Notes: generated from the letters alone by a model not told the origin. A stretch of DNA of 64,000 nucleotides from Rhizomicrobium sp. (GCA_035570795.1 DATMKZ010000044.1:282-64281), one strand, 5' to 3'. Counted from the stretch's first letter, positions 1 through 64,000 are shown. Numbers and translations are program-made.

Positions 1-29
1 CTCTTTTCCTCATCACGCAATGAATGTCA

Positions 30-58
30 TTGACGGGCCGGTGCACTGTAATTATTCA
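30..58 (+). promoter_or_regulatory. Candidate sigma70 promoter (TTGACG-N17-TATTCA)
   Basis: TTGACG at 30-35 and TATTCA at 53-58 in an AT-rich patch upstream of the structured leader. The missing -7 T is common in alphaproteobacteria. Confidence 0.35.
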
Positions 59-80
59 TTGATCAGTGAATTAGTGTTGA

Positions 81-215
81 GATGCTGCCTTGGACCAACG
101 TCCCGCATCGCAGCAAGACGTCACCCACCAGCCGGCACTCTACCCAGGGGTCCGTCCGGTGGCGAAATCCCCCGGCCTGCGCTCCTCCTCGGGTAGGGCC
201 GGGGGATGTTCTTTT
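81..215 (+). ncRNA. Candidate structured leader RNA / small RNA
   Basis: 5' hairpin (TGCTGC 83-88 with GCAGCA 110-115; GGAC 92-95 with GTCC 100-103), an alternative helix 132-150/185-202, and a terminal hairpin with a T-rich tail. No known family recognised. Confidence 0.45.
167..215 (+). terminator. Intrinsic terminator-like hairpin upstream of the sulfatase
   Basis: Perfect 11-bp stem ATCCCCCGGCC (167-177) / GGCCGGGGGAT (197-207) followed by GTTCTTTT. Confidence 0.6.
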
Positions 216-298
216 CCCCAAGAAATCGATCCCCCCCGATTCGGTTGAGCCACCCCTTGCCAGGGTGCAAGCTTGCTCAAATCCGGGACCGCGAAATC

Positions 299-1819
299 AT
301 GCCCCTGAACGTGCTTTTCATCACGGCGGACCAGTGGCGTGCGGAATGCCTTTCCGCGCTGGACCATCCCATGGTCAAAACCCCTCATCTCGATGCCTTG
401 GCACGCGAGGGTGTGCTGTTCGCCAGCCATTTCGCTAATGCCGTCCCCTGCGGGCCTTCGCGGACCTCGCTGCACACCGGCATGTATCTGCAGAACCATC
501 GCTCCGGCACCAACGGGACGCCGCTAGACGCGCGCCATACCAATTGGGCGAAGGAAGCGGCCGCCAGCGGTTACGATCCCGTGCTGTTCGGCTACACCGA
601 CACCAGCCTGGATCCGCGCGAACTCGAAGACGGCGATCCCTGGCTGCGCACATATGAAGGACCGCTGCCGGGCATTCGCCCGCTCGTGATGATGGGCGCA
701 ACGCCTTATCCCTGGACGGACTGGCTGAAAGCGAAGGGCCATACCGTTCCCGAGCCGATTGCGCGGGCTTATTCCTATCGGGCTGACGGGCCGGACTATG
801 AAGACGGCGCGGCCGTACCCAAGCCGCTCGCCTATCCGGCCGAAGCCGATGACACGAATTTCCTGGTCGATCGCTGCATCGATTATATTCGGGACGCCAA
901 AGGCCCGTTCATCGCGCACCTCTCCATCCTGCGGCCGCACCCGCCCTTCATAGCGCCCGAGCCCTACAATGCCCTGTACGACCCGCGCGACGTGCCCGGC
1001 TTTTCGCGGCTGGCGACGCCGGACGCGGAGGCGGCACAGCATCCCTGGCTGGCGCACCAGCTGTCGCGTCGCCAGTTCCGCGCCAGCGCCGACGATCGCA
1101 AAATGCGCCGTCTGAAAGCCGTCTATTACGGGCTGATGAGCGAAGTGGACGCCGCCCTGGGCCGTGTCTTTACATTTCTGAAAGAGAGCGGGCGTTGGGA
1201 CGATACGCTGATCGTCTTCACCTCCGACCATGGCGAGCAGATGGGCGACCACTGGCTGCTCGGCAAATGCGGCTATTTCGACGCCTCGTATCGCATACCG
1301 CTGATCGTGCGCGATCCGCGGCCGGCTGCCGATGGCGGGCGCGGCACTGTCGTCAATCGCTTCACCGAGAACGTCGACATCATGCCGACCATGCTGGAGG
1401 CGATCGGCGCTCGTATCCCGCTGCAGTGCGATGGGTTGTCGCTGCGCCCGTTCCTGGAAGGCACCGGCGCCCCGGCCAACTGGCGCAGCGAAGCACATTG
1501 GGAATTCGACTTCCGCGATCCGGCCGACGACAGCGCCGAACGCAAGCTGGGCCTGACGCTGCACCAATGCACGATGAACGTCGTCCGCGACGAGCGCTTC
1601 AAATATGTTCATTTCACCAAGCTGCCGCCGTTGCTGTTCGATCTGCAGAAGGATCCCGGCGAATTCACCAATTGCGCCGGCGACCCGCACTATTTGGGCA
1701 TCATGCTCGAATACGCCCAGAAGCTCCTCTCCTGGCGCATGAATCACGACGAGCAGGTTTTGACCCATATTTCGCTTACCGGGCGCGGGCCGGTTTCGCG
1801 GCCCGCCCTGCGCTATTGA
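299..1819 (+). CDS. Sulfatase-family enzyme, phosphonate monoester hydrolase/phosphodiesterase type
   Basis: NVLFITADQWR, the formylglycine motif CGPSR (CxPxR), RPHPP, SDHGEQMGDHWLLGK and EFDFRD. ATG 299 preferred because ATG 206 lies in the terminator stem. Confidence 0.85.
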   Translation: MPLNVLFITADQWRAECLSALDHPMVKTPHLDALAREGVLFASHFANAVPCGPSRTSLHTGMYLQNHRSGTNGTPLDARHTNWAKEAAASGYDPVLFGYTDTSLDPRELEDGDPWLRTYEGPLPGIRPLVMMGATPYPWTDWLKAKGHTVPEPIARAYSYRADGPDYEDGAAVPKPLAYPAEADDTNFLVDRCIDYIRDAKGPFIAHLSILRPHPPFIAPEPYNALYDPRDVPGFSRLATPDAEAAQHPWLAHQLSRRQFRASADDRKMRRLKAVYYGLMSEVDAALGRVFTFLKESGRWDDTLIVFTSDHGEQMGDHWLLGKCGYFDASYRIPLIVRDPRPAADGGRGTVVNRFTENVDIMPTMLEAIGARIPLQCDGLSLRPFLEGTGAPANWRSEAHWEFDFRDPADDSAERKLGLTLHQCTMNVVRDERFKYVHFTKLPPLLFDLQKDPGEFTNCAGDPHYLGIMLEYAQKLLSWRMNHDEQVLTHISLTGRGPVSRPALRY

Positions 1820-1862
1820 ACCGCCCCGCGGCCGTCCTATGTTTCCTCCAACAGGGGACCTC

Positions 1863-2741
1863 ATGCTTACCATCCAGAATCTCAGTCACGTCTATCCCAG
1901 GGGCGTGCGCGCCCTGAATTCCGTCAACCTGGAGATTCCGGCCGGCATGTTCGGCCTGCTCGGCCCGAACGGCGCGGGCAAGTCGACGCTGATGCGCTGC
2001 GTCGCGACGCTGCAGACGCCAACCAGCGGCACGATCCGCTTTGGCGACATCGACGTGATCAAGGAGCCCGAGAGGTTGCGCCAGGTCCTCGGATACCTGC
2101 CGCAGGATTTCGGCGTCTATCCGCGGGTCACCGCCTACGACATGCTCGATCATATGGCCGTGCTCAAGGGTGTCACGCGCAGCGGCGAGCGCCGCGAAAC
2201 GGTCGAAGCGTTGCTCAACCAGGTCAATCTGTGGGCCGTGCGCAAGAAATCCATCGCGGGGTTTTCGGGCGGCATGCGCCAGCGCTTCGGCATCGCCCAG
2301 GCGCTGATCGGCCGCCCCTCGCTCCTGATCGTCGACGAGCCGACGGCGGGCCTCGATCCGGAAGAGCGCAACCGTTTCCTCAATCTGCTTTCGGAAGTCG
2401 GCGAGCAGATCGTGGTGATCCTGTCCACGCACATCGTGGACGATGTCTCCGATCTGTGCCCGCGCATGGCGATTATCGCCGACGGCAGGATCGTCGGCGC
2501 GGGCGCGCCGGATGCGCTCACCCGAGCCCTCAAGGGGCGCATTTGGAAAAAAGCCGCGGGCAAAGGCGAGCTGGAATCCTATCGCCAGAAATACAACGTC
2601 ATTTCGACCCGTCTGGTCAGCGGCCACACCGTCGTCCACATCCTTTCGGACACCGACCCGGGGAATGGCTTCGCCGCGGTCGAAGCGGGCCTGGAAGACG
2701 TCTATTTCTCCACCCTGATCAGCGCGCGCCAGGCGGCCTAG
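1863..2741 (+). CDS. ABC transporter ATP-binding protein
   Basis: Walker A GPNGAGKST, signature FSGGMRQR, Walker B LIVDEP, H-loop STH. Confidence 0.95.
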   Translation: MLTIQNLSHVYPRGVRALNSVNLEIPAGMFGLLGPNGAGKSTLMRCVATLQTPTSGTIRFGDIDVIKEPERLRQVLGYLPQDFGVYPRVTAYDMLDHMAVLKGVTRSGERRETVEALLNQVNLWAVRKKSIAGFSGGMRQRFGIAQALIGRPSLLIVDEPTAGLDPEERNRFLNLLSEVGEQIVVILSTHIVDDVSDLCPRMAIIADGRIVGAGAPDALTRALKGRIWKKAAGKGELESYRQKYNVISTRLVSGHTVVHILSDTDPGNGFAAVEAGLEDVYFSTLISARQAA

Positions 2742-2744
2742 GAG

Positions 2745-5700
2745 ATGTTCGGGAAAATCGCCGCCTTCGAATTTCGCTACCAGATGCGCTCGCCCGTCTT
2801 CTGGGTGTCCGCCGGCATCTTTTTCCTGCTGACGTTCGCCGCAACAACGGTCAGCCAGGTTTCCGTCGGCTCGATCGGCGGCACGTTCAAGAATTCGCCC
2901 TACGCGATACTGATCGTGCTGGGCACGATGGACGTGTTCTTCATCTTTGCCTTGATAGCGTTCGTGGCGAACATCGTGGTGCGCGACGACGAGACCGGTT
3001 ACGGCCCTATCATACGTTCGACCCGAATCACCAAGTTCGACTACCTGTTCGGCCGTTTCACCGGTGCGTTCGGCGCGGGCATGCTGATGGCCGTCGCCAT
3101 GCCGCTGGGCATCCTCATCGGCTCCTTCATGCCCTGGGTCGATCCGGTGCGGATGGGCCCGTTCCATCCCGAGCACTATTTCTACGCCTATTTCGTCCTG
3201 ATGTTTCCCACCCTGTTCGTTCTCGGCGCGGCCTTCTTTGCGCTCGCGACCGCCACGCGGTCCATGATGGCCACCTATGTCGGGGCCGTCGGCTTTCTCA
3301 TCCTCTTCCTCGTCCTGACGGTGCTTTTTCAGAAGCCGCAATACGATCACATCGTCGGGCTGCTCGAACCCTTCGGTTTCGGTGCGGTCGAGGAAATCAC
3401 CAAGTATTGGACGACCTCGGATCGCAATACGATGCTGCCGCCGCTGGCCGACGTGCTGCTCTACAACCGCGCGATCTGGTTCAGCCTGACCTTCGTTCTG
3501 CTGGCCATTGCGTATTTCACCTTCCGCTTCGAGACCCGCGGTGCCCGCAGCGCCGCGCCGGAGAAGAAGGATGCCGCGATCGTGCGGGCGCGCAGCGGCC
3601 CGCTGCCGGCGCCGCATTTCGATGCCGCCAGCCTGCGCGTCATGTCCTGGACGTGGACGCGCTTCGAAATGGGGCAGGTTTTCAAGAGCCCGGCGTTCTT
3701 CATCCTGCTGGCGCTGGGCCTGCTCAACGCGTTCGGCAGCCTCGCCTTCGCCAATGAGCGTTCCGACTATATCGTGCTGCCGGTCACCAACCTTATGATC
3801 GACGCGCTCAACGGCGCCTTCACGTTCATTCCGCTGATCGTCGCGATCTACTATGCCGGCGAGCTCGTCTGGCGGGAACGCGACCGGCGCACGCACGAAG
3901 TGTTCGATGCCACGCCGGTTCCGGACTGGGCGTTCGTCGTGCCGAAGATCGCGGCCATCGCGCTGGTGCTGACAATCATGCTCGCGATTTCCGTGTTCGC
4001 CGCGGTGATCGTGCAGGTGTTCCGGGGCTATTTCAATTTCGAGTGGCTGCACTACCTCGATTGGTACGTGGTGCCCAACGCGATCGAAGTGATCGAGATC
4101 GCGGCCCTGGCGATCTTCGTCCAGGCGGTCTCGCCGCACAAATTCGTCGGCTGGGGCGTGATGGCGCTGGTCATCGTCGCGCTCATCGCCTTTGGCAACA
4201 TCGGCTGGGAACATCACCTGTATCTCTTCGGCCGCACGAGCCAGGTGCCGCTGTCCGACATGAACGCGCAAGGCACGTTCTGGATCGGCCGCGCGTGGTT
4301 CCAGGTCTATTGGCTGGCCTTCTCGCTGATGCTGTCGATTCTGGCTTACGGGCTCTGGCGCCGAGGGACCGAGACACGCCTCAGGCCGCGCCTGATGCGT
4401 CTGCCGCGGCGGATGCGGGGTTTTGCCGGCGTGCTGATGGCGTTCGCCGTCGTCGTCTGGGTGGGCGCGGGCGCCTATATCTACTACAACACCAATGTTC
4501 TCAACGAGTATCGCACCACGGTCGCCGACGAAGCCTTCGCCGCCGACTACGAGCGCGCGCTCTACAAATTCCACACCTTGCCGATGCCGCATGTCACGGA
4601 CGTCGTCCTGAACGTCGCGATCTATCCGCACGATCCGTGCATCGTCACTGTTGGCCGCTACGCGATCGTCAACAAGACCGCCAAGCCGCTGACCCAGGTG
4701 CATGTCCGCTGGCCGCGCGAACTGCATATGGAGCAGCTCGCCGTGCAGGGCGCGCATGTGCAGCAGCGTTTCGACCGCTTCAACTATGTGATCTATGTCT
4801 TCGATACGCCTCTGCAACCCGGTGCGAAGAGCGAGGTCGCGTTTCGCACCGTGTGGGAACAGAAAGGCTTCAAGAACAGCAACAACCTGACGCGCATCGT
4901 CGACAATGGCACCTTCGTCAACAATCTGGAGATCGCGCCGTCGCTTGGCATGGATCAGACCAGTTTGCTGCGCGACCTGGTCAAGCGGCGGCGTCAGCAC
5001 CTTGTGGGCGATCTGCGGCCGCCCAAACTGGAAGACGGCGCGGCGCGCATGATGGGTCCGTTCGTCGACTCCGACTGGGTGAATTCCGACATCACGGTTT
5101 CCACGGTCGCCGACCAGACGCCGATTGCACCGGGCTACCGCGTCTCGGAAACCGTGGCCGACGGCCGCCGTACCGTGCGGTTCAGGTCCGACGCACCGAT
5201 CCTCGATTTCTTCTCCGTCCAGTCGGCGGCCTACGCCCAGAAACACGCCAAATGGCATGATGTCGACCTGACCGTCTATTACGATCCGCATCACCCTTTC
5301 GAGATCGACCGCATGCTGTCGTCGATGAAGGCATCGCTCGACGTCTACAGCAAGGCGTTCGGCCCTTATCAGTTCCGCCAGGCCCGCATTCTGGAATTTC
5401 CCGGTTATGCAAATTTCGCGCAGTCCTTCGCCAATACGATCCCCTATTCGGAGAATCTCGGGTTCATTCAGGACGACAGCGCCATTCGCGCCGACACCGA
5501 CAAGATCGATCTCGTCACCTTCGTGACCGCGCACGAGCTCGGGCATCAATGGTGGGGTCATCAGCTGACCTCCGCCAACATGCAGGGCGGCACGATGCTG
5601 GTGGAGACGATGGCGCAGTATTCGGCGATGCTGGTGATGGAGCATCTCTATGGCCCCGAGCACGTCCGCAAATTCCTCAAGGCCGAACTCGACTCCTATC

Positions 5701-6329
5701 TGCGCAATCGCGGCAGCGAAGAAGTGGAGGAACTGCCGCTCGACCGGGTCGAGGACCAGGGCTACATCCACTACCGCAAGGGCGCGGTCATCATGTACCG
5801 GCTGAAGCAGACCATCGGCGAGGCGGCCATCGACCGCGCGCTTCGCCGGATGCTCGCGACATACGCTTTCAGAGGCCCGCCCTATCCATCGACACTCGAC
5901 TTCCTGAAGGTGCTGCGCCAGGAGGCGGGGCCGCAATATGACGCGCTGATCACCGACCTGTTCGACAAGATCACGCTCTATGATCTGAAAGCCCAAAGCG
6001 TGGTCTGGAGCAAGCGGCATGACGGGCGCTTCGACGTGGCGCTCACCGTCGAGGCGCATAAATACTATGCCGACGGCAAGGGCGCGCAGACCGAGGCCCG
6101 GATGGACGAGCCGGTCGATATCGGCCTGTTCCTCGCCCGGCCCGGAGACGCCGATTTCGGCAAGGACAAGATCCTGCGCCTGGCGCCGATGCATATCGGC
6201 TCCGGCACGCAGGTGCTCCACTTCGTGACGGCCGTGGCGCCGAAATTCGCCGGCATCGATCCCTACAATGAGTGGATCGACCGCAATTCGGACGACAATG
6301 TCGTTGCGGCAAGTTCCGGCAGCGGCTGA
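2745..6329 (+). CDS. ABC-2-type permease fused to an M1-family zinc aminopeptidase domain
   Basis: About 580 aa of multi-pass hydrophobic sequence (two permease repeats), then a soluble domain with HELGHQWWG (HExxH), a downstream E and YIHYRKG. Confidence 0.9.
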   Translation: MFGKIAAFEFRYQMRSPVFWVSAGIFFLLTFAATTVSQVSVGSIGGTFKNSPYAILIVLGTMDVFFIFALIAFVANIVVRDDETGYGPIIRSTRITKFDYLFGRFTGAFGAGMLMAVAMPLGILIGSFMPWVDPVRMGPFHPEHYFYAYFVLMFPTLFVLGAAFFALATATRSMMATYVGAVGFLILFLVLTVLFQKPQYDHIVGLLEPFGFGAVEEITKYWTTSDRNTMLPPLADVLLYNRAIWFSLTFVLLAIAYFTFRFETRGARSAAPEKKDAAIVRARSGPLPAPHFDAASLRVMSWTWTRFEMGQVFKSPAFFILLALGLLNAFGSLAFANERSDYIVLPVTNLMIDALNGAFTFIPLIVAIYYAGELVWRERDRRTHEVFDATPVPDWAFVVPKIAAIALVLTIMLAISVFAAVIVQVFRGYFNFEWLHYLDWYVVPNAIEVIEIAALAIFVQAVSPHKFVGWGVMALVIVALIAFGNIGWEHHLYLFGRTSQVPLSDMNAQGTFWIGRAWFQVYWLAFSLMLSILAYGLWRRGTETRLRPRLMRLPRRMRGFAGVLMAFAVVVWVGAGAYIYYNTNVLNEYRTTVADEAFAADYERALYKFHTLPMPHVTDVVLNVAIYPHDPCIVTVGRYAIVNKTAKPLTQVHVRWPRELHMEQLAVQGAHVQQRFDRFNYVIYVFDTPLQPGAKSEVAFRTVWEQKGFKNSNNLTRIVDNGTFVNNLEIAPSLGMDQTSLLRDLVKRRRQHLVGDLRPPKLEDGAARMMGPFVDSDWVNSDITVSTVADQTPIAPGYRVSETVADGRRTVRFRSDAPILDFFSVQSAAYAQKHAKWHDVDLTVYYDPHHPFEIDRMLSSMKASLDVYSKAFGPYQFRQARILEFPGYANFAQSFANTIPYSENLGFIQDDSAIRADTDKIDLVTFVTAHELGHQWWGHQLTSANMQGGTMLVETMAQYSAMLVMEHLYGPEHVRKFLKAELDSYLRNRGSEEVEELPLDRVEDQGYIHYRKGAVIMYRLKQTIGEAAIDRALRRMLATYAFRGPPYPSTLDFLKVLRQEAGPQYDALITDLFDKITLYDLKAQSVVWSKRHDGRFDVALTVEAHKYYADGKGAQTEARMDEPVDIGLFLARPGDADFGKDKILRLAPMHIGSGTQVLHFVTAVAPKFAGIDPYNEWIDRNSDDNVVAASSGSG

Positions 6330-6386
6330 AGGCTGGCGCGGCGCGGGGATTTGGTCTAGCAAAAACCCTGTAAACGCGGAGCTCGC

Positions 6387-7061
6387 TTGGATTCGCTCGA
6401 TCACATCGACGGCGTATTGCCGGTCAACCAGGCGCGCAGCCGCGACGCGCGCGACCGGCTGCTGGCCGCGGGCGAACGCGTCTTCGCCAGGGTCGGCTAC
6501 GACGCTGCGCATGTGAACGACATCGCGCTGGCCGCCGGCTGCTCGGTCGGCAGCTTCTACCGACGCTTCCGCGACAAGGAGGCCTTCTTCAAGGCGCTGC
6601 ACCACAGATTCACCGAGCGCAACCTCGACAACGCGGCGCGCTTCTTCGCGCTGCCGCAATGGCAAGACCAGCCGACTTCAGTGATGGTGCGGACGCTGAT
6701 CGAGAACACCGCGCACATCATGCGCCGCAATCACGGCGTCTTCCGCGCCCTGTTCCAGCGCTCGCTGGCGGGCGCGGGCGCGGATTATTGGCCGAGCATG
6801 CGGGCCGGCACGGCGCGGCAGGGCCATCTGCTTGCCGAATTTCTCGTCGCGCGCGGCGAAGGTACCCACGAGAACCTGGTGGATGCCTGCACGTTCGCAT
6901 TGCGCTCGGTCGACGGGGCGTTGGTCAACCGCATGCTCAACGACGGCCCCTACCTGGACGAGGATTTCGTCGTCGACTCGCTTTCGCGCATGGCGCTGTC
7001 GTTCCTGGGCGTCGAGGATCACGCCGCCTCGCTCGCCAAGAAGCCGGCCAGGCGCAGGTGA
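6387..7061 (+). CDS. TetR/AcrR family transcriptional regulator
   Basis: N-terminal HTH RDRLLAAGERVFARVGYDAAHVNDIALAAGCSVGSFYRRFRDKE. TTG start. Confidence 0.9.
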   Translation: MDSLDHIDGVLPVNQARSRDARDRLLAAGERVFARVGYDAAHVNDIALAAGCSVGSFYRRFRDKEAFFKALHHRFTERNLDNAARFFALPQWQDQPTSVMVRTLIENTAHIMRRNHGVFRALFQRSLAGAGADYWPSMRAGTARQGHLLAEFLVARGEGTHENLVDACTFALRSVDGALVNRMLNDGPYLDEDFVVDSLSRMALSFLGVEDHAASLAKKPARRR

Positions 7062-8059
7062 CGCGGGCGGACGGGCTTGCGGCTGCGTTGATCGCCGCAG
7101 TCGCGCTGGTCTGCCTCGGCGGCGCGTTTTTCGGAACGCGGGGCGACGTCGTGCCGATCAATTTGGCGGCACGCTGTCTCGATCCGGCGGCACCGGCGCC
7201 GCATCAAGGCATGGTGTGGATTCCGGCCGGCGGATACGAAGCCGGCGACACGATCTATCCCGAGGAGGGACCGGTGACGCGGGCGCGGGTCGGCGGCTTC
7301 TGGATGGATCGGCACGAGGTCAGCAACGGTGAATTTGCGACCTTCGTCGCCGCAACCGGCTACATCACGCAGGCCGAACGGGCTCTCGATCCGGCGACCC
7401 ATCCGGGTTTGCCGCCGGACATGCTGCGGCCCGGCGCCGTCGTGTTCTTCATGCCCAAGCAGGTCCAAGGCATGGCGGACATCTCGCAGTGGTGGCGCTT
7501 CGTGCCGGGCGCCAACTGGCGACATCCGGCCGGTCCGCAGAGTTCGATCGTCGGGCGCGCGAACTATCCCGTCGTCGAGGTGACGCATGACGATGCGCTC
7601 GCCTATGCGCGCTGGAGAGGACGCGACCTGCCGAGCGAGGCCGAATGGGAGTGGGCGGCGCGCGCCGGCGATGCCAAAGCCGGCGACGACCATGACCAGC
7701 CCGGAAACGCCAACACCTGGCAGGGCATATTTCCCGTGCTTAACAGCGGCGCAGACGGCTTCGTCGGGCTGGCGCCGGCGGGCTGCTACGCGGCCAACGC
7801 TTATGGGCTCTACGACATGATCGGCAATGTCTGGGAGATGACCGACGATGTCTATCGTCCGCGCCGGGGCGAGGCGCCGGCGCCGGACGCGATGCCGGCG
7901 ATGGGCGAGGAGCGGCGCTATGTGATCAAGGGCGGCTCGTTCCTCTGCGCGCCCAATTACTGCATGCGCTACCGGTCAGGCTCGCGCGAGGGGCAGGAGG
8001 CCGACCTCGCGGCGAGCCATCTGGGCTTTCGCACGATCCTGCGCCGCGGCACGCCTTAG
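7058..8059 (+). CDS. Formylglycine-generating enzyme (FGE/SUMF1 family)
   Basis: GTG start overlaps the TetR stop (GTGA). Motifs MDRHEVSN, PVVEVTHDDA, LPSEAEWEWAAR, GLYDMIGNVWE and GGSFLCAPNYCMRYR with both catalytic Cys. Confidence 0.9.
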   Translation: MTRADGLAAALIAAVALVCLGGAFFGTRGDVVPINLAARCLDPAAPAPHQGMVWIPAGGYEAGDTIYPEEGPVTRARVGGFWMDRHEVSNGEFATFVAATGYITQAERALDPATHPGLPPDMLRPGAVVFFMPKQVQGMADISQWWRFVPGANWRHPAGPQSSIVGRANYPVVEVTHDDALAYARWRGRDLPSEAEWEWAARAGDAKAGDDHDQPGNANTWQGIFPVLNSGADGFVGLAPAGCYAANAYGLYDMIGNVWEMTDDVYRPRRGEAPAPDAMPAMGEERRYVIKGGSFLCAPNYCMRYRSGSREGQEADLAASHLGFRTILRRGTP

Positions 8060-8907
8060 GGCTCCGCGATCATCTTCGCCTCGATGGCGCCGATCCGGTC
8101 GATCTCGACGCGCACCGTGTCGCCGGGTTTGAGGAATTGCGGCGGCTTCATCGACTGGCCGACGCCGCCCGGCGTGCCGGTGAACACCATGTCGCCGGGC
8201 TCCAGCGTCATGGCCTGGCTGAGATAGGCGATCTGGTCGAAGCAGTTGAAGACAAGATTTTTGGTGTTGGAGTTCTGCTTCACCGTGCCGTTGACGAGGC
8301 AGCGAATACCCAGCGCGTGCGGATCGCCGACCTCGTCGGCGGTCACGATCCACGGCCCGATCGGCGCATGGGTGTCGAAGGACTTTCCGACCAGCCATTG
8401 CGGCGTATGGAACTGCCAGTCGCGCACGCTGATATCGTTGCCACAGGCATAGCCGAAGATGACGTCCTGCGCCCGCTCCTTGGGCACGTGACGGCAGCGC
8501 CTGCCGATGACGAAGACCAGCTCGGCTTCCCAGTCGATGGCCTTCGACGCCTTGGGCACCTGGATCGGATCGTGCGGTCCATTGACGGCATTGCCGAGCT
8601 TGGCGAACCAGATCTGCTTTTCCGGCGTCTGGGCGCCGCTCTCGGCGATATGGTCGGCATAGTTGAGGCCGATGGCCATGACTTTCTGCGGCCGCGGCAC
8701 GGGCGCGCAGAGATGCACGTCGCCGAGCAGGAAGCGCGGCTTCTCTTCCGCGACGATGCGCAAGACCTTTTCCCGGAGCTCGGGCCAGCGCGCGATCAGC
8801 TCGATCATGTTGCGGGCGAGATGGCGGTCGGAGAGGTCGATGAGGCCGCCGTCCTCGACCGCGCCGATATGCTCGATGCCGTCCACCTTGAAAGTCGCGA
8901 GTTTCAT
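8056..8907 (-). CDS. Fumarylacetoacetate hydrolase family protein
   Basis: KVMAIGLNYADH, DWEAELVFVIG, GNDISVRDWQ, GKSFDT and FTGTPGGVG. Start at MKLATF, coupled to the upstream TauD stop. Confidence 0.9.
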   Translation of the reverse strand: MKLATFKVDGIEHIGAVEDGGLIDLSDRHLARNMIELIARWPELREKVLRIVAEEKPRFLLGDVHLCAPVPRPQKVMAIGLNYADHIAESGAQTPEKQIWFAKLGNAVNGPHDPIQVPKASKAIDWEAELVFVIGRRCRHVPKERAQDVIFGYACGNDISVRDWQFHTPQWLVGKSFDTHAPIGPWIVTADEVGDPHALGIRCLVNGTVKQNSNTKNLVFNCFDQIAYLSQAMTLEPGDMVFTGTPGGVGQSMKPPQFLKPGDTVRVEIDRIGAIEAKMIAEP

Positions 8908-9782
8908 GCCCGTGCCGCCTTTGGTTTGCTGCCCTTGACGCTGGTTCGCACCATCTCGCGCCGATGGCCATGGTAATCGTTGAGGGCGAAATGCTGCGTG
9001 CAGCGATTGTCCCAGATGGCGAGCGTGCCGCGCGCCCATTTCAGGCGCCAGGTGAAATTCTCGTTTACCGCATGGCGGAAGACATGGCCGAGCAGGCCGT
9101 CCGATTCCGCCTTGTTCCAGCCGGCGATGCGCTGGGTGTAGACCGGATTGAGATAGAGCGCGGGGCGCGCCGTCTCGGCATGGGCGATGACGGCAGGATG
9201 GGTGTGCTCGCGATAGGCCTCGGGCGAGGGCTCGATCTTCGTCGACATCCTGTCCTTGACGCCGTCGAGATAGCCGCCGGTGCCGTAGGCGGGGCCGGCG
9301 GAATGCACGGCCTCCAGGCCCAGCAGCGTGTCGCGCAGGCCCTGGGACAGGGTCTCGAATGCCATGTACTGGTTCGCCCACACGGTGTCGCCGCCGACCG
9401 GCGGCGTCTCAAGGCAATACAGCAGCGTGAAGCTCGGCGGCGCCTCGAGGTAGGAGAGGTCGGTATGCCAGGCGTTGGCGAAGTTCAGCTTTTCGTGCGG
9501 CTCTTTCAGGATGCGGATGACATAGGGCCGGCCCTCGACCGCTTTCACATACGGCGTGATGTCGCGGCCGCCGAGCGCGTCGGTGATGCGCTCCAGATCG
9601 TCGAGCGACAAATTCTGGTCGGGCAGGGCGACGACCTGATGCGCCAGCAGCGCGCCGCGGATGCCGGCGATCTCCTCCGCGTCGTTCGGTTTGGCGAGGT
9701 CGACGCCGGTGACATAGGCGCCGGCCGAGCCGTCGGCGGGCGTCACGGTGAGGCGTCGCTTGCTGTGGACCGCTGCCGACAT
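8904..9782 (-). CDS. TauD/TfdA family Fe(II)/2-oxoglutarate dioxygenase
   Basis: WHTDLSY (HxD), GGDTVWAN and WDNRCTQH (distal His). Confidence 0.9.
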   Translation of the reverse strand: MSAAVHSKRRLTVTPADGSAGAYVTGVDLAKPNDAEEIAGIRGALLAHQVVALPDQNLSLDDLERITDALGGRDITPYVKAVEGRPYVIRILKEPHEKLNFANAWHTDLSYLEAPPSFTLLYCLETPPVGGDTVWANQYMAFETLSQGLRDTLLGLEAVHSAGPAYGTGGYLDGVKDRMSTKIEPSPEAYREHTHPAVIAHAETARPALYLNPVYTQRIAGWNKAESDGLLGHVFRHAVNENFTWRLKWARGTLAIWDNRCTQHFALNDYHGHRREMVRTSVKGSKPKAARA

Positions 9783-9790
9783 GGTGCCTC

Positions 9791-10573
9791 CTATTTCAAT
9801 GCCGACGCGAAGAACGCGACGGCGCTCGCCTGCGCCACCGGCGTGGCCTGCGGATTGTGGCGCATGACGACCTTACCGCCCTTGCCCTGATTGCCGAACG
9901 GATCGCTGACTTCCATGTCGACGCCGGGCATGTCGAAGCCGTGATGACAGTCCGCCATGACCTCGAGGCTGATCCGCGCGCGATCGGCGGGGGCGAGGCC
10001 GGCGACCAGCTTGGCCGAGATTTCGGGATCGTTGTCGTATTGGTCGAGCGCGCCGGTGACCAAGAGGATGGGCGCGTCGACCAGATCGCCGAATTCGAAA
10101 CCCGGCACGCGGTTATAGGCCCAGGCGGCGGGATAGACCGGCATGAAGGCGCGGAAATGGTCGCCCTTCAGGAACGCCGCGTTGCGCGCCTGCGTGGCGG
10201 CGAACATCGCGACGACGCCGCCGAAGGAGAAGCCGGCGACGCCGATGCGCGCGGCATCCACCGCGGGATGCGCGGCGAGCAGGGCGCGGGCGCCGTAGAG
10301 GTCCGCCAGCGCGTCGGCAGGACGCGGCCTTCCTTCGGCGCCGCCCTTGAAGTCGCGGGCCGCCCACATGTCGGGCTCCAGCGTTGCGAAGCCGGCTGCG
10401 TTCAGCGCGTCGGCATAGCCGGCCTCGCGCAAGCTGGGGCCGGCCGAGCCGTGCAGCAGGATGACGGCGGGATGCTTGTCCTTGCCGTCCTGCGGCAGGC
10501 GCAGGCGTGCGGCAACGGCGAGCGGCTGTGCCTGCTGCGCGGCAAAGGTGACGTAATGAAGCGTCGCGGTCAT
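9791..10573 (-). CDS. Dienelactone hydrolase-like alpha/beta hydrolase (Ser nucleophile)
   Basis: PAVILLHGSAG, GFSFGG nucleophile elbow, HHGFD. Start taken at MTATLHY. Confidence 0.8.
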   Translation of the reverse strand: MTATLHYVTFAAQQAQPLAVAARLRLPQDGKDKHPAVILLHGSAGPSLREAGYADALNAAGFATLEPDMWAARDFKGGAEGRPRPADALADLYGARALLAAHPAVDAARIGVAGFSFGGVVAMFAATQARNAAFLKGDHFRAFMPVYPAAWAYNRVPGFEFGDLVDAPILLVTGALDQYDNDPEISAKLVAGLAPADRARISLEVMADCHHGFDMPGVDMEVSDPFGNQGKGGKVVMRHNPQATPVAQASAVAFFASALK

Positions 10574-10716
10574 CGCTCTGGCCCTATAAGCCTTTGAAAA
10601 CATTCAATCGGTGTACATTCGAACCTGGGGTTCGCGAAGGGGGGGTGGGGGGTGCGCACGCCCCCCGCCGGGCCGGCCATCGGGGGGCAGTTTTGCGCGG
10701 TATCTTGGTGTGGCAT
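10570..10716 (-). CDS. Possible 48-aa Pro/Cys-rich small protein
   Basis: AGGAGAAAGGA upstream of the ATG; its TGA overlaps the hydrolase ATG (ATGA). No recognisable domain. Confidence 0.25.
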   Translation of the reverse strand: MPHQDTAQNCPPMAGPAGGVRTPHPPFANPRFECTPIECFQRLIGPER

Positions 10717-10834
10717 GGCCGGTCCTTTCTCCTGGCGCGCAGTATCGCACCGTTCCGGCCGCGTTCGATAAGAAAGGCGTGAGCCGGCCGAAAAGCGAGG
10801 CTTTCCGCGCCGCCGCAACGCCGCTGCTTCGGAC

Positions 10835-12040
10835 TTATGAACCAGCCCGTTTCGCCGGCGTGAATTTCACCGGCATGGTCTGCGGCCCGGAGATGAAATT
10901 CGACGGTAGCCAGCTGGGCGGCGCGGCGGTGCGGAAATCGCGCATGCGCGTCAGCACCTCCACCAGCATGGCGTCGATCTCGATGCGAGCGATGTGCTGG
11001 CCGAGGCAGCCATGCGGGCCGGTGCCGAAGGCGATGTGCTCGTTGGGCTTGCGCGCAAGATCGAGCGTATCCGGCTGCGCGAACTTCGCCGGATCGCGGT
11101 TGGCGGCGCCGAAATACATGACGGCCTTGTCGCCCGCGCGAAGCTTCACGCCGCCGAGCTCGACATCGCGCGTGACCGTGCGGCGCATGTAGATGACCGG
11201 GCTCGTCCAGCGCAGCAATTCCTCGCGCGCCGAAGGCAGGCGGCCGGGCAGGTCCGCCATCAGCCAGGCGAACTGGTCGCGATTGTCCAGCAGCGCCAGC
11301 ATGCCCGCCGAGAGCAGGTTGCGCGTGGTGTCGCCGCCGGCGTCGATCAGGAGCAGGAAGAACAGCAGGAACTCGATATCGTCGAGCTTCTTGCCGTCGA
11401 CTTCGGCGGCGAGCAGCTTGGTGGCGAGGTCGTTCTTGGGCCGGGCGCGCTTCTCCTCGATCAGCTTGCGGCCGTAGTCGAACATCTTGAACACGGCGGC
11501 GGCGCCGTCCGGCGACGGCGTGCCGCCGGCGGTGGTGTGGATCGCCTCGGTCAGGTGATAGAGCTCGCGGCCGTCGTCCAGCGGCATGCCCATCAGCTCG
11601 GCGATGACATAGGACGGCATCTCGCCGGCCACCTGGCTGACGAAATCGCATTCGCCCTGCTCGATCACGGCGTCGACGATTTGCTGCGCCAGTTCCTGCA
11701 TGCGCGGGCGGCGCTCGGCCGACACCGGCACGGTGAATTCCTGGCGGATCAGCTTGCGGAACGCGGTGTGCTGAGGCGGGTCCATCATCAGCATCATCTT
11801 GTAGGGTCCGAAGCCGCCCGCTTCCGCCAGCGGGTCCTGGATCATGATCGTCGGCTCGGACGAGAACGCCTGGAAATTGCGGTCGACGTCCCAGACGTCC
11901 TGGTAGCGGGTGATCGCCCAATAGCCGGGCCCGTTGGGCTCGGCCTGGAAATGCACCGGATCGTTGGCGCGCAGCCAGTCATACTGGTCGTGCGGATGGC
12001 CGGCGGCGAAACTTTCGGGATTCCACAGGTCGATCTTCAT
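10835..12040 (-). CDS. Cytochrome P450
   Basis: I-helix AGGDTT, ExxR (EELLR), heme-binding FGTGPHGCLG. Confidence 0.95.
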   Translation of the reverse strand: MKIDLWNPESFAAGHPHDQYDWLRANDPVHFQAEPNGPGYWAITRYQDVWDVDRNFQAFSSEPTIMIQDPLAEAGGFGPYKMMLMMDPPQHTAFRKLIRQEFTVPVSAERRPRMQELAQQIVDAVIEQGECDFVSQVAGEMPSYVIAELMGMPLDDGRELYHLTEAIHTTAGGTPSPDGAAAVFKMFDYGRKLIEEKRARPKNDLATKLLAAEVDGKKLDDIEFLLFFLLLIDAGGDTTRNLLSAGMLALLDNRDQFAWLMADLPGRLPSAREELLRWTSPVIYMRRTVTRDVELGGVKLRAGDKAVMYFGAANRDPAKFAQPDTLDLARKPNEHIAFGTGPHGCLGQHIARIEIDAMLVEVLTRMRDFRTAAPPSWLPSNFISGPQTMPVKFTPAKRAGS

Positions 12041-12079
12041 GGGTGTCTAATCCGTCTTTGATTTCAATTAACCCACACC

Positions 12080-12160
12080 CGTCATGGGCGGCCTTTGAGC
12101 CGCCCATCCAACTTGAGACCGCACCGAAGTTGGATGGGCGGCTCAAGCCCGCCCATGACG
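12080..12160. repeat. CGTC-tagged REP doublet (inverted pair of small hairpins)
   Basis: CGTCATGGGCGG..CCGCCCATCCAACTT, a 12-nt spacer, then AAGTTGGATGGGCGG..CCGCCCATGACG. A near-identical copy lies at 62295-62384. Confidence 0.85.
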
Positions 12161-12163
12161 AAT

Positions 12164-13192
12164 CTAGGATAATCCCGTCGGCTTGCCGCCCACGATCTGG
12201 TCGAGATATTCGCTGAGGCCGTAGCCGGTCAGGCCGTTGCATTTGTATTCGGTCATGCCTTCGGTGATGCGGGTGTTGAGTTCCTGCCCGTCCGGCGTCT
12301 TGCGGCGGTTGCGCAGCGGGATCAGCGACAGCACCTTGCCGGCGATCTCATAGCGTTCGCCGGACTCGCATCTGATCTTCGCGCGCAGGCCGGTCTGGTA
12401 CCAGTTTTCGTCCCAGTCGGTGTCGATGGCGCATTCCCTGATGAGATCGTACTTGCCGTCCTTGAACACCATGCCGCCCTGGCGCGGCTTGCCCTCGGTG
12501 CCGGCGACGATGGAGAGCATCATGCCGAAATCTCGGCCGAAATTGAGCGGGCACCAGCGATACCAGTTGATGGCCTGCCAGTAGCGCGGGCCCCAGCTCT
12601 TGTCGCGCAGGCCGAAACCGTCGACCACGAAGCTCTCGTCGCCGAGCGTGAAGCTGCCTTTCGCCGCCATGTGCTGTTCGTAGTGTGCCTTGGCGAAGGA
12701 TTTCTCGGGATCGATCGGGATGGGCCGGCCGTCCTCGCGCACGGTCTCGCCGCCGAACATCGGCGAGACGCCTTCGTAGTCGAGCGCGACCTTGCAGGCG
12801 ACTTGCGGGTTGTCGCGGAAGGCCCTGGACGGCTCCGCCATCTCGAAGGGGCGCGCCAGCACCAGGGCCTTGCCCTCATAGGTCACTCTTAATTTCTTGA
12901 AAGGTTCGACGACCTCGATTTTCATGCCGCCGGCGTTCATCGCCTTGTTGTCCGCGATCTTCGGCCGACCATACATGAAGGCGACGCGACCGTCGGGCAG
13001 GTAGAGGCAGGTCGTCATCTCGGCCTGGCCTTCATTGGGCCGGTTGCCGAGCCGGAACCAGCCGCCGATCTTGCGCGCCGGATCGAAGACGTTGAAATAC
13101 ATGCTTTCGTTGTAGTTGGAAGCCGCGTCCGGCGTGTGGGTGTATTCGTCCTGCGGCTCGAGGCGGAGCTTGTATCCTGTCGGCGCTGCCAT
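12164..13192 (-). CDS. Uncharacterised protein, probable tocopherol-cyclase/AttH-like beta fold (DUF7064/7065-like)
   Basis: YNESMYFN, HYEQHM, GLRDKSWGPRYW and YRWCPLNFG resemble this family. Start at MAAPTG. Confidence 0.55.
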   Translation of the reverse strand: MAAPTGYKLRLEPQDEYTHTPDAASNYNESMYFNVFDPARKIGGWFRLGNRPNEGQAEMTTCLYLPDGRVAFMYGRPKIADNKAMNAGGMKIEVVEPFKKLRVTYEGKALVLARPFEMAEPSRAFRDNPQVACKVALDYEGVSPMFGGETVREDGRPIPIDPEKSFAKAHYEQHMAAKGSFTLGDESFVVDGFGLRDKSWGPRYWQAINWYRWCPLNFGRDFGMMLSIVAGTEGKPRQGGMVFKDGKYDLIRECAIDTDWDENWYQTGLRAKIRCESGERYEIAGKVLSLIPLRNRRKTPDGQELNTRITEGMTEYKCNGLTGYGLSEYLDQIVGGKPTGLS

Positions 13193-13334
13193 CGCGATGT
13201 CCTTCTCTTTGCCCGATTGTGGGAGCATCGCACGGCGCTCCGCAATCGCGTTGTGAGAGCGCTGCGCACTTATTAGAGTGTCGGCAAAAGAGCGCGGGGC
13301 ATGCTTCCCCAGCGTCACCCATGGGGAGCGAAAG

Positions 13335-14939
13335 ATGCCTTGGAACTTCGGCGATATTCTCGATGCCATCGCGCCGGTCGTGCCGCAAGACGCGCCGGCC
13401 TTCGTGCACGGCACGCGGCGCATCAGCTGGGGCGAGACCACCAAGCGCAGCAACAACCTCGCCCGGGCGCTGATCCGGCGCGGCGCCAAGCCGCGCGCCA
13501 AGGTCGCGTTCTACATGCGCAACCGCCCGGAATATTGCGAGACGCTGGCAGCCTGCTTCAAGGCGCGGCTGACGCATGTCAACGTCAATTACCGCTACAA
13601 GCCCGAAGAGGTGTTCTACATCTTCGACAATTCGGACGCCCAGACGGTGGTCTATGGCAGCGAATTCCGCGACGTGATCGCGCAGATCCGGCCGCGGCTG
13701 GGCAAGGTTCAGACCTTCGTCGAAGTGACCGATGACGGCAAGCCGGCGGATTTCGCGCTCGATTTCGAGCTGCTGGCGACGGAGGGCGACGGCGCGCCGG
13801 TGAAGATCGAGCGCTCGCCGCAGGACGAATTCTTCATCTACACCGGCGGCACCACGGGCATGCCCAAGGGCGTGATCTGGACGCATGACGATTTGCGCGA
13901 GACCTCGCTGATCGCGCTGCGCAAGCTGGGGCCGGTGCCGGAGAATCTCGAGCAGGTCGTGGCGGCCATCCGGCTGGCAGGCCCCGGCGGACGCCTGCTG
14001 CCCGCCTGTCCCCTGATGCACGGCACGGGGCTTTTGATGGCGGTGTCGAACATGATGGCGGGCGGCTGCGTCATCACCCTGCAGCATCCCTCGTTCAGCG
14101 CGCACGAGATGTGGAAGGCGGTGGAGGACAACAAGGCGATGACGCTGGTCATCGTCGGCGATGCCTTCGCCAAGCCGATGCTGGCGGCGCTGGAGGAGGA
14201 GCCGGGGCGCTACGACACCACCAGCATCGTCAACATGATCTCGTCCGGCGTGATGTGGTCGCGCGAGGTCAAGCAGGGCCTGTTGCGCCATATCCCGCAG
14301 GCGATCCTGGTCGACAGTTTCGGCTCGTCGGAGGCGGTCGGCTTCGGCACCTCGATGATGACCAAAGACGGCGAGATCCAGACCGCGAAATTCACCATCG
14401 GCGACCGCTGCAAGGTGTTCGACGAGAACGACCGGATGGTCGCGCCGGGCTCGGGCACGCCGGGCATCATCGCCATGCCGCAGCCCATTCCGCTCGGCTA
14501 CTACAAGGACGCCAAGAAGACGGCGGAGACTTTCAAGACCATCGACGGAGTGCGCTATTCGATGCCGGGCGACTGGTGCGTGGTGGAGGCGGACGGCACG
14601 CTGACGCTGCTGGGGCGCGGCAGCGCCTGCATCAATACGGCGGGCGAGAAGGTCTATCCGGAGGAGGTCGAAGAGACGCTGAAGCTGCATCCCAGCGTCG
14701 AGGATGCGCTGGTGGTCGGCGTGCCGGACGACAAATGGGGCCAGTCGATCACCGCGGTGATCGTGCCGAGCGGCGTGTTCGACGAGGAAGACGTCCGCGC
14801 CCATGTCCGTCAGCGCCTCGCCGGCTACAAGACGCCCAAGCGCGTGCTGGTGGCCGGCGTCGCCCTGCGCGCGCCGAACGGCAAGGCGGACTACAAGAGC
14901 GCGCTGGATTTCGCCAAGCGCGAATTGGGGATTGCTTAG
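13335..14939 (+). CDS. Acyl-CoA synthetase (AMP-forming, FadD19-like)
   Basis: YTGGTTGMPKGV AMP-binding motif, FGSSE, PGDW, GRGSACINTAGEKVYPEEVE, PNGKADY. Confidence 0.9.
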   Translation: MPWNFGDILDAIAPVVPQDAPAFVHGTRRISWGETTKRSNNLARALIRRGAKPRAKVAFYMRNRPEYCETLAACFKARLTHVNVNYRYKPEEVFYIFDNSDAQTVVYGSEFRDVIAQIRPRLGKVQTFVEVTDDGKPADFALDFELLATEGDGAPVKIERSPQDEFFIYTGGTTGMPKGVIWTHDDLRETSLIALRKLGPVPENLEQVVAAIRLAGPGGRLLPACPLMHGTGLLMAVSNMMAGGCVITLQHPSFSAHEMWKAVEDNKAMTLVIVGDAFAKPMLAALEEEPGRYDTTSIVNMISSGVMWSREVKQGLLRHIPQAILVDSFGSSEAVGFGTSMMTKDGEIQTAKFTIGDRCKVFDENDRMVAPGSGTPGIIAMPQPIPLGYYKDAKKTAETFKTIDGVRYSMPGDWCVVEADGTLTLLGRGSACINTAGEKVYPEEVEETLKLHPSVEDALVVGVPDDKWGQSITAVIVPSGVFDEEDVRAHVRQRLAGYKTPKRVLVAGVALRAPNGKADYKSALDFAKRELGIA

Positions 14940-15059
14940 AGCGCAATTCGGAAAAGTGAGTCCATAGCGGCAGCGTATGGACGGTTTTCCGTAAAATTGC
15001 GCGACAATTCAAAAAACTGGAGCCGCATTCCGATTCAAATAACGTGAATGCGGCTCCAG
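14937..15059. repeat. TAGAGC-type alphaproteobacterial intergenic palindromic element
   Basis: Nested inverted repeats GCGCAATT/AATTGCGC, CGGAAAA/TTTTCCG and GTCCATA/TATGGAC, then a perfect 14-bp IR CTGGAGCCGCATTC (15017-15030) / GAATGCGGCTCCAG (15046-15059). Contains GANTC sites. Confidence 0.7.
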
Positions 15060-15061
15060 GT

Positions 15062-15094
15062 AAAAAAAGACCGGACCGCAGGGCGGCCCGGTCT
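15062..15094 (-). terminator. Rho-independent terminator of the small secreted-protein gene
   Basis: On the minus strand, an AGACCGG..CCGGTCT stem followed by a T7 run, about 20 nt after the stop at 15114. Confidence 0.8.
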
Positions 15095-15113
15095 CGCAAG
15101 GTCGATGCTTCGT

Positions 15114-15488
15114 CTACTGGTAGGTCGCCGACGTGGTGTGGCCGTCCCATTTGATGTCGATCGCCGTGATCGTGCAGAGGTCGAAGCCGTCGGTCCATTC
15201 CGCCGACGTGCCGTCGACCGTATAGGTCACCTTCAGATCCCAGTCGCAGGTCTCGCCGCGGCCGCCCGGGAAGTGGATCTTCACGGCGGCGCCGTCGGCC
15301 AGCGTATCCTGGCCCAGGATGTCGTCTCCCCAACTGTCGCTGCTGTGCTCGCCGATGAACACGCTCTTGATTTCATAGCCCGTGCTGTTGGTCAGTTCGA
15401 AGTCCTGCGGCGCGGCGCTCGCCGCCATCGGAGCGAACAGCGCGAGCCCTGCAGCTACGACGCCGGCGGCGATCAAATTCATTCTCAT
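15114..15488 (-). CDS. Small secreted protein of unknown function
   Basis: Signal peptide ending ASA-A; mature QDFELTNSTGYEI..SWGDDILG..CDWDLKV..FDLC with two Cys. Confidence 0.8.
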   Translation of the reverse strand: MRMNLIAAGVVAAGLALFAPMAASAAPQDFELTNSTGYEIKSVFIGEHSSDSWGDDILGQDTLADGAAVKIHFPGGRGETCDWDLKVTYTVDGTSAEWTDGFDLCTITAIDIKWDGHTTSATYQ

Positions 15489-15587
15489 GTTGCGTTCCTA
15501 AAGAAAGATGATGCCCCCGGCGAGGAGTGTCTTCCGCCCTATTTGCCGGGTAAGCAAGCGCGGTGCAGCGTTAAAGGGCGGCAATGG

Positions 15588-17201
15588 TCACTTTTGCCGC
15601 TCTAAAATCGCTTCCAGCGTCTGCAATTCGTCCGCCTCGCGCGCCGGCTTGTCCCAGCGGATGCGGTTGATGCGGGGGAAGCGCATGGCGACGCCGGATT
15701 TGTGGCGGCTCGAACGCTGCAAGCCTTCGAAGGCGACTTCGAAGACGAGACCGAAATCCTTGTCGGCTCGGACGCTGCGCACCGGGCCGAAGCGCTCGAC
15801 GGTGTTGTCGCGGACGAATTTGTCGATCTGTTTCAGCTCGTCGTCGGTGAAGCCGAAATAGGCTTTGCCGACGGGCGTCAGGCTGCGCGTGCCGTTCGCG
15901 TCCTCGCGCCAGACGCCGAACGTGTAGTCGGAATAGAAGCTCGAGCGCTTGCCGTGGCCGCGCTGGGCGTATAGCAGCACGGCGTCGATCAGGTGCGGAT
16001 CGCGCTTCCATTTGAACCACGGTCCTTTCGGGCGGCCGGCTTCGTAGATCGAGTCCCAGCGCTTGAGCATCAGCCCTTCGGCGCTCTTCGGGTCGCCCTC
16101 GGGCGGCGTGGCGCGCAGGGCGGCGAGTTCGTCCCAGCCGGCGAAGGGCTGCAGCGGCGACAGATCGATGCGCGCGGACTGCGCGCGCCGGACGAAGGCC
16201 TCCAGCCGCCGGCGGCGCTCGGCGAAGGGCAGGGCGCGCAGGTCCTCGGCACCGTCGAGCAGGAGGTCGTAGGCGCGGATGGCGGCGGGGAATTTGGCGA
16301 TGGTCTTCGCATCGGGGTTCTTGCGGTTCAGGCGCTGCTGCAGGTCGCCGAAGCTGTCGACGCGGCCCCGCGTCATCACCAGCAATTCGCCGTCGAGGAC
16401 GCCTTCGAAATTGAGCGCCGCCATGACGTCAGGAAAGGCGTGGCCGATGTCGTCGCCGGTGCGGGAGTAGAGCCGCTTTTCGCCACGCTCGCTGGCGGCC
16501 TGGACGCGGATGCCGTCCCATTTCCATTCGGCGGCGTAGTCTTTCGCGTCGTAGCGCGCGAAGTCGGTGGCTTCGTCGATCGCCTGCGCCAGCATGACGG
16601 GACGAAACCGCGCCGGCGCGTCGGGCGAGGGCTTGTCGCTGCGCTTCTCGAGCCAGGCGAACAGATCGCCATAGGGCGGGCGCTGGCTGTGCCAGACCTC
16701 TTCGATTCCGGCGACGTCGATGCCGCCCAGATCGGCAAGCGCCTGCTTGGCCAGCCGCGCCGAGACGCCGACGCGCAGGCCCCCGGTAAGCAGTTTGAGC
16801 AGCGCCCAGCGGCCGTCGGCATCGAGCGCGTCGAGCCAGGCTTCGAGCAGGCGCTGGACGTCGGCGCGCGAGGCGCTGCGCAGCGCGTCCACGACCTCGG
16901 GCAGTTCCGGCTCGCGATTGGCGCCAGGCCTGGTGGGCCAGATCAAAGCCACAGTCTCGGCGAGGTCGCCGACGAAATCATAGGACAGCGCGAACAGCTC
17001 GGCATCGACCCGCGCTTCGACCGCCTTGCGGATGAAGGCAGGCTTGGCGGCGTCGAACGCCAGCGCGCCGGTCAGCGCGGCCAGCGCCCAGCCGCGCTCG
17101 GGATCGGGCGTCTCGCGCAGATAGTCGCGCACCAGGGTGAGCTTGGTGTTGCGTGCGGGCGTGAAGGCGAGGCTGTCCAGCAGGCGGGCGAAGGCGCGCA
17201 T
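15588..17201 (-). CDS. ATP-dependent DNA ligase (ligase-associated DNA damage response type)
   Basis: Adenylation motif EWKWDGIR, LDGEL, EGLMLKR, WFKWK, and OB-fold MRFPRI. Confidence 0.92.
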   Translation of the reverse strand: MRAFARLLDSLAFTPARNTKLTLVRDYLRETPDPERGWALAALTGALAFDAAKPAFIRKAVEARVDAELFALSYDFVGDLAETVALIWPTRPGANREPELPEVVDALRSASRADVQRLLEAWLDALDADGRWALLKLLTGGLRVGVSARLAKQALADLGGIDVAGIEEVWHSQRPPYGDLFAWLEKRSDKPSPDAPARFRPVMLAQAIDEATDFARYDAKDYAAEWKWDGIRVQAASERGEKRLYSRTGDDIGHAFPDVMAALNFEGVLDGELLVMTRGRVDSFGDLQQRLNRKNPDAKTIAKFPAAIRAYDLLLDGAEDLRALPFAERRRRLEAFVRRAQSARIDLSPLQPFAGWDELAALRATPPEGDPKSAEGLMLKRWDSIYEAGRPKGPWFKWKRDPHLIDAVLLYAQRGHGKRSSFYSDYTFGVWREDANGTRSLTPVGKAYFGFTDDELKQIDKFVRDNTVERFGPVRSVRADKDFGLVFEVAFEGLQRSSRHKSGVAMRFPRINRIRWDKPAREADELQTLEAILERQK

Positions 17202-18211
17202 TATTCGGCGTCCTCCGCCTCATAGCCGACCAGCGACAGGGCCCGCGCCGAAATGTCGTTGAGCCCCGCCCAGCGCAGCAAGGCTTCCTCCTCGCCATGC
17301 GTGATCCACAATTCCTGCGGCCGCAGCTCGCTGGCCGTCGCGGTGAGCTCGTCCCAGTCGGCGTGGTCGGAAAGGATCAGCGGCAGCTCGACGCCGCCCT
17401 GGCGGGCGCGAGCCCGCACCCGCATCCAGCCTGAGGCGAAACAAAGGACGGGATCGGGAAAGCGCCGCGACCAGCGGTCCTGGGTCGCGGACGGCGGCGC
17501 GATGACGATGGCGCCGGCGAAATCCTTTTTCGCGCCGGTGGTGGCAGGCGCCAGCGGCCCGAGCTTCACGCCGAAGGATTCGTACAGCGCGTTGAGCTTC
17601 TCCAGCGCGCCATGGACGTAGATCGGCCGGTCGTAGCCGGCTTCGCGCAGCAGGCAGAGGATCCTTTGTGCTTTGCCGAGGGCATAGGCGCCGACGAGGT
17701 GCGCGCGCTGCGGAAACTGCGCCGCCGATTTCAGCAGCTTGGCGATCTCATCGCCGTCGGGCGGATGGCGGAAGACTGGCAGGCCGAAGGTCGCCTCGGA
17801 AATGAAGACGTCGCATGGGACGGGCTCGAAGGCGGCGCAGGTGGGATCGCGGCGCCGCTTGTAATCGCCGGAAACCGCCATGGTCAGGCCCTTCCCGCGC
17901 ACCACCGCCTGCGCCGAGCCGAGGATGTGACCGGCGGGCACCAGCGTGACGCTGGCATCTTTCTGCTTGACCGTCTTGCCATAGGCCAACGGCTGGGTCG
18001 CGCCGGCGAAGGCCTCGCCATAGCGCGACGCCATGATGGCGAGCGTCTCTGGCGTCGCCAGCACGGCGCCGTGGCCGGCGCGGGCATGATCGGCATGGCC
18101 ATGGGTGATGACGGCCCGTTCGACGGGGCGGACCGGGTCTATGTAGAAGTCGCCCGGCGGACAATAAAGTCCGGCCGGCGTCGGCCGCAGCAGCGCTTCG
18201 GGTTTGACCAT
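17201..18211 (-). CDS. Ligase-associated DNA damage response exonuclease (metallo-beta-lactamase/beta-CASP)
   Basis: THGHADH, AGHILGS, SGDYK, SEATFG and LSDHADW. Stop overlaps the ligase start. Confidence 0.92.
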   Translation of the reverse strand: MVKPEALLRPTPAGLYCPPGDFYIDPVRPVERAVITHGHADHARAGHGAVLATPETLAIMASRYGEAFAGATQPLAYGKTVKQKDASVTLVPAGHILGSAQAVVRGKGLTMAVSGDYKRRRDPTCAAFEPVPCDVFISEATFGLPVFRHPPDGDEIAKLLKSAAQFPQRAHLVGAYALGKAQRILCLLREAGYDRPIYVHGALEKLNALYESFGVKLGPLAPATTGAKKDFAGAIVIAPPSATQDRWSRRFPDPVLCFASGWMRVRARARQGGVELPLILSDHADWDELTATASELRPQELWITHGEEEALLRWAGLNDISARALSLVGYEAEDAE

Positions 18212-18250
18212 GCGCGGAGTGTAACGCGCCCGGCCGCCTTGCGTATCCGC

Positions 18251-19558
18251 CTAGTCGACGTTGGCGAGCGCGTAGCGCGGCGACAGGATATGCACCACCA
18301 GCAGCGCCAGGGCATAGGCCGCCGCCGCCACGACGAAGATCGGCGTGTAGGTGCCGAGCGACTGCAGCACCCAGCCGGTGTATTTGGCCATCAGCATGCC
18401 GCCGATGGCGCCGACGGTGCCGCCGATGCCGATCACCGAGGCCACCGCGGCGCGCGGGAAGACGTCGGACGGCAGGGTGTAGAGATTGGCGGAGAAAGAC
18501 TGGTGCGCCGCGGTCGCGACACCGAGGATGCCGACCGCCAGCCACAGATTGTCGGCGCGCATGGCGAAGACGATGGGCAGGATGGCGAAGCAGGAGACCA
18601 GCATGGTCAGCTTGCGCGCGGCGTTGATCGAAAAGCCCATCTTGATCAGCTGCGACGACAACCAGCCGCCGGCGACGCTGCCGATGTCGGACATGATGTA
18701 GACCGCCACCACGGGCGGGCCGAAGGATTTGAGGTCGAGGTGGTAGCGATCGGCGAAGAAGCCGGGCAGCCAGAACAGGTACATCCACCAGATCGGATCG
18801 ATCAGGAACTTGGCGATGGCGTAGGCCCAGGTCTCGCGCACGCGCAGCAGGCGCAGCCAGGGGATGTGGGCGTGCGCCTCGGCGTCGGGCGGGTCGCTTT
18901 CGATGAAGGCGAGCTCGCCCGGCGTCACATGCTTGCTGTCGCGCGGGCTGGTGTAAGTGCGCAGCCAGACGACCAGCCATATGAGGCTGAACGAGCCGGT
19001 TATGACGAAGGCGGCACGCCAGCCGAAAGCGATGACGATGTAAGGCACGATGAGCGGCGTGATGATGGCGCCGATGCCCGAGCCGGCGTTGAAGATGGAG
19101 GTGGCGAGGGCCCGTTCGCTCTTGGGAAACCATTCGGCGACGGCCTTGATGCCGGCCGGGAAATTGCCGGATTCGCCGACGCCGAGACCGACGCGCACCA
19201 TTGTAAAGCCGAACACGGTGCGCACTGCGGCGTGCGCGATATGGGCGACGGTCCAGATGACGATGGCGCCGGCGAAGCCGAGGCGGGCGCCGATCTTGTC
19301 GATCAGCCGGCCGAAGCCGAGATAGCCCACGGCATAAGCGGCCTGGAACCAGAACACGATGTCGGCATATTGCAGCTCGTTCCAGCCCAGATCGTGCTGC
19401 AGGGTGGGCTTGAGCACGCCCAGAATCTGGCGGTCGACATAGTTGATGGCGGTGGCGGCGAACAGCAGGCCGCAGATCATCCAGCGATAGGAGCCGGCAC
19501 GCCGGGCGGCGGCCGCGACCACCTCGTCCTTCGAAACCGGAGGCGTTTGCACGTTCAT
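18251..19558 (-). CDS. exuT: MFS hexuronate transporter (ExuT-like)
   Basis: INYVDRQ, GESGNFPAGIKAVAEWFP, ATSIFNAGS, DPIWWMYLFWLP and AAHQSFSAN are ExuT-family motifs. Confidence 0.85.
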   Translation of the reverse strand: MNVQTPPVSKDEVVAAAARRAGSYRWMICGLLFAATAINYVDRQILGVLKPTLQHDLGWNELQYADIVFWFQAAYAVGYLGFGRLIDKIGARLGFAGAIVIWTVAHIAHAAVRTVFGFTMVRVGLGVGESGNFPAGIKAVAEWFPKSERALATSIFNAGSGIGAIITPLIVPYIVIAFGWRAAFVITGSFSLIWLVVWLRTYTSPRDSKHVTPGELAFIESDPPDAEAHAHIPWLRLLRVRETWAYAIAKFLIDPIWWMYLFWLPGFFADRYHLDLKSFGPPVVAVYIMSDIGSVAGGWLSSQLIKMGFSINAARKLTMLVSCFAILPIVFAMRADNLWLAVGILGVATAAHQSFSANLYTLPSDVFPRAAVASVIGIGGTVGAIGGMLMAKYTGWVLQSLGTYTPIFVVAAAAYALALLVVHILSPRYALANVD

Positions 19559-19642
19559 CGGCCAGATCCTTCCAGACGGCAGCGCGCCGCCTCCCGAATT
19601 ATTCTTGGTCTTGCGCCGCGCCTCGTTGGACGCGGCAGATCG

Positions 19643-20470
19643 TCAGGCGCGCGCCGCGCGCGAAATCTCGGCCTTCGCGGTCGCGGCCTCGGCAGCCACC
19701 GCGACGCATTCAATCGCACCCAGTGCGCCGAAGTCCACACGGGCGCGCTGGCCGGACGCGATATCGTGGATGCCGGTCGCGGCGCCGGTCGAGATCAGCT
19801 GGCCCGCTTTCAGCGGCCGGCCGCGGCGCGCGCAATGTTCGAGCAGGAAGCGCAGCGCTTCGAGCGGACCGCCGGGCAGGTCGGAGGCGGCGCCCCGGCC
19901 GACCGATTTGCCTTCGATGAAGCTTTCGCAGGTCAGCGCGCTGTCGGCGCGAGAACGCCAGTCGGGCACGCGGGGTCCCAGGATCAGCCCCGCATTGTTG
20001 CCGAAATCGGTGATGACGACCGTGGGACCCAGTTCGTTGATGGTGGCGAGCGGGCTGCCGGCGGTCTCAATGCCGACATGCATGTCGCCGGCGAGGGCCC
20101 GGGCCTCGTCCAGGCTCCAGTCGAGCTTGGCGGCGGGGGCGTCCTGGCCGAGCGCGAAGACGAACTCCGCCTCGATCGCGGCAAAACCGCCCTTGAAGAC
20201 CGGGAACGGGACGGGCTCGCGGCCGGCCGCGCGGCGAACCGCCCCTCGGAAGATCGGGCCGGCCAGGCGCGTGCGCCCGAAACGGTCCTCGAAATCGGGG
20301 CCGACACGGCCGATTTTCCAGCCGGCGATCTCGTCCGGATACAGCGCGATGGCAGCGTCCTGGTGATGGTAACCGGTAGCCAAATCCGGCGGCACGATGC
20401 CGGGAAAGGCAGCCAGGGACTGCGCGGCAAGCCGCGCCTGAACGAACTGCCGCGCGATCGTGTCTGTCAA
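19643..20470 (-). CDS. 2-keto-4-pentenoate hydratase-like protein (FAH superfamily)
   Basis: WKIG, IEAEFVF, GIETAGSP, TDFGNNAG and ISTGAATGIH. TTG start. Confidence 0.75.
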   Translation of the reverse strand: MTDTIARQFVQARLAAQSLAAFPGIVPPDLATGYHHQDAAIALYPDEIAGWKIGRVGPDFEDRFGRTRLAGPIFRGAVRRAAGREPVPFPVFKGGFAAIEAEFVFALGQDAPAAKLDWSLDEARALAGDMHVGIETAGSPLATINELGPTVVITDFGNNAGLILGPRVPDWRSRADSALTCESFIEGKSVGRGAASDLPGGPLEALRFLLEHCARRGRPLKAGQLISTGAATGIHDIASGQRARVDFGALGAIECVAVAAEAATAKAEISRAARA

Positions 20471-20559
20471 AATACTCCGCTCCGCGCAGTTGTTTCCCCC
20501 CGCGTCCGGCCCTTAGGACGGCGGACCACGCTTTTTGGCGCGGCTGCGTTGTGTCTAGA

Positions 20560-20573
20560 GGAAACCGGTGTCA
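20560..20573. promoter_or_regulatory. LacI-type operator copy 1 (GGAAACCGGTGTCA)
   Basis: 12/14 match to TGACACCGGTGTCA, in the divergent hydratase/pectate lyase intergenic region. Confidence 0.75.
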
Positions 20574-20651
20574 TTTTCAATCGACGGGTAGGCGCAAGGC
20601 GTCCGGTACCGGCCGGAATGGGGCAGGCTGGCCTGCGGAGAAGAAAACAGG

Positions 20652-22064
20652 ATGGAAACAGTGACCAGGACATTCGGATTTGGCCTTGCCCTGATGGGCA
20701 TAGTGATCGTGGGAACCGCGGCTGCGGCGATGAAGCCGCATGGCGGGCCCGTGGCGGCGCGGCTGGCGCCGCTGGCGCCGCTGGCCAAGCCGGCCGCGGA
20801 TCTGGCGCCGCTCGCCTTTCCCGGCGCGCTCGGCTGGGCGGCGCACACGCCGGGCGGCCGCGGCGGCCAGATCATCAAGGTGACGACGCTGAACCCGGAC
20901 GGACCGGGCTCCTTCCTCGCCGCGCTGCGCACGGCCGGGCCGCGCATCGTGGTGTTCGAGGTCGGCGGCGTGATCGACCTCGGTGCCAGCGAGGTCAAGA
21001 TCACCGAGCCGTTCCTGACGGTCGCCGGCCAGACCGCGCCGTCGCCGGGCATCACTTTCATCCGCGGCGGCTTCGACATCGGCGCGCACGACGTCGTCAT
21101 CCAGCACATCCGGGTGCGCGTCGGCGATGCCGGCAAGCCGAAGAAGAGCGGCTGGGAGCAGGACGCGATCTCGACGACCGGCGGTGCCTACAACGTGATC
21201 GTCGATCACTGCACCGAGACCTGGGCGACCGACGAGAACGGCTCGATGTCGGGCGGCCGCTTCCAGGGCGACGATCCGGCGGTGTGGCGGGCGCACACCT
21301 CGCACGCCATCACCTTCAGCAACGACATCATCGCCGAAGGCCTCGCCTATGCGACGCACTATAAGATCGAGCACTCCAAAGGCTCGCTGATCCACGACAA
21401 CGCGACCGACATCCTGATCGTGGACAATCTCTACGCCCACAATTACGAGCGCAATCCGCTGTTCAAGGGCGGCGTCCACGGCGTGATCGTCAACAACCTG
21501 ATCTTCGATCCCGGCCAGCGCATCGTGCATTACAACCTGATGGCCGAGGAATGGGGCACGCATCCCTGGCAGGTCGGCGAGATGAGCGCGGTCGGCAACG
21601 TCGCGCGGGCGGGCCTGTCGACCGTGGCGCATATCGCGTTCCTCGAGCTCGGCGGCTATGGCGATCTCGAATATTACGGCAAGGACAATGTCGCCGTGGA
21701 CCAGATCGGCAATCCCTTGCCGATGTTCGGCCGCTACACCACCGCGCCGGCCAAGATCATCATGATGGCCAAGCCGCCGCTGTGGCCGGACGGGCTGACG
21801 GCGATGCCCTCCAGCGCGGTGCAGCAATATGTGCTGCACAATGCGGGCGCGCGGCCGTGGGACCGCGACTACGACGACGTGCGGCTGATCGCCGACGTCG
21901 CCGAAGGCCGCGGCATCGTCATCAACAGTCAGGACGACATCCACGGCTATCCGGTGCAGAAGCCGACGGCGCGGCCCTTCAATCCGGCCGACTGGAACCT
22001 GTTCGACATGACGCCGAAGACGCCGGCGGCGCTGGATTCGTCGCAGCACGCGCACGGGACTTAG
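20652..22064 (+). CDS. Secreted pectate lyase (PL1-like)
   Basis: Signal peptide, AFPGALGWAAHTPGGRGG, QDAI, IVDHC..WATDE and HNYERNP (RxP). Confidence 0.85.
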   Translation: METVTRTFGFGLALMGIVIVGTAAAAMKPHGGPVAARLAPLAPLAKPAADLAPLAFPGALGWAAHTPGGRGGQIIKVTTLNPDGPGSFLAALRTAGPRIVVFEVGGVIDLGASEVKITEPFLTVAGQTAPSPGITFIRGGFDIGAHDVVIQHIRVRVGDAGKPKKSGWEQDAISTTGGAYNVIVDHCTETWATDENGSMSGGRFQGDDPAVWRAHTSHAITFSNDIIAEGLAYATHYKIEHSKGSLIHDNATDILIVDNLYAHNYERNPLFKGGVHGVIVNNLIFDPGQRIVHYNLMAEEWGTHPWQVGEMSAVGNVARAGLSTVAHIAFLELGGYGDLEYYGKDNVAVDQIGNPLPMFGRYTTAPAKIIMMAKPPLWPDGLTAMPSSAVQQYVLHNAGARPWDRDYDDVRLIADVAEGRGIVINSQDDIHGYPVQKPTARPFNPADWNLFDMTPKTPAALDSSQHAHGT

Positions 22065-22108
22065 AGCATGATCGCACGCTGAAGTATGCTTCACACGATT
22101 GCGCTTTA
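22062..22108. repeat. Short TAGAGC-type palindromic element between convergent genes
   Basis: TAGAGCATGATCG..TGAAG-TATG-CTTCA..CGATTGCGCTTTA; both ends coincide with the stop codons of the flanking genes. Confidence 0.55.
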
Positions 22109-23650
22109 GAGCGCGGCGTAGCGGAAGTTCCTGAATCGCGCCTCGCCGCTGCCGGCGGCGTAGAGGGCGGGGCGCAGGCTGAGGAAATCGCCGGCGACGT
22201 TGTGGTGGTAGCCGGAGACTTCCATCTGGACGCCGAACTTGGTCCAGGCGGCGCCGTCCACGCTGTGGTGCAGCGTGACGATGTGGTTGTCGTTGGCGAG
22301 GCGCAGGAAGAGCCGGTTGCCGCTGAGCGCCGGCGTCGCCTGGCGCCGCTCCAGGCCGTAGCGGTGCAGGACCAAGCCGTTCGCGTCGAAGCCGAGGCCG
22401 GCATAGAGCCTGCGGCTGTAGAACAGGATGAGGCCGGCGCCAGCGCCCGGGCCAATCTCGATCTCGACCTCGCAAACATAGGCGCGGTCGCCGGCGACGC
22501 AGGCGAGTGGCGAGCTATCGCGCGGCGCGGTGCCCTTGCCGGCGAGGACCAGCGCGCCGTTGTCGAGCCGCGCCCGCAGGCGTTCGCTTGGCGCCGGATC
22601 GTAGAACGACCAGCGCGTGCCGAACGCATCGCGCGTGAAATCGTCCGACAGGGCAAGGCCGTGCGGCAGGCGCACGCCGCGCGGCTTGGGCAGCGGTTTT
22701 GCGATGTCGGCGGGCCTGGCGCGGAACCAGCCGTCCGGCGTCCAGGCGACCGGCGACAGCAGCGCCTGGCGCCCCAGCGTCCAGAAGCCGTTCTCGTAGC
22801 CGTGATGCATCAGCCACCAGCTGTGGTCGGCGGCCTCGACCAGCGTCGCATGGCCGCGCGACCACCAGCGTTCGGCCTTGCTCCTGGTGCGCACCACGGG
22901 ATTGAACGGCGAATTCTCCCACGGGCCGTGGATCGAGCGCGCCCGCGCCGAGACCACCATATGGCCGGTCGGCGGCCCGGCCGTGCCGCCCTCGGCCAGC
23001 GTCATGTAGAACCAGCCGTCCCGCGCCGACATCTTCGGCCCTTCCTGGCTGAAGCTCTCGACGTCCCAGCTCTGCGGATAGCGCCAGCCGTCATAGACGT
23101 GCTCGACCGGCCCGTCGGCCGAGAGGCCGTCGGCTGCGAGGCGCACGCGGTCGCCGCCCGACAGGAACAGGTAGCGCCGTCCGTCCTCGCCGACGACATG
23201 GCCGGGATCGATGCGCGCGACGCCGAGATCGACAGGCTCGCTCCATGGGCCGGCGATGCCGTCGGCATGGATGACAAAGATCGACTGTCGCTCGGCGGTG
23301 CGCGCCGGAAAGTAGATGTAGAAGCGGCCGGCATGCGCGACGAGGTCCGGCGCCCACACCGAACCGACCGGCTTGAACAGCGTCGGTCCCAGCGGCTGCC
23401 AGCTCACCAGGTCGCGCGAATGCCACAACACGAGGCCGGGATAGGATTCGAACGACGAGAACGTCATGTAGTAGTCGCCGCCGACGCGCAGCACGGAGGG
23501 GTCGGGATGATCGCCGGCCAGCACGGGGTTGAGGAATTTGCCGTTGCCGAGGTCGGGCTGGCGCTGGCCCTCGAGGCCGCGTGCCGAGGCCAGGGCGGGC
23601 AGCGCCAGCGCGGCGGCACCGAGCGCGTCGCGGCGCGTCAGGCCCGTCAT
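22106..23650 (-). CDS. GH43 glycoside hydrolase (beta-xylosidase/arabinofuranosidase-like), Tat-exported
   Basis: TRRDALG Tat motif; catalytic trio in DHPDPS, IDPG and EGPK; C-terminal beta-sandwich. Confidence 0.9.
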   Translation of the reverse strand: MTGLTRRDALGAAALALPALASARGLEGQRQPDLGNGKFLNPVLAGDHPDPSVLRVGGDYYMTFSSFESYPGLVLWHSRDLVSWQPLGPTLFKPVGSVWAPDLVAHAGRFYIYFPARTAERQSIFVIHADGIAGPWSEPVDLGVARIDPGHVVGEDGRRYLFLSGGDRVRLAADGLSADGPVEHVYDGWRYPQSWDVESFSQEGPKMSARDGWFYMTLAEGGTAGPPTGHMVVSARARSIHGPWENSPFNPVVRTRSKAERWWSRGHATLVEAADHSWWLMHHGYENGFWTLGRQALLSPVAWTPDGWFRARPADIAKPLPKPRGVRLPHGLALSDDFTRDAFGTRWSFYDPAPSERLRARLDNGALVLAGKGTAPRDSSPLACVAGDRAYVCEVEIEIGPGAGAGLILFYSRRLYAGLGFDANGLVLHRYGLERRQATPALSGNRLFLRLANDNHIVTLHHSVDGAAWTKFGVQMEVSGYHHNVAGDFLSLRPALYAAGSGEARFRNFRYAAL

Positions 23651-25116
23651 CGGCCGTCGTCCGGCAAGCGTCCCGTGTCGCCGATCCGGTCATAGGACTG
23701 GGCCAGCGCGGCGACGATGCGCGGCTCGCCGGCGAGATCGCGCGGGAACATCGCTTCGAGCGAAAGAAACAGAGCGACGTCGTGGGCGCCGTCGCCGCTG
23801 CAGCGCTGCGCGATCCGCTGCAGCGGCGCCGCCAGCGGATCGACCAGTTCGATTCCTTGCTGCGTCTGGCGGCGGACGAAACGCATCCAGGCGGCGATGG
23901 CGAGGCAAAGCCGCGCGATCGGCCGGCCGGCGGCGAGCGCTTCGCCGAGGACGCCGAACAGTCGGTAGGGCAGCTTCTGCGAGCCGTCCCAGGCGATCTG
24001 GCCCAGATGGTGGGTGATGGCGGGATTGGCGATGCGTTCCAGCACCGTGTCGATATAGCGGGCGACGTCGAAGCCGGACGGCGGCTTCAGCGACGGCGCG
24101 ATGTCGACCGTCATCAGTTCGCGCACGAAGGCGGCCAGCGCAGTATCCTGCATCGCATCGCGCGTGGCGCGCCGGCCGCGCAGCAGGCCGAGATAGGCGA
24201 GCGTCGAATGGGCGCCGTTGAGGAGGCGCAGCTTGGCCTGCTCGTAGCCCGCGACGTCGCGCGTCAGCGTCACGCCGGCGCGGCTCCAGTCGGGACCGAG
24301 CGCGCCGGGCAGGTCCTCCATCACCCATTGCACGAAGGGCTCGCGCTGCACCGGCACCATGTCGACGGCGCCGATATGGAGCGCGACGCGGGCTTTCAGC
24401 GCTTCGTCGGAGGCCGGCGTGATGCTGTCGACCATGGTGGAGACAAAGCGCGCCTCGCTCTCGATCCAGCGCGCCAGCTCCTTGTCGCGGGCGGCGGCGA
24501 ACTGCATGACGGCGCGTTTGAGGCGCGCGCCATTGTCCGCGACATTGTCGCAAGGGATCATCGTGAAGGGCGGCAGCGCGGCGCGGCGCCGGTGCGACAG
24601 CGCCTCGACCAGCCAGCCGATGACGCTGGCGGGCGCGCGGGGATTGGCGAGGTCGTGCGCGATCTCCTCGCGCGCCGTGTCGAGGTCGCCGCCGCGCGTC
24701 AGGCAATAACCGTTCTCGGTCACCGTCATGGTGACGACGCGCACCGCCGGCGCCAGCAGGCGCGCCAGCACGGCCTGCGGATAGGTGCGCGCCGCGATCG
24801 CCTCGCGCACCGAACCGATGACGCGAAATCGCGGCTCGGCGCTCAGTTCGGCGATGGTGTAGAGGCCGTCCTGGGCCGTCAGCGCCTCGGTGACGCTGGT
24901 GCCGCGCAAGGCGACGTCGCAGATCGCCCAGCGCGCATCGCCGCGCAGCAGGCGGTCGACATAGAAGGCCTGGTGGGCGCGGTGAAAGGCGCCCGGTCCG
25001 AAATGGACGATACCGATGTCGAGCGCCTTGCGGTCGTAGTCCGGCAGGGCCACGCCGGCCGCGGCATGGCGGAGCGTGGCAGCGCTCAGCCGCTCGAAGG
25101 GACGCGTCGGGCTCAT
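23647..25116 (-). CDS. Mannitol dehydrogenase family uronate reductase (UxuB/UxaB-like)
   Basis: HFGPGAFHRAHQA, TVTENGY, CDN, MVDSITP, EPFVQWV, KLRLLNGAHS and DGSQKLP. Confidence 0.9.
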   Translation of the reverse strand: MSPTRPFERLSAATLRHAAAGVALPDYDRKALDIGIVHFGPGAFHRAHQAFYVDRLLRGDARWAICDVALRGTSVTEALTAQDGLYTIAELSAEPRFRVIGSVREAIAARTYPQAVLARLLAPAVRVVTMTVTENGYCLTRGGDLDTAREEIAHDLANPRAPASVIGWLVEALSHRRRAALPPFTMIPCDNVADNGARLKRAVMQFAAARDKELARWIESEARFVSTMVDSITPASDEALKARVALHIGAVDMVPVQREPFVQWVMEDLPGALGPDWSRAGVTLTRDVAGYEQAKLRLLNGAHSTLAYLGLLRGRRATRDAMQDTALAAFVRELMTVDIAPSLKPPSGFDVARYIDTVLERIANPAITHHLGQIAWDGSQKLPYRLFGVLGEALAAGRPIARLCLAIAAWMRFVRRQTQQGIELVDPLAAPLQRIAQRCSGDGAHDVALFLSLEAMFPRDLAGEPRIVAALAQSYDRIGDTGRLPDDGR

Positions 25117-25151
25117 GGCCTGAGGATATCGGGTGGGCATCGCCTTGGCAC

Positions 25152-25165
25152 GGTAACCGGTGTCA
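25152..25165. promoter_or_regulatory. LacI-type operator copy 2 (GGTAACCGGTGTCA)
   Basis: 11/14 match to the consensus, between the divergent reductase and LacI genes. Confidence 0.8.
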
Positions 25166-25292
25166 ATCGCGCAATTCTGGCGCAAATCGCAGGCCGCGTC
25201 GAATCCCGCGCATTGTCCCGGCGCGGGGATACGCGTTCTGGCGCAAGCGCGGCGGCGCGGCTAATACAGGGAGGTCTCTTTCTTCTGGTGAT

Positions 25293-26396
25293 TTGGTGAC
25301 ATCGCGAAAGACCGCGCGTGCGCGGCCGCAAGGAACGTCAGACCCGGCCGGCGCGCCCGAAGCCGAGCGCAGCCGCAAGCGCCCGACCATCAACGACATC
25401 GCGCGCCTCGCCAACGTCTCCAAGAAGACGGTGTCGCGCGTCATCAACGATTCGCCCTTCGTGCGCGAGGAGACGCGCGAGAAGATCAGCGCCATCATCA
25501 CCGAGCTCGGCTTCGCGCCCGACCCGCAGGCCCGCGGCCTCGCCTTCCGGCGCTCGTTCCTGATCGGCATGATCTACGACAACCCGACGCCGCAATATGT
25601 CGTCAACATGCAGCAGGGCATCCTCGACGCGATGAAGGGCACGAGCTTCGAACTCGTGATCCGGCCCTGCAACCGCCAGGATCCCAATTTCCTGCAGGAC
25701 ATGCGCGCTTTCATCGAGCGCCAGAAGCTGTTCGGCGTGGTGCTGCCGCCATCGGTGTCGGAAGACGAACGCCTGATCGAGGTGCTCGACGAGATCGACT
25801 GCCCCTATGTGCGCATCGCCTCGATCGCGCTCGACGAGCCGCAGAGCATGGTGGTGACGCACGACAATATCGGCGGCATGGAGGCGGCGCGGCACCTTGT
25901 CAAGCTTGGGCATTCGCGCATCGCGCACATCTCCGGCCCGTCGCTGTTCCGCTCGGCACATGAGCGCCGCCGCGGCTTCGCGGCCGGCCTCGCCGAGGCC
26001 GGCCTGAAGCTGCCACGCGACTACGACCGCGAGGCGGCCTACACCTTCGAGACCGGCGCCGAGAACGCGGCCGCCCTCTTGGCACTGAAGCCGCGGCCGA
26101 CGGCGATCTTTTGCGGCAATGACGAGATGGCCGCCGGCGTCTACAAGGCGGCGCGCGATGCGGGGCTCTCCATTCCCGGCGATATCTCGGTGATCGGCTT
26201 CGACGACAGCGCCATGGCCTCTCGGCTCTATCCGCTGCTGACGTCTGTGCGCCTGCCGATCCACGACATGGGCCAGATGGCGGCGGCGAAACTGATCACG
26301 ACGACGAGCGAGCGGCGCACCCACACCAACGAGAAGACCGAGGTCGTGCCGACCCTGGTGGTGCGCGAATCCACCGGCGTGCCGGGCAAAGCCTAA
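25293..26396 (+). CDS. LacI family transcriptional regulator (hexuronate regulator-like)
   Basis: PTINDIARLANVSKKTVSRVIN HTH, hinge ARGLA, and a sugar-binding domain (FCGNDEMA, VIGFDD). Confidence 0.92.
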   Translation: MVTSRKTARARPQGTSDPAGAPEAERSRKRPTINDIARLANVSKKTVSRVINDSPFVREETREKISAIITELGFAPDPQARGLAFRRSFLIGMIYDNPTPQYVVNMQQGILDAMKGTSFELVIRPCNRQDPNFLQDMRAFIERQKLFGVVLPPSVSEDERLIEVLDEIDCPYVRIASIALDEPQSMVVTHDNIGGMEAARHLVKLGHSRIAHISGPSLFRSAHERRRGFAAGLAEAGLKLPRDYDREAAYTFETGAENAAALLALKPRPTAIFCGNDEMAAGVYKAARDAGLSIPGDISVIGFDDSAMASRLYPLLTSVRLPIHDMGQMAAAKLITTTSERRTHTNEKTEVVPTLVVRESTGVPGKA

Positions 26397-27046
26397 GACG
26401 CGATCTGCGGCTCGTCGCGCTCGAGCCGTGCGGCGACGACGGCGCAGGCCGCGGCATACGCGGCCGCGGGCCAAAGCCCATCCAGGCCCAGATAGGGATA
26501 GGCGACGGCACCGAGAACGGCGCCGCAAATCAGGCCGAACCAGAGCAGCAGATAGGGCAGCCACGCGAAGGGCGCGCCGCCGAGCAGCGCGGCCGCAATC
26601 CCTCGTCCCATCTTTACGAGCGTTCCGGTCATGTAGGTCAGCCCGATCTGGACCTCGCCGTCGCGCTCGAACACGGCGTTCTCGGCGCCCATGGCAAGCG
26701 CCATGGCGGCAATCGCCGCCGGCACGATTCCCATTCTGTTGAGCGCCGCCGCCAGCGCGAGGAGCGTCGCCACCACCAGCAGTACGGCGAGGCGGCGATG
26801 ACCCTTGGCGATATGTCCTATGAACGCGCCGACGATCACCCCGGCGACGAAGCTGCCGATCAGCCCGGCGCCTTCGACGGCCTGCCATGAGCCCTGCGCC
26901 AGAGCGACGGCGAGACGCGTGGAATTGCCGCTCATGAAGGAAACGAAAAAGCCGCCCAGCTTGAGAAAGCCGATCGCATCGACGTAGCCGGCCAAAGCCG
27001 ACAGGAACGCCGCAAGCAATCGCACGCGCCGGTCGAAACGTGTCAT
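26393..27046 (-). CDS. YoaK/DUF1275 family membrane protein
   Basis: AGYVDAIGF..FVSFMSGNS, AMGAENA and TYMTGTL. Confidence 0.85.
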   Translation of the reverse strand: MTRFDRRVRLLAAFLSALAGYVDAIGFLKLGGFFVSFMSGNSTRLAVALAQGSWQAVEGAGLIGSFVAGVIVGAFIGHIAKGHRRLAVLLVVATLLALAAALNRMGIVPAAIAAMALAMGAENAVFERDGEVQIGLTYMTGTLVKMGRGIAAALLGGAPFAWLPYLLLWFGLICGAVLGAVAYPYLGLDGLWPAAAYAAACAVVAARLERDEPQIAS

Positions 27047-27146
27047 CGGGCTTCCTGGCTGGGCCGTGTTCGCTTCATGCGCCGAACGCCGCGCTGAAGC
27101 GATGGCGCATTTCGCGCACGAAGCGCTGCCGGCTTGCACGTTTCGA

Positions 27147-27160
27147 TGACACCGGTTACC
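27147..27160. promoter_or_regulatory. LacI-type operator copy 3 (TGACACCGGTTACC)
   Basis: Exact reverse complement of copy 2, 27 nt before the kduI start. Confidence 0.8.
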
Positions 27161-27187
27161 TAAACGCCGGGAAATGGGAGGACGGCC

Positions 27188-28036
27188 GTGTACAAGAAGA
27201 CCATCCACGCGACGCATCCGCAGAGCATGCACGGCGCCGACAACCAGGCGCTGCGTGAGCGTTACCTGATGAGCGGCTTGTTCGTGCCGGGCGAGATCGT
27301 CCTCAACTACACGCATTATGAGCGCTTCGTGATCGGCGGTGCCGCGCCGACCGCCGCGCCGCTCAACTTGCCGGTCCAGGTCGCGCCCGAATCCGCCAAG
27401 GGCAAGCCGTTCCTCGAGCGCCGCGAACTCGGCGCCATCAATGTCGGCGAGGGTTCCGGCACGATCACGGTCGACGGCGCCGCCTACGATCTGGGTCCGC
27501 GCGACGGGCTGTATGTGACGATGGGCGCCAAGGAGGTCACGTTCGCCTCGGCCGATGCGGCCAAGCCCGCCAAATACTACCTGACCTCGACGCCGGCGCA
27601 TGCCAGCTTCGAGACCAAGAAGATCTCCATCGAGAAGGCGGTGCCGCTCGAGCGCGGCAGCCTGGCGACTTCCAACGAGCGCACGATCTACCAGTACATC
27701 GTGCCGGCGACCTGCAAATCGGCGCAGCTTCTGCTCGGCCTCACGGTCCTGAAGACCGGCAGCGTCTGGAACACGATGCCGCCGCACCTGCATGACCGCC
27801 GCTCGGAAGTGTATTTCTATTTCGGCCTTAAGCCCGACGAGCGCGTCTTCCACTTCATGGGCGAGCCCGAGAGCACGCGCCATATCGTGATGGCGAACGA
27901 CGAGGCGGTGGTCTCGCCGCCATGGTCGATCCATATGGGCTCGGGCACCAGCAATTACACGTTCATATGGGCGATGGGCGGCGAGAATCTCGACTACACC
28001 GACATGAATGTCCTGGACATCTGCCAGTTGAAATAG
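27188..28036 (+). CDS. kduI: 5-dehydro-4-deoxy-D-glucuronate isomerase
   Basis: [49 protein letters not shown] and WAMGGEN. Confidence 0.95.
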
Positions 28037-28044
28037 AGGCGACC

Positions 28045-28800
28045 ATGAGCAATCCGTTCAGTCTTGAAGGCAAGGTCGCGCTGGTCACCGGACCCAATAC
28101 GGGTCTCGGCCAGGGCATGGCGCTGGCGCTGGCGGCGGCGGGCGCCGACATCGCCGGCGCGGGCTTCGTGCCGCCAGTGGAAACCGAAGCCGCCGTGAAA
28201 AAGCTGGGCCGGCGCTTCCTGTCGATCGACGCCAATCTGTCCTCGATCGAGCCGGTGACACGCATCGTCGCCGAAACGGTCAAGGGCCTCGGCGGCATCG
28301 ACATCCTGGTCAACAATGCCGGCCTGATCCGCCGCGCCGATGCCCTCGACTTCTCCGAAAAGGACTGGGACGACGTCATGAACGTCAACATCAAGGCGGC
28401 GTTCTTCATGTCCCAGGCGGCGGGCCGCGAGATGGTCAAGAAGGGCAAAGGCAAGATCATCAACATCGCCTCGATGCTGTCGTTCCAGGGCGGAATCCGC
28501 GTGCCGTCCTATACGGCGAGCAAGAGCGGCATCGCGGGAATCACGCGACTGCTGGCGAATGAGTGGGCCTCGAAGGGGATCAACTCCAACGCCATCGCGC
28601 CGGGCTACATGGCGACCGACAACACGGCGCAGCTGCGCCAGGACGAGGACCGCTCCAAGGAGATCCTCGGCCGCATCCCGGCCGGGCGCTGGGGTGTGCC
28701 GGCCGATCTCGGCGGCACGGTGGTGTTTCTCGCAAGCGCGGCATCGGACTACGTGAACGGCGCGGTCATCCCCGTCGACGGCGGGTGGCTGGCCCGGTAG
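28045..28800 (+). CDS. kduD: 2-dehydro-3-deoxy-D-gluconate 5-dehydrogenase
   Basis: SDR with NNAGLIRRADA, ASMLSFQGGIRVPSYTASKSG and RIPAGRWG; directly follows kduI. Confidence 0.95.
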   Translation: MSNPFSLEGKVALVTGPNTGLGQGMALALAAAGADIAGAGFVPPVETEAAVKKLGRRFLSIDANLSSIEPVTRIVAETVKGLGGIDILVNNAGLIRRADALDFSEKDWDDVMNVNIKAAFFMSQAAGREMVKKGKGKIINIASMLSFQGGIRVPSYTASKSGIAGITRLLANEWASKGINSNAIAPGYMATDNTAQLRQDEDRSKEILGRIPAGRWGVPADLGGTVVFLASAASDYVNGAVIPVDGGWLAR

Positions 28801-28901
28801 CGCTCCCAGTCGCCGTTGCGCGAATGCATCGCCAGTTGGTGAATTTACCGAACCTGCAAACACGATCTTGCCAGCGCATGTTTTTCGGCATTAGTTTCAA
28901 T

Positions 28902-28948
28902 TGCCACCGGTGACAACGCAGAAACAGTCTGCTATGACACCGGTGTCA
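28902..28948. promoter_or_regulatory. Tandem LacI-type operators (copies 4 and 5) upstream of the TonB-dependent receptor
   Basis: TGCCACCGGTGACA at 28902-28915 (12/14) and the perfect palindrome TGACACCGGTGTCA at 28935-28948. Confidence 0.85.
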
Positions 28949-29054
28949 CAACGGCGGGATGCCGACAGGGACGAAACATCGCCCGCGCAAACGCGGGACG
29001 AATTAAAGCGCAGACCGGGCCATAGCGGCCCGCGTCACGCTAGGGGAGGGCGCA

Positions 29055-32000
29055 GTGTACCATTCGCGGATTTCTGGGCGTGCGAAGCTTTGGCTTGGCG
29101 TTTCCGTTGCAACCTTGATCGCCGCCGGCGGCGTCGGCGCGGCCTATGCCGCGGATGCCGACTCGACGTCGATTGAGACCGTCGTCGTCACCGGCTTTAG
29201 GGGCAGCCTCGACCGTGCGCTCGACATGAAGCGCGCCGATCTGGGCTCGTCCGACACGATCCTGGCCGAAGACATCGCCAAATTCCCCGACCTCAACCTT
29301 TCCGAATCGATCCAGCGCGTGCCCGGCGTGGCGCTGTCGCGCGACGAAGGCGAGGGCAGGGAAATCCAGGTTCGCGGCCTGGGTTCGGGCTTCACCCGCG
29401 TGCGCATCAACGGCATGGAAGCCCAGTCGACGGTCGGCAGCGAGGACAGCCAGGGCGGCACCAACCGCACGCGCGCCTTCGACTTCAACACCTTCTCGTC
29501 CGACCTGTTCAGCGCCATCACGGTGAAGAAGACCGCCTCGGCCGACCTCGAAGAAGGCTCGCTCGGCGCCACCGTCGACCTGCACACGCCGGTGCCCTTC
29601 GATCATGACGGCTTCACCCTGGCCCTGTCGACGCAGGCCGGTTACGCCGAGCAGAACGGTGGCTTCAACCCGCGCATGTCGGGCCTGATCTCCGACACCT
29701 TCGACGGCGGCAGGTTCGGCGCCCTGTTCGCCTTCGCCGCCGGCACGCGGAACACCACCGAAGTCGGTTTCGACACGACGCGCTTCGAGGACGACAACAC
29801 GCAGCAGCCGGCGGGCCACGGCCAGCCGCTGATCGCGGGCTGCGTCACCAACAATCCGGGCGCGCAGTTCCAGTGCACCGCGGCGCAGCGCTTCGGCTCG
29901 GTGGTCTATACCGGCTCGAACCTGCCCGGCACGGCGAACACCGCCGGCGTCGGCCAGGGCCAGTTCCGTCCCGGCACCGGCACGCAGGCGCCGCTGGTCG
30001 AGGTCGGCGGCGCGGTCGCCAATGGCGCGACCTTCAACGCGGCGACGCTTCCGAACAACTACGACGTCGTCAATGAATCGTTCGGTCCGCGCTTCCCGCG
30101 CTACGACCTGATCCCGCAGACCGAGGATCGCATCGGCTTCACCACCGCGTTCCAGTGGCAGCCGGACCAGGACACGCTGGTCACGCTCAACGTCGTCGCC
30201 TCCGACTTCGAGGTCGTGCGCCAGGAAGAATACCTGGAAGCCAACTCGTTCAGCCTGAACCAGGTCGCGGCCAACTCGGCGCCGGCCGGCACGCCGGCGC
30301 TGCTCGCGACCACCCTGGGCCGCGGTGCGATCAACATCCTGTCCTACACGCTCAATCCGGCGCAGAACAACTTCGTCGCGGCCACGGCGAGCGATGTCGG
30401 TCTGCGCGCCGAGCATCGCCTCGACCATCTCGACACGCGCTTCGGTCAGGGCACGCTGGAAGCGTCGCACTCGTTCTCCGACACGCTCAAGGTCCATGCC
30501 CTGATCGGCTGGTCGGAATCGCATCACAACAACCCGATCCAGACCACGCTGACGATGGACTACAACTGCACGGCGGCGACGGCGACGGGCGGCAACGTGG
30601 CCAACTGCCCGGGCGGGCAGGCGGGCGGCGCCGGCAGCCTGGCGCAGCCTTTCGGCTACAGCTTCGCGAACAGCAACTACACGCCGGTCCTCAATTTCGG
30701 CAACGTGGATCCGACCTCCACCAATGGCTGGTTCCTGTCGCAGATCCGCGAGCGCGCGGCGGCGGTCTACAACAGCTTCCGCACAGTCACCGGTGACGCG
30801 GAGTGGGATCCCTACACCTGGCTGAAGCTGCAGGCCGGCTTCGACCTGCGCGATTTCGGCAACAACAACGTCATGACGGCGCGCTCCAACGGCGCCAACA
30901 CCACGCTCGACAGCTGGATCCCAACCGCGATCGAGAACACGCCGCTGTCGCAATACACCCAGCTGGTCACGCTGCACGGCCTGAGCACGCCGCCCGGCAC
31001 CGCGACTTCCTACCTGGTGCCCGACATCAACAAGGCGAGTTCGCTGTTCCAGATCTTCAACCAGACCGTCGATCCGGCCGTGCTGTCGTCCAGTGCGGGC
31101 GCCTGCGCGGTCGCGCCGGGCTGCGGCGCGTTCCTCCAGGGCACGTCGTCGTTCGGCTCGTCGAACGGCCAGGTGCATGAGAACGACACAGGCTTCTGGC
31201 TGCAGGCGGGCTGGGACACGCTGTTCTACGGCCACCCCTTCCGCGGCAACATCGGTGGGCGCTATGTGGAGACGAATACCGAATCGATCGGTATCGCCTT
31301 CAACGCCACCACCAAAACCTTCCAGTCGACCGACGTGAAGTCGAGCTATCACGACTTCCTGCCGTCGTTCAACGCGGTGTTCGAGCCGGTGGACGACTTC
31401 CTGATCCGCTTCAACGCATCGCAGGTCATGACGCGTCCGAACCTGACCGCCCTGTTGCCGGGCGTCAGCATTTCGCAGTCGGGCGCCAACCCGATCTCGG
31501 TGACGACCGGCAATCCGAACCTTGCGCCCTACCGCGCCAAGACGGCCGACCTGTCGTTCGAGTGGTACTACGACAAGGGCGCGCTGTTCTCGGTCGGCAT
31601 GTTCTACAAGCATCTCGACAACATCGAGGTCGGCCAGAATCTGTTCGGGCCGTTCGCCACCAACCCGCTGGGCATTCCCTCCAGCGTCCTGCTGTCGTTC
31701 TGCGGCGGCACCTTCACGGCGACCTGCAACGACACCAACACCAACACGACCTACACCACGACGGTGTCGCAGAAGGGCGGACCGCTCTACGGCATGGAGC
31801 TCGACTGGCAGCAGCCCTTCGACTTCCTGCCCAAGCCGTTCGACAATATGGGCGTCCTGGGCAACGTGACCTTCGTGCAGGCGCGGCAGAACTTCATCCT
31901 CGTGCCAGCGACGGCCACGACGGCGGCGATCACCACGCTCAACGATCTCACCGGCCTGTCGCGGACGACCTACAACGCCACGGTGTATTACGACGACACG

Positions 32001-32282
32001 ATCTTCGAAGCGCGTCTGTCGGCGGCGTTCCGCAGCAAATTCCTGGTCTCTGCGGGCCCAACCTCCGGCCTCAGCGCCAACGATTCGCAAGAGCAGGCGT
32101 CGACCTTCAACCTGGACGCATCGACCAGCTACAAGATCGACGATAACTTCTCCGTCAGCTTCCAAGCGATCAACCTGACCAATCAGGGCCTCTATCAATA
32201 CAACGACTCGGTGGGCAAGCGTCCGCTGGTGTACTACCAGACCGGCCGCGAGTTCTTCGCGGGCGTGCGGTACAGTTACTAA
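29055..32282 (+). CDS. TonB-dependent receptor (probably pectin oligomer uptake)
   Basis: Signal peptide, TonB box ETVVVTG, plug FPDLNLSESIQRVPGV..GEGREIQVRGL, and C-terminal GREFFAGVRYSY. Confidence 0.95.
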   Translation: MYHSRISGRAKLWLGVSVATLIAAGGVGAAYAADADSTSIETVVVTGFRGSLDRALDMKRADLGSSDTILAEDIAKFPDLNLSESIQRVPGVALSRDEGEGREIQVRGLGSGFTRVRINGMEAQSTVGSEDSQGGTNRTRAFDFNTFSSDLFSAITVKKTASADLEEGSLGATVDLHTPVPFDHDGFTLALSTQAGYAEQNGGFNPRMSGLISDTFDGGRFGALFAFAAGTRNTTEVGFDTTRFEDDNTQQPAGHGQPLIAGCVTNNPGAQFQCTAAQRFGSVVYTGSNLPGTANTAGVGQGQFRPGTGTQAPLVEVGGAVANGATFNAATLPNNYDVVNESFGPRFPRYDLIPQTEDRIGFTTAFQWQPDQDTLVTLNVVASDFEVVRQEEYLEANSFSLNQVAANSAPAGTPALLATTLGRGAINILSYTLNPAQNNFVAATASDVGLRAEHRLDHLDTRFGQGTLEASHSFSDTLKVHALIGWSESHHNNPIQTTLTMDYNCTAATATGGNVANCPGGQAGGAGSLAQPFGYSFANSNYTPVLNFGNVDPTSTNGWFLSQIRERAAAVYNSFRTVTGDAEWDPYTWLKLQAGFDLRDFGNNNVMTARSNGANTTLDSWIPTAIENTPLSQYTQLVTLHGLSTPPGTATSYLVPDINKASSLFQIFNQTVDPAVLSSSAGACAVAPGCGAFLQGTSSFGSSNGQVHENDTGFWLQAGWDTLFYGHPFRGNIGGRYVETNTESIGIAFNATTKTFQSTDVKSSYHDFLPSFNAVFEPVDDFLIRFNASQVMTRPNLTALLPGVSISQSGANPISVTTGNPNLAPYRAKTADLSFEWYYDKGALFSVGMFYKHLDNIEVGQNLFGPFATNPLGIPSSVLLSFCGGTFTATCNDTNTNTTYTTTVSQKGGPLYGMELDWQQPFDFLPKPFDNMGVLGNVTFVQARQNFILVPATATTAAITTLNDLTGLSRTTYNATVYYDDTIFEARLSAAFRSKFLVSAGPTSGLSANDSQEQASTFNLDASTSYKIDDNFSVSFQAINLTNQGLYQYNDSVGKRPLVYYQTGREFFAGVRYSY

Positions 32283-32305
32283 GCAGTACTCCCCGTGACT
32301 GCTTC

Positions 32306-32336
32306 AGGGCGCCGGTCTTACCGGCGCCCTTTTTTT
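32306..32336 (+). terminator. Rho-independent terminator (possibly bidirectional)
   Basis: AGGGCGCCGGT-CTT-ACCGGCGCCCT followed by a T run. Confidence 0.9.
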
Positions 32337-32337
32337 C

Positions 32338-33138
32338 TCAGGCGCCGGTGCGATCCTTGAAGAAGGCGATGACGCGCCGTTCGGTCTGCCGCGTCATGCC
32401 GTCCGGATCGCCATCGACGAGGTTCAGCGTCAGCACCGAATGTGGCCCGAAGCCGGGTGCCGGCGCCGCGTCCTTGTCTTCCAGCTCGACGGCCTCGAAC
32501 TTGTCGCCGAAGGTGTCCTTGAAGGTCTGGAAGCGCGCCGCGGTGACGAGCGGGTCGCCCTTGAAGCGCAGGCCCATCATCGAAAGACTCTCGTCCTCGA
32601 AGCGGCGCCGCGCGCAGGCGATCTCAGCGGGCGAGACGCCCATCGCCGCCTTGGCCGCGGCGCTGAAGCCCAGCGGCAGCGACGGCTGCGACAGGACCGG
32701 CGCCACGACGGAAGGCTCGGTCATCATGGCGAGCGCGAAATTGCCGGTGAAGCACATGCCGACGGCGCCGACGCCCTTGCCGCCGCATTCGCCATGCGCC
32801 TTGCGGGCCAGCGCCCGGCACCAGTCCACGATCGGGCTCGACTGATCCTTGGACCAGACGTTGAATTCGCGCCGGATACAGATGCCCTTGAACATCTCGC
32901 CGAGCGCGTAGCCCGGACTGACCGGCCGCCCCGGTTGGCCGAACAGGCTGGGCAGGAAGACGGTCATGCCGGCCTCGGCGACGCGGTCGGCGAAGCGCAC
33001 GACCAGGGGATGCAGCCCGGGCATCTCGTGAATCACGATGACGGCGGGACCTTGCCCGCGGCGCCAGACCGGCCTGGTCCAGCGCCCGTCGCTGAAATCG
33101 GAGCGCGCATAATCCTTCAGAACACCCAATTCGGCCAT
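32338..33138 (-). CDS. Dienelactone hydrolase family protein (Cys nucleophile)
   Basis: VIVIHEMPG, GMCFTG nucleophile elbow, HSVLT. Confidence 0.85.
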   Translation of the reverse strand: MAELGVLKDYARSDFSDGRWTRPVWRRGQGPAVIVIHEMPGLHPLVVRFADRVAEAGMTVFLPSLFGQPGRPVSPGYALGEMFKGICIRREFNVWSKDQSSPIVDWCRALARKAHGECGGKGVGAVGMCFTGNFALAMMTEPSVVAPVLSQPSLPLGFSAAAKAAMGVSPAEIACARRRFEDESLSMMGLRFKGDPLVTAARFQTFKDTFGDKFEAVELEDKDAAPAPGFGPHSVLTLNLVDGDPDGMTRQTERRVIAFFKDRTGA

Positions 33139-33215
33139 TGCCGCCCCTTACGCTGTCGCCGGTCGGCAACCTAACATGCGCTTTGTCCGAAACAGCCAGA
33201 CGGATTTTCTTCACC

Positions 33216-35066
33216 GTGAGCATCGCAGGCACCGACCAGATCTCGCCGCCGCGCCCCAAGGCTTTCCTGCGGGTCGGCGTGACGGGACACAGGCCGGGTC
33301 CCAAGCTGTCGCCGGAGCAGGCCAGCCGCGTGCGGCGCACCGTCGACGCCATCCTGGCCGACATCGCCGGCCTGACGCGGGAGGTGGTGGCGCGCGACGC
33401 CTGGGCGTTCGCCAGCCGCCGCCCGGAGCTCTCGATCGTTTCGGCCCTGGCCGAGGGCGCCGACCGCATCGTCGCGGAAGCCGGCCTCGCCGCCGATTTT
33501 CGCCTGGACGCGATCCTGCCGTTCGCCCGCGCCGACTATCGCGGCGATTTCGAAAGCGAGCCGTCGCGGCTCGCCTATGACGACTTGCTGGCCAAAAGCG
33601 GCGCCGTGTTCGAACTGGACGGCCGGCGCGAGGCGGTGGGACGCGCCTATGAGGCGGCGGGGCTTTTGATGCTGGCCAACGCCGATATCGTCATCGCCAT
33701 CTGGGATCAGATGCCGGCCGACGGCATCGGCGGAACGGCGCTGATCGTCGAGCAGGCGATGGCGGCCGATGTTCCGGTGATCGTGGTCGATCCCACCCGG
33801 CCCGCCGAGCCCTCGATCCTGTGGCGCGCGGATTCGGCGCTGCCGACGGCGCGCGAGGGCATCGAGGCCGTGGCGCGGCGGCCGCTCGCCGGCGCCTTGT
33901 CGCCGGTGATGGAGATCATCGTCGGGCCCCCCAAGGATCCGCACGAGCGCGGCCCGTTACAAGCACTCTTCCGGGAGACCGCGCATCGCTGGAACATCGC
34001 GCTGTCCTATCCCCTGATGCTGTTCCTCCTGGGGGTGCGCCGGCTGCGCTGGTCCGACCTGCACGCCCCGCCCCAGCCGGATGACAGCGGCGTGCGCTGG
34101 CGGCGCTACCTGCAGGGCCATCTCGACGAGGCCTCGCTGCAGCCGGTCGATACCGACACGCTGTATCACGCCTATTCCTTCGTCGATCATCTCTCGACGC
34201 GCTACGCGCAGATCTATCGCAGCGCCTATGTCTTCAACTACATCGCCGGCGCCGCGGCCGTGCTCCTGGCTTCCATCGGGCTGATTTATCCCTCGCCCGA
34301 TCCGATGGCGGCGCTCAATTTCAAGGCGCTGATGGTGGCCATCGAGATCGGCCTCATTTCCTCGATCCTGGTGACGCTGAATCTCGGCACGCGGCGGCAA
34401 TGGCACCGGCGCTGGCTGCAGTATCGGCGCCTGACCGAGACGCTGCGCCATCTGCGCATGCTGTCGCCGACCGGGGCGGCGGCGCGGCTCGACCGGCCGA
34501 GCGACCGGGCGGGGCGCGCCTATGGCTGGGTGAGCTGGTACGCGCGGGCCATCGAGCGGGAGATCCCGGTGCCGAATGTCGCGATGACGCCGGCCTATCT
34601 GGCGGCGGTGCGCGACGCGGTGAGCCAGGCCGAGCTCAAGACACAGGTCGGCTGGAACCGGCACAATGCCGAGGCGATGGAGAAGGCCGGCGAGCGGCTG
34701 CATCTGGCCGGTACGCTGCTGTTCTGGGCGACGCTGGCGATCTGCGTCTCGTTCCTGGCGATCTATTTCCTGGACATAAGGGAAGCGGAGGGCCTGCGCG
34801 AATTGACGGTGTTCCTCACGGCGCTGTTCCCGGCCATCGGCGCCGCCCTCAGCGCCATCCGCTCGCAGGCCGATTTCGAAACGGTCGCCCGGCGCAGCCA
34901 CGAGACGGCCCGCGATCTCGACGAATTGGACCAGGCGCTCGAGCGCGAGCCGCTCGAATTCGCCCGCCTCACGGACCGCATCGAGAAAGCCGTCGACGTG
35001 ATGATGGCCGACAATGCCGAATGGCACGTCATGTTCCGCACCAGGCCGCTTAGCCTGCCGGCCTGA
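33216..35066 (+). CDS. YspA-like SLOG domain fused to two SLATT/DUF4231-type 2-TM modules
   Basis: VGVTGHR, SALAEGAD, AILPF and AIWD..GGTA..PVIVV (SLOG); two hydrophobic helix pairs, followed by WHRRWLQYRRLTETLR and ADFETVARRS respectively. Probable GTG start at 33216; the ORF is open from 33138. Confidence 0.75.
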   Translation: MSIAGTDQISPPRPKAFLRVGVTGHRPGPKLSPEQASRVRRTVDAILADIAGLTREVVARDAWAFASRRPELSIVSALAEGADRIVAEAGLAADFRLDAILPFARADYRGDFESEPSRLAYDDLLAKSGAVFELDGRREAVGRAYEAAGLLMLANADIVIAIWDQMPADGIGGTALIVEQAMAADVPVIVVDPTRPAEPSILWRADSALPTAREGIEAVARRPLAGALSPVMEIIVGPPKDPHERGPLQALFRETAHRWNIALSYPLMLFLLGVRRLRWSDLHAPPQPDDSGVRWRRYLQGHLDEASLQPVDTDTLYHAYSFVDHLSTRYAQIYRSAYVFNYIAGAAAVLLASIGLIYPSPDPMAALNFKALMVAIEIGLISSILVTLNLGTRRQWHRRWLQYRRLTETLRHLRMLSPTGAAARLDRPSDRAGRAYGWVSWYARAIEREIPVPNVAMTPAYLAAVRDAVSQAELKTQVGWNRHNAEAMEKAGERLHLAGTLLFWATLAICVSFLAIYFLDIREAEGLRELTVFLTALFPAIGAALSAIRSQADFETVARRSHETARDLDELDQALEREPLEFARLTDRIEKAVDVMMADNAEWHVMFRTRPLSLPA

Positions 35067-35083
35067 GGGTTAACGCCGTGCGC

Positions 35084-35100
35084 GGTTAAGGCCGGCGTAA
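35084..35100 (-). promoter_or_regulatory. Candidate CtrA-binding site
   Basis: Minus strand TTAC-GCCGGCC-TTAACC versus consensus TTAA-N7-TTAAC; 25 nt upstream of the deacetylase, with an extra GTTAAC at 35069-35074. Confidence 0.45.
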
Positions 35101-35125
35101 GGCTTGCACGCCATGATCGCCAGCC

Positions 35126-36148
35126 ATGAGCCGCTTTGGACAGATCGCGCGGGATTTGAGCCGCTTCATTCCCGCCGAGGCGGTGCGTCCGCTCGGCCGC
35201 CCGTCTGCGGTGTTTTTCCACGGCGTCGAGCACACGACGCTCGATCCGCGGCTGCAGACCAATCACCATGAGGCCGAGGATTTCCTGGCCATCGCGCGCA
35301 ATCTGAAGGCGAATTTCGACGTCCTGCCGCTCGCCGCCCTCGACGACGTCCTCAAACGGCCCGACCGCCATCCCAGGGCGGTGTTCCTGATGTCGGATGA
35401 CGGCTACGCCAACACGTTGAGCGTCGCCGCCGACATGCTGGAGGAATTGGAACTGCCCTGGACGCTGTTCGCCAGCACGCATCACATCGATACGGGCGAG
35501 CGTAATCCGGTGTTCCTGGCGCGCCTGTTCGTCTACCACGCACCGGCCGGACGCTATGCGATTGCGCACCTGCCGCAAGCGCTGGTGCTGGGCAGCGGAC
35601 GCGACGCCATCGCCGACCGCCTCGTCTGGCAGCTGCGCGGCCTCGACATGGTGCGGGCGCAGCAGGCGGTCGATGCGATGATGGCGGCGCTCGAGCCCGC
35701 CCTGCTGCGCAAATTGCTCGCGAAATTCTCCTCGGAACGCTTTCTCGACTGGGACCAGGTGCGCCAATTGGCGCGGCGCGGCGTCGCGATCGGCGCTCAC
35801 GCCCATCACCATTGGCCGATGAACGAACACCAGTCGCCGGCGCTGCTACGCGGCCAGGCGGTGCAGGCCAAGGCGCGTATCGAGCGCGAGGTCGGGCCCT
35901 GTCACTATTTCGCCTATCCATTTGGAAACAAAGGAGATATTTCGCGCGACGCCTGGCACGCGGTGCGCGATGCCGGCTATGATTGCGCCTTCACGACGCT
36001 GTCGGGTTCGCTCGACGCGCAGGCCAATCGCTTCCTGCTGCCGCGCTATGGCATCGAACCGCAGGCGCCGCACCTGACGACGCTGATTTCCATGCTGCGC
36101 GCCGGCAATCCGCGCGTCGCGCGCTGGCAGAAGGAACTGGCGGATTAG
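35126..36148 (+). CDS. Polysaccharide deacetylase (CE4/NodB-like)
   Basis: FLMSDDGY, IGAHAHHH and FAYPFG motifs. Confidence 0.85.
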   Translation: MSRFGQIARDLSRFIPAEAVRPLGRPSAVFFHGVEHTTLDPRLQTNHHEAEDFLAIARNLKANFDVLPLAALDDVLKRPDRHPRAVFLMSDDGYANTLSVAADMLEELELPWTLFASTHHIDTGERNPVFLARLFVYHAPAGRYAIAHLPQALVLGSGRDAIADRLVWQLRGLDMVRAQQAVDAMMAALEPALLRKLLAKFSSERFLDWDQVRQLARRGVAIGAHAHHHWPMNEHQSPALLRGQAVQAKARIEREVGPCHYFAYPFGNKGDISRDAWHAVRDAGYDCAFTTLSGSLDAQANRFLLPRYGIEPQAPHLTTLISMLRAGNPRVARWQKELAD

Positions 36149-36306
36149 CGCCGTCCCGCCGCGGGACATCCATTACCGCGGCGTCATTCCTTTCGCGCCG
36201 TTAAGCACTTCGCCGGCGCGATTCCGTTTCGGATCGGCACACAAGACCGCGCCGCCGCTGGCGCGCCCGATGCATTTCCCCTCGCAGGACAAACCGAGGG
36301 TCGGCT

Positions 36307-37053
36307 GTGAGCCTCCACGATCAATTCGCGCAAGACCTGACCGCCTCGCACCGCGATGCCGACGTGCTGTGGGTCGCGTCGAACGACATCGCCGCCGCCT
36401 TCCGCGTCTCGCCGGACAGCATCTGGCGCGCCCCTGCCAATACCGACAGTCGCCCGAGCCCTCTGCAGCCGCTGTGCAAGCGCGCGCTGGATCTCGCCAT
36501 CGCATTGCCGGCGCTGCTGTTCTGCGCGCCGCTGCTGGCGGTGCTGGCGCTGATCGTCAGGCTCGACTCCGGCGGCCCGGTTCTCTTTCGCCAGACGCGT
36601 CTGGGCCGCGGCGGCAAACCGTTTGCCATCTTCAAGTTCCGCACGATGACGGTGCTGGAGAACGGCGACACCGTCGTCCAGGCCCGGCAGAACGATGGCC
36701 GCGTCACGCGCGCCGGCCGGTGGTTGCGCCGCTCCAGCCTCGACGAGCTGCCGCAGCTCCTGAACGTCATCGCCGGCGACATGTCGCTGGTCGGTCCCAG
36801 GCCCCATGCCCGCGCCCATGACCTGCATTATGCCGAGCGCATCGCCAACTACACGCTGCGCCAGGACGTCAAGCCGGGGATCACCGGCTGGGCCCAGGTC
36901 AACGGCCATCGCGGCGAGACGGCGACGCTGGACGCCATGCGCGCCCGCGTCGATTGCGATATCTGGTATGCCAAGAATGCCCGCTTCACGCTCGATCTGC
37001 AGATCCTGCTGCGCACGCCGCTGGCCGTGCTCGGCGGCAGGAACGCGCACTGA
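36307..37053 (+). CDS. Priming sugar transferase (WcaJ/ExoY/HfsE C-terminal type)
   Basis: KRALDL, FKFRTM, SLDELPQL..GDMSLVGPRP and KPGITGWAQVNG. Confidence 0.92.
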   Translation: MSLHDQFAQDLTASHRDADVLWVASNDIAAAFRVSPDSIWRAPANTDSRPSPLQPLCKRALDLAIALPALLFCAPLLAVLALIVRLDSGGPVLFRQTRLGRGGKPFAIFKFRTMTVLENGDTVVQARQNDGRVTRAGRWLRRSSLDELPQLLNVIAGDMSLVGPRPHARAHDLHYAERIANYTLRQDVKPGITGWAQVNGHRGETATLDAMRARVDCDIWYAKNARFTLDLQILLRTPLAVLGGRNAH

Positions 37054-37976
37054 TGAGCGCCGCCCGTAACATCCAGCCGGCGACGGCGAGCGAGCGGCGC
37101 GCGATCTCGCGTCCGGCCAACGATCCCTACGCCGAAGTCGTTGTCGGCGGCATCAAGACCGCCTGCGTCAGCCGCGAGCAGATGGCGATCGTCATGGTGG
37201 AAGACTGCTTCGCCGCGCGCCGGCGGACCCAGGCGCCCAAACTGATCTTCGCCTCGAACGGCCACGCCATCGCCAAGGCGGCGACCGACGAGACGTTCCG
37301 CCGCCAGTTCGACGCCGCCGACCTGGTGCATGCCGACGGCCAGCCGGTCGTGGTCGGCGCCCGCCTGCTGACGCGCACGCCCATCCCCGAGCGCAGCGCG
37401 ACGACCGATTTCGTCCACGACGCCGCCAAGGCCGCGGTGGCGCATGGGCTCAAGATCTTCCTGCTCGGCGCGACCGAGGAGGTCAACGCGGCCTGCGCCG
37501 ACATCCTGCGCTTCCGATATCCGGGCCTTCAGATCGTCGGCCGCCGCAACGGCTATTTCGGCCGTGACGACGAGGAGGCGGTATGCGACGCGATCAACCG
37601 CTCGGGCGCGGATATCGTGTTCGTCGGCCTCAGCGTGCCACTGGAATACGATTTCTGCGTGCGCAACAAGCAGCGCCTGCGCGCCGGCTGGCTCGTCACC
37701 TGCGGCGGCTGCTACAATTTCGTCACCGGCGACTATCGCCGCGCGCCCGACTGGATGCAGAAATTCTCGCTCGAATGGCTGTATCGCCTGGCGCGCGAGC
37801 CCCGGCGCTTGTTCTGGCGCTACGCGATCACCAACCCGCTGGCGCTGGCGCTGATCTTCACGCGCTCGCGCTCGCTGAATTCCGATGCCGCCGCCGCCGC
37901 GGCGCCGCCCGCCGATTGGCAGGCGCAAGCGAGCGATGCCCCGATTGCGTCCCTGGGAACGCGCACCGCGCACTGA
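37053..37976 (+). CDS. WecB/TagA/CpsF (GT26) glycosyltransferase
   Basis: ADLVHADGQP, IFLLGA, RNGYF, DIVFVGL..EY, GGCYNF, RAPDWMQ..LEWLYRL and RRLFWRY. Confidence 0.92.
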   Translation: MSAARNIQPATASERRAISRPANDPYAEVVVGGIKTACVSREQMAIVMVEDCFAARRRTQAPKLIFASNGHAIAKAATDETFRRQFDAADLVHADGQPVVVGARLLTRTPIPERSATTDFVHDAAKAAVAHGLKIFLLGATEEVNAACADILRFRYPGLQIVGRRNGYFGRDDEEAVCDAINRSGADIVFVGLSVPLEYDFCVRNKQRLRAGWLVTCGGCYNFVTGDYRRAPDWMQKFSLEWLYRLAREPRRLFWRYAITNPLALALIFTRSRSLNSDAAAAAAPPADWQAQASDAPIASLGTRTAH

Positions 37977-37996
37977 CGACAACTCCATGCAAGATC

Positions 37997-38077
37997 CTCA
38001 TCGCCCGCTTCAGGCGGGCGATCCCATTTGCGCTTCGCGTGCCGAAATGGGTTGCCGGCACGAAGCGGACAATGACG
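37997..38077. repeat. Degenerate CGTC-tagged REP doublet
   Basis: TCATCGCCCGCTTCAGGCGGGCGATCCCA ... TGGGTTGCCGGCACGAAGCGGACAATGACG; same architecture as the 12080 element but diverged. Confidence 0.6.
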
Positions 38078-38164
38078 AAATAAGCATGTCATCCAGCATC
38101 CGCGCCGCCAAACTGGCCCCATGTTTGCAGTTCTTCCGGTACGCGTCCGAAGGAACAACATTTC

Positions 38165-39487
38165 GTGTCCAGCCTTGGCCTCAGCCTCGATACCGTTCTC
38201 GCTTTTCCCACAGGCGCGTCCGCCGCGTCGCGGCCGACGGCGCTGGAGAAGCTGCTCAAACTCGCCGGCCGCTACGCGCTCTCGGCGCTCGGCCCGGTGT
38301 GCATTTCGGGCGCGCATTTCCTCGGCGCGGTGCTGATCCTGCACACGCTGTCGCCGATTCATTTCGGCCTGTTCTCCTTCGTCATGACGATCGTGCCGTT
38401 CTGCATCAGCGCCGCCGCCGCCCTGGTCGGTGCCCCCACCACCATCGGCATCCGCGAGCGCGGCCGCGTCGACGCAGCCGAGCTTGCCACCTTCCAGAAG
38501 GCCAATTTGCTGCTGTCGCTGTTCGCGTTCGCGGTGGTCGCGGGTTCCCTGGTGGCGAGCGGCCTCAATCTCAGCGCTTCGCTCCTGTTCGGCCTCTATG
38601 GCGCGACGATGAGCCTGCGTTGGCTCGGCCGCGTCTATGCCTACGCCACCGACGCGCCGGCGCGCGCCGCGGCGTCCGACATCGCCTACGGCACGCTGCT
38701 GGTCGCGGGTCTGGGCGCGCTCTACCTGCTCGACCGCATGACGATGACCTATACCGCCGTCGTGCTCCTGGCCGCCGCCGCCGCCAGCCTGGGGCTGTTC
38801 GACCGCGCCTATCTGATCCGCCAGTTCGCGCCGTCCGCTGCCGGCCGCCTCGCCGATTATCTGCCGGTGTGGCGCGACCTGACCCGCTGGTCGCTGCTCG
38901 GCGTCGCCGCAACCGAGCTGACGATCAACGCGCATGCCTATTTCGTCACCTTCTTCTCGGGCCCCAGCGCCTTCGCGCTCCTGGCGCTCGGCAGCCTCCT
39001 GATGCGCCCGGTTGCCGTGGTTTTGCAGTCCCTACCGGACATGGAGCGCCCCGTCATGGCGCGGGCCATCGGGGCCGGCGACCTCGCCAGGGCCTTTCGT
39101 GCCGTTAAGGAATTTCGAACCGCCGCGGTCGCAGTGTTGCTGGGCACCATCCTGATCGCGGCGGCCCTGTTGACCTGGTTCCCTTCCACCGTCCTCAAGC
39201 AAGGCTACGACGCCGGCTCGGCCGCGCTGATCGTGGCGGTCTGGGCCGTCCTGATGGCGGTGCGCGCGCTGCGCACGCCCGACGCGGTGTTCCTGCAGGC
39301 CGCGGGGCAGTTCAAGCCGCTGGCCAATGTCGGCATGCAATCGTGCCTGGTGTCGCTCGCCGCCACGCTGGCGCTGCTGCTGGCGTTCGGGCCGATCGCC
39401 TCGCTGCTCGGCATCGTTGCCGGCGAGATCGTCATGACCGCCGGCATCGTCAAGCTGGTGCGCCGCTGGAAGCTCGCCCATGCCTGA
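38165..39487 (+). CDS. Wzx-like oligosaccharide flippase
   Basis: About 12 hydrophobic segments; position inside a glycosyltransferase operon. Confidence 0.7.
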   Translation: MSSLGLSLDTVLAFPTGASAASRPTALEKLLKLAGRYALSALGPVCISGAHFLGAVLILHTLSPIHFGLFSFVMTIVPFCISAAAALVGAPTTIGIRERGRVDAAELATFQKANLLLSLFAFAVVAGSLVASGLNLSASLLFGLYGATMSLRWLGRVYAYATDAPARAAASDIAYGTLLVAGLGALYLLDRMTMTYTAVVLLAAAAASLGLFDRAYLIRQFAPSAAGRLADYLPVWRDLTRWSLLGVAATELTINAHAYFVTFFSGPSAFALLALGSLLMRPVAVVLQSLPDMERPVMARAIGAGDLARAFRAVKEFRTAAVAVLLGTILIAAALLTWFPSTVLKQGYDAGSAALIVAVWAVLMAVRALRTPDAVFLQAAGQFKPLANVGMQSCLVSLAATLALLLAFGPIASLLGIVAGEIVMTAGIVKLVRRWKLAHA

Positions 39488-40409
39488 GGTCACGGTCGCC
39501 ATTCCGACGTTTCGCCGTCCGCATGGGCTGGAGCGTCTGCTCTATGCGCTGGCGAAACTGGAAACGACCGCCGCGGTCAGCGTGCTGGTCGCCGACAACG
39601 ATGCCCAAGGTCATGAAGGTCTCGATCTGTGCGAGGCGCTGCGCGGCCGCGGCTACCGCTGGCCCCTGCGCGCTGTGATCGCGCCGGCGCGCGGCATCGC
39701 CCAGGTCCGCAACACGCTGGTCGAGCAGGCGCTGGCCGATCCCGCCATGCAGTTTCTCGCCATGCTCGACGACGACGAATGGCCGGAGCCGCACTGGCTG
39801 GACGCCCTGTTGCGCGAACAGGCGAAAAGCGGGGCCGACGTGCTGCAAGGCTCGATCCTGTTCGACTTCGAGACGCGTCCCGAGGCCGGGCTCGAAAACT
39901 TCGACGGCATGTCGGATATCCGCAACGCCAGCGGCCCCATCGCCATGCTGCAGGGCGCCGGCAACCTCCTGATGACGCGCGCCGCGCTCGCGACCTTGAC
40001 GAGGCCCTGGTTCGACCCGGCCTTCGCGCTGACCGGCGGCGAGGACCGCGACTTCTTCATGCGCCTGGCGGCGGCCGGCAAGTCGTTCGCCTGGTCCGAC
40101 GAAGGCGTCGCGCACACTTTCGTGCCGGTGACGCGCAGCAGCCTCAGATGGGCGCTGTCGCGGGCCTACAGCATCGGCAATTCCGACATGCGCGTCTTCC
40201 TGAAATATGCGCCCAGCGCCGCGGCGCGCGCCTTCGAGCTCGCCAAGATCGCCGGCGCGCTCTTGTTGTCGCCGATCTTGTTCGTCATCCTCGCCTTCAG
40301 CGCGAATCGGCGCACCGGCGCGCTGCGCCGGCTGTTTCGCGCCGCAGGCAAGGCGACGGCGCTTTTCGGGCGGCAATACAATGCGTATTCCGTGATCCAT
40401 GGCGACTGA
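39480..40409 (+). CDS. GT2 glycosyltransferase (ExoM-like)
   Basis: IPTFRR, VADND, RGIAQVRN, MLDDDE and GGEDRDFF. Confidence 0.88.
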   Translation: MPEVTVAIPTFRRPHGLERLLYALAKLETTAAVSVLVADNDAQGHEGLDLCEALRGRGYRWPLRAVIAPARGIAQVRNTLVEQALADPAMQFLAMLDDDEWPEPHWLDALLREQAKSGADVLQGSILFDFETRPEAGLENFDGMSDIRNASGPIAMLQGAGNLLMTRAALATLTRPWFDPAFALTGGEDRDFFMRLAAAGKSFAWSDEGVAHTFVPVTRSSLRWALSRAYSIGNSDMRVFLKYAPSAAARAFELAKIAGALLLSPILFVILAFSANRRTGALRRLFRAAGKATALFGRQYNAYSVIHGD

Positions 40410-41712
40410 GGGATTTGCGAGCAGCATCGTCCCCGCACGCCCCAGCCTCGACACGCGCATCGCCGAGGCCGGGTTCGTCCTCCTGCTGCTCCTGATCTTC
40501 GTCGGCGTGCATCCCTTCGAGGCGCGCAACGCGGCCTCGGTCGGCGCGCGCGCCATGTCGTCGGCCACCGGCGATTCGCTGCGCCAGGTCGCCTATCTCG
40601 GCGTCTTTGCGCTGGTGGTTTATTCGGCGGCGCGCAAGCACGGCCTCGCCGCGATCCGCGCCATCCCCGTGCTGCTCGGCGTGCTGATGTTGTGGTGCCT
40701 GGTGACGGCGAGCTGGGCGGACGAGCCCGACCTCGCCGCGCGCCGCGCCGTGCTGGCGCTGACCCTTGTGGTCTCCGTCCTGCTCAGCGTCGATACGCTG
40801 GGCGCGCAGCGCGCCGTCATCCTGTGGCGCAACGTCGTCGCCTGCGTGATCATCGCGGACTGGATTTCGGTCGCCCTGGTGCACCAGGCGATACACCTGC
40901 CCGACGACGTCGAGGCCGATCTCGCGGGCTCGTGGCGCGGCCTGCACAGCCACAAGAACACGGCGGGCTTCGTGGCCGCGACGGCGGCAGCGATGTTCCT
41001 GTATTTTTCCGTCGCGACGCGGCGCTGGACCGACATGGTCCTGCTGGCCCTGTCGCTCGGCTTCCTCGTCATGACGCGCTCCAAATCGTCCATGGGCCTG
41101 TTGCCGCTGGCGCTCGCCGCAGGCGGGCTCTATCGCGTCGCGCTGCGCAACAAGCTCGACCGCAGCATCGCGGCGGTGGCGGCGATGCTGTTCCTTCTGG
41201 TGTTCGCGGTGGTCGTGACCGTGCAATGGGAGTTCATCGCCCGCTTCCTGGAAGATCCGCAGCACTTCACCGGCCGCTCGGCGATCTGGCAGGCCGAGGT
41301 CGCCTATATCCGCGACAATCCGCTGTTCGGCGCCGGTTACGGCACCTTCACCAACACCGGCGTGCGCTCACCGATCTATCCCTATGTCGGCGGCGGCTGG
41401 GTCGCCGATATCGGCGAGGGCCATAGCGGCTACCTCGAGATGCTGGTGACGATCGGCGGCATCGGTTTCGTCCTCGCCATGGCGGCGCTGGTCGCCGAGC
41501 CCTTCGTCGAATTCTGGCGAACCTGGCGCCGCGACGATCTCGTCAACGCGCTGCTGTTCACGCTGTTCTTCTTCGCCGTGCTGCACAATTTCATGGAGTC
41601 CGATTTCCTCGAAGGCACGGCGGTGCAATGGGGGCAGTTCCTCCTGATCCTCGCCTTCCTGCGCGTCTCCGGGCGCGAAGCGCGCGCGCTAGCTGGCCCG
41701 GTGCCGTCGTGA
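40399..41712 (+). CDS. O-antigen ligase/Wzy-like polymerase
   Basis: Multi-TM; HKNTAG, TRSKSS, FTGRSAIW..FGAGY and HSGYLEML. Confidence 0.85.
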   Translation: MATEGFASSIVPARPSLDTRIAEAGFVLLLLLIFVGVHPFEARNAASVGARAMSSATGDSLRQVAYLGVFALVVYSAARKHGLAAIRAIPVLLGVLMLWCLVTASWADEPDLAARRAVLALTLVVSVLLSVDTLGAQRAVILWRNVVACVIIADWISVALVHQAIHLPDDVEADLAGSWRGLHSHKNTAGFVAATAAAMFLYFSVATRRWTDMVLLALSLGFLVMTRSKSSMGLLPLALAAGGLYRVALRNKLDRSIAAVAAMLFLLVFAVVVTVQWEFIARFLEDPQHFTGRSAIWQAEVAYIRDNPLFGAGYGTFTNTGVRSPIYPYVGGGWVADIGEGHSGYLEMLVTIGGIGFVLAMAALVAEPFVEFWRTWRRDDLVNALLFTLFFFAVLHNFMESDFLEGTAVQWGQFLLILAFLRVSGREARALAGPVPS

Positions 41713-42659
41713 CGCCGTTCTTCTCCGTCGTGATCCCGGTCTATAATCGCGCCCTCGTGCTGGGCGCGGCGCTCCGCTCCGTGCTGGCGCAGAGCGACCA
41801 GGATTTCGAGATCGTCGTCGTGGACGACGGCTCGCTGGACGATCCCAAGGCGACCGTCGATGCCTTTGCCGATCCGCGCATCCGCCTCGTGCGCCAGGAC
41901 AATCGCGGCGGCGGCGCGGCGCGCAACACCGGCATCGCCCAGGCGACGGGTCAGTTCATCGCCTTTCTGGATTCCGACGACGTATTCTTGCCCCATCACC
42001 TGGCGGCGATGCGCGCAGTGCTGGCGGGGACGCGCGATACCGCCGCCTATGCGCGCATCGTCGTCGACCGCGGCGACGGGCGGACACTCCTGAAGCCGCC
42101 GCGTGCCATTCGCGCCGGCGAGGACATGGCAGCCTATCTGCTATGCGACCGCGGCTTTGTGCCGACCATCACGACCGTGGTGCCGGCGGCGCTGGCGCGC
42201 AAGGTTCTCTATCACGAGAACCTGCGCGAGGCCGAAGACACCGATTTCGCGGTGCGCCTGGCGCTGGAAGGTTGCGCCTTCGTCATGGCCGGCGAACCCG
42301 GCGCGGTGTGGAAGGATCATTTCGATCCGAACCGGCAATCGGCCGGCCGCAGCAGCGAACGCCTGGCGCAGTGGCTGGAAACCATGAAGCCGCGCATTCC
42401 GCGCCGGGCCTATCTCGGCGGCCGCGGCTGGGCCGTCGCCAAGGGCGTCGCGCCGCAGAACCCCTTCCGGGCGTTCGTGCTTTATCTGGATGCGTTGATC
42501 CATGGCTGCTATGGGCCCGGGCTCGCAGCAATCGTCTTCCTGCAGATCTTCCTGCCCGACCGCGCCTATCGCGCGCTGGCCGACGGCGCCATCGGCTGGC
42601 TGCGCTTGGGCTTGCGGCCGGCTGACAAGACAGGCGCGCCGATCGAACGCATATGCTGA
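41709..42659 (+). CDS. GT2 glycosyltransferase
   Basis: SVVIPVYNR, VVDDGS, ARNTG, FLDSDD and AEDTDF. GTG start overlaps the previous stop. Confidence 0.9.
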   Translation: MTPFFSVVIPVYNRALVLGAALRSVLAQSDQDFEIVVVDDGSLDDPKATVDAFADPRIRLVRQDNRGGGAARNTGIAQATGQFIAFLDSDDVFLPHHLAAMRAVLAGTRDTAAYARIVVDRGDGRTLLKPPRAIRAGEDMAAYLLCDRGFVPTITTVVPAALARKVLYHENLREAEDTDFAVRLALEGCAFVMAGEPGAVWKDHFDPNRQSAGRSSERLAQWLETMKPRIPRRAYLGGRGWAVAKGVAPQNPFRAFVLYLDALIHGCYGPGLAAIVFLQIFLPDRAYRALADGAIGWLRLGLRPADKTGAPIERIC

Positions 42660-43756
42660 CGCGGCGCCTGGCGCTGGCGGGCCTGGGCGCCGCCGCCTGC
42701 GCCGTCCCGGCCGCGACGCAGATCCTGCGACCGGCCTTGACCGACGAAGGGCCGTCGCTGCGCGCCCTCGCCGCGGCGCGCGGCCTCGTGTTCGGTTGCG
42801 CCACCGGCAATTACCAGCTGCGCGAGCCGGACTTCGCCTTCGCCTTCCTGCGCGACTGCGCGATGCTGGTGCCCGAATACGAACTCAAGCGCGACCTGAC
42901 CGAGCCCATACGCGGCCGCACCGATTTCTCCGCCGCCGACGCGCTGCTGGCCTTCGCGCAACAGCACGGGCTGCTGTTCCGCGGCCATCCGCTGCTCTGG
43001 TTCGATTCAAATCCGCCCTGGCTCGAGGCGGCGGTGGCGGCGGCGAAGGACGAGACCGTTTTCACCACCTTCATCCATGCCGCGGCCGGGCACTATCGCG
43101 GCCACGCACATTCCTGGGACGTCGTCAACGAAGCCATCGAGCCAAAAGACGGCCGCAGCGACGGCCTGCGCGCGTCGTTCTGGCTGAAAAAATTCGGACC
43201 GTCCTACATCGATGCCGCCTTTGCCGCGGCGCGCGACGCCGATCCCGCCGCGCTGCTGGTCTATAACGAGTATGGCCTGGAGGAAGACGGCGCCGAGCAC
43301 GACGCCCGCCGCCGGGCGACGCTCAAATTGCTGGAAGGCCTGATCGCGCGCGGCGCGCCGGTCGGCGCGCTTGGGCTGCAGGGACATCTGAGCGCCTTCG
43401 GAGAAACGCTCAACCAGAAGAAGCTGGCGGCCTTCCTCGACGCGGTGCGGGCGACCGGCCTTCGCATCCTCGTCACCGAACACGATGTCGACGACAGCGG
43501 CGGCACGCTCGGCCGCGCCGCGCGCGACGCCGCCGTCGCCGACGCCAGCCGGCGTTTCCTCGACGTGGCGCTCGACAACCGCGCCACCATGGCGCTCCTG
43601 ACCTGGGGCCTGTCGGACAGATTTCTGGATGCGGAGGGCGTGCGCAATACGCTGCTGCGCGGAGCGCCACGCAAGCTGCCGCTCGATGCGGCTCTGCAGC
43701 CGACGGCGATGCGCGATGCGATCGCGCAGGCGCTGGCCGGCGCCCGCCGGCGTTAG
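42653..43756 (+). CDS. GH10 glycoside hydrolase, probable Tat export
   Basis: TRR signal, FRGHPLLW, WDVVNE (acid/base), YNEY, GLQGH and VTEHDV (nucleophile). Confidence 0.88.
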   Translation: MLTRRLALAGLGAAACAVPAATQILRPALTDEGPSLRALAAARGLVFGCATGNYQLREPDFAFAFLRDCAMLVPEYELKRDLTEPIRGRTDFSAADALLAFAQQHGLLFRGHPLLWFDSNPPWLEAAVAAAKDETVFTTFIHAAAGHYRGHAHSWDVVNEAIEPKDGRSDGLRASFWLKKFGPSYIDAAFAAARDADPAALLVYNEYGLEEDGAEHDARRRATLKLLEGLIARGAPVGALGLQGHLSAFGETLNQKKLAAFLDAVRATGLRILVTEHDVDDSGGTLGRAARDAAVADASRRFLDVALDNRATMALLTWGLSDRFLDAEGVRNTLLRGAPRKLPLDAALQPTAMRDAIAQALAGARRR

Positions 43757-44976
43757 GCGGCTTTCCTGCCGAACGCAGCGGCGACGCGGCGATGCAGGTG
43801 CGCGGCCAGGCGTGGCGCGGCGAATTCGGAGCCGTACATGAAGCGCAGCAGCGGACCGAAGCTGTTGGAGGCCGCGAGGCCGACGAAGTAGAGGTCCGGC
43901 AGCGAGCTTTCGAAATTGTCCGACAGGATCGGCGTGCCCTCGACCTGGCCGACCGCAGCGCGCAGTTCGCCGTCCAGGAACGGCAGGCGCGCGAGGTCGA
44001 CCTTGTATCCGGTCGCGGCGACCACGTGATCGGTCGTCATGATGCGCGTGCGGCCATTGTCGTCCTTGAGCTCGAGCGCGATGCGCCCGTCGATCGTCTT
44101 GGCGCTCTGCAGATGCTGGCCGAGATAGGCCGGAATCCTGCCTTCGACCTTCTCGCGCGTGAACCAGCCCGGCGCCGGGCCGAGATGGCGACGCGTGACG
44201 TCGAGGCGCAGGCGCTGCGGCAGCTTGTGGAACAGCAGCGGCGCGTTGGTGCACAGGAAGGAGCGCCAGCCCGGCCCGATGCCGGTATCGGGGGTGCGCA
44301 ACTGCTGCAGGATCGACGGCTCGTCATTGTCGGGCGCGTTGTGAAAGGGGATGACCTTGCGGCGCGCCACGATCTTCACCTTGGCGCCGGCTTCGTGCAG
44401 CGCGATGGCGGTGTCGATCGCCGAAGCGCCGGCACCGAGCACGGTGACGTCGCGGTCCTTGAACCGGCTGAGGTCGTGGTGATCGAAGGAATGCGAGACC
44501 GCGTTCGCCGGCAGCGCCTTGAGCGCCTCGGGCAGATTCTTGAACCAGGTGATGCCGACCGCCATGACCACGCGACGGGCCTGCAACCGGGCGCCATTCT
44601 CCAGCGTCAGCGCATAGCCGTCCGCGCCGCGCGCGATGTCGGTGACGTTGAGCTGCTCCAGCGTCGGCACATAGGTGCGGGTGAACCAGTCGGCATAGGC
44701 GACGAAATCGTCGAGTGCGACCGGCGTCTTCTGGGCGGAGTATTCCTTGCCGTTGGCGGCGCACCAGGCTTCGAGGGTCGAGGCCTTGTCGGGCGCCGAC
44801 AGGTTGGAGGCGAAGCCTTCGGATTTCAGGCACATCCCTTTGGGCATGTGGTCGCGCCACGTGCTCATCGGTTTGCCGAAGATCCGGAACGAGATGCCGG
44901 CTTCGCGCAGATGGGCGGCGAGCGAGAGGCCGTAGGGACCGGCGCCGACAATGGCAACGTCGATTGAGCTGGGCAT
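43753..44976 (-). CDS. FAD/NAD(P)-dependent oxidoreductase
   Basis: Two Rossmann motifs (VGAGPYG, LGAGASA), ATGY and LYFVG. Confidence 0.85.
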   Translation of the reverse strand: MPSSIDVAIVGAGPYGLSLAAHLREAGISFRIFGKPMSTWRDHMPKGMCLKSEGFASNLSAPDKASTLEAWCAANGKEYSAQKTPVALDDFVAYADWFTRTYVPTLEQLNVTDIARGADGYALTLENGARLQARRVVMAVGITWFKNLPEALKALPANAVSHSFDHHDLSRFKDRDVTVLGAGASAIDTAIALHEAGAKVKIVARRKVIPFHNAPDNDEPSILQQLRTPDTGIGPGWRSFLCTNAPLLFHKLPQRLRLDVTRRHLGPAPGWFTREKVEGRIPAYLGQHLQSAKTIDGRIALELKDDNGRTRIMTTDHVVAATGYKVDLARLPFLDGELRAAVGQVEGTPILSDNFESSLPDLYFVGLAASNSFGPLLRFMYGSEFAAPRLAAHLHRRVAAAFGRKAA

Positions 44977-45135
44977 GTCATCCTTCCGAAACTGGCGGGA
45001 CAGCGCGCTGTCCCAAAGTGAAACAAATCTCGTTTCGAGACGCGAAAATCCCTATTTCCGCCCTCTTGGAGGCAAAATATCCAACCTTCGTGCCATGTTC
45101 AGGATTGGTTGAGGCCGTCGCATTACGCTCGCGTC

Positions 45136-46356
45136 ATGGGCCCGCGCATTCTTCTCGTCACCACCGTGAACTGGCCGTCGAGCGCCCGGCTGGCGGGAGC
45201 CTTCGCCGGCGTCGGGGCCGAGGTCGAGGCGTCGTTCCCGGCCGGACATGTGCTCGGCAAGAGTCGCGCCGTCGCCGGCCGCCACGCCTACAATCCGCTT
45301 TTCCCGTCGGCTTCGCTCAAAAGCGCGATCGCGCGCGCCGAGCCAGACCTGATCGTGCCGTGCGACGACCGCGCTCTGGCGCAGGTCCTGGCGTTCGCGG
45401 CGCGCGCACCGCGCCATGCGGCTCTCATGGAACGATCGCTGGGGCGTCTGGCAAGCTATCCGGCGCTGGTCGCCCGCAGCGCCTTCATCGGCGCGGCCCG
45501 GGCCGCCGGCATCGCCGCGCCCGAGACCGTCTCGCTGGCCGGCGAAGCGGATCTCGAAGACGAACTCGCGCGCCTCGGCTTTCCGGCCGTGCTGAAGGCC
45601 GATGGCAGTTGGGGTGGCGACGGCGTCGCCGTGGTGCGCAACCAGGATCAGGCGCGGGCCGCCTTTCGCAGGCTGGCCGTCCCGCCGTCCCGGGCGCGCA
45701 GCGTGGCGCGGGCGATGCGGCGCCGCGACGCACATTTCCTCCACGATGCGCTGCGCCCGCCTGTGGCCTCGGTCAGCCTGCAACGCTTCGTGGCCGGCAA
45801 GCCTGCGACCAGCGCCTTCGCCTGCTGGAAGGGCCGCGTGCTGGCGACCATCCATATGGACGTGCTGGAGACGCTGGGCCCGACCGGCCCGGCCAGCGTC
45901 ATGCGGCGCGTCGATTGCCCGCAGATGGAGCAGGCGGCGGTGCGGCTGGCCGAACGCTTCGGCCTTTCGGGCCTGCACGGCCTCGACTTCGTCCGCGACA
46001 GCAGCGGGGCCGCCCACCTGATCGAGATCAACCCGCGCGCCACCCAAGCCAGCGCCTTCGCCTTTGGCGGCGGCCACGACCTCGCGGCCGCACTCGCCGG
46101 CTGTGTCGCGCCGTCGGTCCGGGGGGCACGCCCCCTGGTCACCGAAAACCCCATAATCGCGCTGTTTCCGCAGGAATGGCACCGCGATCCCGACAGCCCC
46201 TGGCTGCATACCGCCTACCAGGACGTGCCCTGGGACGACCCCGACGTGTTGCGGGCCTGCCTGGAGCCGGGGCAGCCCACCCCGGTGCGCCGGCCGGCGG
46301 AGGCGGGACAGGCCGCTCCCCTCGTCCTGGCATCCCCGGGCCGCCGGCCGCATTAA
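45136..46356 (+). CDS. ATP-grasp domain protein
   Basis: FPAVLKADGSWGGDG, LQRFVAG and GLDF..LIEINPR. Confidence 0.85.
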   Translation: MGPRILLVTTVNWPSSARLAGAFAGVGAEVEASFPAGHVLGKSRAVAGRHAYNPLFPSASLKSAIARAEPDLIVPCDDRALAQVLAFAARAPRHAALMERSLGRLASYPALVARSAFIGAARAAGIAAPETVSLAGEADLEDELARLGFPAVLKADGSWGGDGVAVVRNQDQARAAFRRLAVPPSRARSVARAMRRRDAHFLHDALRPPVASVSLQRFVAGKPATSAFACWKGRVLATIHMDVLETLGPTGPASVMRRVDCPQMEQAAVRLAERFGLSGLHGLDFVRDSSGAAHLIEINPRATQASAFAFGGGHDLAAALAGCVAPSVRGARPLVTENPIIALFPQEWHRDPDSPWLHTAYQDVPWDDPDVLRACLEPGQPTPVRRPAEAGQAAPLVLASPGRRPH

Positions 46357-46434
46357 CCGTTCGTCAGGCGGTCAGGCGCTAAATCTGGCAGGAGAAGCAA
46401 AAGGCTCGCACGCGTCGGACGCGGCGAAGAGGGC

Positions 46435-48591
46435 ATGTCGTTCCAGGGAATTAACCCACATTCGGCCGCGCCGCCCGACGCCCGCAACGGACCGCCGCCG
46501 GCGCCGTCCGAGCTTGCCGATATCCTGGCGGGCCTGCGCGCCCGCAGCGGCCTGATCCTGCGCATCACCGTCCTCGTCGTCGCGGTGGCGATCGTCACGG
46601 TCTGCCTGATGCCGACGCGCTATTCCTCGTCGGCGGTCGTGATGCTCGATCCGCGCAAGAACACGGTCGCCGATCTGTCGGCGGTGCTCTCGGCGCTGCC
46701 CACCGATCCGGCTTCGCTGCAGAACCAGATCCAGATCCTGCAATCGCGCGATCTCGCAGCCGAAGTCATCGCCAAGCTGAAGCTTTACGACGATCCGGAG
46801 TTCAACGGCGCGCTGCAGCAGAGCGTCGGCGGCGCGCTGCTCGCATCGCTCAATCCCAGGCACTGGTTCTCCGACGGTCCCCAGGCGGTCGATCCCAATG
46901 TCGAGCGCGACGCGATCATCGATGCGTTCCTCGCGCATCTGTCGGCCGAAACGCTCGGCCTGTCGACGACGGTGACGGTGACGTTCACCTCGCGCGACGC
47001 CGGCAAGGCGGCCCGCATCGCCGATGCCGTCGTCGAAACCTATGTCGGCGACCTCGTCGAGGCCAAGCTGCGCGCCTCGGATTCGACCAGCGCCTGGCTG
47101 ACGCAGCGCATCCGCGACCTCGGCAACCAGGTGCAGATACAGGAGGCCGCGGCGCTGACCTACCGGGCGCAGCACAATCTGGATTCCAGCGCCGCCGGCA
47201 CCTCGCTGATCGAGGCGCAGCTCGGCGGCATCAACGGGCAAATCGTGCAGGCCCGTGCCGATCTCTCGGCCAAGGTCGCGGTCTACAACCAGGTGCAAAG
47301 CCTGATGCAGGCAGGCAATCCCGCCGACATCTCGCAGGTCATCGCCTCGCCGCTGATCATCCAACTGCGCACGCAGCAGGCCGATCTGCTGCGCCAGCAG
47401 GCGGCGCTGGCGATTCCCTATGGGCCGCGCCATCCCAAGCGCATCGCCGTCGACAACCAGCTGAAAGACCTCGACCAGAAGATCGACGAGGAAGCCGCCC
47501 GCATCGCCAGCGCGCTGGCGAGCGATGTCGCCGTGGCGCGCGCCCAGCTCGGTTCGCTGCAGGGCAGCCTGCATTCGACGCAGCACCAGGCCTCGGGCCA
47601 GGACCTGACGGCGGTGAAGTTGCGCGCGCTGGAAGCGGCCGCCGACTCGTCGCGCAAGCTCTATGAATCCTTCCTCGGCCGGCTGACCGGCATCCAGGAC
47701 CAGGACGGCCTGCAATATCCCGACGCGCATGTGATCTCGCGCGCGCCGGTGCCGAGTGCGCCAAGTTCGCCGCCGCGGCTGCTGATCGTCGCCGCGTCGC
47801 TGCCGGCAGGCCTGTTGCTGGGTTGCCTCGCGGCATTGCTGACGCTGCGCTTCGCCGGCGCACCGCGCGCCGCCGTAGCGCGTACCCGTCCGGTGCGCCG
47901 ACCGGTTCCGGCTCCGGCACCGGCCTATCGCGGTCCGCCGATCCTCGCCGAGGTGCCCGGCGCGCTCGCCGAGGGCGCGGCCGATCACATCGTCGACTGG
48001 CCGGCCTCGCCCTTTGCGCGCGCCATCACCGCCTTGCTGGCGCGCGTCGCGCCCCCGGCGGGCGCGGGTAGCGGCCGGATCGTCGCGGTGACGACGTCGG
48101 AATCGCAGAACGCCGGCAGCACCGTTGCCGTGGCGCTGGCGCGCGCGGCCGCAAAGGCGGGTTTGCGCACCATCATCGTCGATGGGCATCTGCTGCGGCC
48201 GGCCATCGCCGAAGCGACCGGCGCGCGCGTCCAGGCCGGCCTGCTCGAGGTGCTGGCCGGCAAGACGACCCTCAACCGCGCCCTGATGCGCGATCCGCGC
48301 TCGAACGCCCTGATCCTCGGCGGCCTGCAACCGGCGCGCGATCCCGCGGCCGCGCTGGCTTCGCCCCGGACCCAGGAACTCTTCGCCCATCTGCGGGCCA
48401 TCTGCGATCTCGTCGTCGTGGCGGCGCCCCCGGTCATGGCCTCGGCCGAAGCGCCCAGCTTCGCCCGGCTGGCCGACGCCGTCGTGATGGTGGCGCGGCC
48501 CGAGGAAGGCCCGCGGCCCGGCCTGTCCAAGGCGTTGCAGACGCTCGGCCAGTGGCGCTCGGCCCCGGTCGGCATGGTCCTGGTCCGCTAA
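46435..48591 (+). CDS. Wzc/GumC-like polysaccharide co-polymerase with a degenerate tyrosine-kinase domain
   Basis: TM - coiled-coil periplasmic region - TM - P-loop-like tail. The Walker motifs are altered. Confidence 0.85.
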   Translation: MSFQGINPHSAAPPDARNGPPPAPSELADILAGLRARSGLILRITVLVVAVAIVTVCLMPTRYSSSAVVMLDPRKNTVADLSAVLSALPTDPASLQNQIQILQSRDLAAEVIAKLKLYDDPEFNGALQQSVGGALLASLNPRHWFSDGPQAVDPNVERDAIIDAFLAHLSAETLGLSTTVTVTFTSRDAGKAARIADAVVETYVGDLVEAKLRASDSTSAWLTQRIRDLGNQVQIQEAAALTYRAQHNLDSSAAGTSLIEAQLGGINGQIVQARADLSAKVAVYNQVQSLMQAGNPADISQVIASPLIIQLRTQQADLLRQQAALAIPYGPRHPKRIAVDNQLKDLDQKIDEEAARIASALASDVAVARAQLGSLQGSLHSTQHQASGQDLTAVKLRALEAAADSSRKLYESFLGRLTGIQDQDGLQYPDAHVISRAPVPSAPSSPPRLLIVAASLPAGLLLGCLAALLTLRFAGAPRAAVARTRPVRRPVPAPAPAYRGPPILAEVPGALAEGAADHIVDWPASPFARAITALLARVAPPAGAGSGRIVAVTTSESQNAGSTVAVALARAAAKAGLRTIIVDGHLLRPAIAEATGARVQAGLLEVLAGKTTLNRALMRDPRSNALILGGLQPARDPAAALASPRTQELFAHLRAICDLVVVAAPPVMASAEAPSFARLADAVVMVARPEEGPRPGLSKALQTLGQWRSAPVGMVLVR

Positions 48592-48727
48592 GCCCCTGGC
48601 AGCGCGGCCATTTACCTCATCCCGAGAGATGGAGGCCAATTTAGGTGGAAAGGCCGAGGTTCGGCTTGCCCTGACCCCCTCCTTCCCGTTAAGTGCGGCC
48701 CGTTAAAAGAAGTGGGGCACCCGCCAT

Positions 48728-49303
48728 ATGCCGTTTGACTTGAATAGTACGCCCATGCGCAGCGCCATTGCGGTCCTGCTCCTGGTGATCGGGCTCCTCG
48801 CGGGCTGGTTCGGCCACAAGGCCCTCTCCGCGCCGGCGGACCTGCCGACCGTCGCAGTCTATGACGATTGGCGCCTCGCCTGTCCCAAGCTCAGCGACAA
48901 GGACGCGACCTGCGAGCTGCAGCAGGACGTCCTGGACGCCAAAAGCCATACCGAGCTGGCACGCCTGTCGATCTTCCGCCTCAAGGACGCCTCGACGATG
49001 ATCGTGACGGTGCCCTACAACGTCCTGCTCGATCCGGGCATCGGCCTGGCGCTCGGCAAGGACAAGCCGCGGGTCTATCCGTTCGAGACTTGCAACGGCG
49101 TCGGCTGCGTCGTGCGCATCCCCTATGACGACGACCTCGCCAAGGCGATTGCCGCGACAAGCGATGCGCGCATCCTGTTCGCCGGCCTCGACGGCAAGCC
49201 CGTCGGCCTTCCCTTTTCCCTGAAAGGCTTTGTCGACGCGAGCAAGGCGTTCGAAAGCAACGAAGCCAAGCGCCGTTCCTGGTGGCGGAGATTGTGGTCA
49301 TGA
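48728..49303 (+). CDS. Invasion-associated locus B (IalB) family protein
   Basis: YDDWRLAC..CELQQ, CNGVGC and PFSLKGF. Confidence 0.8.
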   Translation: MPFDLNSTPMRSAIAVLLLVIGLLAGWFGHKALSAPADLPTVAVYDDWRLACPKLSDKDATCELQQDVLDAKSHTELARLSIFRLKDASTMIVTVPYNVLLDPGIGLALGKDKPRVYPFETCNGVGCVVRIPYDDDLAKAIAATSDARILFAGLDGKPVGLPFSLKGFVDASKAFESNEAKRRSWWRRLWS

Positions 49304-49944
49304 CATCGATTCGTGCAAGCATTGCCGGCGCGCTGGCGCTCGGCCTCATCGCGTTCGGCGCCGCATCGGCGGATCCCGCCCCGGCACCCGGCGCGCCGGT
49401 GCAGCCCAGCGAGACCAAGCCGTTCGGCGATTGGACGGTGCGCTGCTATCCCGTCAACTCGCCGTCGCCTTGCGACATGTTCGAGCTTCTGGCCAACAAG
49501 CAGTCCGGCCAGCGCGTCATGAGCATCTCCATCGCTTATATGCCGGCCGGCGATCGCCATGTGATCCAGATCGCGGTACCGCTCGGCGTCTCGATCCAGA
49601 AGGGCCTCCTGCTGTCGTCCGACGCCTATGCCTCGCCGCAGCTGCACTATCGCCGCTGCGACCGTGGCGGCTGCTATGTCGAGATGCTGATCGACAACGC
49701 GGCGGTGACCGCGCTCGGCAGCGGCACCGGCGCGGCGAAGATCCGCATCGTCGCCGACGGCGGCAAGGTGTTCGACATTCCGTTCTCGCTGAACGGCTTT
49801 GCCGACGCGCATGGCGCGATGGCCGACCTGGCGCGCAAGAAGACGGCCAAGCCGGCGGATGCGCCGACCACGCCCGAAGCGCCGCCCGCGCCGGCACCGG
49901 ACGCCACGCCGGCACCCGATGCGACGCCCGCACCGACGCCGTAA
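49300..49944 (+). CDS. IalB family protein with a Pro/Ala-rich tail
   Basis: Signal peptide, FGDWTVRC..CDM, CDRGGC, FSLNGF and C-terminal PAPDAT repeats. ATGA overlap with the previous gene. Confidence 0.8.
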   Translation: MTSIRASIAGALALGLIAFGAASADPAPAPGAPVQPSETKPFGDWTVRCYPVNSPSPCDMFELLANKQSGQRVMSISIAYMPAGDRHVIQIAVPLGVSIQKGLLLSSDAYASPQLHYRRCDRGGCYVEMLIDNAAVTALGSGTGAAKIRIVADGGKVFDIPFSLNGFADAHGAMADLARKKTAKPADAPTTPEAPPAPAPDATPAPDATPAPTP

Positions 49945-50022
49945 CAGCGTTCGAACCTGTTTTTGGAGAACGGCTCATGCCTCGCATGGGTCGTTTTCTT
50001 TTGCGGCTTCGCCGAAGGGCGG

Positions 50023-50679
50023 CTAGGCGCGCCGCGCCGTCCGCCGCAGGCGCCAGAATGCCAGCGCAACCGCGCCGGCCAGGGCGAACGCCAGCACAAC
50101 CCAGCGCACATGTTCCTTCGCGAACCAGTGCCAGGCAAAAATGACCGGCCCGAGCGCGGCGGTTCCGAGCGCGCCCAGCATCAGCAGGGCGGCCGACCAG
50201 ACGATCGCCGAGGTGATGTTGGCGATCTGGAACGGCCAGAACTTCATCTGCGAAATGCCGGCCACGATCGGCACGGTGGCGCGGAACGGGCCCATGAATC
50301 GGCCGATGAAGATTGCCCACACGCCCCAGCGGCGGAAGAAGGCGAGCGCCTTGTCCATCTGCGGGCGATAGCGCGACACCGGCCAGACGGCGAGGGCATG
50401 CTCCTTGTAATGGTGCCCGATCCAGTAGGAGATCCAGTCTCCCAGGATGGCGCCGATCGCGGCGCCCAGCCAGATCGGCACCGGATTGATGCCGGTCGCC
50501 TGCACCACCACGCCCAGCCCGACCAGGATGGTGGTGCCGGGCACCAGGAACGAGATTCCGACGAAGGATTCGGCGAAGGCCGAGCCCAGCGCGATGGCGA
50601 AGGCCGATTCGGGGTGTGCCTTGGCGAAGCCCAGCAGCCAGGCGGCCGCGTGGCCGATCCAGGCGAAAAATGCATGCAT
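50023..50679 (-). CDS. DedA family membrane protein
   Basis: FAES..PGTTIL, GAILGDWISYWIG and IFIGRFMGPFRATVP. Confidence 0.9.
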   Translation of the reverse strand: MHAFFAWIGHAAAWLLGFAKAHPESAFAIALGSAFAESFVGISFLVPGTTILVGLGVVVQATGINPVPIWLGAAIGAILGDWISYWIGHHYKEHALAVWPVSRYRPQMDKALAFFRRWGVWAIFIGRFMGPFRATVPIVAGISQMKFWPFQIANITSAIVWSAALLMLGALGTAALGPVIFAWHWFAKEHVRWVVLAFALAGAVALAFWRLRRTARRA

Positions 50680-50871
50680 TGGGACGAAATCCGCTGAAGG
50701 AACCGGTCGGCCAGGGGCCGTGTTACAATCACGATATGGTGGCTTTTGGGCTGCCTGTCCAATGGACCCGCGACACTTTCGACAAAATTCGCGACTATCG
50801 GTTTGTTAATTCACCCGCGGCGGGCGTTTCTGCCAGATTTCCGCCGGTTTTTCCGCGGCACAAGCGAGACG

Positions 50872-52368
50872 ATGATGAGCAGTCCCGGCAGCCTGAAGGG
50901 CGTTCTTGACGCCGCCGCCCAGCATACCGACCGGGCCTGGCGCTGGAGCGCCGACCGCATGCCCGGCGGGCGGCGCGCGCTGTGGATTCTGCTCGGCCTG
51001 CTGCTGCTGGGGGTGGTGGTCTGGCGCGCCTGGCCGTCCTCGGACACCACCAAGAGCCGCTTCGGCGGTGGTGGCGCGGCGCAAGCGGTCGGCGTCGCCA
51101 CCGCCACCAGCGGCGACATGGACATCACGCTGAACGCGCTGGGCACGGTGACCCCGCTCGCCACCGTCACGGTGCGGCCGCAGGTCGGCGGCCAGATCAT
51201 GAAATTCTATTTCACCGAGGGCCAGATGGTGAAAGCCGGCGACCTGCTGGCACAGATCGATCCGCGCCCGTTCCAAGCCGCGCTCGCCCAGGCCCAAGGC
51301 CAGGCGGAGCGCGACCGCGCCAACCTCAACAACGCCCTTGTCGACCTCAAGCGCTTCAAGTCGCTGAACGACGTCAAGGCGATCTCGCAGCAGCAATATG
51401 CGACGCAGGCCGCTTTGGTGCAGTCGGACCAGGGCATCGTCCGCTCCGACGAGGCGAACGTCCAGGCCGCGGCGATCAATCTCAGCTATGCGCGCATCAC
51501 CTCGCCGGTCGGCGGCCGCGTCGGCCTGCGCCAGGTCGATCTCGGCAACACCGTCTCGGCCGGACAGACGGCCGGCATCGTCGTGGTGACGCAGCTGCAG
51601 CCGATCACCGTGCTGTTCTCGCTGCCGGAGGACAATATCGGCGATGTCATGGCGCGCCTCAACGGCGGCGCCACGCTGACGGTGTTCGCCTACGACCGCG
51701 GCCAGAGCGTGCTCCTGGCGACCGGAACGCTCTCCACCGTCGATAACCAGATCGACACCACCACCGGTACGGTGAAGGCGCGGGCGCAATTCGACAACGC
51801 CAAGAGCGAACTGTTTCCCAACCAGTTCGTCAATGTGAGGCTGCTGGTCAATACGCTGCACGACCAGACGCTGATTCCGGTTGCCGCCGTGCAGCGCGGC
51901 GCCCAAGGCAATTACGTCTTCGTGGTGCAGCCCGACAAGACGGTGGCGATGCGCACCGTCACGCTGGGCCCCGGCGACGCCACGCATGTCAGCGTCGTGC
52001 AAGGGCTCAAGCCCGGCGACACGGTCGTGGTCGACGGCGCCGATCGCCTGCGCGACGGCGCCGAGGTGACGCTGCCGAATGCGGCGGCGCCCATTTCCAA
52101 GCCGAGCGGCACGGCCGCTTCCGGCGGCGGCGCACCGGCGGGCGGCGCTTCGGGCGACCGGCGCGCCAAGATGCGCGCGGTTCTGGCCTCGCCGGTCTGC
52201 AAGAGCGATGTCGACAAGTACTGCGCCGGCAAGACCGGGCGCGACATGTTCATGTGCATTCGCGAAAATCGCGACAGCTTCAGCGATGCATGCACGGCCG
52301 CCCTCAAGAAGCTGCGCGGCAACCGCGGCGGCGGTGGAGGCGGCGGTGGCGGAGGCGGCGGGCCGTAA
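50872..52368 (+). CDS. mdtA: RND efflux periplasmic adaptor MdtA with an extra C-terminal Cys-rich domain
   Basis: ALGTVTP..TVRPQVGG, IDPRPFQ, SPVGGRVGLRQVD, DNQIDTTTGTVK and LFPNQFVN. Confidence 0.9.
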   Translation: MMSSPGSLKGVLDAAAQHTDRAWRWSADRMPGGRRALWILLGLLLLGVVVWRAWPSSDTTKSRFGGGGAAQAVGVATATSGDMDITLNALGTVTPLATVTVRPQVGGQIMKFYFTEGQMVKAGDLLAQIDPRPFQAALAQAQGQAERDRANLNNALVDLKRFKSLNDVKAISQQQYATQAALVQSDQGIVRSDEANVQAAAINLSYARITSPVGGRVGLRQVDLGNTVSAGQTAGIVVVTQLQPITVLFSLPEDNIGDVMARLNGGATLTVFAYDRGQSVLLATGTLSTVDNQIDTTTGTVKARAQFDNAKSELFPNQFVNVRLLVNTLHDQTLIPVAAVQRGAQGNYVFVVQPDKTVAMRTVTLGPGDATHVSVVQGLKPGDTVVVDGADRLRDGAEVTLPNAAAPISKPSGTAASGGGAPAGGASGDRRAKMRAVLASPVCKSDVDKYCAGKTGRDMFMCIRENRDSFSDACTAALKKLRGNRGGGGGGGGGGGGP

Positions 52369-52389
52369 GACCAGGGCGCGGCGACAGGC

Positions 52390-55300
52390 ATGAATCCCTC
52401 CGCTCCCTTCATCGTGCGGCCGGTCGCGACGTCGCTGCTGATGATCGCGATCCTGCTCGTCGGGCTGGTCGGCTATTCCTACCTGCCGCTCTCGGCGCTG
52501 CCGGAAGTCGATTATCCGACCATCCAGGTCCAGACCTTCCTGCCCGGCGCCAGCCCCGAGGTGATGACCTCGTCGGTCACCGCGCCGCTGGAAAAGCAGT
52601 TCGGCCAGATGCCGGGGCTCAACCAGATGTCGTCGGTCAGCTCCGCCGGCGCCTCGGTCATCACGCTGCAGTTCGATCTCAGCCTCAATCTCGACATCGC
52701 CGAGCAGGAAGTGCAGGCGGCGATCAATGCCGGCGGCAATCTGCTGCCGCAGAGCCTGCCGGCGCCGCCGGTCTATGCCAAGGTCAATCCGGCCGACGCG
52801 CCGATCATCACCCTGGCGATCGGCTCCAAGTCGCTGCCGTTGACCCAGGTGCAGGAGCTCGCCGACACCCGCATCGCGCAGAAGATCTCGCAGCTTTCGG
52901 GCGTCGGCCTCGTCAGCATCGCCGGCGGCCAGAAGCCCGCGGTGCGGGTGCAGGCCAATCTGCAGGCGCTGGCTTCGTACGGCCTCAACATCGACGACCT
53001 GCGCACCACCATCGCCAATGCCAATTCGAACGCGCCCAAAGGCAGCTTCGACGGCGCGGCGCAGTCCTACACCATCGACGCCAACGACCAGATCCAGACG
53101 CCCGAGGAATACAAGAACATCGTCGTGGCCTATCGCAACGGCGCCCCGGTGCACCTCTCCGACGTTGCGACCGTGGTGGAGAGCGCCGAGAACGTGAAGC
53201 TGCTCAGCTGGATGAACAAGACGCCGTCCATCCTGCTCAACGTCCAGCGCCAGCCGGGCGCCAACGTCATCGCGGTGGTGGACAGCATCAAGAAGATGCT
53301 GCCGCAGATCCTCTCCGGCCTGCCGGCCGGCATCGACGTGACGGTCCTGACCGACCGCACGACGACGATCCGCGCCTCGGTCGCAGACGTTGAGTTCGAG
53401 CTGTTCCTGGCGGTGGTGCTCGTCGTCCTGGTGATCTTCGCCTTCCTGCGCAACATCCCGGCGACCTTCATCCCCAGCCTGTCGGTGCCGCTTTCCATCA
53501 TCGGTACGTTCGCGGCGATGTACCTGCTGGGCTATTCGCTCAACAACCTGTCGCTGATGGCGATGACCATCGCGGCGGGCTTCGTGGTCGACGATGCCAT
53601 CGTGATGATCGAGAACATCACGCGCTACCTGGAGGAGGGCGAGTCGCCCCTGCAGGCGGCGCTCAAGGGTGCCGGCGAGATCGGCTTCACCATCGTCTCG
53701 CTGACCGTGTCGCTGATCGCGGTGCTGATCCCGCTGCTGTTCATGCAGGAGGTCGTCGGCCGGCTGTTCCGCGAGTTCGCCGTGACGCTGGCGATCACCA
53801 TCCTGATCTCCGCGGTGGTGTCGCTGACCCTGGTGCCGATGCTGTGCGCCAAGCTGCTGCGCCGCCACAAGGAACCGGTGCGCGGCTCTCTGGCGCAGAA
53901 ATCGGAGGAGTATTTCAATCGCGTCATCGCCGAATACGACCGCCTGCTGACCTGGGTGCTGGATCGCCAGCCGCTGACGCTGCTCATTGCTGTGGCGACG
54001 CTGGCGCTGACGGTTTTTCTCTACATCATCATTCCCAAGGGCTTCTTCCCGACCCAGGACACCAGCCTGGTGCAGGGCATCACCCAGGCCGGGCCGACCG
54101 TCTCGTTCGACGAGATGTCGCGGCGCCAGCAGGCGCTGGTGGATGCTGTGCTCGCCGATCCCAATGTCGAGAGCCTGTCGTCCTTCATCGGCGTCGACGG
54201 CACCAACGACACGCTCAACAGCGGTCGCCTCCTGATCAACCTCAAGCCCAAGGACGAGCGCAGCGACAGCGTGACGACGGCGATCCAGGGCATCCTCGAC
54301 CGCGTCCACGACGTCGCCGGCATCTCGCTCTACCTGCAGCCGGTGCAGGACCTGACCATCGACTCCACCGTCAGCCGCGCGCAGTACCAGTTCGTGCTGG
54401 AGGATGCGAGCTCGGCGACGCTGCGCCAGTGGGTGCCGAAATTGCTCGAGAAGCTCAATGCCCGGCCGGAGCTGCAGAACGTATCGACCGCCTATCTCGA
54501 CCGCGGCCTGTCGGCGACCGTCGTGGTCGACCGCGATACCGCGGCGCGCTTCGGCATCACCGCGGCTACCATCGACAACGCTCTCTACGACGCCTTCGGC
54601 CAGCGCATCATCTCGACCATTTTCACGCAGTCCAACCAGCGCCGCGTCATCCTGGAGTCCGACCCCGGCGTGCAGAACTCGCTGGGCTCGGTCGGCGACA
54701 TCCACATGCCGTCGGCCGGCGGCGGCCAGGTGCCGCTCTCGGCCTTCGCCCATGTCGAACCCGTCCCGATGCCGCTGGAAGTCGACCATCTGGGCCAGTT
54801 TCCCGCCGCCTCGATCTCGTTCGACGTGGCGCCCGGCTATTCGCTGGGTGCCGCGGTCGACGCGGTGCGCGCCGGCGAGGCCGATGCAGGCCTGCCGGCC
54901 AGCATCACCACCGAATTCGAGGGCTCGGCGCTGGCCTTCCAGTCGGCGCTCGGCAACGAACTCCTGCTGATCCTGGCTGCCATCGTCACGGTCTACATCG
55001 TGCTCGGGGTGCTCTATGAAAGCTTCATTCACCCGGTCACGATCCTCTCGACGCTGCCGTCGGCCGGCGTCGGCGCGCTCCTGGCGCTGATCGTCTCGGG
55101 CAACGATCTCGGCATCGTCTCGATCATCGGCATCATCCTCCTGATCGGTATCGTCAAGAAGAACGCCATCATGATGATCGACTTCGCGCTGGAGGCGGAG
55201 CGCAACGAGGGCAAGTCGCCGCGTGAGGCCATTCATCAGGCGGCGTTGCTGCGTTTTCGGCCGATCCTGATGACCACCGTGGCGGCGCTGTTCGGCGCGC

Positions 55301-55488
55301 TGCCGCTGATGCTGGGCAGCGGCACGGGCTCGGAGCTGCGTCATCCGCTCGGCATCTCCATCGTCGGCGGCCTGCTCGTCAGCCAGCTCCTGACGCTGTT
55401 CACCACGCCCGTCATCTACATCTATTTCGATCGGCTGGGCGGCCAGGTGCGCGACTGGCGCGCGCGGCGGGGGGCGCAGCCCGCGTGA
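52390..55488 (+). CDS. mdtB: RND efflux permease MdtB
   Basis: [55 protein letters not shown] and [15 protein letters not shown]. Confidence 0.92.
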
Positions 55489-58400
55489 GCTTCTCGGAGA
55501 CCTTCGTCCGGCGGCCGATCGCCACGGCGCTCCTGACCCTGGGGCTGGCGCTGTCGGGCGCTGTCGCCTATTTCCTGTTGCCGGTCGAGCCCCTGCCGAG
55601 CATCGACCTGCCCACCATCTCGGTGTCGGCCTCGATGCCGGGCGCCAGCCCCGAGACCATGTCGACCAGCGTGACGACGCCCCTGGAGCGCCATCTCGGC
55701 GTCATCGCCGACGTCGATGAGATGACCTCAACGAGTTCGGTCGGCTCGGCGCGCATCACCCTGCAGTTCAGCTCGAGCCGCAACATCGACGGCGCGGCGC
55801 GCGATGTGCAGGCGGCGATCAACGCGGCGCGCGCCGACCTGCCGGCGGCGCTGCGCTCCAATCCGACCTATCGCAAGATCAATCCCGCCGACCAGCCGAT
55901 CCTGATCCTGTCGCTGACCTCGGCGACCCTGTCGCCGGGGCAGATTTACGACGCCGCCTCCAACATCCTGCAGCAGAAGCTCTCCACCGTGGACGGCATC
56001 GGCCAGGTGCAGATCGCCGGCGGCTCGCTGCCCGCGGTGCGGGTCGAACTCAATCCGCGGGCGCTGTTCAAATACGGCATCGGGCTCGAGGACGTGCGTG
56101 CCGCGCTGTCGGCGGCCAACGCCAACGCGCCCAAGGGCGCCGTCGACGAGGGCGCGCAGCGCTACCAGGTCTATGTCAACGACACGGCCAGCAAGGCGGA
56201 CGAGTACCGCACGCTGATCATCGCCTACCGCAACAACGCCGCGGTGCGTCTTGCCGACGTCGCCGAGGTCGACGACAGCGTCGAGGACGTCCGCAACATC
56301 GGCATGTCGAACAACAAACCGGCCATCCTGGTGCTGCTGTTCCGCACCCCCGGCGCCAACATCATCAAGACCGTCGCCGCGGTGAAGGCGGCACTGCCGC
56401 AGCTCCAGGCGGCGCTGCCGCCCTCGATCCAGCTCGATATCGCCATCGATCGCACCGGCCAGATCAAGGACTCGCTGCGCGACGTGCAGCGCTCGATGAT
56501 GATCTCGATCCTGCTCGTCATGTTTGTCGTCTATCTGTTCCTGCGCGACGGGCGGGCCGCGATCATCCCCAGCGTCGCCGTGCCGCTGTCGCTGATCGGC
56601 ACTTTTGGCGCGATGTACCTGCTCGGCTACACGCTCAACAACCTGTCGCTGATGGCGCTGACCGTGGCGACCGGCTTCGTCGTGGACGACGCCATCGTGG
56701 TGCTGGAGAACGTCTCGCGCCACATGGAGGCCGGCATGTCGCGGCTCGAGGCCACCATCGTCGGCACGCGCGAAGTGGCGTTCACGGTGCTGTCGATGAG
56801 CATTTCGCTGATCGCGGTGTTCATCCCCATTTTGCTGATGGGCGGCATCGTCGGGCGGTATTTCAACGAATTCGCCATGGTGCTGACCATCGCCATCGTC
56901 ATCTCGCTGGTGGTGTCGCTGACCACGACGCCGATGCTGTGCGCGATCCTGGACCTGCACCGGCCGGACCGCCGCCAGGGTTCGTTGCTGCGGTTTTCGG
57001 AGCGCGCCTTCGACGCCGCGCATGGTCTTTATGCGCGCTCGCTGACCGTGGCCCTGCGCAATCCGGGCAAGATCATGCTCCTGCTGCTGGTCGCGATCCT
57101 GCTCAATTTCCTGCTCTACTACGTCGTGCCCAAGGGCTTCTTCCCCGACGAGGATACGGGCCAGGCGTTCGGCGGCATAAGGGCCGGCCCGACGATCTCC
57201 TTCCAGCTGATGAAGGACAAATTCATCCAGTTCATGAAGATCATCAGCCAGGATCCGGCGGTCGCGACCGTCACCGGCACGATCGGCGGCGGCGGCGGCG
57301 GGCCGCGCGGCGGTGCCACCAACACCGGTACGGTCTTCATCCAGCTTAAAGCTCTGGCCGACCGCGGCGGCCTCGGCACCGACGCGGTGATCGACCGCCT
57401 CAATACCAAGTTCGGCAGCATCACGGGTGCGCGGCTGTTCCTCACCGGCGGCCGCGACGTGCGCGTCGGCGGGCGACAGGGCAACGGCGCCTACCAGTAC
57501 ACCATCACGGCGGACACGCTCGAGGAGCTTGAAGAGTGGCTGCCCAAGATCACCGACGCCGTCTCGGACATGGACGAGCTCGACAGCGTCAATTCCGACC
57601 GCGGCGACAAGGGGCTCGAAGTCGCGCTCAAGATCGACCGCAACACCGCCGCCAGGCTCGGCGTCAGCGCCGCGCAGATCGACAACACGCTGTACGACGC
57701 CTTCGGGCAGCGCCAGGTGTCGACGATCTACAACGAGCTCAACCAATACCACGTCGTCATGGAGGTCGCGCCGGAGTTCTGGCAGAGCCCGGAAACGCTG
57801 AAGGACATATATGTCAGCACCTCCGGCGGCGCGATCAGCGGCACGCAGGCGACCGGCGCGGTGGCCGGCACGACGGATACCGCGCCCGCCGGCGGCACTG
57901 GCGGCGTGTCGGCGACCGCCAGCACGACGACGGCGGCGCCCACCGCGGCCGCCGTCGCTTCCGACGTCGTGCGCAACCAGCAGCAGAACGCGCTCGTCAA
58001 TAGCGCGCGCGGCGGCACCTCGACCGGTGCCTCGGTCTCGACGCAGCAGGAGACGATGGTGCCGCTGTCGTCGCTCGCCACCTACGGTCCGGGTACGACG
58101 CCGCTCGGCATCAACCACCAGGGCCCGTTCGTGGTCACCACCTTCTCGTTCAACCTGGCCAAAGGCGTGTCGCTCGGGCAGGCGACCGTCGCGATCCAGA
58201 AGAAGATGGCCGAGATCAAGACGCCGACCTCCATCCAGGGCATGTTCGCCGGCACCGCCAAGGCGTTCACCGACTCGATCAACAGCCAGCCGATCCTCAT
58301 CCTGTCCGCGCTGGTCACGATCTACATCGTGCTCGGCGTGCTGTATGAAAGCTACGTCCATCCGCTGACGATCCTGTCGACGCTGCCGTCAGCCGGCGTC

Positions 58401-58847
58401 GGCGCGGTGCTGGCGCTGCTGCTGTTCAAGGTCGAGTTCAGCCTGATCGCCATGATCGGCGTGATCCTCCTGATCGGCATCGTCAAGAAGAACGCCATCA
58501 TGATGATCGATTTCGCGCTCGATGCCGAGCGGCGCGAAAACCTCAGCCCACGCGATGCGATCTACAAGGCCTGCATGCTGCGTTTCCGCCCGATCATGAT
58601 GACGAGCTTCGCCGCCATCCTCGGCGCCATGCCGCTGGCGTTCGGCTTCGGCACCGGCGCCGAGCTGCGCCAGCCGCTAGGCATCTCGATCGTCGGCGGC
58701 CTGATCGTCAGCCAGATCCTGACGCTCTACACGACGCCGGTGGTCTATCTCTATCTCGACCGCTGGCGCACGCGCCGCAAGGCGGCGTGGGATCGCTGGT
58801 ACACGCATCTGATGGGTGACGACGCGCCGCCCGCGCCGGCGGAGTGA
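55485..58847 (+). CDS. mdtC: RND efflux permease MdtC with a low-complexity insertion
   Basis: [38 protein letters not shown] and [18 protein letters not shown]. Confidence 0.92.
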
Positions 58848-58850
58848 CGC

Positions 58851-59570
58851 TCAGAGGTTCGGCAGGTTCTCGGTATCGGGCGCGCCGTTGCGGATTTCCG
58901 CATTGCGGTGCTGGCGATAGAGGCTGCGCGTGGTGGCGTAGAGGTCCACTGAGGTGCGCTCGATCTGGTCGAGCGAATCGACGTTGCGGGCGCGCAGGTC
59001 GAGGATCTCGAAGCCCTGGCGCAGGCCCAGCCACAGGGTGCTGTTGTTCCATTTCATGTAGGTGAACGGATCCATGGCGTAGTCGCCGCCGACGCCGACG
59101 AGGTCGCGCGGATTGCTCGGACCGGCGAACGGCAGCACCAGATAGGGACCTTCGCCGGCGCCCCAGACACCGAGCGTCTGGCCGAAATCCTCGTCATGGC
59201 CGGGTATGCCGATCTTGGCGGCGACATCGACGAGACCGCCGAGGCCGATGGTCGAATTGACGATCGTGCGGCCCAGCGTCTGGCCGGCGCGGGTGGTCTC
59301 GCCCTGCAGCAGGTCGTTGGCGAAAATCACCGGCGAATCCAGATTGCCCAGGAAGTTGTGCACGCTCTCGCGCGCCGCGCCCGGCACGGCGTGATTGTAG
59401 AACACCGCCACGGGACGGGCGACAGCGTGATCGATCTTCTGGTCGAACGCGAAGATCGAGCGGTTGGTCTGCTCGTAGGGGTCGTTCTGGCCGTTGGGAT
59501 CGGTCGCCGCGCAGCCGCTGACGCAGGCCGCGACCAGCAAGACGGCCAAGGAAGTAAGTGTCCGGTTCAT
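58851..59570 (-). CDS. mlaA: VacJ/MlaA family lipoprotein
   Basis: Lipobox VSGC, DPYEQTNR, NSTIGLGG, EDFGQTLG and GPYLVLPFAGPS. Confidence 0.92.
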   Translation of the reverse strand: MNRTLTSLAVLLVAACVSGCAATDPNGQNDPYEQTNRSIFAFDQKIDHAVARPVAVFYNHAVPGAARESVHNFLGNLDSPVIFANDLLQGETTRAGQTLGRTIVNSTIGLGGLVDVAAKIGIPGHDEDFGQTLGVWGAGEGPYLVLPFAGPSNPRDLVGVGGDYAMDPFTYMKWNNSTLWLGLRQGFEILDLRARNVDSLDQIERTSVDLYATTRSLYRQHRNAEIRNGAPDTENLPNL

Positions 59571-59674
59571 GCCCCTACCAAATCCCGTAAGATTTTAGAA
59601 TCGCCTACGCCTGCAAATATAACTCAGAATATTGGGATTGGTGCCCGAACCAGGCAAGGGGCCGCGACAATGCG

Positions 59675-60472
59675 TCAAATGCCGCCGTACCACTGGTATC
59701 CCTGGTCTTCCCAATAACCGCCTTTTCCGCCACCGATACGCTCAAAGCTTTCCACCAGATCAATGCGTTGGACATATTTGGGCATTTTGTAACCCAATTG
59801 CCTCTCGGCGCGCAGTCTTACAGGCGCGCCATGTTCGACCGGCAGGGTTGCGCCGTTCAGTTCGTAGGCCAGGATGGTCTGCGGGTGCGTCGCCTCCAGC
59901 AGGTCCAGGCTCTCATAGTAGAACGGCCGCGGGATGATGTTTCCGGCGGCATCAACGTCCTCCTCGCCGATCGGATCGGCGCAATAGAAGACGACGTACC
60001 GCGCCTCGGGCTTCGGCTTCGCCGTCGCGAGGATCAGGTTCAGGGGCGTGCCCTTCCATTCGCCGATGCAGCTCCAGCCCTCGACGCAATCGTGGCGTGT
60101 GATCTGCGTGCGGGACGGCATGGCGCGGATGTCGGCCATCGACAGCTTGAGCGGCTTCTCTACCAGGCCGCCGACCGGGATGATCCAGTCCTTGAAGCCG
60201 GCCGCCACATGGATGGCGTAGTCGTTGGTGCCCGGGTTGAGCGTGCCGTTGGCCCGGAACACCGGCGCGATGTCGGCCTTGGCAAACTCAGGCGCCAGGG
60301 AATGGCCGCCGGCGAACAGGCGCTGCGCCCGACGGGTGAGGTTCTCGACTTCGCCGAGCAGGCTCAGTACCCAAGGCCGCTCCGACAGGCTGGTGCAGCC
60401 GGCCAGGAACAGCGCGCTCGCCAGCGTGGCGCCGCGGATCAGGATATTGCGGCGGCTGTGGGCGTCAGTCAC
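59675..60472 (-). CDS. Molybdopterin-dependent oxidoreductase (sulfite oxidase/MsrP-like), Tat-exported
   Basis: SRRNILI Tat motif, HDCVEGWS, HPQTILAY, HGAPVRL..LGYKMPKY and GYWEDQGY. Confidence 0.88.
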   Translation of the reverse strand: MTDAHSRRNILIRGATLASALFLAGCTSLSERPWVLSLLGEVENLTRRAQRLFAGGHSLAPEFAKADIAPVFRANGTLNPGTNDYAIHVAAGFKDWIIPVGGLVEKPLKLSMADIRAMPSRTQITRHDCVEGWSCIGEWKGTPLNLILATAKPKPEARYVVFYCADPIGEEDVDAAGNIIPRPFYYESLDLLEATHPQTILAYELNGATLPVEHGAPVRLRAERQLGYKMPKYVQRIDLVESFERIGGGKGGYWEDQGYQWYGGI

Positions 60473-61397
60473 CGGCGCCCTCCTTTTCGATCCGGAAATA
60501 GCCCGTGATCATCGAGCGCAGGCCGTTGAGCGGCGCCGACACGAGGAGCGCGCCGATGTGGACGAAGAAGAATCCGAGAAAGCCGAACGCGACCAGGAAA
60601 TGGATGGTGCGCGCGCTCTGCCGCCCGCCGAACACCCACAGGAGGAACGGGAAAGCGCTGTCCATGGTCGGCGACATGGTGAGCCCGGTCAGCACGATCA
60701 GCGGCGCCAGGATGCACAGGACGACGAAATAGCTGATGCGCTGCAGGCCGTTGTAGTGCTTGGCGGCTTCGCCCCTGGGAAATTGCAGTCTGGCGTGGGT
60801 GACGATCTCGTGCGGCAGGTGCCGGATATCGTCGCCGGTCGGCAGCAGCTCCTTGCGGAAATGGCCGCTGGCGAGGACATAGGCGAAATAGGCAAGGCCG
60901 TTGATCACCAACAGCCAGGCGAACGCGAAATGCCACAATCGCCCCAGCGCGAGATCGGGCGATGCGGAGGGCAAGGTCGCCCATTCGGGGAAGCCGCGCA
61001 CGCTCTTGACGCCGTCCGTGTCGGAGGCGCCGAGCCAGCCGTCGCTGTTGAATTTCCACGGCCCGATCTGGGTCACGCCCCAGTAACGCTCCTGCGTGCC
61101 CTCGGCGGTCAGCGCGATGAAGGGATGGTCGAAATCGGCGCCATTGCCCCAATAGAGGGCGGGGTGGGCATTGAAGATCTGCAACCCACTCATCAGCATG
61201 ACCAGCATGCAGAGGGCGTTGATCCAGTGCAGCGCGCGCACCGGCACGGTGTGGCGATAGAACAGGTAGGACGGCTTGCGGGGTCTGCGCGGCTTGAGGC
61301 CGACGGCAGCACGGGCCCGGTCGGCGAAAGCGCCCCAGGCGGCGCGCAGCCCTTCGCCAACGTTCCCCTCCGTCGCCGGCCCGCTGGTATCGGTCAT
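60465..61397 (-). CDS. Cytochrome b/b6-domain membrane protein, partner of the Mo-enzyme
   Basis: RALHWIN..SGLQIFNAHP, WHFAFAW, YNGLQR and RTIHF..FVHI. Confidence 0.88.
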   Translation of the reverse strand: MTDTSGPATEGNVGEGLRAAWGAFADRARAAVGLKPRRPRKPSYLFYRHTVPVRALHWINALCMLVMLMSGLQIFNAHPALYWGNGADFDHPFIALTAEGTQERYWGVTQIGPWKFNSDGWLGASDTDGVKSVRGFPEWATLPSASPDLALGRLWHFAFAWLLVINGLAYFAYVLASGHFRKELLPTGDDIRHLPHEIVTHARLQFPRGEAAKHYNGLQRISYFVVLCILAPLIVLTGLTMSPTMDSAFPFLLWVFGGRQSARTIHFLVAFGFLGFFFVHIGALLVSAPLNGLRSMITGYFRIEKEGAGD

Positions 61398-61528
61398 CCG
61401 CCAAAACCCTGAATCGCGGCCGCAGCATAGCAGGCCTACAGCAGAATTCGCCGCAGTTGCCGATTTCGTTACAGGCTTTCAATATCGCCCGCAGGGGCCC
61501 GCCCAGAGGCTCAAACAGGGGAAATGCG

Positions 61529-62290
61529 ATGGCAAAGCTCGCGCGCGACGGTGTCGACATCTATTACGAGGTCCATGGCGAAGGACCCGTCATCCTGCTG
61601 ACGCACGGCTATTCCGCCACCGCCGGAATGTGGGCCGGTCAGGTCGCGCCGCTGTCGAAGCGCCACAAACTGGTCCTGTGGGACATGCGCGGTCACGGCC
61701 AGAGCGACTATCCCGCCGACCAGGCGCAGTACAGCGAGGAGGCGACCGTCGCCGACATGGCGGCGTTGCTCGATACCGTCGGCGCCAAGACCGCCATCGT
61801 CGGCGGCCTGTCGCTGGGCGGCTACATGTCGCTCGCCTTCCACGCGACGCACCCCGAACGTGTGCGGGCGCTCTTGATCATAGACACCGGGCCGGGTTTC
61901 AAGAAGGACGATGCGCGCGAAGGCTGGAACCAGAATGCGCGGCGCACCGCGGATCGCTACGAGAAGGACGGGCTCGGCCTTTTGGGCAGCGCCAGCGCCG
62001 AGCGCGCCACCGCGCGGCACCGCGATGCCACGGGCCTGGCGCGCGCCGGGCGCGGTATGCTCACGCAGAAGACCGCGCGGGTGATCGAAAGCCTGCCGCA
62101 TATCCAGGTGCCGTCGCTGGTCGTGGTCGGCGCCAACGATACGCCGTTCCTCGCCGCGTCGGACTACATGGCCGCGAAGATTCCCCGCGCCGAGAAGGCC
62201 GTCATCCCGGACGCCGGCCATGCCGCCAACATCGACAATCCGGCGGCTTTCAACGCCGCGATTGAGACGTTTCTGAATGCCCTAAAGTAA
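61529..62290 (+). CDS. Alpha/beta hydrolase
   Basis: LTHGY, WDMRGHG, GLSLGG and AGHAAN. Confidence 0.88.
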   Translation: MAKLARDGVDIYYEVHGEGPVILLTHGYSATAGMWAGQVAPLSKRHKLVLWDMRGHGQSDYPADQAQYSEEATVADMAALLDTVGAKTAIVGGLSLGGYMSLAFHATHPERVRALLIIDTGPGFKKDDAREGWNQNARRTADRYEKDGLGLLGSASAERATARHRDATGLARAGRGMLTQKTARVIESLPHIQVPSLVVVGANDTPFLAASDYMAAKIPRAEKAVIPDAGHAANIDNPAAFNAAIETFLNALK

Positions 62291-62294
62291 TTCC

Positions 62295-62384
62295 CCGTCA
62301 TGGGCGGGCTTGACCCGCCCATCTAACTTACCTGTTGCATAGGTGCACGAAGTTGGATGGGCGGCTTGAAGCCGCCCATGACGG
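62295..62384. repeat. CGTC-tagged REP doublet (second copy)
   Basis: CGTCATGGGCGGGCTTGACCCGCCCATCTAACTT, a 20-nt spacer, then AAGTTGGATGGGCGGCTTGAAGCCGCCCATGACG. Confidence 0.85.
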
Positions 62385-62431
62385 TTTAGGGTTGGGTTAA
62401 GTGAGATTGGATAGCTATTGGGAGTTCGTGC

Positions 62432-63214
62432 ATGGATCGCGTCAAAGGCAAGGTCGCTCTCGTCACCGGCGGCGCCAGCGGCATCGGGCGGGCCAGCGCC
62501 ATGTTGCTCGCCAAAGAGGGCGCCGCCGTCGTCGTCACCGACATCCAGGACGACCAGGGCAAGGACGTTGTCGGCGCGATCAAGAAGGCCGGCGGCGATG
62601 CGCTCTATCTGCACCACGACGTGGCGAGCGAAGAGGCCTGGATCGGCGTCGTCGCCGAAACCAAAGCGCGCTTCGGCAAGCTGCATATCCTCGTCAACAA
62701 TGCCGGCATCGCCATCGCCGGCTCGGTGCTCACCATGACGCTGGCCGACTGGCGGCGGCAGCAGGCGATCAATCTCGATGGCGTGTTCCTGGGCGTGAAG
62801 CATTCCCTGCCGCTGCTGCGTGCGTCGGGCGGCGGCTCGATCGTCAACATCTCGTCGCTGGCGGGCCTCAAAGGTTCGGCGACGCTGGCCGGCTACTGCG
62901 CCACCAAGGGCGGCGTGCGCCTGTTCACCAAGGCGGTGGCGATGGAATGCGGCGCGGCGCGCGACAATGTGCGGGTGAACTCGGTCCATCCCGGCATTAT
63001 CGAGACCCCGATCTGGCTCGGCATCGTGCCCGGCGCGAACCAGCCCGGCGCCAACGCGCCCAATCTCGATGCGATCTCCGAGACCGTGGTGCCGATCGGC
63101 GCCAAGGGCTTGCCGGAAGACATCGCGGCGGGCGTGCTGTACCTCGCCAGCGACGATTCGCGCTACGTCACCGGCAGCGAACTCGTCATCGACGGCGGCA
63201 TGTCGACACGGTAG
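62432..63214 (+). CDS. Short-chain dehydrogenase/reductase
   Basis: TGGASGIG, NNAGI, NISS, YCATK and NSVHPG. Confidence 0.92.
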   Translation: MDRVKGKVALVTGGASGIGRASAMLLAKEGAAVVVTDIQDDQGKDVVGAIKKAGGDALYLHHDVASEEAWIGVVAETKARFGKLHILVNNAGIAIAGSVLTMTLADWRRQQAINLDGVFLGVKHSLPLLRASGGGSIVNISSLAGLKGSATLAGYCATKGGVRLFTKAVAMECGAARDNVRVNSVHPGIIETPIWLGIVPGANQPGANAPNLDAISETVVPIGAKGLPEDIAAGVLYLASDDSRYVTGSELVIDGGMSTR

Positions 63215-63241
63215 ATTTCTCCCGGGCAGGGGGATCATGAC

Positions 63242-64000
63242 ATGACCGAAGCCGTACTGGGCCCGGCGCCGCGGCGCGCCACGCCATTCGCGCCCTATCA
63301 TAAGTGGGACCGCAATTTCTTTCTCTTCCTGGTGCTGGCTATCTGGGTCGGCGTCGTCATGGGTTTCGGCGGCGATATCCAAAATCACATCCGGTCGAAC
63401 GAGGCGGCCTATCCGTGGATCGTTCATGTCCACGCCGTGACCTTCGTCAGCTGGCTGGCGTTGCTTACGACGCAGGTTCTGCTGATCCGCACGAAACGGC
63501 CGCAGCTGCACTACCGGCTGGGCGCGGCGATGATATGGCTGGCGCTCTTCATGGTGATCGTCGGCCCGGCGACCGCGGTCGTGATGCAGCGTGCGGCGTT
63601 CGGCACCAAGGACAGCGATCCCGGCTTTCTCGCCATTCAGCTTGGCGACATCATCGGCTTCGCCGGTCTGGTGACTGCGGCCTATCTCACGCGGGGTACG
63701 TCCTCGGCGCACAAGCGGCTGATGCTGCTGTCGACGCTCTTCATCTCTGACGCCGGTTTTGCGCGCTGGCTGTCGCCGGATATCGCCGCGGCGCTTTGGC
63801 ATGGGTCCTGGCCGATGCTTGGGTTCTGGCCGTTCCTCGTGTCCACCTATCTGCCGAACGATCTGCTGATCCTGAGCCTGGGCGCATACGATCTCATCAC
63901 CCGCAAGCGGCTCTATCCGGCTTATGTCTGGGCTGTTGGGGCCGTGGCGGCGTTGCAGTTGACCATCGCCTACCTCTACACCATGGCGCCGTTCTGGAAG
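63242..64000 (+). CDS. Multi-pass membrane protein, partial (runs off the window; not in the ORF track)
   Basis: Open frame from ATG 63242: MTEAVLG..DRNFFLFL..HVHAVTFVSW..LHYRLG..AHKRLMLLSTL, with no stop before the window end. Confidence 0.75.
   Translation, partial: MTEAVLGPAPRRATPFAPYHKWDRNFFLFLVLAIWVGVVMGFGGDIQNHIRSNEAAYPWIVHVHAVTFVSWLALLTTQVLLIRTKRPQLHYRLGAAMIWLALFMVIVGPATAVVMQRAAFGTKDSDPGFLAIQLGDIIGFAGLVTAAYLTRGTSSAHKRLMLLSTLFISDAGFARWLSPDIAAALWHGSWPMLGFWPFLVSTYLPNDLLILSLGAYDLITRKRLYPAYVWAVGAVAALQLTIAYLYTMAPFWK

Follow-up and report, generated by a model that had tools for sequence, protein, structure and literature searches.

The window analyzed here is a stretch of 64,000 nucleotides from Rhizomicrobium sp. 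that starts 259 nt inside the metagenome contig L001 (L-numbers label the loci and contigs that were compared). Upstream is the 3′ end of a plus-strand gene whose product terminates in ...GVSVGASW and which in relatives encodes a TonB-dependent receptor with a Plug domain. Here the gene is followed by a terminator of its own that contains seven consecutive T (L001 182-213) and lies before the next promoter. That promoter, P1, consists of a −35 hexamer TTGACG (30-35, plus strand) and, 17 nt 3′ of it, a −10 hexamer TATTCA (53-58, plus strand), and matches the promoter-like element noted in an earlier reading of this DNA from the sequence alone (the sequence-only reading). Two operator-like palindromes accompany P1: O1 (CCTCATCACGCAATGAAT, 8-25, consensus ATTCAT-N6-ATGAAT), located just 5′ of the −35 hexamer, and O2 (ATTCATTGATCAGTGAAT, 54-71), which spans the −10 hexamer and the predicted start, placed at about 64-66 for a P1 transcript. 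Three plus-strand hairpins follow: SL1 (75-115), a 5′ hairpin of variable length and sequence; SL2 (125-162), a conserved hairpin with the outer stem CCACC/GGUGG and the apex ACUCU-ACCCA-GGGGU; and SL3 (167-207), an intrinsic-terminator hairpin of −29.9 kcal/mol with 98% of cells paired and both arms near-invariant. The 11-bp terminator stem described previously is a perfect inverted repeat (ATCCCCCGGCC/GGCCGGGGGAT, 167-177/197-207), and the T-rich tail reported after it (GTTCTTTT, 6 T in 8) corresponds to a plus-strand U-rich tail at 208-215 (GUUCUUUU, 6 U in 8; 3-7 of 8 in relatives, median 5). The top of SL3 carries the anti-Shine-Dalgarno-like motif CUCCUCCUC (182-190, plus strand), unchanged in 29 of 30 distinct relatives; the loop motif given as CTCCTCCTC is indeed present at 182-190, in the terminator loop. 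The RNA looks like a plus-strand transcript of ~150 nt covering approximately 64-215; its ends, like the efficiency of termination, we infer from the sequence. Outside the RNA lies a predicted sulfatase promoter, P2 (TTGAGC-N17-CAAGCT, 245-273, plus strand), and the sulfatase ATG is found at 299, 84 nt past the tail, in agreement with an earlier estimate of about 85 nt.

The downstream gene (299-1819, plus strand) contains a Pfam Sulfatase domain and is of the sulfatase/phosphonate-monoester-hydrolase type. Its closest solved relatives, 4uph (1.5e-152), 2vqr and 2w8s, belong to the phosphonate monoester hydrolase/arylsulfatase group, and its N-terminus (MPLNVLFITADQW...) shows no evident signal peptide. 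The sulfatase operon also includes a gene for a formylglycine-generating enzyme (about 7058-8059); on the opposite strand there is a TauD-family gene. The expression "sulfatase-ABC genes", used previously for this operon, holds for the window, where an ABC ATPase gene and a 1194-aa ABC-2 permease fused to an M1 peptidase domain occupy 1839-6329, between the sulfatase and a TetR gene. It does not hold for most relatives, in which these genes are absent from that position and TetR directly follows the sulfatase, within about 100 nt (L005, L002, L013, L082, L104 and others). The genes at 1839-6329 look like an insertion into the operon.

The distribution of the RNA was followed in 80 loci around sulfatase orthologues taken from species-representative genomes. 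Eighteen assessable loci reach 80% protein identity or more, all of them Rhizomicrobium-type metagenome-assembled genomes (MAGs); 12 have the element in the same position, and it is missing from the other 6 (L009, L011, L012, L015, L016, L019). A covariance model built from 30 distinct sequences gives all known copies 85-108 bits and everything else in the window and 0.7 Mb of loci no more than 23 bits. A search with it returned no copy in any Parvibaculum or Binatia locus and no extra copies in the 64-kb window or the 0.7 Mb of loci, so that there is one per locus; the other matches to the loop motif in the window are only chance matches with 2 mismatches. A metagenome scan with a pattern made of the loop plus the 3′ arm yielded 27 matches, 24 of which are the element; the remaining three (L092, L093, L098) are chance matches without SL2. 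The sulfatase gene lies directly downstream and co-oriented in all 12 genome loci, and 23 of the 24 metagenome copies are found directly before a sulfatase orthologue, co-oriented in 23/23 assessable cases, the last copy being cut by a contig end. This linkage persists where the upstream gene differs or is deleted (L004, L005, L014). Such strict, co-oriented linkage is what a cis element would show. It favors a leader with conditional termination, in which P1 transcripts normally stop at 207-215 and read-through into the sulfatase operon occurs when a protein, an RNA or a ligand either opens SL2 or engages the loop of the terminator, and it counts against a separate small RNA (sRNA) gene.

In three of the loci that lack the RNA, L009 (about 2950-2975), L011 and L012, the sequence ATTGCGGYGCAGCAAGAC occurs just upstream of the sulfatase −35 hexamer and aligns with the 3′ side of SL1 (window 105-119, CGCATCGCAGCAAGACG). 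It could be a mini-hairpin (UUGC-N6-GCAA) or a protein site. The alignment suggests an older upstream region that either gained the SL2-SL3 part by insertion or lost it by deletion.

None of the Rfam 15 covariance models gave a match at E ≤ 10 overlapping 30-215. Five relatives produced nothing at E ≤ 1; the sole CsrC match, on the minus strand of L007 and hence antisense, reached 20 bits, the gathering score being 61. Matches to SNORD126, Vax2os1, GlsR26 and CsrC obtained at permissive E-values were dismissed as sub-threshold chance. The sequence-only reading had recognized no known riboswitch class and had proposed a search for known trans-acting sRNAs; the former statement is borne out, as no Rfam family matches this structured, conserved RNA, and the latter search found no such sRNA. 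Comparison among relatives points to a real, conserved RNA of ~150 nt that was previously uncatalogued.

Among known systems, the RNA resembles the alphaproteobacterial cuckoo/αr14/CcsR (RSs0680) sRNAs, which consist of adjacent hairpins with variable stems and a conserved C/U-rich, anti-Shine-Dalgarno-like loop (PMC4615179). The loop motif of these cuckoo-type sRNAs is thought to pair with ribosome-binding sites, and the family is defined by CCUCCUCCC in every loop of 2-4 hairpins (PMC4615179). The RNA described here shares the adjacent hairpins, the variable stems and the C/U-rich loop, but only SL3 carries a related, different motif (CUCCUCCUC); the loop of SL2 is NCCCA and SL1 has no motif. 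Furthermore, cuckoo members occur in several copies in varied neighborhoods, often after a DUF1127 gene, whereas here one copy per locus always precedes the sulfatase, and no DUF1127 gene is found among the called genes nearby. Membership in the cuckoo family was rejected, given the single related motif, the lack of an Rfam match and the fixed context.

The plus strand of 60-225 folds into three hairpins (−70.1 kcal/mol, z = −2.8; 1 of 200 shuffles as stable), and the minus strand of the same region gives z = −1.0. Structure statistics were computed on a model-based alignment (A3). The whole structure has 92.2% of cells paired vs. 87.5% in shuffles, above all 500 column shuffles and all slid controls. 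SL2 shows compensatory changes in 10 of its 14 pairs, a covariation reached by none of 500 shuffles, and is formed independently by each sequence though the stem sequences differ widely. The G-U pairs at alignment columns 29/35 and 73/82 are fixed in 29-30 of the 30 sequences and therefore place the RNA on the plus strand. SL1 is a hairpin in 27 of 29 relatives, with differing lengths and sequences, and is absent from L089 and L104. A small ORF (GTG at 159, a 30-codon frame) was ruled out because 1-nt indels among relatives leave no reading frame conserved.

Conservation is limited to the tops of SL2 and SL3, where the unpaired nucleotides that stay constant are NCCCA in the loop of SL2 and GCUCCUCCUCGGGC at the top of SL3. 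The loop sequence CUCCUC is invariant in 29 of 30 sequences while the SL2 stem diverged freely; the sole copy with a decayed loop motif is that of L004 (GCTCGTCGCC). A conserved, accessible seed and no conserved ORF are what a trans-acting sRNA would present. Two hairpin tops conserved in sequence on stems that vary could also be read as protein sites, the tops GCUCU-NCCCA-GGRGC and GCUCCUCCUCGGGC serving as binding sites for an RNA-binding protein rather than as pairing seeds, in a protein-binding or decoy RNA. This is very improbable: no known motif is recognized (neither GGA-in-loop repeats nor paired ANTAR hexaloops), and no gene for an RNA-binding protein is conserved beside the RNA in the loci examined. 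The CsrC-like match on the minus strand of L007 was considered as support for a protein-binding RNA and set aside as a chance, sub-threshold match.

Like an intrinsic terminator, SL3 is a G+C-rich hairpin directly before a U-rich stretch, and the terminator hairpins of the relatives are comparably strong (median −29 kcal/mol), the 8 nt after them containing 3-7 U. In several relatives the U tract is poor (3-4 of 8), and termination may therefore be leaky. The locus might serve two uses with no switch at all: most P1 transcripts would end as sRNA at a constitutively leaky terminator, and a fixed fraction would read into the sulfatase operon, adding to the basal activity of P2 and extending the repressor's control to that operon. 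The U tracts of 3-7 of 8 are in line with such a leak, as is the position of the terminator 17-100 nt before P2 in the same orientation; the very stable hairpins speak against it, and nothing in the sequence requires a leak.

The sequence-only reading had placed a mutually exclusive terminator/antiterminator switch in this leader, with 132-150 pairing to 185-202 and sequestering the 3′ arm of the terminator. The complementarity does exist in the window, but across relatives the mutually exclusive pairing is no better than conservation plus chance would give: the helix is 81.9% paired across 30 relatives, vs. a shuffle mean of 82.0%. Its central pair, A142-U194, is broken in 26 of 30 sequences, the neighboring pairs in 10 of 30 and the CCGG/CCGG end in 5-16 of 30. 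A GAAA-capped hairpin had also been described at 156-175; the pairing of 156-162 with 169-175 can form, though only in an alternative fold that in the window is 16.4 kcal/mol worse than the hairpin-plus-terminator fold and that appears on truncation of the RNA or when the terminator's 5′ arm is blocked. The idea of a terminator/antiterminator switch in this leader finds no support on two counts: the helix does not covary and is broken at its center in most relatives, and a separate promoter-like motif lies downstream. Because four palindromic CCGG motifs are present in the window sequence, several alternative pairings can be drawn in it.

Other ways in which the terminator could be opened were considered as well. 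The classical 2:3 antiterminator (SL2 3′ strand with terminator 5′ arm) was tried and rejected, with 67.6% of cells paired, not above shuffles, although it forms well in L007, L014 and L020. Blocking the 5′ arm of the terminator leaves a best fold that is 10.3-19.6 kcal/mol worse across relatives; most of them then keep SL2 intact and the 3′ arm self-folds. Complementarity between CCCAGGRG at the SL2 apex and CUCCU-C-GGG in the terminator loop is kept in 29-30 of 30 sequences, and since both blocks are invariant it offers no covariation test. No conserved junction or internal loop is evident as a candidate ligand pocket: SL2 has internal loops that vary among relatives, and SL1 differs widely or is missing altogether.

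For conditional termination at the sulfatase leader, these results cut both ways. The apex/loop complementarity favors it, as do the alternative folds seen in the window and some relatives (SL2 apex with loop, SL2 3′ strand with terminator 5′ arm) and terminator arms that are invariant beyond what structure alone would need. Against it stand the shuffle-level 132-150/185-202 helix with its broken central pair, the shuffle-level 2:3 pairing, the cost of 10-20 kcal/mol for blocking the terminator with SL2 still folded in most relatives, the apparent lack of a ligand-pocket core, and the changed loop of L004, which is accompanied by no compensating change in SL2. Attenuators and transcriptional riboswitches do resemble the locus in their order of promoter, structured RNA, intrinsic terminator and co-oriented gene. 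They differ from it in that no conserved or covarying antiterminator, no evident core resembling a ligand pocket and no leader peptide is present here, and in that a promoter-like motif lies between terminator and gene. Assignment to an attenuator or riboswitch class is not demonstrable, as neither a conserved antiterminator nor a promoter-free gap before the gene was found.

The sequence-only reading had named an independent sulfatase promoter between 215 and 298, with no read-through, among the findings that would speak against its model, and a promoter-like motif does lie in that gap. P2, predicted to be a separate promoter for the sulfatase gene, consists of TTGAGC (245-250), a 17-nt spacer and CAAGCT (268-273), between the terminator and the ATG. 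It is read as a promoter because two conserved hexamers are separated by a non-conserved spacer of fixed length. The strict pattern occurs in 22 of 30 RNA-bearing upstream regions and in all 6 relatives of the clade without the RNA, and the distance from the end of its −10 hexamer to the ATG is 23-35 nt in 26 of 28 matching loci (12-13 nt in L017 and L090). The motif is absent from the more distant orthologue loci, those of Parvibaculum and Binatia. The −10 region of P2, GCAAGMT, resembles the Caulobacter-type element GCTANAWC. Within the window, GCAAGCTTGC (267-280) is a perfect 10-bp palindrome overlapping the predicted −10 of P2, and TTGAGC...GCTCAA (245-250/275-280) forms an inverted repeat around it; an operator at 267-280 is doubtful because only the GCAAGC half is kept in relatives.

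In L095, the intact RNA gene and P2 are held 1.4 kb apart by an insert that contains an antisense ORF, and P2 stays beside the sulfatase. The insert (L095 4811-6150), visibly more A+T-rich than its flanks when judged by eye, is probably a recent insertion, and its ORF of 140 aa on the opposite strand has no Pfam match. Both the conserved P2, present also where the RNA is missing, and the L095 arrangement speak against conditional termination; in L095, read-through from a leaky terminator would likewise be useless. Conversely, P2 is associated with no palindrome of the O1/O2 type. P1 read-through would then be the only visible coupling of the sulfatase to the repressor, which favors conditional termination and counts against the sRNA-gene reading. 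With palindromes at P1 and at the receptor promoter and none at P2, the same observation is also favorable to a leaky terminator. Taken with the evidence above, conditional termination of the sulfatase leader appears rather unlikely, and a terminator with a constitutive leak is unlikely as well.

P1 itself is well kept. Relatives have TTGAC, a spacer of 16-18 nt and TATTCA (or TATTTT/TAATTT), and within the TATTCA class seven loci have TTGACN-N17 and seven more TTTGAN-N18, the same spacing one base upstream; the −35 element is absent only in the L010/L083/L085 group. A consensus promoter scan of the window flags neither P1 nor P2, P1 being missed because the last base of its −10 hexamer is A, so the status of both promoters rests on conserved hexamers and spacing and not on that scan. 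O2 has 0-1 mismatch to ATTCAT-N6-ATGAAT in most loci, and a second copy lies 46-49 bp upstream of it in most RNA-bearing loci; the 18-bp palindrome occurs nowhere else in the 64-kb window. With its own promoter and terminator the RNA is, at the sequence level, separate from the neighboring genes, as a trans-acting sRNA would be.

The same arrangement recurs before the receptor gene. In relatives, TTGACA stands between two palindromes in front of the TonB receptor gene, which starts with GTG after a GGGGAGG ribosome-binding site; ACTCAT replaces ATTCAT in the receptor-gene variant of the palindrome (L095 1328-1345, L100 2211-2228, L099 457-474, L014 1891-1908, L105 2420-2437, L084 3552-3569, L005 2492-2509). 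At the level of sequence, this implies one repressor for the RNA gene and the receptor gene. A full-text literature search for the palindrome as a published operator gave only unrelated primer matches, and to our knowledge it matches no described operator. A TetR-family gene (TetR_N and TetR_C_30) is divergent from the receptor promoter (L014 890-1675, minus strand) and has orthologues in L084, L005, L100, L091, L004, L095, L105, L097, L009, L011 and L012. Its product is a candidate regulator of the palindromes and goes no further than candidate because the gene also lies next to the sulfatase in the RNA-less L009, L011 and L012, where no palindrome was seen. It differs from the second TetR, encoded in the sulfatase operon (window 6387-7061), the two being ~28% identical over 58 residues.

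Several loci depart from this layout. In L014 (1884-2624) the receptor gene is internally deleted and encodes 246 aa, with the N-terminus joined to the C-terminus, and in L005 (about 2492-2760) only the promoter and the first codons are left of it; both loci keep an intact RNA and an intact sulfatase gene. L004 combines the loss of the TonB receptor gene and degraded palindromes with its decayed loop, a single anecdote; the changed loop GCTCGTCGCCGGGC (L004 2831-2934) extends the stem. In L010 (2560-2705), L083 and L085, the gene before the RNA encodes a different TonB receptor (about 25% identical). This group retains only the right half of the palindrome, has no −35 hexamer and has an upstream hairpin with no U tract, and yet the RNA is well kept. 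In these loci the receptor transcript may be the source of the RNA, which would then be a 3′-UTR-type sRNA. sRNAs derived from 3′ UTRs are known, for example CpxQ, and the L010/L083/L085 group resembles them in that the RNA comes after the receptor gene with no recognizable promoter of its own. The window and most relatives differ in this respect, having both a good receptor terminator and the RNA's own promoter.

The reading favored here, held with restrained confidence as modestly probable, is that of an independent, repressor-controlled small RNA with an anti-Shine-Dalgarno loop. The sequence-only reading had kept an sRNA with such a loop as its fallback, and this fits the evidence best, given the RNA's own promoter, its terminator and its invariant loop. 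A separate sRNA gene is supported by P2 being kept in the six relatives that lack the RNA, by the L095 insert, by the spacing and palindromes of P1, by the receptor terminator before P1 and the strong terminator of the RNA, by the invariant loop, by the lack of a conserved ORF and by the two-palindrome promoter common to the receptor gene. Beyond the points already raised, the poor U tracts, the apex/loop complementarity, the ordinary character of the target pairing and the lack of P1 in L010/L083/L085 count against it.

As an independent sRNA gene, the locus could work as follows. A σ70-type P1, bracketed by two 18-bp palindromes, would drive the RNA. A dimeric repressor, perhaps the divergent TetR-family protein, would bind the palindromes and repress both the RNA and the receptor gene as long as no inducer is present. 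The induced RNA would end at its own terminator and then act in trans, its C/U-rich loop CUCCUCCUC pairing with purine-rich ribosome-binding sites and lowering translation. The nearest candidate target would be the GGGGAGG ribosome-binding site on the mRNA of the co-regulated TonB receptor. Between the receptor ribosome-binding site and the loop, 6-9 nt are complementary in 7 of 7 loci, which amounts to generic Shine-Dalgarno complementarity that every strong ribosome-binding site would show, and duplexfold target predictions against the start regions of neighboring genes were uninformative.

The proposed regulation has parallels in known systems. In circuits of the Fur-RyhB/PrrF type, a repressor-controlled sRNA is co-regulated with uptake genes. 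The likeness lies in one operator design placed before an outer-membrane importer gene and an sRNA gene; unlike in those circuits, the palindrome here is not a Fur box, and the product of the divergent TetR-family gene is the candidate regulator. The Caulobacter crescentus sRNA ChvR is controlled by ChvI and acts on the mRNA of the TonB-dependent receptor ChvT (PMC6237742). The logic proposed here is the same, that of an alphaproteobacterial sRNA with a dedicated transcriptional regulator and a TonB receptor mRNA as target. However, no relationship in sequence or structure to ChvR was detected, control would be exerted by a palindrome-binding repressor rather than by ChvI, and the target proposed here follows from 6-9 nt of generic Shine-Dalgarno complementarity.

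The RNA could also be both things at once, a repressor-controlled sRNA and a terminator opened by a factor-dependent contact between the SL2 apex and the terminator loop, for which the prospects seem slim. If this dual reading were true, one promoter, built like that of the TonB receptor, would time a trans-acting regulator together with the sulfatase operon, and the leader would represent a new kind of expression platform, with loop-to-helix competition instead of a classical antiterminator.

The sRNA reading introduces no new principle. If it is right, the RNA would represent an uncatalogued sRNA family from the soil genus Rhizomicrobium, represented in the search by metagenome-assembled genomes only, and one operator design would control an outer-membrane importer and a small RNA. 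The comparison also carries a caution, in that a plausible terminator/antiterminator pair drawn from a single sequence, here helped by four CCGG palindromes, can vanish on comparison with relatives. The RNA adjoins genes for a sulfatase/phosphonate-ester hydrolase and its maturation enzyme, and we know of no sRNA for the scavenging of organic sulfur or phosphorus esters in Alphaproteobacteria. If true, the small RNA would provide an entry point to the post-transcriptional control of this scavenging.
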